This document shows positions 1 through 64,000 of a DNA stretch of 64,000 nt, one piece after another. This DNA is from Candidatus Bathyarchaeota archaeon. GTDB lineage: Archaea > Thermoproteota > Bathyarchaeia > Bathyarchaeales > Bathycorpusculaceae. The stretch is from NCBI GenBank assembly GCA_963815095.1, contig CAWFFH010000003.1, forward strand, positions 608,001 through 672,000. Reading direction: 5' to 3'. Each line of letters starts with the position of its first letter. Position 1 is the stretch's first letter. A model generated the notes under the pieces. That model searched no databases. It was not told the origin of the DNA and saw only the letters and a list, made by a program, of their open reading frames with translations. The position numbers and the translations under genes were made by a program.

Positions 1-2093
1 TTGAAATAAAACAGGTAGCCACCTGCATGACCTTCAATAGGGCTCATCGTTCTCGTAAAGCCGCTGTAAACGACAAACCAATTCCAAAAATTTGAGCCGA
101 AACTAATGAACATGTAACCCAGCCAAGGAGCCAAAAGCAACAGTCCAACGCCCCAAAAAACTGAAAACCGCTTCGCAAACAGGAACCTGATGCTTTTCTT
201 TGTTACTATGAGGTAACTGAAAAGTATTAAGGGAATCAGCAAAGCCTCAACTTGCTTTGTTAACAAAGCTAATCCGAAAAACAAACCACTTAAAATGACA
301 TATCGGCTAGTTTTTTTTGTTTTCTCGCTTAAAATAAAAAAGTAAAAACTAGCCGCGATAAAAAAGACAAAGGAAACATCGGTCATGGCATGCCTGGCAA
401 ACGTATAAAATAAAGTAAATGTTCCCAAAATTAATGCAGATGCAAACCCAACATAACGATTGTAGAGTTTCTTGCCCAAAAAGTAGATTAGAAACAGCGT
501 TAAAGTAGCAAAAATGGGGCTCCAAAACCTTGTGACAAAGTTGCTAACTCCGAAGGCTTGGTATCCAAGAGATATCAACCACATGTATAATGGTGGCTTA
601 CCTATCCAAACCGCTAAGCTTCCAAAAGCGTAAGGTGTCACATAGTCTCCACTCTTAATCATGTGAAATGCCCACTGCGAATAAGTTTGCTCGTCGGCAG
701 CCCAAAGCGGTCCACTACCAAGATTAAGGAAGAATATTGTGGAGAAAACCAGAATGGCTAAAATACAAAGAGCGTCGGTGTGTGCTGAAAACCAAGATAT
801 TTTTTGGAGAGGGATGTTGATGTTCTGAGGGTTCTTTTTAGCCTGTTTATTTGAATAAGCCAACCGTAGTATTATGAAAAGAACCAAGCCCGCAACGACG
901 ATTGCGATGGCGTCAAAGGCAATTGTCGTCCAAGCTATAGAATTGTTTGAAGGCATGCTTTCCGGGGCTGATTCAGTTAGTGTAAAGGCATAGATGTGGT
1001 TATCGCTTGAGCCTATATAGAGGGTGTTATTTACAACGGCTGGCGAAGAATCCACAAAATTTTCTGTTGCGTAACTCCATTGTTTTGCCCCTGTAGAAGC
1101 ATTGAAACAATAGATACTATAATCTTCGGATCCCACATACACATTGCCAGCTACAACTGCAGGCGAAGACCGAACCCAATACCCTGTTGGAGTCTGCCAA
1201 ATTTTGGCGCCATTGGAAGCATTAAAACAATAAACGTTGTTGTCCTCGGAGCCAACATAAACGCATCCATAAGCCACGGCTGGTGAGGAGTCCACGCAAT
1301 CTTGCGTTTGATACCGCCAAATTAAATTGCCAGTAGAAGCATTTAAACCGCAAACGTAACCATCGTAAGAACCGACGTAAACATACCCATTGTAAACACC
1401 GGGTGAAGAAATAACACTGCCAGTATGATGGCTCCATAATTTCTCACCTGTTGAAGCATTTATAGCATAGACACAAAAATCGTCCGTAGAAACAAACACG
1501 ACACCATCTGAAACAGCCGGCGAGGAATCCACACGCATGGAAGTTGGAAGAACCCAAACTAAATTACCGTTTGAAGCGTTAAAACAATAAACTCCTTGCG
1601 TCCCAGAACCCACATAAACGCATCCACCCACAACGGCAGGTGAAGACTGAATTGGTCCTCCAACCACCGATACCCAAACTGTCTTGCCAGTAATAACGTT
1701 AATGCAGTAGAGGTTGCCGTCGTTTGAGCCAACGTAGACATTCCCATTATAGATAGAAGGCGAGGAATCCACTACATTTCCAGTTTGGTAGTACCATAGC
1801 AGTTCGCCGTTTGAGGAGTTAAAGCAGTAAATGGCATAATCGTCAGAGCCCACGATAACGCGATCGTTGGATACTGCTGGAGAAGAAAAAATGGGTGCCA
1901 TCGTAGTGAAATTCCATGATAACTTCATTGAATTTGTTGAGCCACTGACTGTTGTATAGCCGCTGTGGTTAGGGTCGTAGTGAAATGTTGGCCAGTCGTC
2001 GGTGCCGGTAGCGGAAGCTTCGGATATAGCGTAGAATTCAGTTGGAATGAGGAAAATAAGTAGGATGATTAGCATCCATTTGAGTTTAGTCAT
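1..2093 (-). CDS. PQQ-like/BamB-type beta-propeller fused to ArnT/PMT-like (GT-C) glycosyltransferase; runs off the left edge
   Basis: Not in the ORF track because it has no stop inside the window. Manual translation from ATG 2093: signal peptide MTKLKWMLIILLIFLIP, DWPTFHYDPNHSG, about 8 repeats of 'SSPAV..g.VYVGS.D..vYcfNAstG...W', a TM helix, then LWAADEQTY...GKPPLYMWL...RFWSPIF...ARHAMTD...GLALLTK (ArnT/GT39-83 motifs). Confidence 0.85.
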   Translation of the reverse strand, partial: MTKLKWMLIILLIFLIPTEFYAISEASATGTDDWPTFHYDPNHSGYTTVSGSTNSMKLSWNFTTMAPIFSSPAVSNDRVIVGSDDYAIYCFNSSNGELLWYYQTGNVVDSSPSIYNGNVYVGSNDGNLYCINVITGKTVWVSVVGGPIQSSPAVVGGCVYVGSGTQGVYCFNASNGNLVWVLPTSMRVDSSPAVSDGVVFVSTDDFCVYAINASTGEKLWSHHTGSVISSPGVYNGYVYVGSYDGYVCGLNASTGNLIWRYQTQDCVDSSPAVAYGCVYVGSEDNNVYCFNASNGAKIWQTPTGYWVRSSPAVVAGNVYVGSEDYSIYCFNASTGAKQWSYATENFVDSSPAVVNNTLYIGSSDNHIYAFTLTESAPESMPSNNSIAWTTIAFDAIAIVVAGLVLFIILRLAYSNKQAKKNPQNINIPLQKISWFSAHTDALCILAILVFSTIFFLNLGSGPLWAADEQTYSQWAFHMIKSGDYVTPYAFGSLAVWIGKPPLYMWLISLGYQAFGVSNFVTRFWSPIFATLTLFLIYFLGKKLYNRYVGFASALILGTFTLFYTFARHAMTDVSFVFFIAASFYFFILSEKTKKTSRYVILSGLFFGLALLTKQVEALLIPLILFSYLIVTKKSIRFLFAKRFSVFWGVGLLLLAPWLGYMFISFGSNFWNWFVVYSGFTRTMSPIEGHAGGYLFYF

Positions 2094-2197
2094 TGCTATC
2101 CTAGCAAACATCAATTTTGATTTATAGTGTATATTAAACTATTCAACTTCGAGAGCCAACTGTCTTGGAATCCAAGTTTTGCTGATGGATAAAAAAA

Positions 2198-4378
2198 TTA
2201 GGGAGAGTTAATGACTCTTGTGTTATAAGTTTGCAGGTACGCTTTGTGAGCCGCGTCGTAAGGGTAACTTTCGGTTGTCGGATAAGGGAAGCTGGTCATT
2301 GCTTGGAACGGCAGCGGGCTCACCGTAAACGGCATATACGAGAGACCATTCCCCTTAAACCAGCAGTTGGCAACTAAGAAGTAGTCCCGAACCATGCCCG
2401 ATGGAATAGGTGTGTTGTCAACTGGGAACTGTAGGGCAACTGAGTCGCCTTCCCTTCCAATGACAAATTTGTCATCAGCTAACTGCATAAGCGGCAAAGC
2501 ATCGCCGTAACTGGTGAAGGCACCCGAAGAGTTTGAGTTTGTGGGAAATTCTTGCTGAAGGTTTGCGTATGTTGGATAAATGTCGCGAATATTTGTTCCC
2601 TGTTGGGATGTTGTGTCAACGCCGATGTAATCAAAGCGGATATCTTGGTAAGTGTTAATTCTCAACTCATAATTGTTAGTTGGAAACAGCCCTGTCAAAT
2701 TCACAACAAACGTTTGATCCGTAACATCAGGCAACGGGAATTGACGGTTGTCAGGTACTCTTATCCAGCTTCCGTTGGCGGCTTTAACTTCCATAAAAGG
2801 CGGCGGCGAAGGTGTCTGTCCAGGTTGATTGGCGTACTTCATAAAGTTGGTTCCGCCTGCGGCGGTCGTGGGCCAAACAATTTTAGCATCAACGACAAGT
2901 TTTATTTCTTTAGCTGCAGATAGGTCACCAAGATTAAGGGTTATATTGTTCCATTGCCATCTGGTTCCAGTCGCATAGTTACCGTCAACTTTTGATATAA
3001 TTGGAAGAACGTTTTGTCCTGAACCGTTAACTGCCGAAACCGGCGATGAAGGGTTTTTGTTCACCGTATAAATGGTTCCCTGATTGGAGAGATGGTAGAT
3101 GAAGGTGCTGGTTGTTGAGAACACATTGGTATTTGCGGGGTGATCAACGGCTACGAGTTTGGCTGAATCGATGTAGAATATTTCGTCGCCCATTTCGGTT
3201 ATTTTCATCTTATAAAAGCCATTTTGGGCTTTGAGCATTGAAGAGTCCAGTTTTATGTAGTCTGTTGGGTAATTGTAGGAGAAAACCATTGTCCCATCGG
3301 TTTGGAAGTGGTCTAAATATCCAAGCCACCCTGCCCCGTCAGAAACCTCAGCTGTATAACCATAATCGGTTCCGTTCCAAACAAATAGTGACGGGCAGGA
3401 GCCTGTTGGCGAAACTATTCGGACATAGTTCACGATTGCATATGTCTCTTTTTGGACATCCAAGGTTCGGGTGGTTGAGGCTGTTCCATCATTCCAACCG
3501 GCAAAACCAAAAGGAACTACTCCCCAACCGCCAATTTGAATTTTTTCAGGGTCTGGAAAAACGATGGTATGGGATCCAACCTCAACCAACTCTGAGAAAG
3601 GCGTGGTTTTAGTTTCCCCATCTAAGGTGAAAGTAAAGCCGACTCGAGTCGCAATAACATGTAAGGTATGTTTGCCTGCTTCCACTATCTTTAAGGTGCC
3701 TCCTTGTCCTCCCGCGGTCACTCTGTAGCTTCCTGTTGCGCTTTCCGATATTGTGGCTAACACGGTTTGGAAAGCATGAGGTGCAAGGTCCACTTGAACT
3801 CTCGAATATGGTGCCCCGTTCACGTTAAAAGGCAAAGCAAATGAGACAGCATCGGATGCTGTGTTTTGCACGTCGATTGTAACGTTGACTTCTTGGTTAG
3901 GCCAGGCTTCAGTAGGGGCTAAGAATAAATTAGAAAACTTAAGTGATTCAGGTAAAGCTGCAGGTTGGGCTAAAACTGTAAATACCGTACTTTGATCGGC
4001 AATTGTCACGTTATAAGTGCCGATGATGGATTCGGTGAAGTTAAATTTGACTTGCTGGGTTTGGTTAACTTCTAATGTTACAGCTTTTGTTTCGGTGACT
4101 GTATCGTTAATGTTCAAATTAATCGTGTAGGTACCCTGCACGGTTCCTATGTTCGCCACTGAAACCGCAACATCGACAGGTTGACCGATACTCGTTTCAA
4201 AAGGGTTTACAGTTAAATTACCCACTTGGAAAGGAGAGGAAACTTGGGTTGTGGGGAAAAAGTTGGCTCCATAAGTTTCAACATAATAGAAAGCGCTAAC
4301 TTCCATCATAGCGCCAAGAATTAAAACGCAAAGTAAAATTACGCGTGACTTGTTGAGTGCAGTGCGGGATTTTATCAT
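2198..4378 (-). CDS. Secreted/surface protein with two CARDB/Ig-like domains and a large C-terminal 'GSCP' domain
   Basis: 726-aa ORF with N-terminal hydrophobic signal, Ig-like repeats (VSVANIGTVQGTYTINLNIND; IDVQNTAS...FNVNG) and C-terminal motifs GSCPSLFVWNG...PLPFQAMTSFPY...YNTR. Confidence 0.7.
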   Translation of the reverse strand: MIKSRTALNKSRVILLCVLILGAMMEVSAFYYVETYGANFFPTTQVSSPFQVGNLTVNPFETSIGQPVDVAVSVANIGTVQGTYTINLNINDTVTETKAVTLEVNQTQQVKFNFTESIIGTYNVTIADQSTVFTVLAQPAALPESLKFSNLFLAPTEAWPNQEVNVTIDVQNTASDAVSFALPFNVNGAPYSRVQVDLAPHAFQTVLATISESATGSYRVTAGGQGGTLKIVEAGKHTLHVIATRVGFTFTLDGETKTTPFSELVEVGSHTIVFPDPEKIQIGGWGVVPFGFAGWNDGTASTTRTLDVQKETYAIVNYVRIVSPTGSCPSLFVWNGTDYGYTAEVSDGAGWLGYLDHFQTDGTMVFSYNYPTDYIKLDSSMLKAQNGFYKMKITEMGDEIFYIDSAKLVAVDHPANTNVFSTTSTFIYHLSNQGTIYTVNKNPSSPVSAVNGSGQNVLPIISKVDGNYATGTRWQWNNITLNLGDLSAAKEIKLVVDAKIVWPTTAAGGTNFMKYANQPGQTPSPPPFMEVKAANGSWIRVPDNRQFPLPDVTDQTFVVNLTGLFPTNNYELRINTYQDIRFDYIGVDTTSQQGTNIRDIYPTYANLQQEFPTNSNSSGAFTSYGDALPLMQLADDKFVIGREGDSVALQFPVDNTPIPSGMVRDYFLVANCWFKGNGLSYMPFTVSPLPFQAMTSFPYPTTESYPYDAAHKAYLQTYNTRVINSP

Positions 4379-4577
4379 GCTGCCAACTCTCGGTTTTGCG
4401 TGACTATGTTGCCATGCGTATTTATCTTTATTCCTAAACTATTCGTCCTAACTCAAAAAATCTGAAAACCAAATTTGATTTCAAAACATAAAGCATGCTA
4501 TAGTGTGGTTTATGCAAAATCTTATTTAATCCTCATTCAAATAAGGATACTAAATTTTCTCTTAAAGGAGTTATAGA

Positions 4578-5882
4578 ATGTCCAAGCCAAAAGAATACTC
4601 ATGGATGACAAAAGACAAACTAATGCTCTACACTTTTATCGCCTTAGCTATCCTTGCTGGTGTTTCTGCAATTTCTTTTTGGCCAACAGGCATTGTCATC
4701 TCCGTTATTTCGGTGGCGGTTGCTGTTGCCATTGACTTTGGGCTGTCAAAGGTGATGAAAGAAAAAGGCTGCCAAAACACGATGTCCGCCGCTGTTTTTG
4801 GCTTGATTATTGCACTCTCATACTCTTTGGGATTGCCTACAAAAAACACTGTTGAAATCCTGCCTCTTTCAGCTCCTGAAGCCTACTATTTTGTAGCCGC
4901 AATATCCGCATTGGGAATGATTCTTTTAAAGAAAGGACAAAACCTTCTGGGCAGAAAATACGTAAATCCTGCTGCAGCAGCAAAACTTTTGGTTCTTCTG
5001 CCCTTTCTAAACTCCATATTAATTGCCAAAGACCACGCAATTACAAGCTTTAACAATGCAGGCTTGCCTCCCTTAACCAGCTCCATCGGCTACACCGGTC
5101 CAGGCTCATTCTTTTTCTGGATAAACTCTTGTCTGGGCAATTCCTCAGTGAAAACACCTGATGCGTCAGGCGCTTTCTCCATCTTTTTGATCCAGAAATT
5201 TCACGGATGGACAGGCGGTGCTTCGGCTTTAGCCGTTATTTTGGTTGGGGTTGCCTTGTTTGTTGTCTGCCGTAAATACATAAAGTGGCGTATAAGTGCT
5301 GCTTATTTAGGAACTGTTACATTAATGTCGGTTTTGATGTGGGCAGTTTACGGTGGCGATCCACTGCTCAGGTTAGGGTTTGAACTGTTCATAGGAAGCT
5401 CAATTTTCCTGGCGTTTTTCATGATTACTGATCCAGCTACCACACCTTTAACCTATACTGGACAGGCAATATTCGGATTGGGTGTGGGTGTACTTACCGT
5501 GCTTTTTCAGACTTACATGAACTTCCTTGGAGGCTCAATCCTTGCACTTGTCATATTGAACCTAACGACACCATTGTTGGACAACATCGGATTACCTAAA
5601 CCTATTGAAGAGAAGAAAAAGCATGTGCTTCCAAAAGCCAATCAATTTGATAAGGTAACAACTACAGAATGCATCAGATGCGGGGAGTGCATGGTTGCGT
5701 GTTGCCACAACTTAAGCCCGATACTGATCAAAGAGTCATATGATAAAAACAACACCAAAAAACTAACAAAACTTAAAGCCGACCTTTGCGATGGCTGCGG
5801 AAACTGCAGCTACGTCTGCCCAGCAAGAATTGATCTGAGAACCACTATACTGCGAGCAAAAGCGTCGCTACATCAAACATAA
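4578..5882 (+). CDS. RnfD/NqrB-family membrane protein fused to an RnfC-type 2[4Fe-4S] domain
   Basis: Multi-TM protein with NPAAAAK and AFFMITDPATTP (RnfD-like), plus C-terminal CIRCGECMVACC and CDGCGNCSYVCPARIDL (RnfC-like ferredoxin motifs). Confidence 0.8.
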   Translation: MSKPKEYSWMTKDKLMLYTFIALAILAGVSAISFWPTGIVISVISVAVAVAIDFGLSKVMKEKGCQNTMSAAVFGLIIALSYSLGLPTKNTVEILPLSAPEAYYFVAAISALGMILLKKGQNLLGRKYVNPAAAAKLLVLLPFLNSILIAKDHAITSFNNAGLPPLTSSIGYTGPGSFFFWINSCLGNSSVKTPDASGAFSIFLIQKFHGWTGGASALAVILVGVALFVVCRKYIKWRISAAYLGTVTLMSVLMWAVYGGDPLLRLGFELFIGSSIFLAFFMITDPATTPLTYTGQAIFGLGVGVLTVLFQTYMNFLGGSILALVILNLTTPLLDNIGLPKPIEEKKKHVLPKANQFDKVTTTECIRCGECMVACCHNLSPILIKESYDKNNTKKLTKLKADLCDGCGNCSYVCPARIDLRTTILRAKASLHQT

Positions 5883-6033
5883 GGATCGAGGGCTATTTGA
5901 TAAAAGGATTAACTTTGGGTCGAACACCGGAATAAAGGACGTAGCAACCCAACACTTTACCTAAATGGCGCTATTTGTTTTTTCATCGTAGAATCTATTG
6001 CTGATCAAAAAATATTGAAAAAGGCTGGTTTTT

Positions 6034-6717
6034 TTATTCTCTACTTGAGAGAACTATAATGTAGTCAGCTGTGTCAGCGCACATGTCTGCTGCTTGTTCG
6101 ATGAACTCGATTAAGTCATCAAAGATAACCATTGCTCCGCAATTGATGCTTTCGCCGTATTTGACGAATAGGCTTTTTGCTTTTAGGTATTCAACGTCAA
6201 TTGCGTGTTCGATGTCGCCTACTGCTTCTGCTTCTTTTATGGCCTCGTTGGGGTTGGATGAGATTTTCTCGATGCTGCCTCTTAGGGTTTGAGCGGTTTC
6301 TACGAGTTTTCCTGTCATGAAAACAGTTTTTTGAGTTAACTCTTGTGGAATGTCAGTTTCAGCAAGCATTTCAAGGCATCTAGCTGCATCTTTAGTGTGG
6401 TCTGCCAATGTATCTAAGCGTTTAACAAGGTGAAGCAAGTCTTCACGGTAATCAGCAACCAATGCTGCACCTTTTGATAGCTCCATAAAAACGTCTGTCC
6501 GAAGAGCATCTACTTCCTCTTCTGCAGTGTACAAGTTTTCAATGTATTTTTTGGATTCCTTAAAATTTTTCTCGGAAAAGGCTTTCGTTGCTTTATGTAA
6601 CCATGTTACGGTGTCAAAAGCCTTCGTTATTTGTTCGTGAGCTAGTTCTAGGCCTCTGGTTTTGCGGCGTTGCTCAAACCAATCGTAACTTTTTTTCTCC
6701 AATAACACCAACTCCAA
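6034..6717 (-). CDS. DUF47 / PhoU-like phosphate transport regulator
   Basis: EEEVDALR...REDLLHLVKRLDTLAD...EHAID...IEQAADMCADTAD helical bundle pattern. Confidence 0.85.
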   Translation of the reverse strand: MELVLLEKKSYDWFEQRRKTRGLELAHEQITKAFDTVTWLHKATKAFSEKNFKESKKYIENLYTAEEEVDALRTDVFMELSKGAALVADYREDLLHLVKRLDTLADHTKDAARCLEMLAETDIPQELTQKTVFMTGKLVETAQTLRGSIEKISSNPNEAIKEAEAVGDIEHAIDVEYLKAKSLFVKYGESINCGAMVIFDDLIEFIEQAADMCADTADYIIVLSSRE

Positions 6718-7089
6718 TTATTAACAATAATTCAGGTTTGCAGATATAACCCTTCTCTTAAACAGGATTTTCACGTGTTTTCTTAACATTCATATATTCC
6801 CGCCAAAGAGATGTTTTTTAGGTTAAGCAAACATCAATTGCCAAAAGCCAATCCAAAAGATCAGCTTTTTCTGCTTTCACCTGCTTTTTTCCATTTGTTT
6901 TTTGTTTCAACTTTTTCCATCAAACAACTAATTTTGCCATATGGGGTGAATACCATAACTCTTCGAGATTTACTTGCTCCCTTATTCGCATTTTGCAAGG
7001 CACCGCATGCATAAAGAACATTTCTCGCTCAGCCCTATTTAGAATACCCAAAATATTCTATTGAGAACACTTTAGACTATATTGACATA

Positions 7090-8007
7090 TTAGTCTTCTA
7101 AAACAACCCTTGCCAATGCAACCTTATCGTCTAAATTCTTCATCACAGTGTTCGTTACTTTCACGGTTAGCCCAAGCGCCTCAATTCTGCCTTTTTCACC
7201 AGCATCTTTGGTATCAATGACAAAAGCATCAAGAAAATCCGAGTAAAACTGGGCAACCCCAAACGCAGAAACCTCCACCCCCGAAGCACGAAGCATCTTG
7301 TCCGCAGGACCCTTGAGGGGTAAACCCGCAACAATAGGGCTAACTCCAACGACTCGAGCATTAGTCCTTTTTAACGCCCCTCTTATTCCCTCAACTGATA
7401 GAATGGTGCCAATACTAACAATGGGGTTACTTGGACAAACAACAACAGTATTCGCATCCAAAATTGCATCCAAAACCCGTGGTGAAGGCTTCGCTGTACC
7501 TGCACCAACAAATTCGATGCTTAACACTTCATCCCTGCATTGTCTTCGAACGAAGTACTCCTCAAAATTCATTGAACCGTTTAGCGTTGTTACTTTTGTT
7601 TCAAACTTGTCGTTTGTCATGGGCAGAATCTTGACTTTGAGCCTTAAAACATCGCAAACTTCATCGGTGATTTGGGATAGCGTTGCGCCTTGCCTTAAGC
7701 GGTCCGTTCGATAAAGGTGAGTGGCTAAATCCTTATCGCCCAAGTTAAACCATGTTTCTTGGCCGTAGTTTTTTAGCATTTCGAGGCATTGAAAAGTGTC
7801 GCCTCTAACTCCCCAACCCTTCTCTTGATCAACGATGCCTGCCAATGTGTAAGTAACGATATCCACATCGGGCGAGATGTGGAGACCAAATAATTCGATG
7901 TCATCCCCGGTGTTCACGATAACCGACAGATCTTCTTCTTTAACAATTTTAGTTAAACCTACTAAGAATTTGGCTGCGCCGACTCCCCCCGCCAAAGCCA
8001 CAATCAA
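7090..8007 (-). CDS. cofD: 2-phospho-L-lactate transferase (F420 biosynthesis)
   Basis: LAGGVGAAKFL, VNTGDD...GLHISPDVD, WFNLGDKDLATHL, PSNPIVSIGTIL, KGPADKML. Confidence 0.95.
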   Translation of the reverse strand: MIVALAGGVGAAKFLVGLTKIVKEEDLSVIVNTGDDIELFGLHISPDVDIVTYTLAGIVDQEKGWGVRGDTFQCLEMLKNYGQETWFNLGDKDLATHLYRTDRLRQGATLSQITDEVCDVLRLKVKILPMTNDKFETKVTTLNGSMNFEEYFVRRQCRDEVLSIEFVGAGTAKPSPRVLDAILDANTVVVCPSNPIVSIGTILSVEGIRGALKRTNARVVGVSPIVAGLPLKGPADKMLRASGVEVSAFGVAQFYSDFLDAFVIDTKDAGEKGRIEALGLTVKVTNTVMKNLDDKVALARVVLED

Positions 8008-8027
8008 AACATTCTCACCGAAATGAG

Positions 8028-8495
8028 CTATTCATGATGTCCGTCTTTCTCTGAAACCCAGTACTCAGACGACGCACCCTTCTTGTCGGTTATGCTTTCT
8101 TTCTTAAAAACGGGCGCTTCACTCTTGTAACGCTCAACAGCTTCACGGAGCACAGGAAAAACATCGGTTCGGTGGGCTCCTGCAACCGCCACATAAACCA
8201 AGTCATCGCCTACATTGAATTCTCCCAGCAAATGATGAATTTGAACGCTAACTATTCCTGGTTTTTGGGTTAATTCTTCACTTATTTTGGTGAGCACTTG
8301 GTCCGCTTTTTCTTCGTATGCCTCTACTATTAATTTCTCAACTTTTTCTTTCTCTGGCTCAAACGTTTCTCCTCGAACCACGCCAATGAATAAGCCTATT
8401 GCGCCAGCTTTATGGTAGTTGGAGTCTTTTTTGATGTTGTCAATTGCGTCTTGGGCGTTGAATGTTCCTTTTTCATGCACACCCGCGTTGGTCAA
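8028..8495 (-). CDS. moaE: Molybdopterin synthase catalytic subunit
   Basis: GAIGLFIGVVR, HHLLGEFNVGD, AHRTDVF, PVFKKE. Confidence 0.9.
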   Translation of the reverse strand: MTNAGVHEKGTFNAQDAIDNIKKDSNYHKAGAIGLFIGVVRGETFEPEKEKVEKLIVEAYEEKADQVLTKISEELTQKPGIVSVQIHHLLGEFNVGDDLVYVAVAGAHRTDVFPVLREAVERYKSEAPVFKKESITDKKGASSEYWVSEKDGHHE

Positions 8496-8588
8496 AATTT
8501 GCGTTCTCCTGTTAGAAAATACTAAAAGTTCCTGCCTAAAACTGTTTACGGTTAAAAGAATAGAAATAAGAAAATAAAGAAAGTATGT

Positions 8589-9227
8589 TTATGCTTCGGC
8601 TGCAACTGGTGCAGATGCGACTTCTACTGGTGCTTCTGGCAGTTTTGCTGGAGCAGCTAAGAGTTTGGACTTTCTAATACCGACGTGACGTAATGGCGCA
8701 ACGAGTTTTGCTTGATTGTAGATGTCTGAAGCGATTTTTCCAAGGACCATTTCTTGAACAAATTGGTCAAGTGTTAATGCAACGGCTTTTTCTTTGATTG
8801 TTTTCTCCATCATGGTGCGGATGATTTTTTCCTGAGATGTCTTTATTCTTGAAAGTGTCAGAGCTGAAACTGAAATTCTAAGTTTGTAGCCGTCTTTCGT
8901 GGTTAAGTTGAATAAGCCATCAACTTTGGTGGTTCTTCTTCTAACCAAACTGCGAAGATAATCTCGCGAGTATTCATGACCCTTGAAGAGTGTTTTGGCG
9001 GATTTTCCGTCAATCTCGTTTATCTGGAAGAACATTTTCAAGTAATGATGAGAAAAGTCACCTGTAATGTCATATAGGGTTGCTTCGACAACTCTGCCGA
9101 TCATTTGTTTTTCTTCTTGTGCAGGTATCGAACCTAACTCTATGTTACCAAAGAACGAAGGCGCAACTACCATATACCAGGATTTGCCTCGCCACTTATC
9201 GCGTACGTGTTTTGTTTTGGAAGACAA
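8589..9227 (-). CDS. rps3ae: 30S ribosomal protein S3Ae (eS1)
   Basis: DKWRGKSWY, GRVVEATLYDITGD, SRDYLRSLVRR. Confidence 0.97.
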   Translation of the reverse strand: MSSKTKHVRDKWRGKSWYMVVAPSFFGNIELGSIPAQEEKQMIGRVVEATLYDITGDFSHHYLKMFFQINEIDGKSAKTLFKGHEYSRDYLRSLVRRRTTKVDGLFNLTTKDGYKLRISVSALTLSRIKTSQEKIIRTMMEKTIKEKAVALTLDQFVQEMVLGKIASDIYNQAKLVAPLRHVGIRKSKLLAAPAKLPEAPVEVASAPVAAEA

Positions 9228-9277
9228 ATTTATTTCTCCAAACGTGCCACAACATTCTCATAGAAATATTAAAAGGT

Positions 9278-10567
9278 TTAGCGTTTTTTACCTATTTTAT
9301 CTCTGTTACCTATGTATTTTCTTAACACTTCAGGTATAATTATTGTTCCATCGGATTGCTGGTTGTTTTCCATTATTGCTACGATTGTTCTGCCTGTTGC
9401 AATAGCAGTAGAATTCAATGTGTGAACGAAGCCTTTTGGCGGTGCACCCTCTTTTTCACGATATTTAATTCCTAAACGTCTGCCTTGATAGTCAGTGCAG
9501 TTACTGCATGAAACCACTTCGCGGTAACCATTCTGCGCAGGCATCCAAGCTTCAATATCATACTTCTTTGCTGCAACGGTACCAATGTCACCCGTGCAAA
9601 CGTTAACAACTTGATAGGCTAAACCGAGTTTTTGCAAGATTCCTTCTGCGTTCTCTAAAAGTTCTTCGTGGAGTTTATATGAGTCTTCGGGTTTACAGAA
9701 AATGAACTGTTCGATTTTATTGAATTGGTGAGTGCGGAAGATGCCACGTGTGTCTTTTCCATGCGCACCTGCTTCTTTGCGGAAACAGGTGCTGATTCCA
9801 GCGAGTTTGACTGGCATTTCTTGTTCTTTTAGAGTTTCATTCATCAACATAGCTGCCATTGGATGCTCTGATGTGGCAATCATGTAGAGGTCTTCACCTT
9901 CAACCTTGTAGAGAACATCGCCAAAGTCGCCAAGTGAAGTTACGCCTTCGTACGCTTCCCGCTTCATCATGTAGGGTGGAACAATTGGTGTATAGCCTTT
10001 GTTTGAGAGCTCCTCTATAGCAAAGCACATCAAAGCCATGTCCAGCATGGCGACTTCATTTTTGAGAAAGAAGAACCTTGCGCCGCTGATTTTCCCAGCG
10101 CGTTCCATGTCGATTTGGTCTAACTCAAGAGCTAAATCTATATGGTTTTTTATCTGAAAAGAGAACTGTGGGATTGTTCCCCAAGTTTTCACTTGAACGT
10201 TATCCTTTGAGTCTTTTCCCATCGGAACCGAATCATCCAGTAAGTTTGGCAACCGCAAAAGGAAATCATGGATTTTCTGTTCCTGATTAACAACCTGTTT
10301 CTCTGTTAGCTTTATTTTCTGGTCGATGTTCTGTGCTCTTGAGAATTCGTCGGTTGCTTCTTGACCTGCCTGCTTTAGTTTAGCGATTTCTATGGTCACC
10401 AGTTTTCGTTCGTGACGCATCTCGTTTAGGTTGGTGTTGTTCACGCGCCACTCTTTATCTGTGGCAATCAATTCTTCGAGCATCTGGAGAACGTCTGGGT
10501 TGCCACGCTTCGCCAAATTAGCTTTTATAAGTTCAGGATTCTCGCGGATAAGCTTGATATCTAACAT
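9278..10567 (-). CDS. serS: Serine--tRNA ligase
   Basis: MLDIKLIRENP, ATSEHP, FRKEAGAHGKDTRGIFRTHQFNKIE, SCSNCTDYQ, HTLNST. Confidence 0.98.
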   Translation of the reverse strand: MLDIKLIRENPELIKANLAKRGNPDVLQMLEELIATDKEWRVNNTNLNEMRHERKLVTIEIAKLKQAGQEATDEFSRAQNIDQKIKLTEKQVVNQEQKIHDFLLRLPNLLDDSVPMGKDSKDNVQVKTWGTIPQFSFQIKNHIDLALELDQIDMERAGKISGARFFFLKNEVAMLDMALMCFAIEELSNKGYTPIVPPYMMKREAYEGVTSLGDFGDVLYKVEGEDLYMIATSEHPMAAMLMNETLKEQEMPVKLAGISTCFRKEAGAHGKDTRGIFRTHQFNKIEQFIFCKPEDSYKLHEELLENAEGILQKLGLAYQVVNVCTGDIGTVAAKKYDIEAWMPAQNGYREVVSCSNCTDYQGRRLGIKYREKEGAPPKGFVHTLNSTAIATGRTIVAIMENNQQSDGTIIIPEVLRKYIGNRDKIGKKR

Positions 10568-10798
10568 GTTCTCACACGTAATATTTCTCTATCTAACAAA
10601 AACAGCTATTTAACTTTACGATAGAAACACCAACTCAAATTCTATGTTATAATTCTCAGTGGCTAAATAAAATCTGTAGCCCTTTTATAATGCAAGACTT
10701 GAAGATACTAAAAAAGAACTTTTCAGTTTTTGCAAAAAAACAAGAATAGCTAAAAAATGGAAGAAGATATAGATAGATTTCTGATTTGTGTGTCCGGT

Positions 10799-11089
10799 TT
10801 ATTTTTTGGTTAGAGTTATCTCCATTGTGGAAACCATTCTGGATTTACTCTCACCCTCACGAGGTGGCATCTCGACTGTTCCGATGGCTATCTTGCTAAC
10901 TTTAAGGTCTTTAATGAACCGGTTTCTTGTAATTTCAGCTACGTCAACTGCAGTCGTTATAGCTTGGCCTCTTGCTTTTAGTGTGATTTCTTTTAGGTTT
11001 CCTGCTGAGAGGCTTGTAATGATTGCCAGAACATAGCTCATAGGGGGTTTGTTTCCGACGAAGATAACATCTGGATTGTTTTGGGTCAT
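10799..11089 (-). CDS. albA: Chromatin protein Alba
   Basis: IFVGNKPPMSYVLA, LKARGQAITTAVDVAE, VSTMEI. Confidence 0.97.
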   Translation of the reverse strand: MTQNNPDVIFVGNKPPMSYVLAIITSLSAGNLKEITLKARGQAITTAVDVAEITRNRFIKDLKVSKIAIGTVEMPPREGESKSRMVSTMEITLTKK

Positions 11090-11301
11090 TTTGTTTTTAC
11101 TCCTTTGTTGATTGCTTTGTGTAACGTTGCTGTTATGCGCTCTGATGCGCGTCAGAACGTCACTTCCAAAATATACAGATTCTTCCTTATAAGTTCATTC
11201 GAAAAACCAGCGTAGGAACAAATGTTCAACAAATTAATTAGAAAGGCTTTTCTGCAGCCAACCACTATTTTGGCTTTAACATAATCGAGTCGCGAGAACC
11301 T

Positions 11302-11934
11302 GTGCTTACCAAACTTAAGCAACAAATCCAGCAAATGCTAACAATTGAAGCTAAAATTGCCAACAAGCTAGGTTTTACTCCCAACAGAATAAGTATAGTA
11401 GGCTTCATACTTGCTTTAGTTTCAGCAATCACATATGCAGCAACAACAAATAGGCAGCCTTGGTTGCTGTTATTGGCAACTTTTTTCCTCTTAGCCTCAG
11501 GATTCTGCGACACCATGGATGGGATAGTCGCTCGAACATACAAGCAGACAACAGTTTTTGGCGGTTTTTTTGATTCAGTTTTAGATAGATACGCAGATGC
11601 AGCAGTCTACGCGGGAATTATTATTGCGGGTTTATCCAATGCCGCTTTGGGTACCTTTTGGGGTCCAATATTGGGCTTAATCACTCTATCAGGATCTATG
11701 ATGGTAAGCTATACCCGTGCAAGAGCAGAAGCTGTTGGAATAAAAATGGAGTCAGTTGGTTTTGCTGAACGCGCCGAACGTATGCTTATCTTAGCAGTTG
11801 TTAGCATAATCGGATACTTCTGGTTACCCGCATTAGGTTACGGTATAGCAATTTTGGCGGTACTTTCTAACTTGACAGTTATGCAAAGAGCATATTATGT
11901 TTACAAAACACTAAAGAAAAAAGCAGCAGTTTAG
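11302..11934 (+). CDS. pgsA: CDP-alcohol phosphatidyltransferase (archaetidylinositol-phosphate synthase-like)
   Basis: TPN, DTMDGIVAR...GGFFDSVLDRYAD, SYTRARAE, ERAER. Confidence 0.9.
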   Translation: MLTKLKQQIQQMLTIEAKIANKLGFTPNRISIVGFILALVSAITYAATTNRQPWLLLLATFFLLASGFCDTMDGIVARTYKQTTVFGGFFDSVLDRYADAAVYAGIIIAGLSNAALGTFWGPILGLITLSGSMMVSYTRARAEAVGIKMESVGFAERAERMLILAVVSIIGYFWLPALGYGIAILAVLSNLTVMQRAYYVYKTLKKKAAV

Positions 11935-11938
11935 CCGC

Positions 11939-12232
11939 TTAGTACCTTCGTTTATAACCTTTTGAATGGCGTTCGTTCTCAGCGCGGACCTTAACAATAC
12001 CGCGGTGAACAGCACAAGAGATACAGTAGAATTTTGTGTCTACCCAAGAGGCTAAGTATGTGCCGCTTTGTCTGAGTTCTTTAGCTAGTTGTGGCTCAAC
12101 AAAAGATACTCGTCGGGTGGACCGTTTTGCTTTGTCTCGTGGCACCGAAGCCCCGCAATTTGCGCATTGAACAAGAGTACTGCTTCCTTTGTTTCCTTTT
12201 GATCTTCCTCGGCTTTTTCGTTTAACGGGCAT
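11939..12232 (-). CDS. rps26e: 30S ribosomal protein S26e (eS26)
   Basis: KRKSRGRSKG, VQCANCGASVPRDKA, YCISCAVH. Confidence 0.95.
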   Translation of the reverse strand: MPVKRKSRGRSKGNKGSSTLVQCANCGASVPRDKAKRSTRRVSFVEPQLAKELRQSGTYLASWVDTKFYCISCAVHRGIVKVRAENERHSKGYKRRY

Positions 12233-12281
12233 TATTTTGACCTCTTTCTTTTCTAATGTTCCATTTATTGACTTAACTATC

Positions 12282-13169
12282 TTATATATCTGACCGTAAT
12301 TTTAGGAGAGATGCAATGTTTGCGTTCTGAGTTATCTGGGGAATAATTTTTCCATCGAACGAAGTCATCAACGTTGTTACTCCTGGACCATGGCCAGCTG
12401 TGACACAATTTGTGTGAACAACCACGCCTACAGAGACAGCTCCTTGGCGGTAAATTCTTCCAAACGAATGGTCAGCGTCAATGATGGCAACTAAATCGCC
12501 AAGCCTCAAACTTTCAAGCCCATACTGCTTAACGATTGCTTCATCAAACATTTGAATATCATAGTCTCCCGAGTTAACTTGGTTTGCACCTAAACCTGAA
12601 CCCATTATCGCCGCAGGAACGATATGTGTAACAGGAACCTCCAGTTTGGCTCCTTTTGGTTTTGGGTTCCACACCTCAAGCAAACCGGGGTCCATATTGA
12701 GAATTTTAATTTCCGGAAAATCCAAAAGCTTCAAACCTGTACCATAGGCCTTAACAAGTATTCTATCGCCAAGAGTAAGATCCTCTAAAATCTCAGTTGG
12801 AAAATCTACCAAAACATGCTCAATTCCGCCATGCTTTCCGGTAACAGTGCCTTTAGCTCCTTTAGCGTCACCCGTCGCTACTATCGCTTGGTTTCCAACG
12901 CAAGATAGCACATTGAAAGCCGTGTTCGCTGCTTGCCCTGAACGAGCATCGTTCTCCTTGTTTTCTACGCTCACGCATGGTTCCACATGATCAGCTTCCC
13001 AACCGCACGCTGGATCACCAACCCTCAAGTTGTATGTTATGCCTCCTACTCCGGGAAGCACTATGGGTTTTCCCGTTGCTGAAACATTATAGACATTACG
13101 GATGGTGGGACTTGCGATTTCTCCCATAACTGAGATTTTTACGAGTTTTTCAGAGTTTGTTTTGAGCAT
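12282..13169 (-). CDS. DUF4438-family protein
   Basis: LPGVGGITYN, WEADHVEP, GKHGGIEHV, GDYDI, GHGPGVT. Start moved to ATG 13169 (MLKTNSEKLV). Confidence 0.8.
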   Translation of the reverse strand: MLKTNSEKLVKISVMGEIASPTIRNVYNVSATGKPIVLPGVGGITYNLRVGDPACGWEADHVEPCVSVENKENDARSGQAANTAFNVLSCVGNQAIVATGDAKGAKGTVTGKHGGIEHVLVDFPTEILEDLTLGDRILVKAYGTGLKLLDFPEIKILNMDPGLLEVWNPKPKGAKLEVPVTHIVPAAIMGSGLGANQVNSGDYDIQMFDEAIVKQYGLESLRLGDLVAIIDADHSFGRIYRQGAVSVGVVVHTNCVTAGHGPGVTTLMTSFDGKIIPQITQNANIASLLKLRSDI

Positions 13170-13319
13170 TAATTGTTCCTCTGGACTTTGTGGTCTAGCG
13201 CGCGGGGTCAAATAAACTTTCACAGATGACTTTTCGGGGTTAAGCAACTCTTAAATTAAGCTTCCTTTTATTGTTCATATAGAAGTTAATTTAACTAAAT
13301 TATCGGAAGTGAGTAGGCC

Positions 13320-13898
13320 GTGGCTGAAATTGGATTAAGAACAAAAATGTTCGTTAGAGACATCATGAGCAGCCCAGTAGTAACAATGGATGAAGATGAA
13401 ACCTCCAATAAAGCCGCCGCTAACATGGATATGCACGATTTAGGCGCTGTAGTAGTAACTAACAAAGCAGGAAAATCAATCGGCATCATTACCGAACGTG
13501 ACCTAGTAATCAGGGTTATAGCTAAAAACCTCAAACCAGACACTGTTAAAGCTAAAGAAATCATGACCACGCCCTTGGTCACTATAGAGCCCGAAGCCAC
13601 CATAAGCGATGCTGCAAGAAGAATGACGCGACTTGACATTAGACGGTTGTGTGTTATATACAAAGGCAACCTGCTTGGAATAATCTCCAGCAAAGACATT
13701 TTGGGCGTAATGCCCGAGTTAATTGAGATAATGGTCGAGAAATCCCGCATCGAAGGAGCCGCCGGAACTGAAGACACCGAAGAAGTACCGCTCTCTGGAT
13801 ACTGCGACCGCTGCAACGCCTACAATGAAAGCTTAAAAGAACGAAACGGACAAAACATCTGTGACGAATGCCGCGTAGAACTCGAAGAAGAAAAATAA
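13320..13898 (+). CDS. CBS-pair protein with C-terminal Zn ribbon
   Basis: VRDIMSSPVVT, GIITERDLV, IMTTPLVTI; C-terminal GYCDRC...ICDEC. Confidence 0.9.
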   Translation: MAEIGLRTKMFVRDIMSSPVVTMDEDETSNKAAANMDMHDLGAVVVTNKAGKSIGIITERDLVIRVIAKNLKPDTVKAKEIMTTPLVTIEPEATISDAARRMTRLDIRRLCVIYKGNLLGIISSKDILGVMPELIEIMVEKSRIEGAAGTEDTEEVPLSGYCDRCNAYNESLKERNGQNICDECRVELEEEK

Positions 13899-13957
13899 CC
13901 AGTTCTTTATTTCTATTTTTTAGTTAACTTAAAAATCATTTAAAGGTAAACAGACCC

Positions 13958-14215
13958 TTAACTAGTTGACTCCAACCTTTGCTGGACCACTTCTACACCA
14001 TAACGAAGCAGACTTTTCACCCCGCTTAATCTGTTTCTTGGAACAACCGCCACACTATGAATTAAACCACACAAGGACAAAAGCACCTTGGCTAAGAATG
14101 AAGACTTCGAGTAAACTGCAAGCCTTAAAACAAAAAGAAACAAGTCTAAGAAGCCATCTTGTGCTCTCTTTTTAAAATTCATTACACCACTTCTTTCAGG
14201 CATAATCTTCCTCAT
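13958..14215 (-). CDS. Hypothetical small protein
   Basis: 85-aa ORF filling the gap between the CBS gene and pyrC; no recognised motif. Confidence 0.3.
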   Translation of the reverse strand: MRKIMPERSGVMNFKKRAQDGFLDLFLFVLRLAVYSKSSFLAKVLLSLCGLIHSVAVVPRNRLSGVKSLLRYGVEVVQQRLESTS

Positions 14216-14322
14216 GAAAAGTTAAGGGTTTTGTTTAAGTCTCAATTTTCTATCCGAAAATAGCCTTTAGATAAAACTTTAATTAACCAAATCACCCGCT
14301 ATTCAATGAGTCGTGAACTGAC

Positions 14323-15675
14323 GTGATTGTTGATTCTGTCCTTACAAACGCCAAAGCCTACTTGGGCGGGCAAATAGTCGACTGCAGCATAGCTATCGAA
14401 GGAGAGAAAATACAAAAAATCGGCAAAGAAACTCAAATGCCCAATGCTGACCAAAAAACTAACCTACACAACATGCTGGTCCTACCAGGCTTGATTGATG
14501 AGCATGTGCATTTGCGAGATGAGGGCAAAGCATACAAAGAAGATTTCAATTCTGGGACTTCCGCTGCTGCGGCTGGAGGATTTACCACTGTTTTGGACAT
14601 GCCCAATAACGATCCAGTTACAATGAGCGTTAAAACCCAGAAGAATCGCATGCGAATAGCGCAAAGCAGAATCCTTGTTAATGTTGGATTTTATTCGGAA
14701 TTTCCAAAAAGTCTTGCAGAAACAAAAAATATTGTTGCTGAAGGCGCGGTTGGGTTTAAGTTGTTTATGGGTTCCCAAATAGGCGGTTTAAACATTGACG
14801 ACGACCCAACCCTACAAGATGCGTTCAAGGAAGTTGCCACCTTGAAAGTGCCTTTAGCAGTGCATGCTGAGGATAGTACAACGCTATTAGCTAACGAAGA
14901 GAAATTGAAACAAGATCAAAAAGTTGGCACCTCCGACTTTCTACGAGCACACACTGAAACCGTTGAACTAAAATCTATTCAGCGGCTATTGGAATTAAGC
15001 CAGAAGACAGATTTACAAATGCATTTTTGCCATGTTACTAGCCAAAAAGGCTTAAAAGCCATCGCCGAAGCAAAGAGATCTAATAGAAAAGGAAAGGTAA
15101 CATGTGAGGTTACACCGAACCATTTGATGCTAACCTGTGAGGATGTGAAGCGGATTGGGCAACTGGCAATTATGGCGCCTCCACTTCGCAGCAAAACCCA
15201 CTTAGATGCTTTGTGGAAGGGTTTGGAAGATGGCATTGTTGATACCATAGGCTCAGACCATGCACCCCACGCTTTGAGCGAGAAGTCAGCAAGTAGCGTT
15301 TGGGATGTAAAAGTTGGCGTGCCAGGATTAGAAACCACACTTCCGCTTATTTTGACGCTTGTAAAGAAGGATCGGTTAACTCTAACTCAGGCAGTCCATT
15401 TGCTTTCAGAAAAACCTGCAGAAATCTTCGGTTTAAACGACCGCGGTCGCTTGGAAAATGGCAAGAACGCCGACCTAACTATAGTGGACTTTAACCGCCA
15501 ATTCAAAATTGAAGCCTCCAAATTTAAGTCGAAAGCCAAGTTTTCACCCTATGATGGCTGGGACGTTCAGGGAAAAGTGGTAAGAACTGTTGTTAACGGG
15601 CAAGTAGTCTTCGATGAAGGTGAGATTATTGCTAATGGCGGCAGCGGATTGGTTGTTCGGAAGCGTAGAATGTGA
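14323..15675 (+). CDS. pyrC: Dihydroorotase (amidohydrolase family)
   Basis: PGLIDEHVHLRD, AAAGGFTTVLDMPN, EVTPNHL, GSDHAPH, SKAKFSPYDG. Confidence 0.88.
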   Translation: MIVDSVLTNAKAYLGGQIVDCSIAIEGEKIQKIGKETQMPNADQKTNLHNMLVLPGLIDEHVHLRDEGKAYKEDFNSGTSAAAAGGFTTVLDMPNNDPVTMSVKTQKNRMRIAQSRILVNVGFYSEFPKSLAETKNIVAEGAVGFKLFMGSQIGGLNIDDDPTLQDAFKEVATLKVPLAVHAEDSTTLLANEEKLKQDQKVGTSDFLRAHTETVELKSIQRLLELSQKTDLQMHFCHVTSQKGLKAIAEAKRSNRKGKVTCEVTPNHLMLTCEDVKRIGQLAIMAPPLRSKTHLDALWKGLEDGIVDTIGSDHAPHALSEKSASSVWDVKVGVPGLETTLPLILTLVKKDRLTLTQAVHLLSEKPAEIFGLNDRGRLENGKNADLTIVDFNRQFKIEASKFKSKAKFSPYDGWDVQGKVVRTVVNGQVVFDEGEIIANGGSGLVVRKRRM

Positions 15676-16166
15676 AGTTCCTTGCGGATGGAATGCTTGG
15701 GAAACTGACGCGTTGGCTGCGCATGTTAGGGCAAGATGTCTTGTATTCGGTGCAGTTTGATGATTCCGAGCTTTTAGAATTGGCAAAGAGGGAAGAGCGT
15801 GTTTTGTTGACTAAGGATCTTGAACTCTATAAGCGTGCTGTCGGCAAAGGAATGGATGCTTACTATGTTGAGGGAAAGTTTGAGGTGGAGCGGCTGGCGG
15901 AAATCGCCAAAAGATATAGATTGCAATTGTCGATTAACATGGACAAGTCGTATTGTCCAGTATGCAACACCAAACTGAAATTAACCGAAAAAGAGCAACT
16001 CCGAAGCGAATTGAAAAACAAAACATTCACTCATTACGACAAATTCTGGAAGTGCCCCAACTGTGGTCAAGTTTACTGGCAAGGAGCCCACTGGACACAA
16101 ATCAACAATACATTAAATCAAGCACAAGTAAAACTTGAAAAGTTAAAAGAAAATAATGGCGCTTAA
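15672..16166 (+). CDS. Mut7-C RNase (PIN-like) domain protein
   Basis: [28 protein letters not shown]...[13 protein letters not shown]. Confidence 0.92.
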
Positions 16167-16405
16167 GACAGCCATTTCAAGGGAATATCTTGGAAAGTTC
16201 CATCTGGTAGAGTTCTACGAATAGTGATTGGCAAAATACCCGCATCAAGCTCGCTTAATGCGATGTCGATTGGGTTTGTGTTTTCTGCTGCATCTACCAA
16301 GATTGGTGCTCCCATCGAGATTTGAAGCGCACGTGCACCCACGATTCTTGCTTTCTCGAAGCGAGTAATTTTTGGAGGTCCAACGTTTATTTTTTGTTCT
16401 GACAT
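16163..16405 (-). CDS. rpoK: RNA polymerase subunit Rpo6 (K)
   Basis: [28 protein letters not shown]. Confidence 0.97.
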
Positions 16406-16406
16406 T

Positions 16407-18083
16407 TTACATCATTCCGCCCGGCATTCCACCCATACCGCCCATGCCCATCCCTCCTGGCATTCCTCCTCCTGGTGGCATTGGAGGAGTCTTCATTTTG
16501 CTTGAGGATATGACGTCATCGATTTTAAGAATCATTGATGCAGCTTCGTTTGCTGATTTGATGATTTGCTTTTTGACTGCAAGAGGTTCGTAAACGCTTA
16601 TTTTTGTCATATCTTCCACTTTGCCTGCGAGAACATCTATGCCGGCCCAAGTTTCGCCTTTCTGATGTCTAGTTCGTAATTCAACCAATACGTCAATTGG
16701 ATCTAAGCCTGCGTTTTCTGAAAGCGTTGTGGCTATTGCTTCTAGTGATTCCGCGAATATTGTGATTGCAAGTTGCTCTCTTCCCTGCACGGTTTGAGCA
16801 TATTTTTTGAGAACACTCGCCATCTCCATTTCTGGAGCGCTGCCGCCAGCAACGATTTTTGGCTCCTCAATTAAGTCTTTAACAACACATAGTGCATCGT
16901 GGATAGAGCGTTCGGCTTCTGCAGTCATCCGCTGGGTTCCACCCCTAATTAGAATGGTAACTGACTTGGGATTCTTGCAGCCCTCGATGTAAGTCATTTT
17001 GTCATCGCCCGTTCTGCGTTCCTCAACTAAGGCGGCGTAACCCAAGTCTGATGCTTCGAGTGCTTCAATGTTGCTTACAATTTTTGCGCCTGTGGCTCTT
17101 GCAAGTTTTTCCATGTCTGATTTCTTGGCTCGCCTAATTGCTATTACACCCTTTCTGGAAAGGAAGTGTTGAGCCATGTCATCTATGCCTTTCTGGCAGA
17201 CCACTACGTTGGCACCTGAAGATAGGACTTTTTCAACCATGTCTTTCAGCATGGTTTCTTCCTGCTTTAGGAAGGCTTCTATTTGGTCTGGGCTTTCAAT
17301 GTTAATTTTTGCATCGATCTCTGGCTTCTCGTTTTCCAGCGATGCTTCAAGTAACGCAATTTTTGCTTTCTCTAATCGCTTTGGCATGCCTGAATGAACG
17401 ATTTCTTTGTCTAAAACTATTCCGTAGATTAGGCTAGTGTCTTTGAGGGATTCACCTGTTTTCTTCTCAACCTTTACGTCATCAACATCAGCTTTGTAGG
17501 TGCCATCAGCTTGTTTTTCAGCGACGGATAACATGGCTTTAACGGCTAAATCAGCCAGGTAATCTTTGTATTCCGCCACAATTTTGCTGCCCATGGATGT
17601 AGCTGCAGCCTTCTTGAGGTAGTCGGTTGATTTTAGGTCAATTGGTATGGCGATTTTCTCCAAAGTTTCCAGAGCTTTGTCAGCGGCTTTTCGGTATCCG
17701 TCAATTATGACTGTTGGGTGGATGTCTTTGTCGATTAATTCTTCAGCTCTACTGAGTAGTTCGCCTGCAATAATGACGGCGGATGTTGTTCCGTCTCCTG
17801 CTTCTTTGTCTTGTGTTTTGGCGACTTCAACAAGCATTTTGGCTGCTGGATGCTGAACATCCATTTCATCAAGAATGGTTCGTCCGTCGCTTGTTATTGT
17901 TACATCTCCGAAGCTATCAACAAGCATTTTATCCATGCCTTTTGGGCCAAGTGCGCTTCGAACACTTTCAGCAACAACTTTAGCTGCCATGATGTTACTG
18001 TGTTGAGCTTCTCTTCCGCGGCTCCTGTTTGAGCCTTCTTTCATAACCAAAACGGGTACTCCACCAGCTTGTAAATTTGACAA
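16407..18083 (-). CDS. ths: Thermosome (group II chaperonin) subunit
   Basis: [21 protein letters not shown]-rich C-terminal tail. Confidence 0.98.
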
Positions 18084-18232
18084 ATCAAGTAACCTCCAAA
18101 TAACGCGAACAACAACAAGACATTACTAACCATATAAGTTTTTCTAGTCCTGCCGTGTCGAACAAAGCCAAGCAAACGATTTTTGCATCATTGACCCGTT
18201 TTCCAGGCTTGGACCGTTTCATTTTTGCCAAA

Positions 18233-18736
18233 CTAGTAAACTGAAACTTTAGATACACCTGAAATCTTTAGCAGTTCAGGAATTAATTCGCCTGGGATTT
18301 TCTTTTCAACTATCAAGGTTAGTTTTGGTTCTGGTGAAAGTTCTGGGTCGTCTACAATTGCTTGTCGTATGCTTAAACCTGCTCTATTGAGGAGCATGGC
18401 TGCGTTGGAGAGAATTCCTGGGGACTTTGCGTTTACGGGGGTTATTTCTAGGACTCCGAGGTTTAGGTGTTTGGCGATTTCTTTTAGTGAGTGTCCTGCT
18501 GGGCGGATTTCTTCAAAAATCATCTTTAGGTTTGGGTTGGCTTTGATAGTGCATAGGGTTTCATTTACTGTTCTTCTGTCTACGCCTGCCACTCTTGCTA
18601 TGCGAACGGGTGGGATTTCGATTTGGTTTAAGTATATTTTGTCGTTTTTGGCAGATAGGCCGTTTTCTATGAGGACACGTGCTACTTTGAGTCGTTCGGG
18701 GTAGGCTTCGAGTTGGGTTTTGATTTGTTTCCACAT
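18233..18736 (-). CDS. trpY: HTH-ACT tryptophan-responsive regulator (TrpY/COG2150 family)
   Basis: IARVAGVDRRTVNET HTH and ACT domain (PGIL...ISIRQ-like, DPELSPEP); divergent from trpB2 with TGTACA boxes between them. Confidence 0.82.
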   Translation of the reverse strand: MWKQIKTQLEAYPERLKVARVLIENGLSAKNDKIYLNQIEIPPVRIARVAGVDRRTVNETLCTIKANPNLKMIFEEIRPAGHSLKEIAKHLNLGVLEITPVNAKSPGILSNAAMLLNRAGLSIRQAIVDDPELSPEPKLTLIVEKKIPGELIPELLKISGVSKVSVY

Positions 18737-18792
18737 TTTTGGTCGCTTGTGTGTATTTCTGTTCGTTTAGGTATAAATGTGTTGTTTTATAA

Positions 18793-18808
18793 TGTACAAA
18801 ACTGTACA
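18793..18808. promoter_or_regulatory. Paired TRP boxes (TGTACA-N4-TGTACA), TrpY operator
   Basis: tgtacaaaactgtaca lies between trpY and trpB2 and matches the TRP-box arrangement known for Methanothermobacter TrpY. Confidence 0.8.
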
Positions 18809-18867
18809 CAAAAGCCTTAAATAAAACTTTAAGGTACGAATTAAAACTCAAGATAGAAGGCGAAAAA

Positions 18868-20289
18868 ATGCCCGACAAAAAAATTCTATTAAAAGAATCA
18901 GACATACCAAAACAATGGTATAACATCGTGCCCGACTTGCCACATCCGCTCCCGCCTTTCATAGATGCGGCGACAGGGCAACCAGGCGTCGGCATCGTCC
19001 CAAAAATCTTCCCAAAAGAAATCATCGGACAAGAAATCAGCCAAGAACGTTGGATAAACATCCCAGACGAAGTCCGTGAAATCTACAAGATCTGGAGACC
19101 TTCCCCGCTGTTTCGAGCATTAGGCCTAGAGAAAGCGCTTAAAACACCCGCCAAAATCTACTACAAATATGAAGGCGTTAGCCCCTCAGGTAGCCACAAA
19201 ACCAACAGCGCTGTCCCACAAGCCTACTACAACATGAAAGAAGGCATCACCCGCGTCACCACTGAAACCGGCGCGGGACAATGGGGCAGCGCACTCTCGT
19301 TTGCCGCCAACAAATTCGGTTTAGAAGCAACCGTCTACATGGTCCGCGCAAGCTTCGACCAGAAACCCTACCGCAAAGCAATGATGAACGCTTTCGGCGC
19401 AGAATGCATTGCAAGCCCAAGCAACAAAACCGCAGCAGGCAGAAAAATCCTCGCTGAAGACCCAAACACTAAAGGTAGCCTCGGCATAGCCATCAGCGAA
19501 GCCGTCGAAGACAGCTTAGAAAGTGAGAAAACAGGCAAAAAAGCAAACTACACCATCGGATCTGTCTTCAACCATGTCTGCATGCACCAAACCGTAGCGG
19601 GACTCGAAGCCCAAAAACAGATGGCGTTAACAGAAGACTACCCTGACGTTATCTACGGATGCATAGGGGGAGGCAGCAGCTTCAGCGGGTTGTTCTGGCC
19701 ATTCTACTACGACAAAGTCTCCAAGAAGGCACCTAAAGAAACAGCTTTCGTTGCAGTTGAACCCACGGCTTGTCCCAAAGTCACGAGGGGCTACTACACA
19801 TTTGACCACGGTGACACCGCCAAACTTACTCCGCTCGTGCCCATGCATACGCTTGGACACGACTTCATGCCCGCGCCCATCCACGCAGGCGGATTAAGAT
19901 ACCATGGCATCGCACCCACCATCAGCGTACTCGCAAAAGAAAAGAAAATCAGCACTCAAGCCGTTAACCAAGTCGACGCGTTTGACGCCGCTAAAATCTT
20001 CATCCGCTCTGAAGGCATAATTCCAGCACCAGAATCAGCACACGCCATCAAATCAGTCGTTGACGACGCAAGAGCATGCGCAAAAACCAACCAGTCAAAA
20101 ACGATATTGTTTGCATTGACAGGCCACGGCTTCTTTGATATGACCGCTTATGAAGAATACTTCGCCGGCAAACTCTTGCCATACGAGTACCCTACCGAGA
20201 AAGTTGCGGAGTCCATGGATAAACTGCATAAACTATATCCTTGGCTAACTGACGCCACCGAGAAATACATCGGCTGCGAAACCTACTAA
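18868..20289 (+). CDS. trpB2: Tryptophan synthase beta chain type 2
   Basis: WYNIVPDL, GSHKTNSA (PLP Lys), TTETGAGQWG, GSLGIAISEA, IHAGGLRYHG, PAPESAHA. Confidence 0.96.
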   Translation: MPDKKILLKESDIPKQWYNIVPDLPHPLPPFIDAATGQPGVGIVPKIFPKEIIGQEISQERWINIPDEVREIYKIWRPSPLFRALGLEKALKTPAKIYYKYEGVSPSGSHKTNSAVPQAYYNMKEGITRVTTETGAGQWGSALSFAANKFGLEATVYMVRASFDQKPYRKAMMNAFGAECIASPSNKTAAGRKILAEDPNTKGSLGIAISEAVEDSLESEKTGKKANYTIGSVFNHVCMHQTVAGLEAQKQMALTEDYPDVIYGCIGGGSSFSGLFWPFYYDKVSKKAPKETAFVAVEPTACPKVTRGYYTFDHGDTAKLTPLVPMHTLGHDFMPAPIHAGGLRYHGIAPTISVLAKEKKISTQAVNQVDAFDAAKIFIRSEGIIPAPESAHAIKSVVDDARACAKTNQSKTILFALTGHGFFDMTAYEEYFAGKLLPYEYPTEKVAESMDKLHKLYPWLTDATEKYIGCETY

Positions 20290-20364
20290 ACCTCAGGCCC
20301 CCATCATCTTTACTCTATTTCTTCTTATTGGCAATCAACTTAATAATAAACAGGTTATCTTCCT

Positions 20365-21501
20365 TTGAACTCTGCTAAAGAATCCATTCCAATAAAAACC
20401 TTAGGATTCATAATTAACCCCGTAGCGGGCATGGGAGGCGCTGTTGGATTAAAAGGAACAGACGGCAAAACAATCTTAACCAAAGCTATCGCCCTAGGAG
20501 CTAAACCCATAGCCACCCAAAGAGCAGAAACCTTCCTAAACCAGCTAATCCCAATCAAAGAAAACCTAAAACTAATAGTTGGCGCTGGCTACATGGGACA
20601 AATCCAAGCAGAAAAAAGCGGCTTCTCATACAAAACGATCGGTGAGAGCAAAAAGGAAACTTCCTCTGAAGACACCCAATCCATTGCCAAAGGAATTGTT
20701 GAGGATTGTGTGGATTTGCTGGTCTTCTGTGGTGGCGACGGAACAACAAGGGATATTCTAAAAGCTGTGGACCTGAAGGTTCCAGTTTTGGGTGTTCCCA
20801 CGGGCGTTAAGATGCACAGTGCAATATTCGCGGTCAGTCCTCAAGCGGCCGCAAGGGTAACTGCCATTTACTTATGGAAGGGGTTGCCACTTAGGGAAGC
20901 GGAAGTTATGGATGTGGATGAGCAAGCGTTTAGAAAGGGGCATTTGTCTGCGGAACTTTACGGGTATCTGTTGAGCCCTTATATGCCGCACTTGATTCAA
21001 GGCAACAAGATGGAGAGCCCGGTGACTGAAAGCGAAGTGGAAAATCAAGCAGCTATAGCAATCTACATAAACGAAGAAATGAAACCAGAAACCATCTACA
21101 TCGTCGGACCAGGAACAACCACCCGAACCATCGCCGATCTCTTGGACCAGAAAAAAACGCTCCTCGGCGTTGACCTTTTCCAAGATAAAAAAATAATTGC
21201 AAAAGATGTTGGTGAAAAACAAATCCTTCAAGTAATAAATGGAAAAAAAGCCAAGATTGTTGTGACGCCTATTGGTGGGCAAGGCTTCATTTTCGGCAGA
21301 GGCAACCAGCAGATAAGCTCCAAAATCATCCGCCAAGTGGGCTTAGACAATATCGTTGTAGCCGCCACTAAGGGCAAGTTGGATAAGTTAGAGAGTTTGA
21401 GGGTCGACACTGGCGATTCTGAACTGGATGAGCAGTTAAGAGCAAATGGGATTAGAGTCATAGTTGACTACAAAATAACTAAACAAATGAACATTGAATA
21501 A
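20365..21501 (+). CDS. ATP-NAD/AcoX kinase family protein (COG3199)
   Basis: NPVAGMGGAVGLKGTDG, GGDGTTRD, GVKMHS, GGQGFIFGRGNQQIS. Confidence 0.88.
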   Translation: MNSAKESIPIKTLGFIINPVAGMGGAVGLKGTDGKTILTKAIALGAKPIATQRAETFLNQLIPIKENLKLIVGAGYMGQIQAEKSGFSYKTIGESKKETSSEDTQSIAKGIVEDCVDLLVFCGGDGTTRDILKAVDLKVPVLGVPTGVKMHSAIFAVSPQAAARVTAIYLWKGLPLREAEVMDVDEQAFRKGHLSAELYGYLLSPYMPHLIQGNKMESPVTESEVENQAAIAIYINEEMKPETIYIVGPGTTTRTIADLLDQKKTLLGVDLFQDKKIIAKDVGEKQILQVINGKKAKIVVTPIGGQGFIFGRGNQQISSKIIRQVGLDNIVVAATKGKLDKLESLRVDTGDSELDEQLRANGIRVIVDYKITKQMNIE

Positions 21502-21613
21502 TTCTTTTCCAACCTAAACTCCTTTAAAAATTGAAAAGTAACGAAGAATGTTTTTCTTGGTAACGGAAATATACTCGAAGTCCAACCTATTCTAACAAAC
21601 TGAGGCTGAAACT

Positions 21614-22717
21614 GTGATTCCGATTAATTTGCCAAAAATCGGCGAAGAAGAAGTCCAAGCAGTAGTTAAAGTTCTAAGAAGCGGCATGCTAACCAGTGGA
21701 CTCGGCATGGGTCCAGCCGTAACAGAATTTGAAAAGGGCTTTGCAAAAATGGCTGGCGCCAAACATGCCGTAGCAGTTAACACTGGCACCGCAGCGCTAC
21801 ACGCAGCCATAATGGCAGTTGGGGTAAAGCATGGTGATGAAGTTATTTTGCCCAGTTTCACTTTCGTAGCAACCGCGGAAGCCGTTGCATTGGCAGGAGC
21901 AAAACCAGTTTTTGCCGACATCGACCCCAAAACTTACAATTTAGCACCATCAGCAGTGGAAAAAGCATTAACCAAAAAAACCAAAGCCATTTTACCGGTA
22001 GATTTGTATGGTTTTTCCGCCGAAATGAAACCTCTCCGAGAGATTGCAGACAAAAATGGTTTGGTTTTGGTAGAGGATGCAGCTCAAGCACATGGAACAA
22101 CATATGACAAGAAGCCCGCGGGAGCTTTTGCTGATGCAGCTTGCTGGAGCATGTATGCAAGCAAAAACATAATGACAGGCGAAGGCGGCGTAGTAACGAC
22201 AAATAACGACCAAACCGCAGAGACTCTACGGATGATTAGGACGCACGGCGAAAAAGCCAAGTACGCCTCACTAATTTTGGGAACGAATTATCGTATGTCT
22301 GAGATTCAAGCTGCCATCGGCAATGTACAACTTGAACGATTAAGCGGTTTTGTGGCTAAACGACGCCAAAACGCACAGTTACTTACTAAACTCTTAGAGA
22401 AGAACAGCAAACTTGTTTTGCCTTATGAAGCAAAAGACAGACTGCACAGTTGGTACCTCTATACTGCACGTTTAAACGATGGAACAGAAAATCAACGCAA
22501 CACGATCATTGCAGAACTCAAAAACAAAGGAATTGGTGCAGAAGCGTATTATGTAAATCCAGTGCATCAGATGCCATTCTATAGAGAAAACTTTGGAAGC
22601 CCAAAACTCCCAGAAACCGAGAAAGCGTCAAAGCAGGTTTTCTCGTTGCCAATTCATCCTGGAGTCACTGAGGAACAGGCTCGATTTATTGGGGAAACAG
22701 TTCTCAGTCTCCTTTAG
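21614..22717 (+). CDS. DegT/DnrJ/EryC1/StrS PLP aminotransferase
   Basis: NTGTAALH, FTFVATA, EDAAQAHG, SMYASKNIMTGEGG, NYRMSEIQAA. Confidence 0.93.
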   Translation: MIPINLPKIGEEEVQAVVKVLRSGMLTSGLGMGPAVTEFEKGFAKMAGAKHAVAVNTGTAALHAAIMAVGVKHGDEVILPSFTFVATAEAVALAGAKPVFADIDPKTYNLAPSAVEKALTKKTKAILPVDLYGFSAEMKPLREIADKNGLVLVEDAAQAHGTTYDKKPAGAFADAACWSMYASKNIMTGEGGVVTTNNDQTAETLRMIRTHGEKAKYASLILGTNYRMSEIQAAIGNVQLERLSGFVAKRRQNAQLLTKLLEKNSKLVLPYEAKDRLHSWYLYTARLNDGTENQRNTIIAELKNKGIGAEAYYVNPVHQMPFYRENFGSPKLPETEKASKQVFSLPIHPGVTEEQARFIGETVLSLL

Positions 22718-22810
22718 TTTGGCTGTTCTCTGTAGTGGAGTGTAAGAGTTAAATTACCCTTTACATACTATACCATCTGATTTGTAGGAATTGGGTTTTC
22801 TTTAAGGGGT

Positions 22811-23206
22811 ATGAACACTTTGAGTAATGAAGAAGGCGTTTCCCGCATAAAGGTCAAGTTTCTCATCGAATGCTTAGGTGAAGCTGAGGGTGAACTTGTC
22901 AGGTTCCTTGCACCAAGAACAATAGACTATATCGTTCGCAAGCTTCCCCTCGAAGGTAGAGCCGCATTGTGGAAGGAAGAGGTTTACTTTGAAATTCCCT
23001 TAAAGATGGGTGAAGAAAAAGCTAAGCCGACAGTGGAGCAAGGCACGATTGCTTTCTGGCCGATGGGCAGTGCTTTATGTGTCTTTTATGGTAATTCTCA
23101 GCCCTACAGTCCAGTGAGTATACTAGGAAAAATTACCAGTAACCTAGAACTTTTCAAGCAAGTTAAAAGTGGAATAACAATAAAAATTCAGTTGTTAAAG
23201 ACTTAG
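22811..23206 (+). CDS. Cyclophilin-like fold protein (TM1367/DUF369-like)
   Basis: WKEEVYF, GTIAFWPMGSALCVFYG. Confidence 0.8.
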   Translation: MNTLSNEEGVSRIKVKFLIECLGEAEGELVRFLAPRTIDYIVRKLPLEGRAALWKEEVYFEIPLKMGEEKAKPTVEQGTIAFWPMGSALCVFYGNSQPYSPVSILGKITSNLELFKQVKSGITIKIQLLKT

Positions 23207-23682
23207 AAAGCAATTGAGCTGTCTTTCCACATTTCAAGTAGGCGCTCACATTCTTCTTTGATTTCTTTATCTTCAGTTTTTTCTTTGAGGGTTTTTAAGA
23301 ATTCGATACGCTTTGCCACAGACCGTTTTTCTGCGTTGCCACCGTAGTAGAGTTCGCCATCTAAGTACTCTTTCATGTGGTAGGCTTTTTGGATAAATAG
23401 ACTTGCCGCGTCCACTGGGTTTTCTACTGCAAACTTGTTTGCCCAGATTACGACTTCTGTTTCCCTGAGTTGAGTTATACCGTCGATTTCCATGATTTTC
23501 CTTATGTAGGATTGCAAAAAGTTGTGGTATCCTGCAGTTTTGATTAGTTCAAGGGCTTGTTGTACCTGTTTTCTAAACTCAGGTGTGCCTTCAACTATAA
23601 GATTGTGTTTATGGCCCTGATCTATTAGTGCCTTTGCGGTTTTTACTTCTTCTGTCGTATAAACTCTATCTGGGAAACTCAT
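23203..23682 (-). CDS. Hypothetical protein
   Basis: 159-aa ORF with normal composition, co-oriented with rps25e. Confidence 0.7.
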   Translation of the reverse strand: MSFPDRVYTTEEVKTAKALIDQGHKHNLIVEGTPEFRKQVQQALELIKTAGYHNFLQSYIRKIMEIDGITQLRETEVVIWANKFAVENPVDAASLFIQKAYHMKEYLDGELYYGGNAEKRSVAKRIEFLKTLKEKTEDKEIKEECERLLEMWKDSSIAF

Positions 23683-23738
23683 GAAAATACAAACTCCAAA
23701 TAAGAAAATATTTTATTAAAATAAGATAAATTGTGCAG

Positions 23739-24068
23739 TTATGCAGCAGGCTTGTAGATTTTGATGTTGTGGCTGCCAGAGACAAGTTGAATTGAACCGT
23801 TTGCCTCAAGTTGTTCGAGATAATCTTTGGCTGCGCTTATGCGTATGCCGTAGCGTGTTGAAACTGCATATGGCGTTAAGACACCCATCTTTTTGATTTC
23901 AGCAATGTTTTTGCCATCTTTTGCATCTGGAACCATTATACCAACGGTCTTTCGTTCTTTTGGTGGTCCAGCTTTCTCTTTCTTCTTTGCTTCTTTAGCT
24001 TTATCTTCGTCTGCCTTAACCTGTGACTTTTCCATCTGCTTTATGCCGAGTTTCTTTTTTCCACCCAT
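23739..24068 (-). CDS. rps25e: 30S ribosomal protein S25e (eS25)
   Basis: MGGKKK, LTPYAVSTRYGIRISAAKDYLEQLEANG wHTH. Confidence 0.9.
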   Translation of the reverse strand: MGGKKKLGIKQMEKSQVKADEDKAKEAKKKEKAGPPKERKTVGIMVPDAKDGKNIAEIKKMGVLTPYAVSTRYGIRISAAKDYLEQLEANGSIQLVSGSHNIKIYKPAA

Positions 24069-24101
24069 TATTTTTCACTTTAGTTCTTTTTGTCTGCATT
24101 T

Positions 24102-25589
24102 TTATTGTGGTTGGCTTATTTCAACCTTATGTTGCGCTTTCCAGTCTTTGATTGGAACGCCAAGTTTCTTTTCTACTTCAGCACGGTGGATGGAATTCAT
24201 GGTGCAGAATGGAATTATGCGTCCATCTGGAACAGCATAATGGATTAGGCAGCGTTCTATTCTTTCGAGATCAAAGTTGTACGGGTCCATGAAGTGCATT
24301 GAAGTAAGCAATAATGATTGTCTTTGGAGGTCACCAAGGGATTCATAATCGCCTTTTATCACGACCGGCAAAAGCTTTCTTATGAAACTGAATTTAACAT
24401 GCCGCAATGAACCTACGAGGGATAGGTATGCTCTTGTTCTGTGGCCATCAGATGCTTTGGCGTAAACATTCCTCATACCGTCAAAGAACTTTTCTACATT
24501 AGCAAATTGTGTGATTGGTTTGATTTTGCCGTTCTCTATAAACAGGTATGTTGCCATACCGCAGTGTGGATGTGCAGTGAACTCCAAGTATTTTCTGCCT
24601 TTTAATGCGCCTACTGCTTTAGACACAATAGCTACTGAAGGCACAGGGAAAAAGTCTGACACTTTAACAGCCCCGTTTGTTTGCGCTTCAACGTTCTTCA
24701 TAAAGTCGGGAATAGTGATGCGCATTTTTTCGCGTTCCGTTTGTGGCAAACGCCCGCATAGACTAACGGGTTGAACGTTTATGCATCTGACCACGTCGAA
24801 GTTTTTAACAGCAAAATTGACGATATCACCAAGTTGGTGATCGTTGACGCCCTTGACCAATGTAACTACCAGAACTATGCTTTCGAAACCTGCGGCTCGC
24901 AAATTCTCGATGGCCTTCATTTTTATGTCAAGCAGGTCTACGCCACGAATGAATTTGAAAACGTCCGATGTTAACCCGTCGAATTGCAGATAAATGGTAC
25001 TGACGCCAGCTTCTTTGAGTTGTTTGCAATATTCTACGCTCTGCGAGATCCGAAGGCCGTTCGTGTTAATTTCAACGTGGCTGAACCCGAGTTCTTTTGC
25101 TTTTCGAATAAAATCGAGGAGATCCTTACGGATTGTTGGTTCACCACCCGAGAACTGCAGGGCGGTAGCAGGTACCGGTTTGTTGGCTCGAAGGTTCTCA
25201 AGCATTCCGAAAATTTGCTCTTTTGTCGGCTCATAAACGTATCCTGCAGCTGCAGCATTAGCAAAGCAAACTGGGCAAGTTAGGTTGCAGCGATTTGTAA
25301 CGTCGATAATTGCCAAAGCCGTTTGGGATTTGTGTTCGGGACAAATGCCGCAGTCATAGGGGCAACCGTTTTTCTTATCGGTTCGAGGGTTGCTTATGCC
25401 GTTGCCGTCAGATCGGAACTTTTCTGCCCGCATGTATTGGTCATAGTCAGACCAGTAGAGTTCATTAAAAGCCCCATGTTCAGGGCATGCTTTTTTCATG
25501 AAAACTTTTCCATCATCTTCGTAGATGGTTGCGTCAATTGCCTTCAGGCATTCTGGACAGATGCTTCTTGTAGGTTTGATATCTTTCAT
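24102..25589 (-). CDS. tes: Tetraether lipid synthase (GDGT-MAS/Tes, MJ0619 family radical SAM)
   Basis: TRSICPEC...CPEHG, CPYDCGICPEH, CNLTCPVC, HPHCG, MHFMDPYNFD, CLIHY...IPFC. Start placed at ATG 25589. Confidence 0.9.
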   Translation of the reverse strand: MKDIKPTRSICPECLKAIDATIYEDDGKVFMKKACPEHGAFNELYWSDYDQYMRAEKFRSDGNGISNPRTDKKNGCPYDCGICPEHKSQTALAIIDVTNRCNLTCPVCFANAAAAGYVYEPTKEQIFGMLENLRANKPVPATALQFSGGEPTIRKDLLDFIRKAKELGFSHVEINTNGLRISQSVEYCKQLKEAGVSTIYLQFDGLTSDVFKFIRGVDLLDIKMKAIENLRAAGFESIVLVVTLVKGVNDHQLGDIVNFAVKNFDVVRCINVQPVSLCGRLPQTEREKMRITIPDFMKNVEAQTNGAVKVSDFFPVPSVAIVSKAVGALKGRKYLEFTAHPHCGMATYLFIENGKIKPITQFANVEKFFDGMRNVYAKASDGHRTRAYLSLVGSLRHVKFSFIRKLLPVVIKGDYESLGDLQRQSLLLTSMHFMDPYNFDLERIERCLIHYAVPDGRIIPFCTMNSIHRAEVEKKLGVPIKDWKAQHKVEISQPQ

Positions 25590-25696
25590 TCTCTTTTTTG
25601 CCTTCTTGCATGTAAGCGTTAATTTCGAAGTGCTTAAGTGCAGATGTGATGATAATAAGGTTTCCAGACGTTTCCTAAGGTGATTGAGGGGAGAAC

Positions 25697-26446
25697 ATGG
25701 CAATAAACGAAGTCACTCGAGATACTCTACATGAAATGGGCTTGAACGCCTACGAAATCGACGCTTACACAGTACTACTGGAAGGTGGGCAAATGACAGC
25801 TATGGAGATAAGCCAACAAGCAACTGTGCCGTACAGTAAAATGTACGAAGTTCTGAACTCCCTCAAAGAAAAAGGCTGGATAAAAAGCAGCGAAACCCGA
25901 CCTTACAAATACTACCCTGTTCCACCCTTGGAAGCAACACGTTCTACTAAGCTGCGGCTTGAAGATAAGTACCTAAACTGGGAAAATACTGTTGCTGAAA
26001 ACCTCCAACCTCTCTATGAAAAAAGAGAACTTGTTGAGCGCCCTGACATGCTGATTTTGCGTGGTCAACAAGCCGTTCTAACAAAACTTGAAGAGGTTCT
26101 GAAAAAAGCATCCTTGGAAATTGTGATTGCGGCGCCAGAATTCGCTAAACCCTTGATTAGTTTGGCTGAACCTTTGATTGGCAATGGTTTAAAGAAAACG
26201 GTTAATGTGAAATTGATGGCTGCTGGAAAAAAGGATGATTGGCTTTTCCTAAAAAAATTTTGCTTAAAAGAGCTTAGAATCCGTGACCATATGTTCGGCG
26301 GTGGCGTAATCGCTGACGGAAAAGAGGCCATGCTGTTTCTAGGTGAGGACAAACCAACCCTCGTAATTTGGAGCAACCACGTGGGCTTAGTAGGGTTTGC
26401 TCGCGAGTACTTCCAGTTCCTGTGGGATTCTTCTGCAACTGCCTAA
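25697..26446 (+). CDS. TrmB-family transcriptional regulator
   Basis: GLNAYEIDAY, TAMEISQQATVPYSKMYEVLNSLKEKGW, PLD-like C-terminal domain. Confidence 0.9.
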   Translation: MAINEVTRDTLHEMGLNAYEIDAYTVLLEGGQMTAMEISQQATVPYSKMYEVLNSLKEKGWIKSSETRPYKYYPVPPLEATRSTKLRLEDKYLNWENTVAENLQPLYEKRELVERPDMLILRGQQAVLTKLEEVLKKASLEIVIAAPEFAKPLISLAEPLIGNGLKKTVNVKLMAAGKKDDWLFLKKFCLKELRIRDHMFGGGVIADGKEAMLFLGEDKPTLVIWSNHVGLVGFAREYFQFLWDSSATA

Positions 26447-26503
26447 CGCGTTAGACTAGCAGTAAATAAAGAAGTCCACTATTGAACCCTAAAGGGAATC
26501 ATC

Positions 26504-28036
26504 TTGACAAACAACTTAACTTTGGCATACAGGGATCTTTTATCTAAAACTAAAGATGGGGTGGTGCTTTCTACTGCCGAGGGTATCATTCACTGGGACA
26601 TGGAAATTTATATGCCTCCAAAAGCAGTGGAGCAACACAGCCAACAACTGGCACTTTTAAGCCGCATGCATCATCAACTGGGAACGGACCCAGAAATAGG
26701 TAAACTCCTAAAAACAATTCAAATAAGCCCAGAATACCAAGCGTTGAGTCAAGTGGAAAAACGCAACCTGTACCTCATCAACAAAAATTACCAAGAACAA
26801 ACCGCTCTGCCCGAAAAACTCGTCGCGGACATTGCCATGCAAGAAGCAATCACAGTCAACACATGGAAAAAAGCTAAAGCAAAAAAAGACTTCAACCTCT
26901 ACAAAGCCGACCTACAGAAACTCTTCGAACTCAACAAGCAAACCGCAGAAATCCTCATGAAAGTCAAAGAAACCAAAACTCCCTATGAAGCGTTACTTGA
27001 TAATTTTGAGCCAAAAATGTCCTCAGAGAACATAACTACAATTTTCAACCAGTTACTCGCAGGCTTAAAGCCGTTAATAGCTAATATTGAAAAATGCCAG
27101 TCTAAACCAACCACTCAAACACTCAAACTGCCAGTGCCAGTTGAGGATCAACGTAAAATCACACAGTTAATAACACAAACTTTAGGTTACGACACTACTT
27201 CAAAGGAAGCTGGAGGAAGAGTTGACGAAACCGAGCATCCATTCACAACAGGCTATTATGATGATGTGCGGATAACCACTCATTATTACCCCAACAACTT
27301 TGCAAGCTCAATCTTCTCCGTACTTCATGAGACTGGACACGCGCTTTACGAACAAAACCTAAACCCAAAATGGCAATATCAACCAGTCGGCTCCACATGC
27401 TCATTCGGCATACATGAATCACAATCACGGTTTTACGAAAACATAATCGGACGCTCAAAAGAATTCTGGAGAAGTTTTCTGCCAAAAATCATACAAGCAG
27501 CACCAAACTTAGGAAAACTCCAGTTAGAACCATTCGTTCAAGCTATTAACAAGGTTGAACGATCCAAAATCCGAATCGAAGCAGACGAAGTAACTTACAG
27601 CCTCCACATAATAATTCGATTTGAGCTTGAAAGAGACCTATTCGCCAGCAAAATTTCAATCAATGAGCTACCAGAGGCATGGAACCAGAAATATGCTGAT
27701 TATCTCGGCGTAAAAGTCGAGAATGACGCAGAAGGTGTGATGCAGGATACGCATTGGGCAAGTGGCTTGTACGGTTACTTCCCAAGCTACGCGTTAGGCA
27801 ACATCTATAGTGGACAAATAACAGCTGCAATCAGTAAAGACTTTCCAAATTGGCGTACCAATCTTGCACAAGGAAAACTAGAAGACGTGAACGGATGGCT
27901 AAAAACAAATATTCATGTCAAAGGTGACCTCTATGATCCTGAGGAACTAATCAAGCAAGCAACAGGGAGAACCCTCACTTCAGAACCATACCTACAGTAC
28001 CTAAACAAAAAATACGGCAGCCTTTATGGGTTTTAA
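26504..28036 (+). CDS. Carboxypeptidase M32 (Taq-like)
   Basis: HPF, DVRITT, HETGHALY, HESQS, IRIEADEVTY, QDTHW, YFPSYALG. Confidence 0.96.
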   Translation: MTNNLTLAYRDLLSKTKDGVVLSTAEGIIHWDMEIYMPPKAVEQHSQQLALLSRMHHQLGTDPEIGKLLKTIQISPEYQALSQVEKRNLYLINKNYQEQTALPEKLVADIAMQEAITVNTWKKAKAKKDFNLYKADLQKLFELNKQTAEILMKVKETKTPYEALLDNFEPKMSSENITTIFNQLLAGLKPLIANIEKCQSKPTTQTLKLPVPVEDQRKITQLITQTLGYDTTSKEAGGRVDETEHPFTTGYYDDVRITTHYYPNNFASSIFSVLHETGHALYEQNLNPKWQYQPVGSTCSFGIHESQSRFYENIIGRSKEFWRSFLPKIIQAAPNLGKLQLEPFVQAINKVERSKIRIEADEVTYSLHIIIRFELERDLFASKISINELPEAWNQKYADYLGVKVENDAEGVMQDTHWASGLYGYFPSYALGNIYSGQITAAISKDFPNWRTNLAQGKLEDVNGWLKTNIHVKGDLYDPEELIKQATGRTLTSEPYLQYLNKKYGSLYGF

Positions 28037-28215
28037 GCAGGCTGTTTCTTGGTCATTTCTTTGTATACATAGATTATGAGGTAGGCAGCGATAGAACCGA
28101 TGAAGAGATAAACACCGCTGTATCCGACCACTGCGTTATAAGTGTTGGCGCCATATAGGAAAAGTAAGAATCCAAGTATGAATAACCCCAATAATGTCCA
28201 GTCAGTCCAAGACAT
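28033..28215 (-). CDS. Small two-TM membrane protein
   Basis: 60-aa ORF with two hydrophobic helices; upstream RBS-like gagga. Confidence 0.7.
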   Translation of the reverse strand: MSWTDWTLLGLFILGFLLFLYGANTYNAVVGYSGVYLFIGSIAAYLIIYVYKEMTKKQPA

Positions 28216-28430
28216 CGGATTTCCTCGTCGAATTAGGCATTCAATATAAGCTATGGGATATAAAGATTTACGAGTTAGAATGCGCCAACCAAAAAAGTCA
28301 TCGCCACTGATAAACTTCGGGCAAATGACAACTTACCCTTAACCCCTTTCAAGTCAATTACAATTTTTTCTAGCCCATCCGACATTTTTATATATAACAT
28401 AAAGCACAAAGAGCAAACGAGGTAAATTAA

Positions 28431-29870
28431 ATGTCGGGAGCAGACATTAAAAAGCCAGAAACACGTGAAATATTAGTAAAAATGTTAACAGAAGCCGCAA
28501 AAAAAGAAGTTGGCTCTAAAGGAAAGCCGACAAAACCGACAGTCATCGGAACAGCAAAAGAAATGGACATTCACAGAGACACACTATACTCATGGCTAAA
28601 AGAGTTCAATGTCGATTTCAAAGAGATTGTAGATCGCATGCCGACAACAGCTGACGATAGTTACGACTACTCGGGACCTACCTACCTAATTGGCGAGTCA
28701 CTATTAGGAGAAGGAAACGAAGTTGCACACATCGACCTTATGATAGGCGATAAAAACGGACCCATTGGACAAGCATTCGCAAACGGCATGACACAACTAT
28801 CAGCCGGCCACACACCAGTCCTTGCAGTAATCAGACCTAACCTACCGCCAAAACCACACACACTAATCGTGCCAAAAGTCACAATCAAAAACATGGAGGA
28901 CACAGGCAAAATTTTCGGTCCAGCCCAAGCCGCAGTTGCAAAAGCTATCGCTGATTCAGCAGAAGAAGGAGTAATTCCAGCAAACAAACTAGATGAGTGG
29001 GTTATCATATGCAGTGTTTTCATTCATCCAAAAGCAGCCGATTTCCGCAAAATATACCAATATAACTATGGCGCAACAAAAATGGCACTAAAACGCGCAT
29101 TAAAGCAATATCCAACACTTGAAAAGATAATCTACGAGAAAGACCGCTCAAAGCACCCTATCATGGGCTTCAAAGTTCCACGTCTATGGAGACCACCATA
29201 CCTCCAAATTGCACTTGACGCACCCTCACTTGAAGGAGCAAAGAAAGTCATCGAAGCGCTTCCGGGAAGCGACAGAATCATCCTTGAAGTCGGCACACCA
29301 CTCATTAAACGCTATGGCACAAGAGGCATCAACGAACTACGCAAAATAGCCAAAGACAAATTCATTATAGCAGACCTGAAGACCTTAGACGTAGGAAAAG
29401 TTGAAGTTGACATAGCATACGAAGACACCGCAGACGCAGTTGTTGCCGCAGGCTTAGCACCAGCAGAAACATTAGATGCAACAGTTTCGGAATCCAGACG
29501 CTTAGGAATCTATGCAGTCATCGACATGCTAAATGTAGAAGATGTCCTGGGTAAATTGAAATCAATCAAAGAGTTTCCAGACATCGTCATCCTGCACCGA
29601 GGCATCGACCAAGAAACAGGCAGAAGCAGCGGGCTTGAACGCATAAAAATCATACGCCAATCATTCCCCAACAAGAAATTCCTAATCGCAGTCGCAGGCG
29701 GCATCGTCCCAGAAACAGCCAAAGAAGCACTAGATCAAGGCGCAGACATACTCATCGTCGGCAGATACGTTACACAATCCAAAGACATCGAACGTTCAGT
29801 AAGAGACTTCCTTGAATTGACACCCAGCATGCGCGAAGACGTAGACTTATACAGAGTCCACACAGAATAA
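28431..29870 (+). CDS. fae-hps: Bifunctional formaldehyde-activating enzyme / 3-hexulose-6-phosphate synthase with extra N-terminal HTH
   Basis: GEGNEVAHIDL, FGPAQAAVAKA, YNYGATK (Fae); LQIALD, EVGTPLIK, DLKTLD, LHRGID, VAGG, IVGR (Hps); N-terminal TAKEMDIHRDTLYSWLKE. Confidence 0.92.
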   Translation: MSGADIKKPETREILVKMLTEAAKKEVGSKGKPTKPTVIGTAKEMDIHRDTLYSWLKEFNVDFKEIVDRMPTTADDSYDYSGPTYLIGESLLGEGNEVAHIDLMIGDKNGPIGQAFANGMTQLSAGHTPVLAVIRPNLPPKPHTLIVPKVTIKNMEDTGKIFGPAQAAVAKAIADSAEEGVIPANKLDEWVIICSVFIHPKAADFRKIYQYNYGATKMALKRALKQYPTLEKIIYEKDRSKHPIMGFKVPRLWRPPYLQIALDAPSLEGAKKVIEALPGSDRIILEVGTPLIKRYGTRGINELRKIAKDKFIIADLKTLDVGKVEVDIAYEDTADAVVAAGLAPAETLDATVSESRRLGIYAVIDMLNVEDVLGKLKSIKEFPDIVILHRGIDQETGRSSGLERIKIIRQSFPNKKFLIAVAGGIVPETAKEALDQGADILIVGRYVTQSKDIERSVRDFLELTPSMREDVDLYRVHTE

Positions 29871-29882
29871 ATCAAGAAACCC

Positions 29883-29911
29883 GAGCGAAAGCTCAAAAAC
29901 TTTTTCTTTTT
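29883..29911. terminator. GAGC-GAAA-GCTC hairpin followed by T tract between convergent genes
   Basis: gagcgaaagctc then aaaaactttttcttttt. Confidence 0.4.
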
Positions 29912-31177
29912 CTATTTCTTTTTAATTGCAAAGATTTTCAAAATTAAGAAAGCACTGAAGAAAGCTGCACCTGCAATTGCGAAAGTTGGAAGATAATTCA
30001 GATGTTGAGCTAAGAAAGGTCCAAGGAAGGAACCCAATGCAGCGCCTAAGCCGACAAGTCCATCAAAGAAACCTGATTTTCCCTCAGGAATAAGCTCCAT
30101 CGATAGAGAAATCATCATTATATAGTACATCGCATAGGCGAATCCGATAAAAATAAGAAGAACAAAAAGGATTCCCGTCAAGGCAGTTGGTGAAAAAGCA
30201 AGTTCAATAACGCCGATCAAGAGGAATATGAGGAGACTGCGGAAAAGTACAAACCTGGGCATCTGTTTTCTTAAATCGATGGACCTTGCGCGGTTACGGA
30301 TTAAGAAATACCCAGCAGTTGCGCCAATCGAATTGAAAATATACGCAATATAGACCATGCTGTTGGGCAGTCCTAAACCAATTTTTAGAAATATCGGCAG
30401 AGGCGTGAAGAAAAGGCTTGTTGCCAAAGAAAACATGACTATAGCAAAAGCAAATCCTAAGAAGTTTTCTTGTTTAAGCGCCCCCTTAAACCGCAAACTG
30501 TATGATTCCATTCCCCGAGACGCAAAATCAAGAGTTCTCTCTATACCTACCAATCGCCGCTCAAATATCATCAACGGGTCAGCAATCAACGCAATTGAAA
30601 GGATGAATGCAACCACACTCAAAATGCTACACAGATACAACGTGTAAGTTGCTAAAACAGCAGGGCTAAAAATAGCCGTAAAAGCAAATAATCCAACGCT
30701 CAAGACCAATCCAATCGCTAACCCAATAATGAAACCAACCTCGGTGACTGCTTCGTAGAAACCGTAGGCTTTCTCCCAGTCTTTGCGGCTGTAGTGCTCG
30801 GCGATTAGAACATTTTTGGGTGCTTCGTGGGAAACGTGAAGAACTTGCATCACCACGTACAAGATAACGAAGAGGATTATGTTTTGGGCAAAAGGCAGCG
30901 CCATCAAGAAGAGAATTATTGCTGAAGAAGAAAACGAAAGAAGAATAAACGCTTTGTAGTGCCGGGTTTTATCACATAGATACCCCCAAAAAAAAGAGGC
31001 AGGTATAGAACAGAAGATAGCGATTGAAGTCATTACTCCCAACGCAACAAGTGAACCACCCAGTATGCCGGTGTCTTTGAAAGTAAATAAGTAGAGCGGT
31101 ATGAAAACGCTCAGCAGTCCGAACGCGATTTCGTGAAAGAAAAAGCCTAGCCGCCACATAGCCACAAACCAATTCAT
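29912..31177 (-). CDS. MFS transporter
   Basis: About 12 TM helices; motif A-like WGYLCDKTRHYK. Confidence 0.88.
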   Translation of the reverse strand: MNWFVAMWRLGFFFHEIAFGLLSVFIPLYLFTFKDTGILGGSLVALGVMTSIAIFCSIPASFFWGYLCDKTRHYKAFILLSFSSSAIILFLMALPFAQNIILFVILYVVMQVLHVSHEAPKNVLIAEHYSRKDWEKAYGFYEAVTEVGFIIGLAIGLVLSVGLFAFTAIFSPAVLATYTLYLCSILSVVAFILSIALIADPLMIFERRLVGIERTLDFASRGMESYSLRFKGALKQENFLGFAFAIVMFSLATSLFFTPLPIFLKIGLGLPNSMVYIAYIFNSIGATAGYFLIRNRARSIDLRKQMPRFVLFRSLLIFLLIGVIELAFSPTALTGILFVLLIFIGFAYAMYYIMMISLSMELIPEGKSGFFDGLVGLGAALGSFLGPFLAQHLNYLPTFAIAGAAFFSAFLILKIFAIKKK

Positions 31178-31302
31178 TGTCGAATTAAAACTTTTACCTG
31201 AAAAATCTGAACATACGTAAAAGCAGTGTTGGAGGGAAAAGAATTATCATAAATCCTTAATAGAGAGAGCAGCCAATTTCATACTCCGCTGGAGAGATAA
31301 TC

Positions 31303-31689
31303 ATGGCAAAGTTCAAGGTAATAGTTTCCGACCCCGAAGCTGGAACATCCAAAGTAGTAGAACTCGAAGAAGCACGTGCTGCCCCCTTCATAGGCAGAAG
31401 AGTTGGCGAAACATTAGATGGCTCAGCAGTAGACCTACCAGCGCACACGGTGCAAATACTTGGCGGCTCCGACAAAGATGGCGTTCCCATGCTGGGAAAT
31501 GTTCACGGCGGTGTACGTCGAAAAGTAGTGCTAAGTGGCGGAGCAGGTTTTAAAGCAAAGAAAAAGGGCGAAAGAAGACGTAAAACAGTCCGCGGAAACG
31601 TAATTACCGACGAAATAGTACAAATCAACTTGAAAATTGTCGAAAGACCAGCAAAGCCTGCAGAAGTCAAGGTAGAGCAAGCGGCATAG
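31303..31689 (+). CDS. rps6e: 30S ribosomal protein S6e (eS6)
   Basis: FKVIVSDP, GGSDKDGVPM, GERRRKTVRGN. Confidence 0.97.
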   Translation: MAKFKVIVSDPEAGTSKVVELEEARAAPFIGRRVGETLDGSAVDLPAHTVQILGGSDKDGVPMLGNVHGGVRRKVVLSGGAGFKAKKKGERRRKTVRGNVITDEIVQINLKIVERPAKPAEVKVEQAA

Positions 31690-31787
31690 TAAGCATATTT
31701 TTGCCCAAGCGCATCTTAAACCTTATAAACTTCCCTAATTAATTCATCCTTTATTCGTCAGTATTTATTGGAAAGAAGAAGAATCAT

Positions 31788-33035
31788 ATGAGTAACACTA
31801 CTAAAGCCTTGCCAAAGCAGCCAGAAGTCAACATTGGCACCATAGGACATGTAGACCATGGAAAAACCACTTTGGTTCAATCATTAACTGGCACTTGGGC
31901 ATCACGTCACAGTGAAGAACTCAAAAGGGGCATTACCATTAAACTGGGTTATGCAGACATGCCAATTTATAAGTGCCCCAAATGTGAGCCACCAAAAAAC
32001 TTTACCATTAAACCTTATTGTGAAACCTGCAATTCAGAAGCAGAATTTGTCCGCGCCATAAGCTTTGTCGACGCGCCTGGCCACGAAGCTTTGATGGCTA
32101 CGATGCTTTCAGGCGCAGCCATAATGGACGGCGCAATCTTGGTCATTGCAGCCGATGAACCGTGTCCTCAACCACAAACACGAGAGCACCTTGCAGCCGC
32201 AGAAGTTAGCGGAATAAAGAACCTAATTATCGTTCAGAACAAAATCGACATCGTAGACGAGAAAAGAGCGATAGAAAGCTACAAAGAAATCAAAGCCTTC
32301 GTCAAAGGCACGGTAGCTGAAACCGCCCCCATTATCCCAATCTCTGCCCAACGTGGAATAAACATCGATGTTCTACTAACTGCTATACAAACACTTATTC
32401 CCACACCAAAAAGGGATGAAACCAAACCGCCAATGATGTTCATCATCCGCTCATTTGACGTTAACAAACCAGGAACAACCATCGAAGGGTTAGAAGGCGG
32501 CATCATTGGAGGAACCATTGCCCAAGGCAAATTTGCCGTTGGAGAAGAAATAGAAATTCGCCCCGGCGTAATGGCTGAGCGAGAAGGCAAAACAGTCTAC
32601 GACCCCTTAATCAGCGAAATAGTCAGTCTTCAAGCAGGCAATGATGACGTCAAAGAAGCCACATGCGGCGGACTAGTAGGAGTAGGAACTTGCCTAGACC
32701 CATCCTATTCAAAAGCAGACGGCTTAACAGGCAGCATCGCCGGAAGAACAGGTGAACTACCGCCAACACTAACCGAACTCACATTGGAAACCCACGTTTT
32801 AGAACGCGCCGTTGGAACCAAGGAACTTTTAAAGGTAGAAAAAATTAACCCTGACGAAGCTCTATTGCTCCACGTTGGATCCGCCGTTAACGTCGGCAAA
32901 GTTATCTCAATCAAACAGAACATAATTAAAGTAAAGTTGACTAGACCAATTTGCGCGTTACCAGGCTCAAGAGTTGCCATCAGCAGAAAAATAACTGCAA
33001 GGTGGAGACTCATCGGGTACGGACTCGTAAAATAA
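31788..33035 (+). CDS. eif2g: Translation initiation factor 2 gamma subunit
   Basis: NIGTIGHVDHGKTT, EELKRGITIKLGY, DAPGHE, QPQTREH, WRLIGYG. Confidence 0.98.
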   Translation: MSNTTKALPKQPEVNIGTIGHVDHGKTTLVQSLTGTWASRHSEELKRGITIKLGYADMPIYKCPKCEPPKNFTIKPYCETCNSEAEFVRAISFVDAPGHEALMATMLSGAAIMDGAILVIAADEPCPQPQTREHLAAAEVSGIKNLIIVQNKIDIVDEKRAIESYKEIKAFVKGTVAETAPIIPISAQRGINIDVLLTAIQTLIPTPKRDETKPPMMFIIRSFDVNKPGTTIEGLEGGIIGGTIAQGKFAVGEEIEIRPGVMAEREGKTVYDPLISEIVSLQAGNDDVKEATCGGLVGVGTCLDPSYSKADGLTGSIAGRTGELPPTLTELTLETHVLERAVGTKELLKVEKINPDEALLLHVGSAVNVGKVISIKQNIIKVKLTRPICALPGSRVAISRKITARWRLIGYGLVK

Positions 33036-33039
33036 GCAC

Positions 33040-33480
33040 TTAGTCTTTTACTATTTCCTGTTTCTTTAGGAAATCGTGTGCTTTCTGCAACACATCTTTA
33101 GCGTTTTTGAAATTTAATTTTTCCATAGCATGCTTATAATCCAGCCAAATGAAGCCCACATGCTCAAAAGATAACTCCACTTTATCAGTATGCGTCTCGA
33201 TTATGAAGAACACGACTTCTTTATGAACGGTTAAGCCTTGGCGACGGTAGAAGTAAGCTATGGTTTCTTTAAAGCTGTCTAGGAAGGTAGCGTCGGTTAT
33301 GCCTGTTTCTTCTTGGAGTTCGCGGAGGACCGTTTCTTTTTCTGTCTCGTTGAGTTCAACATTGCCTTTGACGAAGTCCCAATGCCCCGCCGTATAATTG
33401 AGAAGAAGATATTTTGTTTGGTCTTCTTTTTTAATGAATACTACTGCCCCGCATGATTTCTCGCGAATCACTACATTCAC
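33040..33480 (-). CDS. NUDIX hydrolase (Ap4A hydrolase-like)
   Basis: SCGAVVF, HWDFVKGNVE...RELQEETG, LSFEH. Confidence 0.9.
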   Translation of the reverse strand: MNVVIREKSCGAVVFIKKEDQTKYLLLNYTAGHWDFVKGNVELNETEKETVLRELQEETGITDATFLDSFKETIAYFYRRQGLTVHKEVVFFIIETHTDKVELSFEHVGFIWLDYKHAMEKLNFKNAKDVLQKAHDFLKKQEIVKD

Positions 33481-33599
33481 CTAGCTGTTCTCAATTCATT
33501 TATTCTAGCTATTTAAAGTAATACTAAAAGCCAAGCTAAGCCTGCAAAACAAAATGTTTTAAGCACCCAAAACAACGTTAGAAAACAGGAGCATGCTCA

Positions 33600-34028
33600 G
33601 TGTCGGCTTTAACGCCTAAAAATATTCAACCTCTAAAAATAATTTTAGACTCAAACGCTCTATTTGTTCCGTTGGAGTTTAAGATTGATATCTTTGAAGA
33701 GTTGAAGCGGCTGCTGAATCGTAACGTAGAGTTTATTTTGCTTTCATCGGTAAAGCGTGAACTTGAGTTGCTTGCAGCTAAGGATTCATCTGGGATTCGC
33801 AGAGAGGCCCTTTTCGCGTTAAAATTGGCTGAAAAATGTAAGTACGTGCCGGTTGAAAACGATGAAAAGTTGACGACTGACGACGCTATTGTAAGGGTAG
33901 CTAAAAAATGGAATTCGCCCGTGTTTACGAACGATATACAATTAAAGAGGAAGCTAAGAGATATAAGTGTGCCAGTGATTTATGTGAGACAAAAATCGCG
34001 TCTAGACATTGACGGGATGATATCGTAG
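33600..34028 (+). CDS. PIN-domain protein (Utp24/Fcf1-like, COG1412)
   Basis: IILDSNAL, DDAI, TNDIQLKRKL; conserved position upstream of rpoE1. Confidence 0.88.
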   Translation: MSALTPKNIQPLKIILDSNALFVPLEFKIDIFEELKRLLNRNVEFILLSSVKRELELLAAKDSSGIRREALFALKLAEKCKYVPVENDEKLTTDDAIVRVAKKWNSPVFTNDIQLKRKLRDISVPVIYVRQKSRLDIDGMIS

Positions 34029-34619
34029 ATGTTCAAACTAATTACTCTTCAAGACACTATTCGTATTCCGCCCGAAACCTTCGGTAAGCCACTTGAGAAA
34101 GTTGGCCGCGAACAAGTTAAACAAAAGTACGAGGGAATCGTGGATGAAGAATTAGGATATGTCATAGCAGTTACAGGTATAGAAGTAAGTCCGATTGGGA
34201 AAATTATACCTGGCGACGGCGCAACATTCCATAAAGTAATCTTTTCGCTATTAGCATTCTATCCGATAATTCAAGAAGTCGTTGAAGGCGACGTTGTTGA
34301 AATCGCTGATTTCGGCGCTTTCGTCCGCATTGGACCAGTCGACGCATTACTGCACGTCTCACAACTCATGGACGACTACATCTCATACGACGAAAAACAA
34401 GGCGTCTTGTTGGGAAAAGAAAGCAAACGTAAGCTAACAACAGGCGACCAAGTGCGCGTTAGAATAACCGCAGTATCTTTGGGCCGAATTGGAAGCTCTG
34501 GTAAAATCGGCGTCACCGCAAGACAACCATTCCTTGGCAAGTTAGATTGGCTAAAAATGGACCAAGCCAAGGGTGCACCCGAAAAGAAGCCAGCCGAAAC
34601 CTCAGAGAAGGCAGCATAA
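34029..34619 (+). CDS. rpoE1: RNA polymerase subunit Rpo7 (E')
   Basis: IRIPP, GKIIPGDGA, FGAFVRIGPVDALLHVSQ, RQPFLGK. Confidence 0.97.
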   Translation: MFKLITLQDTIRIPPETFGKPLEKVGREQVKQKYEGIVDEELGYVIAVTGIEVSPIGKIIPGDGATFHKVIFSLLAFYPIIQEVVEGDVVEIADFGAFVRIGPVDALLHVSQLMDDYISYDEKQGVLLGKESKRKLTTGDQVRVRITAVSLGRIGSSGKIGVTARQPFLGKLDWLKMDQAKGAPEKKPAETSEKAA

Positions 34620-34633
34620 GAGGATTGAGTTGA

Positions 34634-34819
34634 ATGAGCGAAAAAGCATGTACAAACTGCCATAATATTACTAAAGATAACGTTTGTTCAAAGTGTAAAG
34701 CGACTAATTTTAGTGAAGATTTCAGCGGTCTAGTAGTAATGTTTGACCCAGAAAACTCTGCCATAGCAAAAGCGATGAATATTAAAGAAAAAGGTCGATA
34801 CGCACTAAAAGTCCGTTAA
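34634..34819 (+). CDS. spt4: Transcription elongation factor Spt4 (RpoE'')
   Basis: ACTNCH...CSKC, DPENSAIAK, GRYALKVR. Confidence 0.95.
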   Translation: MSEKACTNCHNITKDNVCSKCKATNFSEDFSGLVVMFDPENSAIAKAMNIKEKGRYALKVR

Positions 34820-34879
34820 ACTTTGGTTCGCGGTAGCTTCATAACCCACCGAGCATTTTCTATTTTATAAGGTCTAAAG

Positions 34880-35407
34880 ATGACAATAGCGTACACTTTA
34901 ACGCCTGAGCTTCGCATAAAATTAAAAGACCCCTTCGGCAACCTTATCCAAGGCACATCAGAAGAAACTATGACAAAAATGAAGGACCTGGTCGAAAAAG
35001 AAAAGCCGTCTAAGATAATTTCTGTTGGAGACATCGTTTCCCGTAACCTCCACAAACATAACATCGATCCACAATTAACAATAATTGACAATGTTTCTCT
35101 AAGAGACCAACCAATCCCCAAAGAAGACAGTGTGGAAAAAACATTTAATGTGGATAATCCGCAGGGAACTATAACCCAAGAAGCAATTGCCGCTATCAAA
35201 AAAGCGTTAGAAAGTAATGAGCACACCCACATCGTGGTAAGGGGCGAGGAAGATTTGCTTACGCTTATAGCGGTTTTGTATGCACCAGAAAATGCTTTCG
35301 TGGTCTACGGGCAGCCATATTTGGGCATTGTAATTGTTAAAGTAACATCTGAGAAGAAAGCGCACGTTAACGAGTTCCTAAACGCCATGAAATCTTCGAA
35401 AAGCTAA
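34880..35407 (+). CDS. GTP-dependent dephospho-CoA kinase (DUF359/COG1909)
   Basis: LKDPFG, VGDIVS, NPQGTIT, GEEDLL, YGQP. Confidence 0.9.
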   Translation: MTIAYTLTPELRIKLKDPFGNLIQGTSEETMTKMKDLVEKEKPSKIISVGDIVSRNLHKHNIDPQLTIIDNVSLRDQPIPKEDSVEKTFNVDNPQGTITQEAIAAIKKALESNEHTHIVVRGEEDLLTLIAVLYAPENAFVVYGQPYLGIVIVKVTSEKKAHVNEFLNAMKSSKS

Positions 35408-35450
35408 ATAAGAAGAGTATTGTATGAATTTACGCCTTAAGTGAACACTA

Positions 35451-35762
35451 ATGCAAGTCAAAATAGATTCAACCAAGAATAACCCACTACTCAAACGGAA
35501 AGAAGTAGGTTTCACTATCGTTTCGGGTCCAAAAGAGAAAACTCCAAAACGATTAGATGTAAAGAAAGGTGTAGCCATTGAAATGCAAATAGGCGACGAG
35601 GTAGTTTTCATTAAGAGAATGCACACCAAAACAGGAACTAGCATAACTGTTGGAGATGCTAACGTTTATCAATCCGTTGCTCAAGCAAAACTAGTCGAAC
35701 CAGATTACATCAGGAAACGTAACAGTCCACCTGAAAAGCCAAAAGATGAGGCGAAACCATAA
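35451..35762 (+). CDS. rps24e: 30S ribosomal protein S24e (eS24)
   Basis: NPLLKRKEV, TPKR, EPDYIRKRN. Confidence 0.93.
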   Translation: MQVKIDSTKNNPLLKRKEVGFTIVSGPKEKTPKRLDVKKGVAIEMQIGDEVVFIKRMHTKTGTSITVGDANVYQSVAQAKLVEPDYIRKRNSPPEKPKDEAKP

Positions 35763-36055
35763 TGCCAGTTAAACCAGCCCCAAAGAAAGAAGAACCAGCA
35801 AAGAAGGAAGAGGCAAAACCAGCAGCTGCAGCAGAAGCAGCGTCATCAGCACCGAAAGTTCAAAAAGCCGACAAGAAACGCGAAAAAAAACATAAAGAGG
35901 AAAAAGGCGTCCGCGCAATGTACAAAGGTGAAGGCGAAAAAGTTTCTAGGACACGACCAACTTGCGAACGATGCGGACCAGGATATTTCATGGGCGATCA
36001 CCATGACAGGTATACTTGTGGCCACTGTGGCTTTACACGATACAAGCAAAAATAA
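35762..36055 (+). CDS. rps27ae: 30S ribosomal protein S27ae (eS31) with low-complexity N-terminal extension
   Basis: CERCGPGYFMGDHHDRYTCGHCGFT; follows rps24e. Confidence 0.93.
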   Translation: MPVKPAPKKEEPAKKEEAKPAAAAEAASSAPKVQKADKKREKKHKEEKGVRAMYKGEGEKVSRTRPTCERCGPGYFMGDHHDRYTCGHCGFTRYKQK

Positions 36056-36107
36056 ACAGTAAGCAGTTTTAAATCTTCCAACTGCAATTATTCTTTTTTG
36101 ACCCATC

Positions 36108-36536
36108 ATGCTGAAAGTGAACGTAGTCATAACTAGCGTTTCTGCAGAACGATTCTGGGATATCAGAAAACCTGTTCCGCCCATTCAAATTAGCACAAAC
36201 ATTAACGTTGTTGGGATGGAAAAAAAGCAAGATGAATCCCTTGAGGTGCCGTTTGTTTTGTCGATTGTTTATAATCCATCCATTGCTCAGATGAGCTTAA
36301 AGGGGATTGCTTACGTAAACGGCGAAAAAAGCGAAGTTGACAAAGTTCTCAAAGATTACGATCAAAAGAAACCGCCGGCGCAAATAATAATCCAATCAAT
36401 ATCCAACGTTGTCTTCATTGAGTCAGTTCTTATTTCAAGAACGTTGAATATTCCGCCGCCAATTCCTCTGCCACAAATTCCTGAGACTGGAAAACCTGTA
36501 AGCACCAAGCCTGAGGGACGAGATTACAGCGCCTAA
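36108..36536 (+). CDS. Conserved archaeal hypothetical protein (possible SecB-like fold)
   Basis: Beta-rich N-terminal part, helix, then LNIPPPIPLP. Confidence 0.7.
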   Translation: MLKVNVVITSVSAERFWDIRKPVPPIQISTNINVVGMEKKQDESLEVPFVLSIVYNPSIAQMSLKGIAYVNGEKSEVDKVLKDYDQKKPPAQIIIQSISNVVFIESVLISRTLNIPPPIPLPQIPETGKPVSTKPEGRDYSA

Positions 36537-36560
36537 AGAAACTACTGCCTCAGCAATTTC

Positions 36561-36902
36561 TTAGTTAAACTGAGAACCCGAAATTGCTGCGTTGCCAACG
36601 GTATTTTCAATCTTATTAATTACGCCAAATACAAATTTGTATGGTTTGGCACGTTCTTGATTGATTCTGGTTTCTAGATAATACGGATGCCTTACTGCTG
36701 AAGTCATGTATAGTTTTTCGATTTGTGCTTTGGGATGCAAAGACGAATTAAAATGGAAGACCTCGTGGCTATCTCCTTCTTCAAGCTTTAGGGCGGCGTA
36801 AACTTCGAAGGCAAATACTGAACCGGTGCTTAGAAAGGATTTGTAAACGAATATACAATACTGAGTTTAGGGTCACTTCAAGCGGGTTTTAGCGTTTTTC
36901 AT
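36561..36902 (-). pseudogene. Possible degraded ORF
   Basis: ATG 36902 gives MKNAKTRLK*P*, followed in the same frame by about 100 open codons to TAA 36561. Confidence 0.3.
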
Positions 36903-36994
36903 CAGCAATTAAAATTTTGAAAAAGGGTCATTCAAGTTTATAGTGTGCTAAATCATCAACAAAACAAAGAAGAAAATAGAGAAAAAGAAACAGT

Positions 36995-37399
36995 TTATTT
37001 TAGTGGCACATACATTGACGAACGTGACGCACCAATACCAGGAGTTCCATGTCGGACAGGCTTGTTGGTTATAGCGAATTCGCCTAGGTAGTGTCCAATC
37101 ATTTCTGGCCTGATTTCCATTGCAACGAATTCTTTACCGTTATGAACACCAATTTTTGCTCCCACCATCTCTGGAAGAATGATTAGGTCTCGGACGTGAG
37201 TTTTAATGTTGACGTCTTTGCCTTCTTTTTGAGCTTCTTTGGCTTCGCGTAGTTTCTCGAGCAGTATCCGTTGTTCTGCTGTTAGTCCGCGTTGTAGGCT
37301 TCTTCTTTGGCGTGAGGGAAGCATATTGATGAATTCATCCATAGACATAGCTGTTAAACTGTTGAGGCTGTGTCCACGGAAGCTAAATTCTTTCGGCAT
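36995..37399 (-). CDS. rps19p: 30S ribosomal protein S19 (uS19)
   Basis: [33 protein letters not shown]. Confidence 0.97.
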
Positions 37400-37442
37400 T
37401 TTTCATCTTCACCTAAACTTATTTTTCCTCTATTATAGTTTC

Positions 37443-38183
37443 CTAGCGAATTGCCCGTTTCTTTTTCTGTCCTGGACCCCTAGCTGCGATCAATCCGACT
37501 TTCTGTCCTGGCGGTGCACCGTGGGAGGTTGTTGTACATCTGCGAGAGCTGCGTTTGCTGCTTCCGAATGGGTGACATGCTGGAACCATTTTACGACCGC
37601 TAGTTCTCGGGTATGAATGACCTTTAGCTTTCATTAAGTGGAACTTGGAGCCCGCCTTAAGGAATGGCTTTTCGATTCTTCCAGAAGCAGAAATTACACC
37701 GACAGTCGATAAACAGTAATCGTCAACATAGCGTGTTCGACCAGAGGGCAATCGAATCATAGTACCTTGTGGAGTGTGACCGACAACAGTGGCGTAAGCG
37801 CCTGAAGACTTTGCCATTTTTCCTCCGTCACCTGGACGAAGTTCAAGATCGCAAACGATTGTTCCTTCAGGAACTTTGCCCAAAGGTATAATGTTGCCTA
37901 TTTCAGCTGGAGCTTTTCCGCCATAGCAGATTTTTTGTCCTGTGAAAACGCCTTCAGGAACAACGGTATAAATTGATAAGCCATTCTCGAATTTGACCAG
38001 TGATAGTGGCGAACCACGACCTGGATCATGAACAAGATCTTCTATAGTACCGGTTAGTGAAAGCTCAAAGGATTGTTTGGGTGCTATTGCAGGATATTTT
38101 GCTGGAGCAACACGTTTGTGAGTGTTAGCGCGGAAGTTTCGTCCACCGCGACCACGTCTTTGAACACGAATTCGTTTTCCCAT
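37443..38183 (-). CDS. rpl2p: 50S ribosomal protein L2 (uL2)
   Basis: MGKRIRVQRRGRG, HDPGRG, KPFLKAG, PPGQKVGLIAAR. Confidence 0.97.
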   Translation of the reverse strand: MGKRIRVQRRGRGGRNFRANTHKRVAPAKYPAIAPKQSFELSLTGTIEDLVHDPGRGSPLSLVKFENGLSIYTVVPEGVFTGQKICYGGKAPAEIGNIIPLGKVPEGTIVCDLELRPGDGGKMAKSSGAYATVVGHTPQGTMIRLPSGRTRYVDDYCLSTVGVISASGRIEKPFLKAGSKFHLMKAKGHSYPRTSGRKMVPACHPFGSSKRSSRRCTTTSHGAPPGQKVGLIAARGPGQKKKRAIR

Positions 38184-38203
38184 AAGTCATGCCTTCAATA
38201 AGT

Positions 38204-38473
38204 TTAGAGTATTCCTAGCTTAATTGCAACGTCTGAAGCTTTGAATTCTGGTTTTAGCTTTACGAACGCTTTCTTTACGCCTTGTGGAGTAATGAGCATG
38301 TTTATTTTGCTTACTTTGACTTCGTAGAGTGTCTCAACGGCGCGTTTAACGTCGGTTTTGCCTGCTTTGAGGTTAACGATAAAGATTAGTTTGTTGTCTT
38401 TTTCAACCATTACGCTGGCGGATTCCGTCATTAGCGGAAAAGTGATTATATCATTAATATCCATTATATTCAT
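38204..38473 (-). CDS. rpl23: 50S ribosomal protein L23 (uL23)
   Basis: NKLIFIV, KKAFVKL, ASDVAIKLGIL. Confidence 0.96.
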   Translation of the reverse strand: MNIMDINDIITFPLMTESASVMVEKDNKLIFIVNLKAGKTDVKRAVETLYEVKVSKINMLITPQGVKKAFVKLKPEFKASDVAIKLGIL

Positions 38474-39249
38474 TCTCCATAAAGAGTGTCTAATTTTTCG
38501 ATAGCGCCATTAGTCCAAACAGTTAATCTTCCTGGATGAGTTCCAGGTGCGAGCATTTCAGTGTTAAGGTTAGTTACGGTTGTTACTTGTACGCCTGGAA
38601 GGTTACTTGCAGCGTTAACTAAGCTTTTACCATCAACAACCACTATTAGTGGGCCAACGGCTTGCTTCATCTTTCTGCCTCTCCGCTTACCTTTACCAGC
38701 ACGGATGCTACGGCTGTCGCGTACTCGAATCAAGTCCTCAGCTATGCCAAGGCTGGTTAATGCATCTTCGACTTCTTTTGCCTTCATTAATCCTTCAAGA
38801 GCATCCTCAACTACTAACGGAAACTGTTGAGCACTCCCGATTTTGTGTCCGCGGGATGTGATTGTTTCTTTTTGTGCTGTTGCTGCTATTGCGGAAATTA
38901 AGGCTAATTTTGCTTCTTTCTTTGGAATAGCGCGCAGTATTTTCTTTTCTGCTCTTGGTGGGTGAGGTTGTCTTCCTTTAACGGTGCTTGGAGCGAAAGC
39001 TGCTCTTCCACTGCCGCTTTTTATGCGTGGAACTCTTGCAGTTGCGCTGCCGGTTCCGCGTGATTCTGCAGTGGTTTTCTTTCCAGCCATAGGGTCTCTG
39101 CCTTGCTTCTGTCTTCTGTTAGATTGAATAGCTAAGACAGCACGTTTTATTACGTCGGGTCTCAGTGGTGTAGAGAAAACGCTTGGAAGCGCAATTTTAC
39201 CTGTTGCTTTGCCTTGCAAGTCAAAGATTTCTGCTGTTTTTTGTGCCAT
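38470..39249 (-). CDS. rpl4p: 50S ribosomal protein L4 (uL4)
   Basis: RPDVIKRAV, ARVPR, RAGKGKRRGR, LAPGTHPGRLTVWT. Confidence 0.97.
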   Translation of the reverse strand: MAQKTAEIFDLQGKATGKIALPSVFSTPLRPDVIKRAVLAIQSNRRQKQGRDPMAGKKTTAESRGTGSATARVPRIKSGSGRAAFAPSTVKGRQPHPPRAEKKILRAIPKKEAKLALISAIAATAQKETITSRGHKIGSAQQFPLVVEDALEGLMKAKEVEDALTSLGIAEDLIRVRDSRSIRAGKGKRRGRKMKQAVGPLIVVVDGKSLVNAASNLPGVQVTTVTNLNTEMLAPGTHPGRLTVWTNGAIEKLDTLYGE

Positions 39250-39262
39250 GGCTTATTTCTCC

Positions 39263-40279
39263 TTATTTTCCTTGTGGGGACTCCAGCGATATATATGTGA
39301 CTTGTGGTGCTGCTTCTGGTGTTTCGGTGGGTGGACGTGCTGGAACTCTTAGGCGGATTTGGCGTTTTTCTGTTCCAGGTACGCTGCCTGCGATTAGGAT
39401 GTATGGACCATTTACTTCGCCGTAACGGACATATCCACCTTTTACGGTGACTTCTTTGCCGTTTTTGCCGATTTTTAGTATTCGTTTGTTGAATTCGATG
39501 CGTTGGTGATATCCCATTTGGCCTGCTCTTGGAATAGAGTACATTAAGTGGTGAGGATTCCATGGACCTAAAGTGGCGATTCCTCGTTTTGTTTTTCTGC
39601 CTTTATGCTGTAGGCAAGTTACTCCCCAACGTTTAACTGGACCTTGGAAACCTTTGCCAACGGTAATTCCACCGACATCGATGTATTGTCCATCTTTGAA
39701 GACTTCTTCAGGAGTTACGGTTTTTCCTAAGAGTTGTTTTGCATATTCGAATTGCTGTGCGATTGTTCCGCCGCCGATTTGGATTTCGCTTGTTTCAGGT
39801 TTCTTCTTTGAGAGACTGGTTTGTGATGGTTGTGTTGCGGCGATGACTCGAACTATGTCTGTTTGTTCGAGGTTTTGTGAGAGTTTCTCGAGCATTTCTT
39901 CGGTGTTAAAGTTATCTGGCAAAACTAGTTTTCGGTCTAGTATTGCTGGTGGGTCTTTCATCCATGCCTCTGTTATGTTTTTGAGCCCATATGGTGTTTT
40001 AGTGTAAGTTCTAATGCCACATACAAGGATAGGTGGCGTTTCAAGTATGGTTACTGCTCGAGCAACTTCTTTTCCGAAATGAGGAGAACGTTTACGGTCC
40101 TCGATTGTGAATACATAAGTCATGCCTGCCTTGTAGGCTGCTGAGTAACCAAGTAGTTTAGGAGATTCTGACTTTGTTTCTGGCCAGTATCTTATTCGTG
40201 CAGTTGGTTTCTTTGCACGGTGCCTTGGTAAATAGGCTAATGAACCATGTTTTGGAGCATGAGTTTTACGATGTCCCAT
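39263..40279 (-). CDS. rpl3p: 50S ribosomal protein L3 (uL3)
   Basis: Start at ATG 40279 (MGHRKTHAPKHGSL), YKAGMT, GKGFQGPVKRWG, GQMGYHQR. Confidence 0.97.
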   Translation of the reverse strand: MGHRKTHAPKHGSLAYLPRHRAKKPTARIRYWPETKSESPKLLGYSAAYKAGMTYVFTIEDRKRSPHFGKEVARAVTILETPPILVCGIRTYTKTPYGLKNITEAWMKDPPAILDRKLVLPDNFNTEEMLEKLSQNLEQTDIVRVIAATQPSQTSLSKKKPETSEIQIGGGTIAQQFEYAKQLLGKTVTPEEVFKDGQYIDVGGITVGKGFQGPVKRWGVTCLQHKGRKTKRGIATLGPWNPHHLMYSIPRAGQMGYHQRIEFNKRILKIGKNGKEVTVKGGYVRYGEVNGPYILIAGSVPGTEKRQIRLRVPARPPTETPEAAPQVTYISLESPQGK

Positions 40280-40936
40280 AGTACTTCCGCTTCGCGCCTT
40301 TACAAAATAGTGGGTTAAGTTATAAACGTTGCCATTAAAAACGCAAAAGTGATCGCAATCTCTGAAAAAGAAATTTAACAACTCTAGATTGTTTTCTTGA
40401 ATTATTAAAGAGTTTTAATTGGTTAGCTATCGCTAGAAAGGATAATTATTCTTGATATTTAAAGAATATTTGTTTAGCTTGATTGGTTTTGTTTGAGAAA
40501 AAATGGTTGAAAATTTCGTTGACCTTAAGAATTGGCATTTGTGTGCAATATTAGGTCTAGATAGTTGTTGTTTATATATTTGTTTATACATTTTGCATAT
40601 ACAACCAGATAATTTTTTAAATTATGGTATTTTTTGGGTGCTTAGGGCATCGTCTGGCTCAACCTATTAAGCCCTCATAAGGCAAAAAAGATAATTTGAG
40701 TTAGTTTTGAAAGTTGCAATACCTATGTGCAAACTCAATTGTAGCAGCAATTTCTATTCGATGTTGATTTGATTGGTTTCGGATTGGATGGTTTTTAGGG
40801 CTTTGGTGTTTGTGTGATTGAGTTAGTGTTGTGAATTTAGTTGTTTTTTATTAGGCTTGATAAAAGGAGCAAACCAAAATTTGACGCAGTTGAACTGAAA
40901 ACTCTTTTAGCCACAACACCAAATCATATGGCTGGA

Positions 40937-41062
40937 GCCGGGGTGGCGGAGTGGTTATCGCGCCAGCCTCGAGATCAAACAAAAGAGGGCTAAAGCCAGA
41001 AAATGGCAAGATAGCTGGTGGGCTTCGTGCTCGCAGGGGTTCGAATCCCTTCCCCGGCGCCA
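40937..41062 (+). tRNA. tRNA-Ser(CGA) with 39-nt intron at canonical 37/38 position (40974-41012)
   Basis: Acceptor GCCGGGG/CCCCGGC-G-CCA, anticodon stem CCAGC/GCTGG around CT-CGA-G^A, long variable arm, T loop GGTTCGAATCC. Confidence 0.9.
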
Positions 41063-41167
41063 ACAACTTACTTTTGGACAAATCCCTGGCCGCTCTGACA
41101 GGCTGGCTGTAGTTTTTAAGTTTCTCCGACCGAAAACGTACTTGTTATTTTGTTCTGAATTACTAAG

Positions 41168-41298
41168 TAGAAGTAGTCGTCCCTATGCCATATAGGAATA
41201 CTACTTCTATCTATCAGTTTCTTTGAAATAAGATCTAACTCAAGACAACGCAATCAAAGAGGTATAAGAAGAAGCGCCCCAGCAGCAACCTTCTTCTT
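41168..41298. repeat. Two inverted repeats (10-bp arms 41168-41209; 9-bp arms 41266-41298)
   Basis: tagaagtagt...cctat...atagg...actacttcta and aagaagaag...cttcttctt. Confidence 0.55.
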
Positions 41299-41362
41299 CT
41301 CTTGAAAGGGTTATAGCCGTGCTGTCTTGTGAGTGGTCCTCACGTTTACTATATCAACAGGT

Positions 41363-42349
41363 TTAACGCATGAAAGTACTGTCAGTTAGACTCTCCACCT
41401 TGAGCGTTAAGGCGTTGTCTTGAGAGATTTGCTGAAAAGAAAACCAAGCGTCTTCAACTGTTTGCTGGAGCTCATGGAGGTCAGTAGCCAACTTTTTTCC
41501 TTTAAGCGTTAAATCATAAGTTTTCGGCGTTCTTCTTTGGAACGCCAGTTTTTTACCTCTCAAATGTTTTAGGCATTCATAGGTAACCCTTAGGGAAAAA
41601 CGTGTTTGGCAAGCAAGCTTTCCAGCAGGAATTCCTTCAGTAGTAATCGCATCGTAAATTTTACGTTGGGTGATCGTCAGGGTTTCCTTGTCAGAAGCCC
41701 GAATTGTTTTGAAGAAAAAAACATATTCCCGTTCGGTTGGTGTTTTAATGAGTTGGGCTGAACGCAGGCGTTTGAGTGTCCGTGAAACGTTTCTCAGCGG
41801 GATGACTGCCTCAATTCCTTCAAACGTTTTTGGCCCAGTCAGTAAATGTTGTATTACAGCTTCTTCATAGCATTCGGAGTGAGCAGGCAACTTTAGTGCA
41901 AAATCAGGGAAGCATCCGAGCAGTTTGGTTAGGCGACCACCAAACAATGTAAGCTGATATTGGTCTACTGATTTGTTAACTAAGCCCAACGTCTCTAAAG
42001 GGCGCAGGTATTCTTCGCTGATGACTTTTAAGCTGTGATTTTGCCCACTGTTTTTTAATTCAAGCTGAAGTTGACTTGGAGAATATCTACCTTTGACGAA
42101 TGTCTGCAAAATAGTAAGTCTCGTTTCGTTTTTTAGGGCATTGAAAAGATCTTTTATGTAGTCAGGGGCATCCAAGGTTTTCCTAAGGCATCTTAGCTCG
42201 TTTTTTAACTTGTACACTCTACAGTTTGTTATACATTCTATGGGAGTTATTGGAGCGCAACTTTTACATTCTGAGTCAAGCGATTTTAGCATTTCAAAAA
42301 AGTAGCCTTCATTTTCAGTTTTTTGAATTCCTGACAGGACAGTGATCAT
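41363..42349 (-). CDS. Triple winged-HTH protein with N-terminal CxxCx7Cx3C cluster
   Basis: CKSCAPITPIECITNC; ArsR-like ALKNETRLTIL...YQLTLFG; second HTH (PKTFEGIE...VSRTLKRL); third HTH (TQRKIYDAI...YDLTLKG). Confidence 0.7.
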   Translation of the reverse strand: MITVLSGIQKTENEGYFFEMLKSLDSECKSCAPITPIECITNCRVYKLKNELRCLRKTLDAPDYIKDLFNALKNETRLTILQTFVKGRYSPSQLQLELKNSGQNHSLKVISEEYLRPLETLGLVNKSVDQYQLTLFGGRLTKLLGCFPDFALKLPAHSECYEEAVIQHLLTGPKTFEGIEAVIPLRNVSRTLKRLRSAQLIKTPTEREYVFFFKTIRASDKETLTITQRKIYDAITTEGIPAGKLACQTRFSLRVTYECLKHLRGKKLAFQRRTPKTYDLTLKGKKLATDLHELQQTVEDAWFSFQQISQDNALTLKVESLTDSTFMR

Positions 42350-42458
42350 TTTTTATTTCCCCTTTGTGGCGTTCATTTAATCGAGAGGATGGAGCCACCC
42401 GATTTTCCTCTAAAAAGTCTTAGTTTCTTTTAAGTAAAAGCGTTCTCGTCAAGGATTC

Positions 42459-42491
42459 TTGACTAAGCTTAGTCAAACTTTCTTGACTAAG
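42459..42491. promoter_or_regulatory. Operator-like array of three TTGACTAAG 9-mers in alternating orientation
   Basis: Perfect 18-bp palindrome TTGACTAAGCTTAGTCAA (42459-42476) plus a third copy at 42483-42491, between divergent genes. Confidence 0.65.
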
Positions 42492-42577
42492 AATTCATGA
42501 CTGTTTTTGAGAAGAAAAATTGCCGCTAACTGCTTATTTAGCCAAAACATCAACTACTATTTTGAAGATGTTGCTAG

Positions 42578-43165
42578 TTGTTGCCCAAACGTGTATACCT
42601 TGCAGGCCCCGAAGTCTTCCTACCCAACGCCAAAGAAATTGGGAAAGAAAAAAAAGCTCTCTGCAAAAAATACGACTTCGAAGGCGTTTTCCCCCTAGAC
42701 AATGAAGTAGATGCCAAAGATAAAACTCCAAGAGAGATTGGCTTTTGTATCAGTGCGTTAAACGAGGATTTGATTAGAAGCTGCGATTTTGTGATTGCGA
42801 ATATTACTCCGTTTAGGGGTCCGAGTGCTGATGTGGGAACGGCGTATGAAATAGGATTCGCTCACGCTTTAAGCAAAGTAGTCTTTGCGTACACCAACGT
42901 TTCCGCGCTGTTTACTGAACGCACCGTGAAAGCGGTCAACTCGCAGGTTAACCGAGACAAAGACAGAAAACTAAGAGATGCCAACGGCATGCTCATTGAA
43001 GAACTTGATTTAACCGATAACCTGATGCTAGATGGCTGCATCCACTCAAGTAGTAAACGTTTAGTGATTGAACAAGCACCCGTGGACCAATTTTTTACTT
43101 ACCTTGGTGGATTTGAAAAATGCCTAAAAGCCGCTCAAGAACTTACTGGAGCAAGTGAAATGTAA
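42578..43165 (+). CDS. Nucleoside 2-deoxyribosyltransferase family protein
   Basis: VYLAGPEVF, PFRGPSADVGTAYEIGFA, DNLML. Confidence 0.9.
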   Translation: MLPKRVYLAGPEVFLPNAKEIGKEKKALCKKYDFEGVFPLDNEVDAKDKTPREIGFCISALNEDLIRSCDFVIANITPFRGPSADVGTAYEIGFAHALSKVVFAYTNVSALFTERTVKAVNSQVNRDKDRKLRDANGMLIEELDLTDNLMLDGCIHSSSKRLVIEQAPVDQFFTYLGGFEKCLKAAQELTGASEM

Positions 43166-43306
43166 GAGTTGCCAATTAGATATTAGGATTGATAAGCAGA
43201 AAGCGAATAACGGTTTCAGAATTACGCTCTTAACATGCTTTTTTTTATTTTAGATCCGGTTTTGTACTGGCAGTTTTAAGCAGCCTTTTTCTTTAATGTT
43301 CCAAGT

Positions 43307-43612
43307 TCAACCCATTATGGTTGGGTTTATATCTTCTTCGTTGATGTGATGCATAACGTGGATTGCTAAGCCTGTTGCTGCTCCAGCAGAGAGACCCACC
43401 AGCAAGTAAGTCAACCAGTTGTAGCCTCCAATCAATCCGACAACAGCTAACGCGTCAAATCCCAGTGCAACAGCAAGGTACCCGACGCACCACATTTTCA
43501 CACTCATACCGCGGGGTTTATTGATGCCTATACCGCCAAGCATACCCAGCATGATTAAGAAACCGACTAAAGCGAAAAGTAAATTGTAATCGAAAGACAT
43601 CACGGTCACCAT
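43307..43612 (-). CDS. Small three-TM membrane protein
   Basis: Three hydrophobic segments; C-terminal IHVMHH. Confidence 0.7.
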   Translation of the reverse strand: MVTVMSFDYNLLFALVGFLIMLGMLGGIGINKPRGMSVKMWCVGYLAVALGFDALAVVGLIGGYNWLTYLLVGLSAGAATGLAIHVMHHINEEDINPTIMG

Positions 43613-43756
43613 TTATGTTGGCTATGTTCCTTTTTGGAGTTAATTAGTTTATCGAATCCACGCCTGCATTGAAGATGTACTATTCTTATGCAGTTTACAT
43701 ATCGCTAGCCTTTAATACGTTCAACTTGGAATCTTTAAGCTTCAAGGGTAAATACA

Positions 43757-45826
43757 TTGACGAACTTTGACGTTAGGCAATGCCATAAGTGGGCTCAACT
43801 CTTAGTAAGTCGCAAACAAAAATTATGCGAAGCCCAAGCCGCCATAGAAAAGCAGGATTTTGATAGTGCAAAGAAACTGTTTAACCAAATTTTCAATGGG
43901 TTCATGGGTAAACAGGCTGACCCAGGTATGGCAGGTTCACTCCTGTACCACATGGCTATGGTTACAAAAATGGAGTCAGAAACCCAAGTTCTCCTAGACG
44001 AATTAAAAGTTCAGCTGCCTAACGTATCTGTGCAGTTGGGCAAGATTTACTGTGATTTTGAATCCGATGCAAAAGAGCTGACAAGAACAGTTGCCAAGGT
44101 TCCATTGGGACTCTGTGAAGTAGCCAATGAGAGACGAATCGGTTCAGAAGAAAAAATCGCCTTATTTAACAGGCTAAAGCAAGAAAACAAAAAAGTGGAA
44201 ACCCAGCTAAACAACAAAGACCCAAAGGCTAGCGAAGCGTTCGAGAAACTCTTTGGAGATTGGGCAGAACAAATCATCCGGATGCGGCTTATCCAGGAGT
44301 ACGAAACAATCAAGGGGTTGCTGGTAACTGCTGAATTGGCTAAAACCATTGGTTTGCCAGCGCTTGAGGCAGCTATGGCACGGGTGCAAGAAAAGTTCGG
44401 TCAAGAAACGGTCAGCATCGCCCTCGATGTAACACTCAAGGTCGGGATGCCCAGAGAAAAACTGCAATCAGTCATGTTAAGCGACCACTTCATCAACATG
44501 ACCATGAGCACAGAAACCCTCGATGGAAAAATGGAGTTTTTGAATTGCCCAATCTACGGAAGTCACAAGTACGCCAACGAAAAATTCGGCATTGACCAAA
44601 AAGTTTCGGCACTGTTTTGCACCCACTTCTGTTTTGCTCACGCTAAAGCCATGCTCGACACGGTCCTTCCATTTCCGTTTACATTGTGGCAACCCAAACT
44701 CATCGCGTCCCACCAGAAATGTGAATACTACCTTAAACTGGCTCATTCACCCGAAGCCGATGCATCTCAACAGTTTGTTCCGCTGGTAATGTCTTGGAAT
44801 GTTACCCGCGAATGCAACATGAAATGCAGCCACTGCTACATAAACGCCACCGAAAAAAAACTTGCCAACGAATTGACCACTCAAGAGGGCAAAAACCTAA
44901 TGGATCAAATATGCAAGGTAAGCAAACCACTGCTTATTCTCAGCGGCGGCGAACCTCTTTTGCGTCCAGACATTTACGAGCTCATTGAGCACGGCGCTTC
45001 TAGGGGTTTGAAGATGGGTCTGGGAAGCAACGGAACTCTCATTGACGACGAGGTTGCGCACAAACTTAAGGTGGCGGGTATAACGACGGTTTCAATCAGT
45101 TTAGACTCCCATATTCCAGCGCAGCACGACGAATTCCGTGGCGTGGCGGGCGCATGGGAAAAAGCAATTAACGCTTGCAAAGCTTTAAGGAAAAACAATG
45201 TGCTTGTCCAAGTAAACACCACCTTAACCCACGAGAACTATAACCAAATCGATGACATCATGTCGTTGGCAGAAGAAATTGGCGTTGAAAACTTCCATCT
45301 TTTTTTCCTCGTACCAACTGGGCGAGGAACTAAACTAACCGATATCTCACCTCAAAAATACGAGGATATGATAACCAAAACGTTCGCCAAAGTCTCAAAG
45401 CACAAGTTAAACGTGAGACCTTCCTGTGCACCACAGTTCATGCGCATCGCCAAGGGCATGGGTTTGGATATGAGGCAATGGATTCGCGGTTGCTTAGCAG
45501 GATTATACTACTGTCGCATCTACCCCAACGGGGACGTAACCCCTTGCCCATACCTGCCAATCAAACTTGGGAACGTTCGGGAGAAAAGTTTCAAGGAAAC
45601 CTGGTTCAATTCACCCATATTCAAAGCTCTACGAGACCCGAATTCATTGAAGGGAAAGTGTGGGGTATGTGAGTATCGCTCACTTTGCGGTGGTTGTAGA
45701 GCTCGAGCATACGGACTTTCCAGCGATTTCATCGATTACTGCGGCGACCTCCATGAACCGACAGAGCTAAAAAGGGATTATTTAGCTGAAGACCCATGGT
45801 GTGTACACCAACCAAAAACCTCTTAA
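43757..45826 (+). CDS. Radical SAM/SPASM protein (AhbD/NirJ-like) with about 340-aa N-terminal extension
   Basis: WNVTRECNMKCSHCY, SGGEPLLR, RPSCAPQF, GCLAG...CPY, KCGVCEYRSLCGGCRARA, DPWC. Confidence 0.85.
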   Translation: MTNFDVRQCHKWAQLLVSRKQKLCEAQAAIEKQDFDSAKKLFNQIFNGFMGKQADPGMAGSLLYHMAMVTKMESETQVLLDELKVQLPNVSVQLGKIYCDFESDAKELTRTVAKVPLGLCEVANERRIGSEEKIALFNRLKQENKKVETQLNNKDPKASEAFEKLFGDWAEQIIRMRLIQEYETIKGLLVTAELAKTIGLPALEAAMARVQEKFGQETVSIALDVTLKVGMPREKLQSVMLSDHFINMTMSTETLDGKMEFLNCPIYGSHKYANEKFGIDQKVSALFCTHFCFAHAKAMLDTVLPFPFTLWQPKLIASHQKCEYYLKLAHSPEADASQQFVPLVMSWNVTRECNMKCSHCYINATEKKLANELTTQEGKNLMDQICKVSKPLLILSGGEPLLRPDIYELIEHGASRGLKMGLGSNGTLIDDEVAHKLKVAGITTVSISLDSHIPAQHDEFRGVAGAWEKAINACKALRKNNVLVQVNTTLTHENYNQIDDIMSLAEEIGVENFHLFFLVPTGRGTKLTDISPQKYEDMITKTFAKVSKHKLNVRPSCAPQFMRIAKGMGLDMRQWIRGCLAGLYYCRIYPNGDVTPCPYLPIKLGNVREKSFKETWFNSPIFKALRDPNSLKGKCGVCEYRSLCGGCRARAYGLSSDFIDYCGDLHEPTELKRDYLAEDPWCVHQPKTS

Positions 45827-46124
45827 GTCATAGATGTCTTTCAAAAACTTCAACAGACAGTTAATGCGGCTTTGGCAGCCCGCAAACACAGTGTTTCAGT
45901 GACTGTGGACCGCCAAACAGATATTGGAAGGCGTAAGTATGAATGGAGTCCACACCTCCCCGAATTCGACCAAAGCGGTTACGGCACCAACTCCACTTGA
46001 TATAGGGAACGTCCAAACACTCCGCAGGAACCCTTTGATTTTCAGTTTCTTTAACCTAAAAATATGCAGGTACTAGGAGGCAGCCAAGATCACACATGCT
46101 GGTCTCTCTAAAAGTTTCGTCGGA

Positions 46125-47288
46125 ATGTTCAAAGAGACCGCACTACCATGCCTCTTTGATGTCGGTGGCTTAATCGCTGGTTTTATGATTGCATTGCAGC
46201 TGGGTATTTTTCAGCTTTCACCTTGGGCAATAGCACTTTACCCAGCGGTAGTCAGTGTGAAGGGAGTTATTACGGGGTTACTCACTGGCCGTCTAAGCAC
46301 TGCTCTGCATCTAGGAACGATTTATCCCAAATTCTTTGGGAATACGAAGACATTTTACAATCTGATTGGAGCCATGGTTGTTTTGACTCTGGCAACTAGC
46401 GCAACGATCAGCGTTATTGCGCTAGGTTTTGGAACTCTATTTTGGGGAATTTCAATTACTGATTTTCCAGCTATCTTTACAGTTATGGTGGCGACCCTAT
46501 CTTTGGGGTTACTTATCACTTTGATAACAGTAAAATTCACATTTATTTCTTTCAAAAACAGTTTGGATCCTGACACCGTCGTTTACCCAGCCATCTCGAC
46601 TGTTGCAGGCATCATCATAACTTTCCTCTACATTGGAGTCTTGCACCTGTACTTTTCTGGGGCGCTTGGAAGATGGACATTAATTATTTTTGGCTTAATC
46701 AACGTGTCTCTCGTCTTAATCATCGTCCCCCGAAACATACGAGAAAAAGAGTTTCTAAAAAGTATTAAAGAATCGTTACCAACGATGCTTTTAGTCGCTT
46801 TTATGGTCAACATAACAGGAACCATTCTAAAAGGCATAAGCAACCATGCAGCTGGTCGAAAAGAAATTTACACAGTTTATCCAGCCATGATTGATATGAT
46901 GGGCGACGTGGGGTTAGTTGTGGGTTCAGCTGCAACTACAAAGCTTGCTTTAGGCGTTCTTACACCCTCTTTCTCTTCGATAAAGAATCATGCTAAAAAC
47001 ATTTTTAGCGCGTGGACTGCATCCCTTTTGATGTTTGCAGTCATAGGCCTTTTAGCTTTAAGTGTCAATGGGGTATTTTCCTGGCAGGGAATTTCAAGCT
47101 TATTACTGATACTTTTAGTTTCCAACATAATCGCTTTCGTCGCTATCGTAATCTTATCCTACGCAATTTCGATACTAACATTCAAAAAAGGCTTAGACCC
47201 AGACAACTTTGTTATTCCCGTCGGAAGCTCTCTAGCTGACGCGATCACAACCATTGCATTGTTTGTAGCTTTACTTTTGCTCTTTTAG
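46125..47288 (+). CDS. MgtE-type divalent cation transporter (duplicated membrane domain, COG1824)
   Basis: RLSTALHLG, LDPDTV, GLDPDNFVIP...SLAD. Confidence 0.85.
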   Translation: MFKETALPCLFDVGGLIAGFMIALQLGIFQLSPWAIALYPAVVSVKGVITGLLTGRLSTALHLGTIYPKFFGNTKTFYNLIGAMVVLTLATSATISVIALGFGTLFWGISITDFPAIFTVMVATLSLGLLITLITVKFTFISFKNSLDPDTVVYPAISTVAGIIITFLYIGVLHLYFSGALGRWTLIIFGLINVSLVLIIVPRNIREKEFLKSIKESLPTMLLVAFMVNITGTILKGISNHAAGRKEIYTVYPAMIDMMGDVGLVVGSAATTKLALGVLTPSFSSIKNHAKNIFSAWTASLLMFAVIGLLALSVNGVFSWQGISSLLLILLVSNIIAFVAIVILSYAISILTFKKGLDPDNFVIPVGSSLADAITTIALFVALLLLF

Positions 47289-47350
47289 CCTTAAGGCACA
47301 ATTAAAATATCCCAAGAACCCTTATCTAATAGTGGAGCGCTCCATCAAAA

Positions 47351-48547
47351 TTGCCTCAATTTGAAAAAATAAAGTACAAACCCATTCCAGTCAGGGAACT
47401 TTTGCTTGAAATGAAGAATCTCTCAGAATTAATGATTGATTTAGCTTATTCCGCTGCCTTATACAATGATAAGGACTTAGCGGAAGACGTTCTCGAATTA
47501 GAAAACAGAGTTGACTCTCTAGCATACCTTTTAGATATGGAAATCATGATTGCCGCAAGAGATGCCAAAGACGCAGAGATGCTAATTGGTGTTTCGATTG
47601 TTGCGGCTTCTACGGATAAAATTTCAGACGCAGCCGCCGACATAGCGGCCATAGTAACCCGTAACATTGGCATCCACCCAATCATAGGGGAAATCTTTCA
47701 AAAAGTAGAAGAGCGCTTAATGAAGGTAACTGTAAAAACTAACTCAGAAATTATTAATAAAACCATAGAAGAGCTTAATTTGGCGGCAAGAATGGGAGTT
47801 GACATAATTGCCATTCGAAGAACTCACGATTGGATCTTAAACCCCAATGAAACAGAAACAGTGCTCGAAGGAGACATTCTAATTACGCGTGGAGCACCAT
47901 TAGGCATTGAGGAATTCAAAGACTTAGCTGAAGGTAAACTAGCAACATTAGATACTGAAAAAAGAGCAAAATTCGAAGAAATCGTCTCAAGGTTCGTAGA
48001 ACTGAAGGATACCTCTGAGTTGATGATGGACTTAGCATATTCCTCATTGATGCTAAACAGCAAAGAGCTAGCAGAAGAAGTGGAGCAGCTTGAAGAACGC
48101 ATGGACCAGCTACACACAGACTTTGAGTTACTTGCTTTAACTAGTGATTTTAAGAAGGAAGAGGCATCAGGCTTTCTGGGATTAATTAGGTTGGGTGTTG
48201 CGACTGAAAAGATTGCTGATGCAGCAGCAGATATGGCGGAGGTAGTTTTAAGGGGAATTGAACCACACCCAATTTTGAAGTTAACTATTAAGGAAGCGGA
48301 AGAAACGGTTGCTCAAGCTTGTGTTACGACGGATTCTCCGCTTGTTGGCAAAACACTCAAGGAAGCGAGAGTGCATGAGGAAACGGGGATGTGGGTTTTA
48401 GTTATAAAAAGGAACGATAAGTGCCTGCGCCCTCGTGGAGAATCGAAAATTGAGTCAGGCGACGTGCTGGTGGCGTCTGGTTACGCCGAGGGTGCAGACG
48501 CTTTAAAGCGGCTTGCTTCTCCAACCCAAACATGCAGTATAGAATGA
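47351..48547 (+). CDS. Tandem (PhoU-TrkA_C)x2 protein (COG3273-like)
   Basis: Internal repeat EMKNLSELMIDLAYSA / ELKDTSELMMDLAYSS, each followed by an RCK_C domain (GVDIIAIRR / GMWVLVIKR). Confidence 0.85.
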   Translation: MPQFEKIKYKPIPVRELLLEMKNLSELMIDLAYSAALYNDKDLAEDVLELENRVDSLAYLLDMEIMIAARDAKDAEMLIGVSIVAASTDKISDAAADIAAIVTRNIGIHPIIGEIFQKVEERLMKVTVKTNSEIINKTIEELNLAARMGVDIIAIRRTHDWILNPNETETVLEGDILITRGAPLGIEEFKDLAEGKLATLDTEKRAKFEEIVSRFVELKDTSELMMDLAYSSLMLNSKELAEEVEQLEERMDQLHTDFELLALTSDFKKEEASGFLGLIRLGVATEKIADAAADMAEVVLRGIEPHPILKLTIKEAEETVAQACVTTDSPLVGKTLKEARVHEETGMWVLVIKRNDKCLRPRGESKIESGDVLVASGYAEGADALKRLASPTQTCSIE

Positions 48548-48632
48548 TTCGAAATCCTTAGTTTGGATACATTAACACTATAAGGCAGCGACGTCTATTG
48601 TAAGCATATTAAGCGTTCAGGGTGGTTCAGAA

Positions 48633-49007
48633 ATGGGGGAAAAAAAAATGTTTACTTGCCAAAACCCTTCTTGCAAAAAAAGTTTTACTGCACCCCTTAA
48701 AACTTTGAACCTGCAGAAAAACCCGACTGAGCCATATTTCGCTTGCCCTTATTGTCTAACTCAAATAAAAGAAATAGAAGAAACTCTGGAAACAGGCAAA
48801 AGCCCTCAAGAAAAACAACCTGAAAAAATTCGCCTGAAAATAAATCAAGTTGAAACCATAGAAAAAACCAAAAATGACGATAAGTCATTAGATTGTCATC
48901 ATTACCATGGCTTCTTAAGTGAGCGTTCCTCGAAAGAGCAAATTCCCGATGAATGCCTTGTCTGCAAGGATATCGTTGAATGTATGTTAAGAAAGATGCG
49001 TGCATAA
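48633..49007 (+). CDS. Small Cys/His-rich putative Zn-binding protein
   Basis: CQNPSC...CPYC and CHHYHGFL...PDECLVCKDIVEC. Confidence 0.75.
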   Translation: MGEKKMFTCQNPSCKKSFTAPLKTLNLQKNPTEPYFACPYCLTQIKEIEETLETGKSPQEKQPEKIRLKINQVETIEKTKNDDKSLDCHHYHGFLSERSSKEQIPDECLVCKDIVECMLRKMRA

Positions 49008-49103
49008 CAATCAAAAAATTTTTCTAAGTATCCTTTGCATTTACGGGAAAATTATAATTAAAAAAACTGAAAAAGAGAATCATAAGAAAAGATTGAAGTT
49101 AGT

Positions 49104-49466
49104 TTACTTCTTTTTCTTTGCTGTTGGTTTATCTTCGGTTGGAGGCTCTTCAGTTGACTTTGCTGGTTCGGATTCTGTTTTTGATTCTTCTTTCTTCTCT
49201 TCGATTTCAGTTGTGATTTCTTCGATTGGTTTTGGAGGCGGTGTTGTTGCCATAGTCCATCCGATCCATGCGCCTATGAACATTATAGCTACGAAAGCTA
49301 CAAAGACTGGCACTGCGATCACCCAGAATTGGACGTTAGCAGTGTTGCTAAGTAGACCGATAGAGACTAGCCAAGTTGGATAGAATAGTGTGACGATGTA
49401 GAGTAGTGCAACAATTACGCAGACAGCGAGTATTGCTCCACCTATTGATTGATCTTTGCTAACCAT
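49104..49466 (-). CDS. Conserved archaeal two-TM protein
   Basis: SKDQSIG, WIGWTMATTPPPKPIEEI, charged tail. Confidence 0.8.
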   Translation of the reverse strand: MVSKDQSIGGAILAVCVIVALLYIVTLFYPTWLVSIGLLSNTANVQFWVIAVPVFVAFVAIMFIGAWIGWTMATTPPPKPIEEITTEIEEKKEESKTESEPAKSTEEPPTEDKPTAKKKK

Positions 49467-49544
49467 TTAGTGATTCACCACTTTATAGCCATGTATTCGC
49501 TTAATCAATTTAAAGTTTGTCATGTTTTTTAAACTCTCGATTGA

Positions 49545-50801
49545 TTAGGTAGTGCCCATTTCCCAAGTTGAAAGGTACTTTTTCTGTTCAGCGGTAAGTT
49601 CATCGATGTTGACACCCATGGATTTGAGTTTGAGTTCTGCGACTTTTTCATCGATATCTTTGGGGACAGTATAGACTTTAGTTTGGAGTTTGGTTGTTTT
49701 TGCTACATATTCAGAGCATAGGGCTTGGTTTGCAAATGACATGTCCATGACCTCTGATGGGTGGCCTTCTGCTGCGGCCAGGTTGACTAGTCTGCCCTCG
49801 GCGAGGAGATAGAGTTTTCTGCCGTCTTTTAAGCTGTACTCTTCCATGTTGGGGCGCATCGTCCGTTTTTCTTTAGTAAGTGATTCTAAGTCGGGGATGT
49901 TGATTTCCACGTTGAAGTGTCCGCTATTGCACATAATTGCGCCGTCTTTCATCTTTTGGAAGTGTTCTTTGCGTATGACACTAATGTCACCTGTTGCTGT
50001 GACAAATATGTCTCCGAGGGGTGCTGCTTTTGCCATGGGCATTACCCGGTAACCATCCATGACTGCTTCTAGGGCCCGGGTTGGTTGAACCTCTGTTACT
50101 ATTACGTTGGCACCTAAACCTTTTGCACGCATAGCTATGCCCCTGCTGCACCAGCCATATCCTCCGACAACAAAATTTTTGCCAGCAAGCAGAACTGAGG
50201 TTGCTCGCATAATTCCATCGATTGTGCTTTGGCCCGTTCCATACCGGTTGTCAAAGAGATATTTTGTGTATGCGTCGTTGACTGCTATGATGGGATATTT
50301 AAGGCTCCCATCTTGTTCCATGGCTTTTAGGCGGACTACACCTGTAGAGGTTTCTTCGGTTCCTCCTTTGACGTCTTTAATCAGGTTTTGGCGTTTACTG
50401 TGAATCATGCCAACGACGTCTGCGCCGTCATCCATTGTAATGGTTGGTTTGTAATCGAGGACTTGGTCGATGCATTTGTAATAGTCTTCTGTGTTTTGTC
50501 CTCTCCAAGCGAAAACGTGCACACCGCTATCCGCCAGAGCCGCGGCAACGTCATCTTGGGTTGAGAGAGGGTTTGAGCCGCACAACGCGACTTTCGCGCC
50601 TCCTGCTATGAGTACTTTGATCAGGACTGCGGTTTCTTTAGTTACGTGAAGGCATGCGGCTAAGGTCTGGCCTTCGAGAGGCTTTTCTTTTTCAAATCGA
50701 GTTTTTATAATGTTAAGTACAGGCATGTGTTTTGATGCCCATTCGATCTGTAAATGTCCTTGAGGTGCTAAACTTTTATCTTTAACTTGGAATTCTTCCA
50801 T
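49545..50801 (-). CDS. ahcY: Adenosylhomocysteinase
   Basis: [54 protein letters not shown]. Confidence 0.98.
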
Positions 50802-50943
50802 GATTGTTCCTTCTTATACGAGATTGAGTGCAATTCTCCTTATTTAGAATTTACCTAAATTTCATAAGATGCAAAGTATGGCGAGGGCTCTCTTAAGCTG
50901 GAAAAAGTTAAATTAACCCCTAACGCAAGCTAACTGTAAGAGA

Positions 50944-51558
50944 GTGAATTTCATGAAAGAACCTTTTGCTACTTTTGTAAAAAAACAACTTGAACCAAGA
51001 ACTCTACTGATAACATGTGGGTTACCAGCAAGTTACAAAACAGAAACTGCAGAAGAAGTTTCCAAAATCAAAGGTTACCCTATCCTACGCAGCGATTTAA
51101 TCAGGCTAGAAGTACTCAAGAACGAGGACGTTTTCGATGCAAAAGTCGCTGGAAACATGAACAAAAGATTATCAGTCTACGATGAAGTGTTTCGAAGGGC
51201 AGACGAACAAGCCGCAAGCAGTAAGGGTGGCTTAATTTTGGATGCCACTTTTGTTACTCAGGAATTGCGTAGGCGTGCAGCAGAGATTGCCGCAAAAAAC
51301 AACATGACGTTTGTAATATTGCAAACCAGCTGCCCTCAAGAAGTGTCCATTGCGAGAATAAAAAGGCGAACCAAAGAAAAGTACGAGTCAAACGCTCTAA
51401 CTGAAGAAGCGTATTTGGCAAATAAGAACAAGTTCGAACATGTAGATATTGACGATTTGAAGAAAAGAAATCCAACGCTCAAAGTGACCCATTTAACTGT
51501 TGACACCTGCCGTGACGAAACCGACCAATGGTTTGTTATAGGAATGGAGAAAAAGTAA
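50944..51558 (+). CDS. AAA_33 / gluconate-kinase-like P-loop kinase (COG0645)
   Basis: CGLPASYKT Walker A variant, RSDLIR, ILDATF. Confidence 0.82.
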   Translation: MNFMKEPFATFVKKQLEPRTLLITCGLPASYKTETAEEVSKIKGYPILRSDLIRLEVLKNEDVFDAKVAGNMNKRLSVYDEVFRRADEQAASSKGGLILDATFVTQELRRRAAEIAAKNNMTFVILQTSCPQEVSIARIKRRTKEKYESNALTEEAYLANKNKFEHVDIDDLKKRNPTLKVTHLTVDTCRDETDQWFVIGMEKK

Positions 51559-51569
51559 GAGCATCTATA

Positions 51570-52436
51570 ATGAAGATTGATTTACACATTCACTCGAAAA
51601 GTTCTGATGGAAAATTCACCGTCCAAGAAATTTTACAGGAAGCCAAATCCAGAAACATCGATTTTTTATCAATTAGCGATCACGATTCCATAGGCTGCCA
51701 AAACCAAGCTATCGCAGAGGCAAAGATAATTGGAATCAAATTCGTTACTGGTGTCGAATTGAATGTAACTTTTTCCGACCCGAAGTACAAAGAAGGCAAA
51801 GCAGTCTCTCTGGATTTTTTGGGTTATCAATTCGCTCCCGATAACAAAACGTTTGCAGGCAAACTGGAAATTATGGCGAAGTATCGACGGGAGCGGGCCG
51901 CTAAACTACTCGACAACCTAAACGCTGAATTTCAGAAAGAAAACATTGCAGCGCTGACTGCAGAGGATTTGCGTTTGATTGAAGAGTCAGTGGATGGTGT
52001 GCTTGGCAGACCTCACATAGCTGACTATCTAATTAAGAAGGGAATTGTTAACACCCGCCAAGAAGCCTTTGATAAATACTTGGTGAAGTGCGATGTCCCG
52101 AAGTTCCCGCTCTATCTTGAAGAAGCATCAAAACTGGTAAGGGATGCGGGCGGAAAGTTAGTGTTGGCTCACCCGAACGATCCCCACGGAACTTCACTTG
52201 TAGCGTTAACTAAAGTGCTCGCTGAGCAAACCCAGATTGTGAAAGATAATATGCTTCCTTACATCGACGGAGTTGAATGCTGGCACTCCCGAAGCGCCCC
52301 GGAAACCATAAACCACTACGTAGGTTTCGCAAAGGAACAGAAACTTATCATGACGGGGGGGAGTGATTGCCACCAAAAACCAATTTTAATGGGCACGGTT
52401 CAGATTCCCTATTGGGTAGAGGGCCAATTCAAGTAA
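51570..52436 (+). CDS. PHP-domain phosphoesterase
   Basis: IDLHIHSKSSDG, SDHD, GVEL, GRPHIA, LAHP, TGGSDCH. Start placed at ATG 51570. Confidence 0.9.
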   Translation: MKIDLHIHSKSSDGKFTVQEILQEAKSRNIDFLSISDHDSIGCQNQAIAEAKIIGIKFVTGVELNVTFSDPKYKEGKAVSLDFLGYQFAPDNKTFAGKLEIMAKYRRERAAKLLDNLNAEFQKENIAALTAEDLRLIEESVDGVLGRPHIADYLIKKGIVNTRQEAFDKYLVKCDVPKFPLYLEEASKLVRDAGGKLVLAHPNDPHGTSLVALTKVLAEQTQIVKDNMLPYIDGVECWHSRSAPETINHYVGFAKEQKLIMTGGSDCHQKPILMGTVQIPYWVEGQFK

Positions 52437-52445
52437 AGGAAAAGG

Positions 52446-53453
52446 TCAGAGGTTTTTTGCGTATTCAAATGCTAGTTTGAAGTAGGCTTGGGCTTCTTCG
52501 GTTGCTGAAACTTTTTCTTTTTGGTTTATGTTTAGGTCGTCGAGTCTGAAACTGATTACTTTACCTCGAACATATGCCCTGTAACATTTGTAGAAGGGAA
52601 GAAGCTTTGTAAGGTTTTGGTCTTTGGAGTACTCTATGTATTTTTCTATGAAGTGATTTGCAAGGTCAGGACGTAGTTGGAAGTCTAGGTCCATGGCTAA
52701 GAAGGCTACGTCAGCTGTAACGTCGGAGTAGCGGAATCTGTCGTTGAATTCTATGGCGTCGAAAATGCAAATTTTGTCAGTTATGAATATGTTGCCTGAA
52801 TGCAAGTCGCCGTGGCAGTCACGGATTCGCTTGTCGGAGATTCTGCTCTCAAAAAGGGCCTTGTTTTTGTTTATGAAACCGTTGATTTTGGTTTGGATAA
52901 ATTGGAAGTCCTTTTGTGGAATCGTTTGGTTGATGTATTTTTGGGTTTGAGCAAAGTTTTCATCCCAGTTAGTTTTGACAATTTTGATGCTGCCGAACTC
53001 GCTTATTTCGCCGGATGTCTTTGCCTTCGAATGGAAATCTGCAACTATTCTTGCTATCTCATCGATTGTTTTCTTGTCAACCTTGTCCTCTTTGAGTAGA
53101 AGGGTCATAATTCTTTCTTGAGGCAACCGTAACATTTTCAGCGCATACTCGACGGTTTCGCCTTTACCGCCGATTTTAATGCTATTTGATTTGTTGATTG
53201 AGACAACTTCGAGGTAGATTTCTGGGCACAGACGCCTGTTGAGCTTCAGCTCTTTTTTGCAGTATTCAAGTCTTTTGTCTAAGGTGGAGAAATCCAGAAA
53301 CCCAAAGTTAACGGCTTTCTTTACTTTGTAAACGTATTTTTTGGTCAGGAATACGAAGGATATGTGTGTTTGAATAAGTTCTACTTTGCCTGCTTCCTCC
53401 GGGTAAGCCTCGGGAACAAGTAGTGCATCAACTATTTCTTTTTGGGTTTGCAA
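52446..53453 (-). CDS. Aminoglycoside-phosphotransferase-like kinase (COG2187)
   Basis: QTHISFVFL, YKVKKAVNFGFLDFST, ELKLNRRL, CHGDLH, FDAIEFNDRFR, YRAYVRGKV. Probable TTG start at 53453. Confidence 0.88.
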   Translation of the reverse strand: MQTQKEIVDALLVPEAYPEEAGKVELIQTHISFVFLTKKYVYKVKKAVNFGFLDFSTLDKRLEYCKKELKLNRRLCPEIYLEVVSINKSNSIKIGGKGETVEYALKMLRLPQERIMTLLLKEDKVDKKTIDEIARIVADFHSKAKTSGEISEFGSIKIVKTNWDENFAQTQKYINQTIPQKDFQFIQTKINGFINKNKALFESRISDKRIRDCHGDLHSGNIFITDKICIFDAIEFNDRFRYSDVTADVAFLAMDLDFQLRPDLANHFIEKYIEYSKDQNLTKLLPFYKCYRAYVRGKVISFRLDDLNINQKEKVSATEEAQAYFKLAFEYAKNL

Positions 53454-53578
53454 CAGGATTCGCCTTTTAGGTATAATGTTGTGAGTTGCCAGCCAATAAA
53501 TATAGAGGTACCAGTTAACCAAGTTTTCAGTTTGGTTAGCTTTATATTCAACATTCGAAAGAGATTTTGCGATTACAA

Positions 53579-53692
53579 ATGGAGACAGATAAACCCGAGA
53601 ACCTAAAAAAGGTACTCTTGAACAGCGGAATTCCTATCGTTGTGGCTGAAAAAATCGTTGCTCACTACACTAAAGATTTTGAAAGTGTTTGA
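53579..53692 (+). CDS. Putative 37-aa microprotein
   Basis: METDKPENLKKVLLNSGIPIVVAEKIVAHYTKDFESV; TATA-like tttatatt about 35 bp upstream; below the ORF-track cutoff. Confidence 0.4.
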   Translation: METDKPENLKKVLLNSGIPIVVAEKIVAHYTKDFESV

Positions 53693-54293
53693 CGTAATCC
53701 AAGACTTTGTCGGATTGTTCTTTAGAGATGTGGTTTCCAATGTGGAGTGAGGCTACGATGTCTGAGATTTTTGCGAGTGAATGAACTTGGTAACCGAGTT
53801 TTTCAAGTTTTTCTTTGCCGCCATGCTCTCGATTTACAACCACCAGCAAATGTTTTACGTTGGCGCCTAATTCCTGGAGGGGTTTTATGCCTTCAACTTT
53901 GGATATGCCCTCACTTATGACATCGTCGAAGAATAGGATATTATCACCCTTAGCCACATCTGCTCCGGCGATTCTACCTTTAACACCGTAGGCTTTCTCT
54001 TCTTTACGAACTATGACACAAGGAAGATTTAGATTACAAGCGATACTTGGCACAATTAACGCGCCCTTCAGCTCAATAGATGCTAATTTGTCGATTGGGT
54101 CAACAGCCATTATATGCCTAATTTTTTCCGAGGCAGCCTCAGCGATAGTGCAGAGATTCTTTGGTGCGGAAAGAACCTTTGCAAGGTCAATATAATAGGG
54201 GCTTGTTGCTCCAGACTTGATTGTGAAGCTGCCAAACCTTAAGCACCCAGACAAGTAAAGAGCATCAGCCACTTTATCAGTAATCGTTGACAT
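53670..54293 (-). CDS. pyrE: Orotate phosphoribosyltransferase
   Basis: FGSFTIKSGATSPYYID, VRKEEKAYG, FDDVISEG. Confidence 0.92.
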   Translation of the reverse strand: MSTITDKVADALYLSGCLRFGSFTIKSGATSPYYIDLAKVLSAPKNLCTIAEAASEKIRHIMAVDPIDKLASIELKGALIVPSIACNLNLPCVIVRKEEKAYGVKGRIAGADVAKGDNILFFDDVISEGISKVEGIKPLQELGANVKHLLVVVNREHGGKEKLEKLGYQVHSLAKISDIVASLHIGNHISKEQSDKVLDYVKHFQNL

Positions 54294-54446
54294 TTGATTT
54301 CACTGATGAGAGTGTTAAGTTGCAAATTTAACCCTTTACCAACCTATTTTAAGTCTTTTAAAAACTAATGACAGAAACCTATAGTGAGTAGTTAACAGTG
54401 ACGCTTTCAACAACGAGAATATTAAAAAAATAGTAAAAATGGGATA

Positions 54447-55433
54447 TTAGACAACTAAGTCGGCCATGTCGACGCTACGCTCGTAAATCTGCCTAAGGAA
54501 AGACACCGACGCCAAAATCTGAGGTATTAAATCCACAGACGAATCCTTCGCTAACTGTTCAATGTTTGAGGAGGTTGACTCTATTTTCTCTCGCAGGTTC
54601 CGAACGTTTTCGGCCACCGAAATGTCCTTGTTCAGGAAAGCTTTAATGGCTTGCTCATTAGCCTCGGAACAAGCAGATTGCAATTCAAACAACAACTTCC
54701 GAAGTTCATCAGATAATTTAATTCCGTTTAGCGCTATAGTGTTTGAGGCAAACTGAACACATGCGTCACCGATACCTTCAATTAAACTTGCAGCCAAACG
54801 ATAGTCTAAACATTCAATCGGTGTAATCCCAAGTTTATCGCTCAACCTTGGATTCTGAATAATTGTCCGAAGAGTTCTAACCAACAAAAAGTAAAGCCGA
54901 TTGCTTTCGTTATCACGCGAAACAACGCTCTTAGCTAACTCTGAATCGGTGTTAATAAAAGAGTTAGTTACGTCACGAATCATCCCTGCTACCAAACCGT
55001 GGTTTCGTTGCAAGATTTTTTGAGGTAAAAACCCAAATGGTTGTTGTGAGATACTTTGCAAAGAAATTTTGCAGATCGTCTCTTCTACAATCTCTAATCC
55101 CGCCAAAGAACTTGCGGTTGACTTAATTATTTTCCTTGCGTTTGCATCAATACGGTCCTTTGCCTCAATGTTAATTGTATCAAAGCCCAGAAGGTATCTA
55201 CCAACAATTTCACGCCCCAAAAAAGGGCCAACTCCCAAAGTGGCGACTTTAGGCTCAGGTTCAGCAGCATTTTTTGGGTCAACAAGAAGTTTACCGTCAC
55301 TGGTAACTTCCAAATTTACTTCAAAACCCTTCTTTAAACCGGACGCGTTGGCCCAATCTCTGGGTAAACAAACAAAGAAAGTCCCAGTTGGTGTTTGCTG
55401 TACTTTACGCGATTCACTCATCTGCGGTTTCAC
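54447..55433 (-). CDS. phoU: AbrB-PhoU phosphate uptake regulator
   Basis: RKVQQTPTGTFFVCLPRDW (AbrB) followed by two PhoU repeats. Confidence 0.88.
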   Translation of the reverse strand: MKPQMSESRKVQQTPTGTFFVCLPRDWANASGLKKGFEVNLEVTSDGKLLVDPKNAAEPEPKVATLGVGPFLGREIVGRYLLGFDTINIEAKDRIDANARKIIKSTASSLAGLEIVEETICKISLQSISQQPFGFLPQKILQRNHGLVAGMIRDVTNSFINTDSELAKSVVSRDNESNRLYFLLVRTLRTIIQNPRLSDKLGITPIECLDYRLAASLIEGIGDACVQFASNTIALNGIKLSDELRKLLFELQSACSEANEQAIKAFLNKDISVAENVRNLREKIESTSSNIEQLAKDSSVDLIPQILASVSFLRQIYERSVDMADLVV

Positions 55434-55659
55434 CTATGGAAGATACAATATATCTAAACTATGGTTTGCTTATTTAAATTGAATTGATTTTCTATAACTT
55501 AATTCAAAAAATACAATCAAATTAGTCGGAGTACCGAAAATTTTTCCATTAAAGGTTCATTCATAAAAAGGGTCAGAAAACAAAAAACAGTAAATAACTC
55601 AAGAACATAACTGCCTAACATAAAAAACTAACATTTAGTAAGGTCAAGGCAAGAACTCG

Positions 55660-57246
55660 ATGAGCGCAGAAGAAAAACTCCAAAAAGCCATAGAGACATC
55701 TATTATGGCGGGTTATCAATTAAATAGCGAAGCCTTCGAGTTTCTCACTCAAAAAGCAGAAACTAACGACCCTGTCCTCATTATGGACTTGGCTCTTGCG
55801 AGAATCCAAGAGTTGCATGATAAACCGATGTTTATAGAAAAAAGCTTTCTAGAAGCGCTTTTGCAAGCCGCTGTACCTGCGCCACAACTTCAAGTCCCCG
55901 AGCGACAATACAGTCCACAACCAAGTATTCCGCAACAGCAATTGCGGCCACTTGAGGAATATCAAGATTCCAACGAAACCGAGTTTTATCCCTTCGCCAA
56001 AGATATACCGTCAGAACTCAATATTATCGATGATGCTACAGGAAAACTTACTTCGAATGGTACACTAGACGAGTACGTACTCTATTTTCAGGACCGCTTC
56101 AAACGTATCGAGAAACTGTTAAGACAAAGGATGGATGTTAAGGCAGCAACCTCAATTACGGAAGCCCTCAAGTCGCCACCAAAAACTAAGCTCAAAATCA
56201 TCTGTATGCTAACTGAGAAGAGGGACTCAAAAAATAACACAATCTTATCCGTCGAAGATTTGAATGGAAGTGCAACAATTCTTGTTTCTCAAAAAGCTCC
56301 TGAAGAAGTAAAGAAAAAAGCGCTCACTCTTCTGCCTGACCAAGTTTTCTGCGTAGCGGCTGTTAAAACAAGAGGCGACCTGCTGATGGCTGAAGACATT
56401 ATTTTTCCTGACGTAGGAAAAAAGATACCTCTGCGTGCGCAAGAACCCGTTTACGCTGTCCTTACATCAGACATCCATATTGGAAGTACAAAATTTACAA
56501 AAGAATCATTCAAGCGCTTTATCCTCTGGCTGCGAGGCAAATATGGAACCCCAGAAATGCGCCAAATAGCCGGCCGAGTAAAATATCTTCTCGTTGCGGG
56601 CGATATTGTAGATGGAATAGGTATTTATCCTGGTCAACAAAATGAGCTAACCATTCGAGATGTACATAAACAGTATAATTTTGCTATCAAATATCTTGAA
56701 AAAATTCCAGATTACATTGAAATTGTTTTGTCTCCAGGTAACCATGACGCCGCACGCAAATCATTACCTCAACCAGCAATACCAGAAGGATATCTGACAG
56801 AAATTCAAGGCAAAAAAAATATCCACTCAGTTGGCAGCCCATGTTACCTCAGCATTCACGGCGTAGAAGTACTCATGTATCACGGCAGAAGCCTCGACGA
56901 CATAGTTTCTGTTATTCCTGGAATGGATCATCAGCACCCAGAAAAATCCATGCGTCTACTCATGCAAGGACGACACTTAGCTCCTGTATACGGTGGAAAA
57001 ACCATGCTTTCCCCAGAAAGCCGCGATTATCTTGTAATTGATAAGGTTCCAGACATTTTTCATGCAGGGCACGTACATGTTAATGGACTTTGTAATTATC
57101 GCGGAGTACTTGTTGTGAACTCGGGCGGATGGCAAGACCAAACGGATTATATGGAAAAATTAGGGTTAGTTCCTACTCCAGGAATGGTGCCAGTGGTGAA
57201 TCTGCAAACACTACATACCACCGTTTTAGATTTTAATTTAAGTTAG
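55660..57246 (+). CDS. polB: DNA polymerase D small (proofreading) subunit DP1
   Basis: SDIHIGS, AGDIVDGIGIYPGQ, PGNHDA, YHGRSLDD, HLAP, HAGHVH. Confidence 0.96.
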   Translation: MSAEEKLQKAIETSIMAGYQLNSEAFEFLTQKAETNDPVLIMDLALARIQELHDKPMFIEKSFLEALLQAAVPAPQLQVPERQYSPQPSIPQQQLRPLEEYQDSNETEFYPFAKDIPSELNIIDDATGKLTSNGTLDEYVLYFQDRFKRIEKLLRQRMDVKAATSITEALKSPPKTKLKIICMLTEKRDSKNNTILSVEDLNGSATILVSQKAPEEVKKKALTLLPDQVFCVAAVKTRGDLLMAEDIIFPDVGKKIPLRAQEPVYAVLTSDIHIGSTKFTKESFKRFILWLRGKYGTPEMRQIAGRVKYLLVAGDIVDGIGIYPGQQNELTIRDVHKQYNFAIKYLEKIPDYIEIVLSPGNHDAARKSLPQPAIPEGYLTEIQGKKNIHSVGSPCYLSIHGVEVLMYHGRSLDDIVSVIPGMDHQHPEKSMRLLMQGRHLAPVYGGKTMLSPESRDYLVIDKVPDIFHAGHVHVNGLCNYRGVLVVNSGGWQDQTDYMEKLGLVPTPGMVPVVNLQTLHTTVLDFNLS

Positions 57247-58484
57247 GTGCCGGAACTTGGGTTTTTGCGGATAGCTTGGGGTGAATAGTCAATCAATCGG
57301 CTAAAGCGATTATCACCGACAAAGACATCTCTAATCAAGCTGCGAGAGATTTCCAGTCTAATTTTTTTGGTTCTTCCGTATCGACCCATGCTTACAACTT
57401 TGGCGTTTACAAGACCCATCGAATCAAGTTCGTTAACCAAAGTGCCTAGACGCCGTTGCGTTAGAAGCCCAGCGCCCATCTCACCGCATAATTCATTGTA
57501 TATATCGTAGATTTCCCCGGTTGTCGCACTTGACTTATTTAGATGGTAAACACTCAAGAGCACCAACTTTGAATGCAAAGTTAAATTATTGAGTGCTTCG
57601 ACAACTCGGTTGTGCTCAATATGCTTCTCAGCCTGACGCACGTGCTCTTCAGTAATAGTTTTTGCACCAAGCCGCTCCGCCACTTCTCCAGCAACACGCA
57701 ACAAATCTAGAGCTCGCCTAGCGTCTCCATGTTCTGCGGCAGCTAAAGCTGAGCAAATGCTCAATGCTGAATCTGATAAGACACCATCTTGGAAGGACAA
57801 CTTTGAGCGTTCAAGAAGTATATTTCGAAGTTCTCCAGCATCATATGGTCTGAAGACCAGTTCTTCTTCGCTAAGTGAACTGAAGACTCTTGGGTCCAAG
57901 AATTCTTTTAGGCGCAAATCGTTGGATATGCCGATTAGGGCAACTTTGCTTTTGGTTAATGTTTCGTTTATTCTTGTTAACTCATACATGAAGCCGTCTC
58001 CATGTTCTTTGATCAAGGCGTCAACTTCATCCAAAATAATGATGAATATTATTTTAGATTGATCTAACCCTATGCGGAACCGGTCAAAAACTTCGCCTGC
58101 CGACAAACCAGTGAAGGGAATGGACAAGCCTACACTTTGGCTTAGCGCCGCGAAAACCCTGTATTCTGAACCAGTCATTCGACAATTAATGTAGCAAAAT
58201 TTTACCTGTGCACCATATTCTTTTGCTTTGGATTCTAAATGGCTTAGCACATATTTTGTTACGGCAGTTTTTCCTGTTCCTGTTTTTCCGTAAATGAAAA
58301 TGTTGGAGCATCTTGAATCTCTTAGGACTGGAGCAACAGTTGCACCGAGCAATCTAATCTGGTCTTCTCGATGTGGAAGTTTATCCGGAAGATAATCATG
58401 CCTTAAGACCTCTCGATCTTTAAACAGTTTAACTCCGTTTACGAAGTTTTCGAATACATCATCTAGTACGCTTGAATTACCCAT
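57243..58484 (-). CDS. cdc6: Orc1/Cdc6 replication initiator
   Basis: LPHREDQI, YGKTGTGKT, ILDEVD, GDARRALDLLR, SMGRYGRTK. Confidence 0.98.
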   Translation of the reverse strand: MGNSSVLDDVFENFVNGVKLFKDREVLRHDYLPDKLPHREDQIRLLGATVAPVLRDSRCSNIFIYGKTGTGKTAVTKYVLSHLESKAKEYGAQVKFCYINCRMTGSEYRVFAALSQSVGLSIPFTGLSAGEVFDRFRIGLDQSKIIFIIILDEVDALIKEHGDGFMYELTRINETLTKSKVALIGISNDLRLKEFLDPRVFSSLSEEELVFRPYDAGELRNILLERSKLSFQDGVLSDSALSICSALAAAEHGDARRALDLLRVAGEVAERLGAKTITEEHVRQAEKHIEHNRVVEALNNLTLHSKLVLLSVYHLNKSSATTGEIYDIYNELCGEMGAGLLTQRRLGTLVNELDSMGLVNAKVVSMGRYGRTKKIRLEISRSLIRDVFVGDNRFSRLIDYSPQAIRKNPSSGT

Positions 58485-59282
58485 TTGCTTTCCCTCTTAT
58501 TCTTCAGAGGCAACACCGTTATTTCTTGTGGAACAGATAAAGGCTACACTACAAAAAACTGGTCTTAGAGCACAACAATCCTAAAAAACATTGAAAATAG
58601 CCAATATCTTTCAAATAAAGCGAGAGCACACACACACCACAGTTTCTACTGGAGGAAAAAGCTTGGTAAAAGAAAAACACTATTTATTGTATATATAATA
58701 ATATACTCTGATAGGTAAGGGGCAATTTGATATATTAATAATTGTTATCAAAGAAATTAGACAAATCATCTACAATAATTTTTTCAGCCTTTCCTAACTT
58801 CTTTTTGTCCCAAATACTTCGAGCGGAAACATAGGGGCCTGTGCGAGCGATTTTTCCATGGTAAATTACACTTGTTCAAGCTATTACATCTTGTTTTCTT
58901 TCATAACTTTCTTAATTTCTCAAGGAAGTTAATTTTCAACTTTTTAGTTAAAGTTTCTCGAAAAAACCGTTCACAAAATTGTGAATACATGTGAAATGGC
59001 AATGAAGTTGTCGCTTTATTGAGTCTATTTTCTGATAAATTACCCTTTTCCTGTCTTTAACAAGTGAATAAGGCACCCCTACACTTCTACTGGAAAAGCA
59101 TAACCAAGGCGAAACTGAATTATTTCAAGCATTTCGTTATACTGTGAAGCTGGTAATAACAGAATAACTTCAATTCTTAGCTATTACAGTATTATAAGCT
59201 TGATAACTGCCTATTTCATTCATCAGTTTCACCATAACAGCTATAAGGTGTGAAGTACTGACTTGTGAACAATCCTTAAGGT
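58485..59282. other. Chromosomal replication origin (oriC) with ORB elements and AT-rich DUE
   Basis: 800-bp non-coding region upstream of cdc6. ORB-like boxes: 58514-58534(-) GTTCCACAAGAAATAACGGTG; 58633-58654(-) CTCCAGTAGAAACTGTGGTGTG; 58817-58837(+) CTTCGAGCGGAAACATAGGGG; 59076-59096(-) TTTCCAGTAGAAGTGTAGGGG. An AT-rich stretch at about 58680-58750 lies between inverted ORBs. Confidence 0.85.
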
Positions 59283-59720
59283 GTGCAGCAAATGCCCGCT
59301 CGTAAAATGCGCATTGAGCTTTTCGATAGCGATGGTAATCGATATACTATTGCTTTTGAGGGTCAAGTGACTCGTGACAAAGCTCTTCGCCTTTTGGATC
59401 TGGTAGAGTTGCTTGGCAGTGCACCTGGAGAAGGCCTCACTACAAATGCAGGAAACACTTTACCAAATAAGGTTCTATCACGGTTCGAGAAAGTCCAGGT
59501 GGTTATCCACAAGAATTTCCCCTTGATTTGGTTCTCCTCAAAAGACATCCAGTCCATTTATGAACAAGAACTTAAAGAACCGGTAAGTCTCAGCACAGTT
59601 TCAACCTACCTTTCCAGGATGGCTGTAAAAGGTATGTTGCTTAGGACCGGAGGCCAAAACAACCTCAAGTACAAGACTGCCCCAAACATCTCCCCTGCTA
59701 TTAAACAACGCATAAAATAA
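59283..59720 (+). CDS. Origin-adjacent protein with C-terminal winged HTH
   Basis: N-terminal RIELFDSDGNRYTIAFEG domain; C-terminal FSSKDIQSIYEQ...SLSTVSTYLSRMAVKGMLLRTG...KY wHTH. Confidence 0.8.
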   Translation: MQQMPARKMRIELFDSDGNRYTIAFEGQVTRDKALRLLDLVELLGSAPGEGLTTNAGNTLPNKVLSRFEKVQVVIHKNFPLIWFSSKDIQSIYEQELKEPVSLSTVSTYLSRMAVKGMLLRTGGQNNLKYKTAPNISPAIKQRIK

Positions 59721-59779
59721 CTCCCAAGGTTCACAATCATTTCACAAAAAGACAATTATTGAACCCTTTAAACCGTTAA

Positions 59780-60583
59780 CTATGTTTGAGCGGAGGGGTT
59801 CACGACTTTTTGCAGAAGAGCTTCCATCTCCTTTTTGATGCTGTACCTGAAAGGAATTTTACCAGCCTCCCTCTCCAAGTATCCCTCTTCATAGAGTTTC
59901 TTCATTAACCGAGCTGTATGCTCCCTACTGAGTTGCACTATTTCTTTGATTTCAGGAGCCGTCTTCGCTCCCTCTTTAGCGAGGAGTTCTAAGACTGTGA
60001 TTTCCGTTTCGGTTAAAGCTGCCAACGCTTTATCCCGTTTTATGGGTATAGGCGGTAGGACAATGTCGTTCCTGGTTTCATTTTGTGGTGGAACAACTGA
60101 TATTTTCTTAATTTGCTCTTCAAACACTGTTATTTTATTTCTCAAAGTTTCTTGTGTAGATTCGATGTCTTTTAGTTTTGCTTCTATTCCTGAGAGCCCA
60201 GACAGGACTGTGCTGTTGTTTTGTGTGTAGTCGGATAAGTTTTGTGTAACAGTTTGTGAAATAGCTTGATGTGATTGGCTGAGTGCACCGAGTTGTTGCT
60301 CGATGTTCTCTGCTTTCCTGAAACTCACGTTTGCTGTGTTATAGCTTCCTTCAACTCTTGATACCATTGTATCAAACTTGTCTGATTCACGTTTAAGTTC
60401 ACGATTAAAACTCAGCACGATATCTTCGATAAAGTTTTTGGCTTTTTCGTATTCTTTGTGTGCAAGGCGTACCTGCTTATAGTACTCATATGCAGCTATT
60501 ACTGTAACAGCTAGTAGAACGCCCAAGATTAATGGTGTGAGATCAATCGTGATTTTTTTCTCCGTGATTTGTATGTGACTCAA
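59780..60583 (-). CDS. Membrane-anchored coiled-coil protein with C-terminal winged HTH
   Basis: N-terminal TM (LILGVLLAVTVIAAY), about 130-aa heptad-rich region, LTETEITVLELL...TAPEIKEIVQLSREHTARLMKKLYEEGYLERE...PFRY. Confidence 0.8.
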   Translation of the reverse strand: MSHIQITEKKITIDLTPLILGVLLAVTVIAAYEYYKQVRLAHKEYEKAKNFIEDIVLSFNRELKRESDKFDTMVSRVEGSYNTANVSFRKAENIEQQLGALSQSHQAISQTVTQNLSDYTQNNSTVLSGLSGIEAKLKDIESTQETLRNKITVFEEQIKKISVVPPQNETRNDIVLPPIPIKRDKALAALTETEITVLELLAKEGAKTAPEIKEIVQLSREHTARLMKKLYEEGYLEREAGKIPFRYSIKKEMEALLQKVVNPSAQT

Positions 60584-60692
60584 CCGTGATTTATGGTGAT
60601 TTCAGTGGTTGCATCACATATCACAGTATTTCCATGGAGTAATAAGGTTATCGGTGACATGAAATAATGTAATCTATGACATCACACATCAC
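60537..60692. repeat. Array of GTGA/TCAC motifs (array A)
   Basis: 11 copies in 156 bp (60537, 60549, 60564, 60575, 60586, 60596, 60614, 60621, 60654, 60682, 60689); several spaced 10-11 bp apart. Confidence 0.75.
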
Positions 60693-60841
60693 AATAATAC
60701 CCTAATAGCTCTCCGTCAAGACTTTCATTATGAACTAAAGGCTGAGGATTAGCCTTATTTTGCCAATTAATACTTAAAATAGTCATTTCAGAATAACTTA
60801 ATTTAATGTATCAAAACACTGAAAAAATCATGGAAAAATCT

Positions 60842-60872
60842 GTGATTTGTGACGTCACAAAGGCTCTTGTGA
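60842..60872. repeat. GTGA motif cluster with perfect 16-bp palindrome TTTGTGACGTCACAAA (array B)
   Basis: Palindrome at 60846-60861 plus flanking TGTGAT copies at 60841 and 60868. Confidence 0.7.
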
Positions 60873-61352
60873 TGGGCTAGAAAGCCGTTTCAGGCTTGTT
60901 TCAAGCTCATTTCGAATGATTTCAATGACTTTTAGATGGTCTTTTAGTTCCTCTTCCTTTCCCGGTATGTTCTGGTGAGCCTCCACATAATCGTGTAGTT
61001 TATTGGCTATTTCGAGATACGGGTCAAGAGTAGAGCTCTCAAACACACCCAAATACCCCAAAAGTAGGACTGTATAGATCGATTTTATAACGTTTTCTTT
61101 GGACTGTCTTAAGGTCCTATTAAAAGAACCGCGGCTTATTTTAGCCTTTGTTAAGCGTAAAGCAGCCTTTTCATCGTAATTTAGCTGTTTGTCTGATATA
61201 TTTTCGGCCAAAACGTCAATTAACAGTGTTTCAAGCTGTGTTTTTGTTAATTGGCTGTTTTTAGCCAGGACTTGCACAATGGGGTCGTTTAATGCCCCGC
61301 TTAACCATGCTGTAACACCGTCTTTTAACTTCAAATCTTCGTGTTCCTCCAT
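60855..61352 (-). CDS. Hypothetical protein with probable HTH
   Basis: LTKTQLETLL...YDEKAALR...ISRGSFNRTLRQSKENV resembles a Bat/sigma-region-4-type HTH; helical C-terminus. Confidence 0.72.
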   Translation of the reverse strand: MEEHEDLKLKDGVTAWLSGALNDPIVQVLAKNSQLTKTQLETLLIDVLAENISDKQLNYDEKAALRLTKAKISRGSFNRTLRQSKENVIKSIYTVLLLGYLGVFESSTLDPYLEIANKLHDYVEAHQNIPGKEEELKDHLKVIEIIRNELETSLKRLSSPSQEPL

Positions 61353-61724
61353 AGTCTTAATGGATACAGTTTTGTATACTAATCCATGTTTTTAACCTTT
61401 GCACTAGCCAAAAGCCTCAATTTCTCGTTTGGAAGAAGCTAAAATTGAAGTCGTTTTACGCAAACAAAGCGTTTTACTAACTTTATTGGCTATTCGTGGC
61501 AAGAAAAGCCCATTTAACATAATAAAGGCTAATTTCTTGGCAATTTCTTGTGTTAGCACGCCTCAACTTTACACAAAAAATGCTCTTTTGCAAACCCTCC
61601 TGAAAGTAAAAACTATTCATTTTGGCAATTTTAAAGAAATGTCTCTAACTTTTTCTTGTTTAATATCTTGCTTAAACACAGTTTTACTGCAACAACTCCC
61701 TGTAACAATATCCAAAAAAACCGC

Positions 61725-61832
61725 GTGACATCACCAAATCTGCGTGATTTTACCATAAGTCACTTGATATCACGATGATGTGATACACTTGTGATGTTAA
61801 ACTTCAACGTCCCGTTGTGAGTGTGATATCTC
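61725..61832. repeat. Array of GTGA-NN-TCAC motifs (array C)
   Basis: 9 GTGA/TCAC copies in about 105 bp, including GTGACATCAC 61725, TTGATATCAC 61764 and GTGATATCTC 61823. Confidence 0.75.
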
Positions 61833-62664
61833 AGATTTGCTCTGAAAGGTGCTTTAATTCATCGAAAAGTTCAGGTCGTAAGTCTCTCAAAGTCGGGATA
61901 AATGTCTCAGCTGCTCTTAAATCACCAAAATCCACGTCACAGAAGACAAAATCTTCTTCATCGTACTTTGCTTTGGCTGCAATGTCGCCCGTTGGACAAA
62001 CAAGTCGGCTCCCTCCCCAAAACTGTAGTCCATCTTCAACACCTGCAAGGTTAACGTACGCAAGAAATGCCGTGTTTTCAAGTGCTCGAGCAGAAGTTAG
62101 GATTTCAAAGTAACCTCTCCTTACAGCCGGGGATGCGGAAATACAAACAATCAACTGTGCACCCTTGAGGCGTGTCAGCCTAAATACTTCTGGAAAGAAG
62201 ACATCGTAGCAAATAGATAATCCAATATTGCCTAATTCTGTTTGGAAAGTTGCTGTTTCATACCCTGGGCGAAAATACCTTTTCTCTTCAAAGACGCTGT
62301 GAGTAGGCAGATACATCTTGCGGTATTTACCGATTAAACCTTTGGGACCAATGAAGACAGCTGTGTTAAAGATTGTTGCTTGGGTTTTTTTGCTTAACTC
62401 CGGCATCCCAAAAATAATGTGCATACCCGTCTTCTTTGCTAAAGCCTCAATTTTATGGGTTGAAGGTCCAGGTATCGGCTCCGCAAGCTCGTAAACTTGA
62501 TCTAAGATGACGTAACCCGTTAAAGACATCTCCGGAAAAATAATTAGGTCTGCACCTTGCCCCTTGGCTTTGATAGTTAGTTCTTCTATCTTCTGCAGAT
62601 TCATGCTTTTGTTTTCGCGTTTGCTACTTATTTGGGCAAGAGCGAGTCTAATCTTATCTTTCAT
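61831..62664 (-). CDS. Carbon-nitrogen hydrolase (nitrilase family; likely glutaminase partner of NadE)
   Basis: FPEMSLTGY, YRKMYLP...FEEKRYF, ICYDVFFPE (E-K-C triad); directly downstream of nadE. Confidence 0.9.
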   Translation of the reverse strand: MKDKIRLALAQISSKRENKSMNLQKIEELTIKAKGQGADLIIFPEMSLTGYVILDQVYELAEPIPGPSTHKIEALAKKTGMHIIFGMPELSKKTQATIFNTAVFIGPKGLIGKYRKMYLPTHSVFEEKRYFRPGYETATFQTELGNIGLSICYDVFFPEVFRLTRLKGAQLIVCISASPAVRRGYFEILTSARALENTAFLAYVNLAGVEDGLQFWGGSRLVCPTGDIAAKAKYDEEDFVFCDVDFGDLRAAETFIPTLRDLRPELFDELKHLSEQI

Positions 62665-62676
62665 GCAGGTTCCACT

Positions 62677-63519
62677 TTAATATGTGTGTCTTGGAAGCCT
62701 AAAATCGTTTCCAACGGTACGGTACCCAATCTTTGGAGCGATGGGCATTCTTCTTTTATGTTCGTTTGCGAGCCATCTACTCTTTACTTTATCTACTTTA
62801 CTTTTTTCAACGGTGAGTTGCTCCGCGATTTCTTCTGGAGACAAGAACCGTTCGAGTCCATAGAGAATGAGATCCAAGGTTTCAAATTTGATTCCGAGTT
62901 CAGACTCTGCCAGCTGATTAGGCCAAAGTGCTGGCGTTGACGGCTTTAGGACGAGCTCCTTTGGGATTCCTAAATGCAATGCAAGTTTGCGAACCTGCGT
63001 TTTATATAAATCCATTATTGGAGCAATGTCTGCTGCAGCGTCTCCCCATTTGGTGAAGTACCCCATCATTGTTTCGGATTTGTCGGAGCTGCCGCAGACT
63101 ATTCGATTTTGTTTATTGGCGAAGTAGTAAAGGTAAAGCATCCTCGTTCTTGCTTTGATGTTTCCTTTGCAAAGTCTGTTGGATTGGTCAAACACAGGTA
63201 TGGCGCTATAAATGCCATTGAGGGCATCTGACATATCACAGATTTGCGTTTTTATATTAAACTGCTGAGCGACAGTTTTCGCGTCGTCGATGTCTTTTTG
63301 GTTAAAATTCTCATTCTCGGGCAACATTAGACCCAAGACGTTTTCTCCTCCGATTGCGAGGCTTGAAAGCGCCGCTATGGTTCCACTATCGATCCCTCCA
63401 GAGAGCCCAAGCACGATTCCTTTTGCTCCTGCATTTTCAACGTATTCTTTAATGAAACGGCAGATTCTTGTTTGAGCCTCAGAAAAATCGATCTCTAACA
63501 GGTAAGGCGTTAACTTCAT
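62677..63519 (-). CDS. nadE: NAD+ synthetase
   Basis: GLSGGIDS, GNIKARTRM, GYFTKWGD, DLYKTQV, EHKR. Confidence 0.96.
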   Translation of the reverse strand: MKLTPYLLEIDFSEAQTRICRFIKEYVENAGAKGIVLGLSGGIDSGTIAALSSLAIGGENVLGLMLPENENFNQKDIDDAKTVAQQFNIKTQICDMSDALNGIYSAIPVFDQSNRLCKGNIKARTRMLYLYYFANKQNRIVCGSSDKSETMMGYFTKWGDAAADIAPIMDLYKTQVRKLALHLGIPKELVLKPSTPALWPNQLAESELGIKFETLDLILYGLERFLSPEEIAEQLTVEKSKVDKVKSRWLANEHKRRMPIAPKIGYRTVGNDFRLPRHTY

Positions 63520-63617
63520 TTGCTATGGCAGCCTCATTATTGATGGTTAGTAGGCAAGTATTTAAGGACAAGCATAAATATTATGAACATTACCAGACGA
63601 ATGTAGAAGGTTATTGT

Positions 63618-63881
63618 ATGGGGCGAAGAAGGAAAAAAGTTGTTCATATACCAAAGAAACGTTTACCAAAGTTCTTCTCTTGCCCTATATGCGGAAAAGA
63701 AACTGTACGTGTAGAAATCGTCCGAGAAGACGGTGGTCACTCTGTTGCTCAATGTAGCAGCTGTGGTCTTAAGGAAGAATTTCCAGTTAAATCCGCTCAA
63801 GGCGAAGTTGACGTTTACTGCATGTTAACCGACCGAGTTTACGGCACTCAAAAAAGAACTCCAGTAATAAAAAAAGAGTAA
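63618..63881 (+). CDS. elf1: Transcription elongation factor Elf1
   Basis: MGRRRKK...LPKFFSCPICG...CSSCG...VDVYC. Start placed at ATG 63618. Confidence 0.9.
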   Translation: MGRRRKKVVHIPKKRLPKFFSCPICGKETVRVEIVREDGGHSVAQCSSCGLKEEFPVKSAQGEVDVYCMLTDRVYGTQKRTPVIKKE

Positions 63882-63897
63882 CTGAAGGACCACTTGT

Positions 63898-64000
63898 ATG
63901 CTAGGACCTATTGAAAGGTACTTGCTTGAAAAAATAAAAAAAGACGGCTCAATTCACATAACCCTTATAGATCCAGAAAAAGTGACAGCCGCAAACGCTT
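63898..64000 (+). CDS. Geranylgeranylglyceryl phosphate synthase (5' part; truncated by window edge)
   Basis: MLGPIERYLLEKIKKDGSIHITLIDPEK, matching the GGGPS group II N-terminal motif HxTLIDP. Confidence 0.8.
   Translation, partial: MLGPIERYLLEKIKKDGSIHITLIDPEKVTAANA

Follow-up and report, generated by a model that had tools for sequence, protein, structure and literature searches.

Described origin tethers, partition cassettes, and accessory origin-binding proteins

RacA, RocS, and Noc are proteins of the same kind as RicO, and the class of origin–membrane tethers represented by RicO, RacA, and RocS is defined functionally, not through homology. In ParR–parC, TubR–tubC, and the SegB sites of Sulfolobus, short iterated sites about one helical turn apart surround the promoter of the adaptor gene; TubR is a winged helix, and a small DNA-binding adaptor is typical of plasmid-type centromere pairs. 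Chromosome positioning and segregation in archaea are understood mainly in the Sulfolobales, and the available text of a review of the archaeal cell cycle names no positioning or segregation system for Thaumarchaeota or Bathyarchaeia (PMC7617429). Here, we describe a locus in a 64,000-nucleotide stretch of Bathyarchaeota DNA (the window; positions 608001–672000 of contig C3), in which three genes, ORF145, ORF267, and ORF165, lie beside a candidate origin among repeated DNA sites. We tentatively read the locus as an ancient origin-flanking module, made up of three DNA-binding proteins and the repeated sites that belong to them, and we found no published description of this gene and array system.

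As far as the available text of the RicO/ricS report goes (Staphylococcus aureus, bioRxiv 10.64898/2026.03.06.710092), RicO and ORF267 each join a DNA-binding domain to a coiled coil and to an element that binds the membrane, the pairing of membrane-binding element and DNA-binding domain being what marks tethers of the RicO, RacA, and RocS type; the ricS sites lie near oriC, as do the candidate sites of ORF267, and in both cases a motor-less holding of origins at the membrane is proposed. The two proteins are not homologous, however, and their domain order is reversed, with the transmembrane (TM) helix of ORF267 N-terminal and its winged helix–turn–helix (wHTH) C-terminal. The anchor is an integral TM helix in ORF267 and an amphipathic helix in RicO, and the candidate sites form a ≈1.3-kb cluster adjoining oriC here, as opposed to nine ricS sites across ≈700 kb. 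Unlike RicO/ricS, the arrays overlap ORF267's own promoter, and the system described here is known from sequence alone.

Array 2 (see below) resembles the sites of ParR–parC, TubR–tubC, and SegB in that it consists of sites about one helical turn apart at the promoter of ORF267, a small DNA-binding adaptor, and thus has the iterated sites around an adaptor promoter of a Par-type cassette. Unlike those systems, the adaptor is membrane-anchored and the window lacks a ParA, ParM, TubZ, or SegA motor. A preliminary description, made from the sequence alone, had reported no ParA-type ATPase in the window, and indeed neither PF13614 nor PF01656 finds a match in C3:608001–672000, the nearest lying at 681927. 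The HerA-type ATPase that some relatives have at this spot was not found in this genome with the query used.

Transmembrane transcription regulators (ToxR/CadC; ArnR/ArnR1), as the available sources describe them, are like ORF267 in that a single polypeptide carries a DNA-binding domain together with one or more TM segments and would be able to act on DNA from the membrane. Unlike these regulators, ORF267 has an N-terminal TM helix, an outside tail of at most ≈16 residues, no extracytoplasmic or periplasmic sensing domain of the ToxR/CadC type, and no evident regulon beyond its own locus. The terms TrmB, MarR, Thaumarchaeota, and Bathyarchaeota each occur 0 times in the available text of a census of such regulators (PMC10269533). 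Finally, UBP/ucm (PMC12141716) and Haloarcula oriC2 (PMC4010727) provide, in the text available, examples of a second class of protein-binding repeats in or beside an archaeal origin. UBP is a protein of 111 residues that contacts DNA through β-hairpins at hundreds of sites genome-wide (PMC12141716), unlike the wHTH/HTH proteins and local sites found here, and in the oriC2 cluster, unlike our arrays, the repeats are ORBs and Cdc6 itself is their binding protein (PMC4010727).

Organization of the locus and the candidate origin

The window origin lies in a conserved block ordered DP1–Cdc6–oriC–ORF145–ORF267–ORF165. The positions given earlier for the last three genes are confirmed, and the block comprises the following features.

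55660–57246, plus strand: PolD small subunit (DP1), Pfam DNA_pol_E_B (E 3.4e-15), a syntenic part of the block
57243–58484, minus strand: Orc1/Cdc6 initiator, Pfam Cdc6_lid (E 8.4e-25) and Cdc6_C (E 2.5e-24)
58485–59100, no strand: candidate ORB-type oriC adjoining cdc6, from sequence reading and conservation
58503–58560, 58627–58657, 58818–58837 (opposite orientation), and 59074–59098: ORB-like blocks of the candidate oriC
≈58680–58780: AT-rich stretch of the candidate oriC, from sequence reading
59283–59720, plus strand: ORF145, β-β-α domain (residues 7–45), disordered linker (47–62), and winged helix (63–135)
59780–60583, minus strand: ORF267, N-terminal TM helix, coiled coil, and C-terminal MarR/TrmB winged helix
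60855–61352, minus strand: ORF165, all-α, with a possible LuxR/sigma-r4-like HTH (≈residues 32–106) and a C-terminal helical hairpin
61359–61395, directly upstream of the ORF165 start: conserved AATGGATACAGTTTTGTATACT...TTTTTAA block from the intergenic alignment, a probable core promoter of ORF165

The candidate oriC has the makeup of an archaeal origin, an AT-rich stretch between inverted ORB repeats adjoining cdc6, where the ORB-like blocks were recognized by comparison with the general ORB consensus, not with one computed for these genomes. In an alignment of 82 relatives, conservation reaches 80% or more in these blocks. A regular-expression match to the ORB falls at 59076 within the candidate oriC, and such matches also adjoin cdc6 in loci L135, L139, L141, L142, L145, and L146; GC skew is uninformative for the candidate.

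Two repeat variants reach their genome-wide maxima at the locus

The preliminary description held that a single motif, iterated as GTGA-NN-TCAC, saturates three arrays, and predicted a genome-wide peak at oriC. The peak is there. Region 58485–61832 contains 46 copies of GTGA/TCAC, and a ranking of 150-bp windows across the 2.69-Mb genome puts 60546–60696 (10 copies) and 61685–61835 (nine copies) first and second, relative to a mean of 0.78 and a next best of six. Likewise, the top 320-bp window for GTGAA/TTCAC starts at 58956 with eight copies (mean 0.66; runner-up six). The iterated form did not hold up: the exact GTGA-NN-TCAC occurs twice in the region (60849 and 61725) and 16 times in the genome, and the repeated unit is the half-site, with ≈32 half-sites within ≈780 bp of noncoding DNA. 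Nor is there one motif. GTGAA occurs within oriC, on its flank, and close to the ORF145 promoter, and GTGAT/ATCACA in arrays 2 and 3; these are two variants, probably for two different proteins. Longer forms are concentrated here as well, with two of four genomic copies of GTGAYRTCAC and two of three of ATCAC[AG]NATCAC at this locus. The arrays, none of which has a strand, are arranged as follows.

58970–59272: array 1, GTGAA/TTCAC cluster, from the top 320-bp window and conserved alignment blocks; TTCACAAAATTGTGAATACATGTGAAAT (58970–58997), GTGAA (59064, adjoining an ORB), TGTGAAG (59143), and TTCACCATAACAGCTATAAGGTGTGAAG...TGTGAACA (59228–59272), flanking a TATA-like box of ORF145
60537–60694: array 2, covering the start codon, 5' end, and promoter of ORF267; six GTGA(T) half-sites starting at 60537–60596 with spacings of 12, 15, 11, 11, and 10 bp, then ATCACATATCAC (60613) and ATGACATCACACATCACA (60676–60693)
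60841–60875: TGTGATTTGTGACGTCACA and TTGTGATGG, overlapping the ORF165 stop codon
61724–61830: array 3, ≈370 bp upstream of ORF165; CGTGACATCAC, GTGATTT, ATCAC, TGTGAT, TGTGAT, and GTGAGTGTGAT

The repeats at this locus are not a matter of chance. In alignments of the intergenic regions from 81 to 88 relatives, the motif blocks keep their positions and show conservation of 80% or more, and the 60841–60875 element, which contains the only TGTGAYRTCACA palindrome of the genome, is ≈90% or more conserved among 88 sequences and is found in other families, just as the array 1 motif recurs in other orders and families. The candidate GTGAT sites, genome-wide maxima, lie 1.5 to 3.3 kb from oriC. The 3' end of a CN-hydrolase gene adjoins array 3.

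Three proteins, one of them membrane-anchored

Each of the three genes had been described as encoding an HTH-like segment, a claim that stands for the winged helices of ORF145 and ORF267 and is weakly supported for ORF165. In ORF267, residues 190 to 250 score above the Pfam cutoffs of both TrmB (PF01978; 29.6 bits, cutoff 25.6) and MarR (PF01047; 29.2 bits, cutoff 24.6), the same families that precomputed annotation assigns to its homologues. A single hydrophobic segment spans ≈residues 11 to 35 (KD19 maximum 2.3), preceded by ≈10 to 16 residues, and by fewer in many homologues; the start is uncertain by ≈19 codons because the deposited gene call is 248 residues long. All PDB matches of the central part are coiled-coil proteins. 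The TM segment noted earlier is present, with an invariant recognition helix (R220, E221, H222, R225, and K228), in all 35 aligned homologues, in which the coiled coil varies in length from ≈0 to 130 residues and no outside sensor domain is found. Canonical soluble MarR proteins place dimerization helices N- and C-terminal around the wHTH; in ORF267, the wHTH is C-terminal, after a TM helix and a variable coiled coil.

The winged helix of ORF145 (residues 63–135 in an AF2 model of pLDDT 76) has the Fur DNA-binding domain as its top match in a VIA structure search (Z 11.2, rmsd 2.5, 70 residues); Foldseek matches include ZitR, Fur, and MecI (best E 4.8e-3), and Pfam gives a weak, below-cutoff match to Penicillinase_R (E 0.0046). 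The ORF145 alignment, A5, comprises 27 sequences. ORF165 (AF2 model, pLDDT 89.6) has no match in Pfam and none in Foldseek at E ≤ 1e-3. It aligns with the DNA-binding domain of EsrB (Z 7.2, rmsd 3.2, 64 residues, rank 42), six of 39 family members give weak matches at E ≥ 0.04 (three HTH_10, two DUF134, one Sigma70_r4), and Sigma70_r4 is annotated on 14% of the members of a distant Atlas cluster (score 0.78), all of which points weakly to a LuxR/sigma-r4-like HTH. The ORF165 family is present in 169 of 201 genomes of the class, 115 of 126 among the high-quality ones, nearly always with one match per genome carrying it, and defines a widespread, uncharacterized protein family.

Conservation beside cdc6 and co-occurrence of genes and arrays

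The computable predictions of the preliminary description all turned out favorably, including retention of the motif at the same positions in relatives and synteny of the trio with cdc6/DP1. The gene order recurs throughout the order, in most other sampled Bathyarchaeia, and, in a different class, among genomes that carry amoA. Within the same order, Cdc6 adjoins the trio in 17 of 20 genomes, and the other three loci stop at a contig edge; in seven of 20 relatives, a NurA/HerA pair is inserted at this spot. Among 20 loci from other Bathyarchaeia orders, Cdc6 lies within 19 kb of the ORF165 homologue in 14 and Cdc6 or DP1 in 18. Outside Bathyarchaeia, Cdc6 is found in six of 16 loci, with a seventh, G387, across the junction of its single contig; G387, G377, and G246 carry archaeal AmoA. 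In L133, L137, L138, L140, L143, L147, and L148, also non-Bathyarchaeia, neither cdc6 nor an ORB match lies within ≈9 kb of the ORF165/TM-wHTH genes. ORF165 and ORF267 homologues abut in one coordinate-compared locus (stop 9931, start 9932) and are neighbors in four further loci of that kind.

Counting an array as at least seven half-sites per 150 bp, we find that 32 of the 43 loci with a TM-wHTH gene have one near ORF165, versus none of the 12 loci without the gene, counts that overstate the case because related genomes are not independent. Arrays are weak in L137, L138, and L147 (three to five per 150 bp). The GTGAT arrays thus appear to accompany ORF267, not ORF165, and this co-occurrence suggests that ORF267 binds them. 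In five of the genomes with TM-wHTH-less loci, the A6 profile gives weak matches confined to coiled-coil positions (E 1.1e-4 to 6.6e-4), and no match whatever in two of the five; since the profile finds no TM-wHTH in these five sampled Bathyarchaeia genomes, the protein is not universal.

Proposed mode of action and alternative explanations

We tentatively favor an origin-linked module in which the anchored wHTH would hold origin-proximal DNA at the membrane and autoregulate, with ORF145 acting on the GTGAA sites among the ORBs. ORF267 would be bitopic: a very short tail outside the cell would lead into the TM helix, followed by a coiled coil in the cytoplasm and, at the C-terminus, the winged helix that, in a coiled-coil dimer or oligomer, would bind GTGAT/ATCACA half-sites and TGTGA-YR-TCACA palindromes in arrays 2 and 3. 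Because ORF267 is proposed to remain in the membrane and its sites are almost exclusively at this locus, origin-proximal DNA would be placed there as well; occupancy would simultaneously repress or tune the promoters of ORF267 and ORF165. ORF145 would bind the GTGAA copies interspersed with the ORBs and those flanking the TATA box of its gene, and so mark or modulate the origin, ORF165 may be a helical, HTH-like cofactor of ORF267, and no motor ATPase would take part in this genome. These features would fit a role in origin tethering or segregation. It could also be that anchored ORF267 is inactive and acts only after release.

Part of the arrays is explained by autoregulation because they lie at or near promoters, and autoregulation alone accounts for some of array 2 and for the GTGAA pair at 59228–59272, which occupy expected operator positions of ORF267 and ORF145. 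The whole locus might then be a plain transcriptional cassette of auto- and cross-regulating factors, one of them transmembrane, with operators as repeats and a place at oriC that reflects inherited order or gene dosage. We consider this somewhat less likely. Among the three genes, the repeats do run into TATA-like boxes, start regions, and a stop codon, and the ORF165/TM-wHTH pair lies away from cdc6 in some lineages; the available sources describe transmembrane transcription regulators as common across archaea (PMC10269533) and membrane-bound ArnR-type regulators in Sulfolobus (PMC6396743). However, the half-sites far exceed usual operators in number, array 3 is well removed from the ORF165 start, and GTGAA sites fall between ORBs 200 to 300 bp from the ORF145 start. 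Few sites elsewhere in the genome mean no evident regulon, ORF267 lacks an outside sensor, and the order is kept in two classes although trans-acting factors need no proximity to oriC.

Less probable still as the main explanation is control or titration of initiation, by which ORF145, and perhaps the others, would modulate Cdc6/MCM at oriC while the arrays would form a sink whose capacity doubles when the DNA is replicated and thereby times the cell cycle, much as datA does in E. coli or the ORB cluster on the downstream side of oriC2 does in Haloarcula. GTGAA sites occur inside the origin and adjoin ORBs (59064 beside 59074–59098), and ORBs in an amoA-bearing genome have the corresponding GTTAA sites on their flanks. 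The available texts offer a titration model for oriC2 (PMC4010727) and a required accessory origin-binding protein, UBP/ucm, in Sulfolobus (PMC12141716). Titration leaves the constant membrane anchoring of one protein unexplained, and it is compatible with the origin-linked module, not exclusive of it.

A remnant of an integrated plasmid or virus, with arrays as iterons and genes for Rep or partition proteins, would fit the iteron-like direct repeats at ≈11-bp spacing, weak PHROG matches of the ORF267 wHTH (best E 1.6e-4), and the NurA/HerA insertion, but is very unlikely given a near-universal ORF165, a constant chromosomal position of the trio by cdc6, and the lack of any PHROG match for ORF145 or of one under E 0.1 for ORF165.

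A possible shared system in Bathyarchaeia and ammonia-oxidizing Nitrososphaeria

The class of the amoA-bearing genomes belongs to a lineage that includes cultivated ammonia oxidizers. It is conceivable, if doubtful, that Bathyarchaeia and ammonia-oxidizing Nitrososphaeria share a motor-less handling of the origin in which an anchored wHTH clamps an oriC-side array to the cell membrane and a second wHTH sits among the ORBs; clamping would set the place of the origin and might also serve to segregate it, in the sense of the old replicon model. If true, this would be the first archaeal origin–membrane tether, and the ORB would be joined by a new class of origin element. Should tethering prove wrong, the GTGAA/GTTAA repeats among ORBs would still constitute a second conserved origin element in these lineages, and the ORF165 family stands. 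What is delivered here is a three-gene set of unknown function with defined DNA sites, clear origin-side synteny, and carriers among amoA-bearing genomes, which opens both hypotheses, tethering and origin binding, to direct test.

Comparison of two clades suggests which motif belongs to which protein. In one amoA-bearing genome, GTGAT is retained and the ORF267 recognition helix is nearly unchanged (SREHTSRLMKKL). The origin motif there is GTTAA/TTAAC, with 12 to 15 copies versus ≈0.8 expected, and alongside this shift the LST of the ORF145 helix becomes LSI or LSV.

Gene order and candidate origin elements

We analyzed three genes that adjoin the Orc1/Cdc6 gene in a 2.69-Mb genome assembled in nine contigs (window, C3:608001–672000). 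ORF145 encodes a winged helix-turn-helix (wHTH) protein; ORF267 (the TM-wHTH gene) encodes a transmembrane helix, a coiled coil, and a MarR/TrmB-type wHTH; and ORF165 is all-helical.

Gene order around the finding (window coordinates)
55660–57246, +, DP1, the small subunit of PolD
57243–58484, −, Orc1/Cdc6
798 bp, intergenic region between Cdc6 and ORF145
58503–58560, 58627–58657, 58818–58837 and 59074–59098, ORB-like blocks in the Cdc6–ORF145 spacer
59283–59720, +, ORF145
59780–60583, −, ORF267
60855–61352, −, ORF165
478 bp, gap beyond ORF165, then CN-hydrolase and NAD synthase, both −

The four spacer blocks, which from their likeness to the ORB consensus we take to be putative origin repeats (ORBs), are placed around an AT-rich stretch at ∼58680–58780, and the last of them reads CACCCC-TACAC-TTCTACTGGAAAAG. 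In an alignment of 82 relatives, all four blocks are at least 80% conserved. GC skew along contig C3 does not turn distinctly at the locus. A crude ORB regular expression, which detects one of the approximately four ORB-like blocks in the window, returns 12 distinct sites genome-wide (17 listed matches, five of them overlapping or repeats). One of these 12, a well-formed ORB-like string, CCCCTCATTTCCACTGGA, lies outside the window at G000:C3:1004297 and may mark a second origin.

Conservation and synteny

Homologues of ORF267 are found in 36 of 41 genomes drawn from the genus and order, and in each of the 20 loci fetched from the order ORF267 neighbors ORF165 directly. Cdc6 lies beside the trio in 17 of these 20 loci; the other three end at a contig edge. 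The full order DP1–Cdc6–ORF145–ORF267–ORF165–CN-hydrolase–NAD synthase is present in 88 of 101 loci (the window plus L013–L112), a set that comes mostly from one genus and is not de-duplicated by genome. One locus among L013–L112 has the order ORF145–Cdc6–DP1–ORF267–ORF165–CN-hydrolase–NAD synthase, which would be an inversion of the DP1–Cdc6–oriC–ORF145 block relative to the rest.

The ORF165 family occurs in 169 of 201 sampled genomes of the class (115 of the 126 of high quality), with one match in almost every positive genome, and in 126 of 251 genomes of the phylum draw, where it is found in some families only. Among 20 loci of 19 kb from other orders of Bathyarchaeia, Cdc6 is present in 14 and Cdc6 or DP1 in 18; in other classes, Cdc6 lies beside the genes in six of 16 loci. 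G387, a single-contig genome, places the trio at its end and Cdc6–DP1 at its start, so the order is preserved when read across the junction. This genome, G377, and G246 each encode archaeal AmoA and are thus ammonia oxidizers. The remaining lineages of other classes harbor an ORF165/TM-wHTH or an ORF145/ORF165 pair with no cdc6 or ORB match within ∼9 kb; in one such comparison locus, L137, ORF165 stops at 9931 and the TM-wHTH gene starts at the very next position, 9932. The synteny with cdc6 and DP1 expected in the preliminary description is borne out across Bathyarchaeia and in the amoA-bearing genomes of another class. The observation stands, and its conservation reaches far past what the one sequence could show. 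A mobile element was rejected as an explanation in view of class-wide conservation at the same chromosomal place.

Four loci of one Bathyarchaeia family, f24 (L114, L117, L125, and L130), have the order NAD synthase–ORF165–ORF267–DP1 with strong GTGA arrays (9–10 per 150 bp), and Cdc6, ORF145, and an ORB match were not found within these 19-kb loci. In this family, the origin and initiator may have moved away and the arrays stayed with the TM-wHTH gene.

Repeat arrays

The region from 58485 to 61832 contains 46 GTGA/TCAC half-sites. The two densest 150-bp windows of the genome are 60546–60696 (10 half-sites) and 61685–61835 (nine half-sites); the genome mean is 0.78, the next best window holds six, and 12 windows reach at least six. 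The origin-side repeat is GTGAA rather than GTGAT, and its 320-bp stretch is likewise the genome maximum (eight copies; mean, 0.66; next best, six), so that the predicted genome-wide peak lies at this locus for both repeats. The GTGAA forms comprise TTCACAAAATTGTGAATACATGTGAAAT at 58970–58997, a GTGAA that abuts the last ORB, and two inverted copies that flank a TATA-like CTATAAG immediately ahead of ORF145. k-mer enrichment across relatives identifies ATCACA/TGTGAT as the core, at ∼10-fold over the locus background. In array 2 (60537–60694), six GTGA(T) starts spaced by 12, 15, 11, 11, and 10 bp are followed by ATCAC-N2-ATCAC pairs. The recurring unit, a TGTGA-YR-TCACA palindrome with a third half-site 7 bp off, has three positions here: one at the stop codon of ORF165, one upstream of the promoter of ORF267, and one in array 3 (61724–61830). 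Other families of the order have it as well.

These sites are local, for the locus holds two of the four genomic copies of GTGAYRTCAC, two of the three of ATCAC[AG]NATCAC, and the sole copy of TGTGAYRTCACA. The preliminary description had portrayed these arrays as iterated GTGA-NN-TCAC; their density stands, with genome maxima at the locus, but the exact palindrome occurs only twice here. The genome-wide maxima and the conservation rule out chance or low complexity as the source of the repeats. TGTGACGTCACA and the GTGAA pairs are candidate targets of wHTH dimers.

In an effort to assign repeats to proteins, we compared loci with and without a nearby TM-wHTH gene. At least seven half-sites per 150 bp within 1.5 kb of ORF165 are found in 32 of 43 loci with the gene and in none of 12 without it (median densities of 9 versus 4.5; median of background maxima, 5). 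A whole-genome search of five genomes lacking the gene with the ORF267-family profile gave no match in two and weak matches in three (E 1.1e-4 to 6.6e-4), at coiled-coil positions only. That GTGAT arrays track the TM-wHTH gene is suggestive only, since kin are not independent. In G387, GTGAT persists upstream of the TM-wHTH gene and the recognition helix is almost unchanged. The origin-side repeat takes the form GTGAA in Bathyarchaeia and families f49, f55, and f48, and GTTAA/TTAAC in the three amoA-bearing loci (12–15 copies versus ∼0.8 expected), where it takes 4/4, 5/5, and 4/5 of the GTTAAC palindromes. In the ORF145 helix of these loci, LSI or LSV stands in place of LST; the apparent pairing of motif and helix is a lead only, as it comes from a single clade contrast.

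Features of the encoded proteins

ORF267 matches TrmB and MarR above cut-offs at residues 190–250 and contains a single strongly hydrophobic segment close to the N-terminus. PDB matches to its central region are confined to coiled-coil proteins (best E 1.6e-6), namely tropomyosin, chemoreceptor, and SMC arms. The protein leaves no space for a sensor domain on the outside. All 35 aligned homologues, from three levels of kinship, keep the hydrophobic segment and the recognition-helix residues R220, E221, H222, R225, and K228, and their coiled coils range from ∼130 residues down to almost none. The JGI names “chromosome segregation ATPase” and “prefoldin” for homologues were given no weight, as they are automatic and appear to follow the coiled coil. 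The deposited gene call (248 aa) starts 19 codons after the 267-aa reading, which makes the true start uncertain. Within 60524–60583, the GTGAT repeats themselves encode the first ∼12 codons of the longer reading (MSHIQITEKKIT), and similar “SH..IT” N-termini occur in several homologues.

The AF2 model of ORF145 (pLDDT 76) consists of a β-β-α unit (residues 7–45), a disordered linker (47–62), and a winged helix, which over 70 residues superposes best (Z 11.2, rmsd 2.5) on a Fur DNA-binding domain; the top Foldseek match for ORF145 has E 4.8e-3. ORF165 is modeled as seven helices (pLDDT 89.6). It has no Pfam family, and searches of the PDB gave nothing at E ≤ 1e-3 with Foldseek and nothing below E 0.6 by profile; its Atlas clusters are all named “hypothetical protein.” VIA wide yielded mostly a generic C-terminal helical hairpin at Z ∼7–8, inside the stated noise range of the method. 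Three weak signals, namely an LTxxQxE...(S/T)(R/K)G(A/S)(F/Y)xRxxxQ pattern read by eye from the alignment, weak HTH_10, DUF134, and Sigma70_r4 matches in six of 39 members, and a weak match to the EsrB DNA-binding domain (Z 7.2), weakly suggest a LuxR/sigma-r4-like HTH at approximately residues 32–106. The predicted complex of ORF267 (residues 36–267) with ORF165 scored 0.00 against a mark of 0.32, which counts neither for nor against binding.

Possible function and relation to known systems

ORF267 is predicted to be bitopic, to bind DNA, and to lack a sensor domain, and its candidate sites are almost only next to oriC; were it to bind these sites while anchored, origin-proximal DNA would be held at the membrane. 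Two classes retain genes for trans-acting regulators beside oriC, and the simplest explanation is that the DNA sites act in cis to the origin. We tentatively favor, as the best explanation, sites that act in cis and are held at the membrane by anchored ORF267. The candidate sites also overlap the ORF267 promoter, so autoregulation would come along. A plain autoregulatory cassette is somewhat less likely, and a titration or initiation-control device less likely again. Membrane anchoring, autoregulation, and titration or initiation control overlap as explanations.

The closest functional analogue of ORF267 is RicO from S. aureus, outlined in bioRxiv 10.64898/2026.03.06.710092 as a DNA-binding domain, coiled coil, and membrane helix, whose nine ricS sites surround oriC; the two are non-homologous and their parts are arranged differently. 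ORF267 qualifies formally as a transmembrane transcription regulator as outlined in PMC10269533, without the sensor part of those proteins, and the census tables of that study may list its family. The arrays bear a likeness to plasmid centromeres, but a motor gene was not found with them: the window has no PF13614 or PF01656 match, in agreement with the earlier remark that it lacks a ParA-type ATPase. UBP/ucm (PMC12141716) and the Haloarcula ORB cluster (PMC4010727), as outlined there, set a precedent for additional elements at origins in archaea. No description of the trio or arrays was found in the literature covered, largely main texts outside subscription journals.

Additional features of the locus

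The ORF165 start and array 3 are separated by ∼370 bp (61400–61720) that hold no conserved ORF and contain two conserved blocks, 61514–61540 and 61565–61592 (AACTTTACACAAAAAATGCTCTTTT). Rfam gave no match to this stretch, which might serve as a second promoter or a long 5′ leader or else encode a small RNA. NCBIfam and PHROGs returned weak, generic matches only. The single Rfam match was sub-threshold (RsaOG, 26.6 bits versus a gathering score of 50), and a bacterial-type promoter/terminator scan, a type not applicable to archaea, stood at background (11 versus 8.8 expected).

Seven of the 20 order relatives (L014, L015, L016, L017, L018, L020, and L023) harbor a gene pair between the ORF145 and ORF267 homologues (L014:5979–8514; L015:6018–8595). 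The first gene is NurA-like (PF09376, E 9.4e-4, below cut-off), and the second encodes a HerA/DUF87 ATPase (PF01935, E 9.8e-13). A search of G000, the genome studied here, with the HerA protein of L014 did not find the pair, nor did tblastn with the L015 pair in the 36 class- and phylum-level loci. The FtsK/HerA-type ATPase at this exact spot may have a connection with the module; alternatively, the insertion may have nothing to do with it. Finally, DP1 is adjoined by a gene (54447–55433, −) for a 328-aa protein that combines a MazE/AbrB-like N-terminus with two PhoU domains. It holds this place in most of the order's loci, in L139, and in several further orders of Bathyarchaeia, and it may be part of the same conserved origin block.
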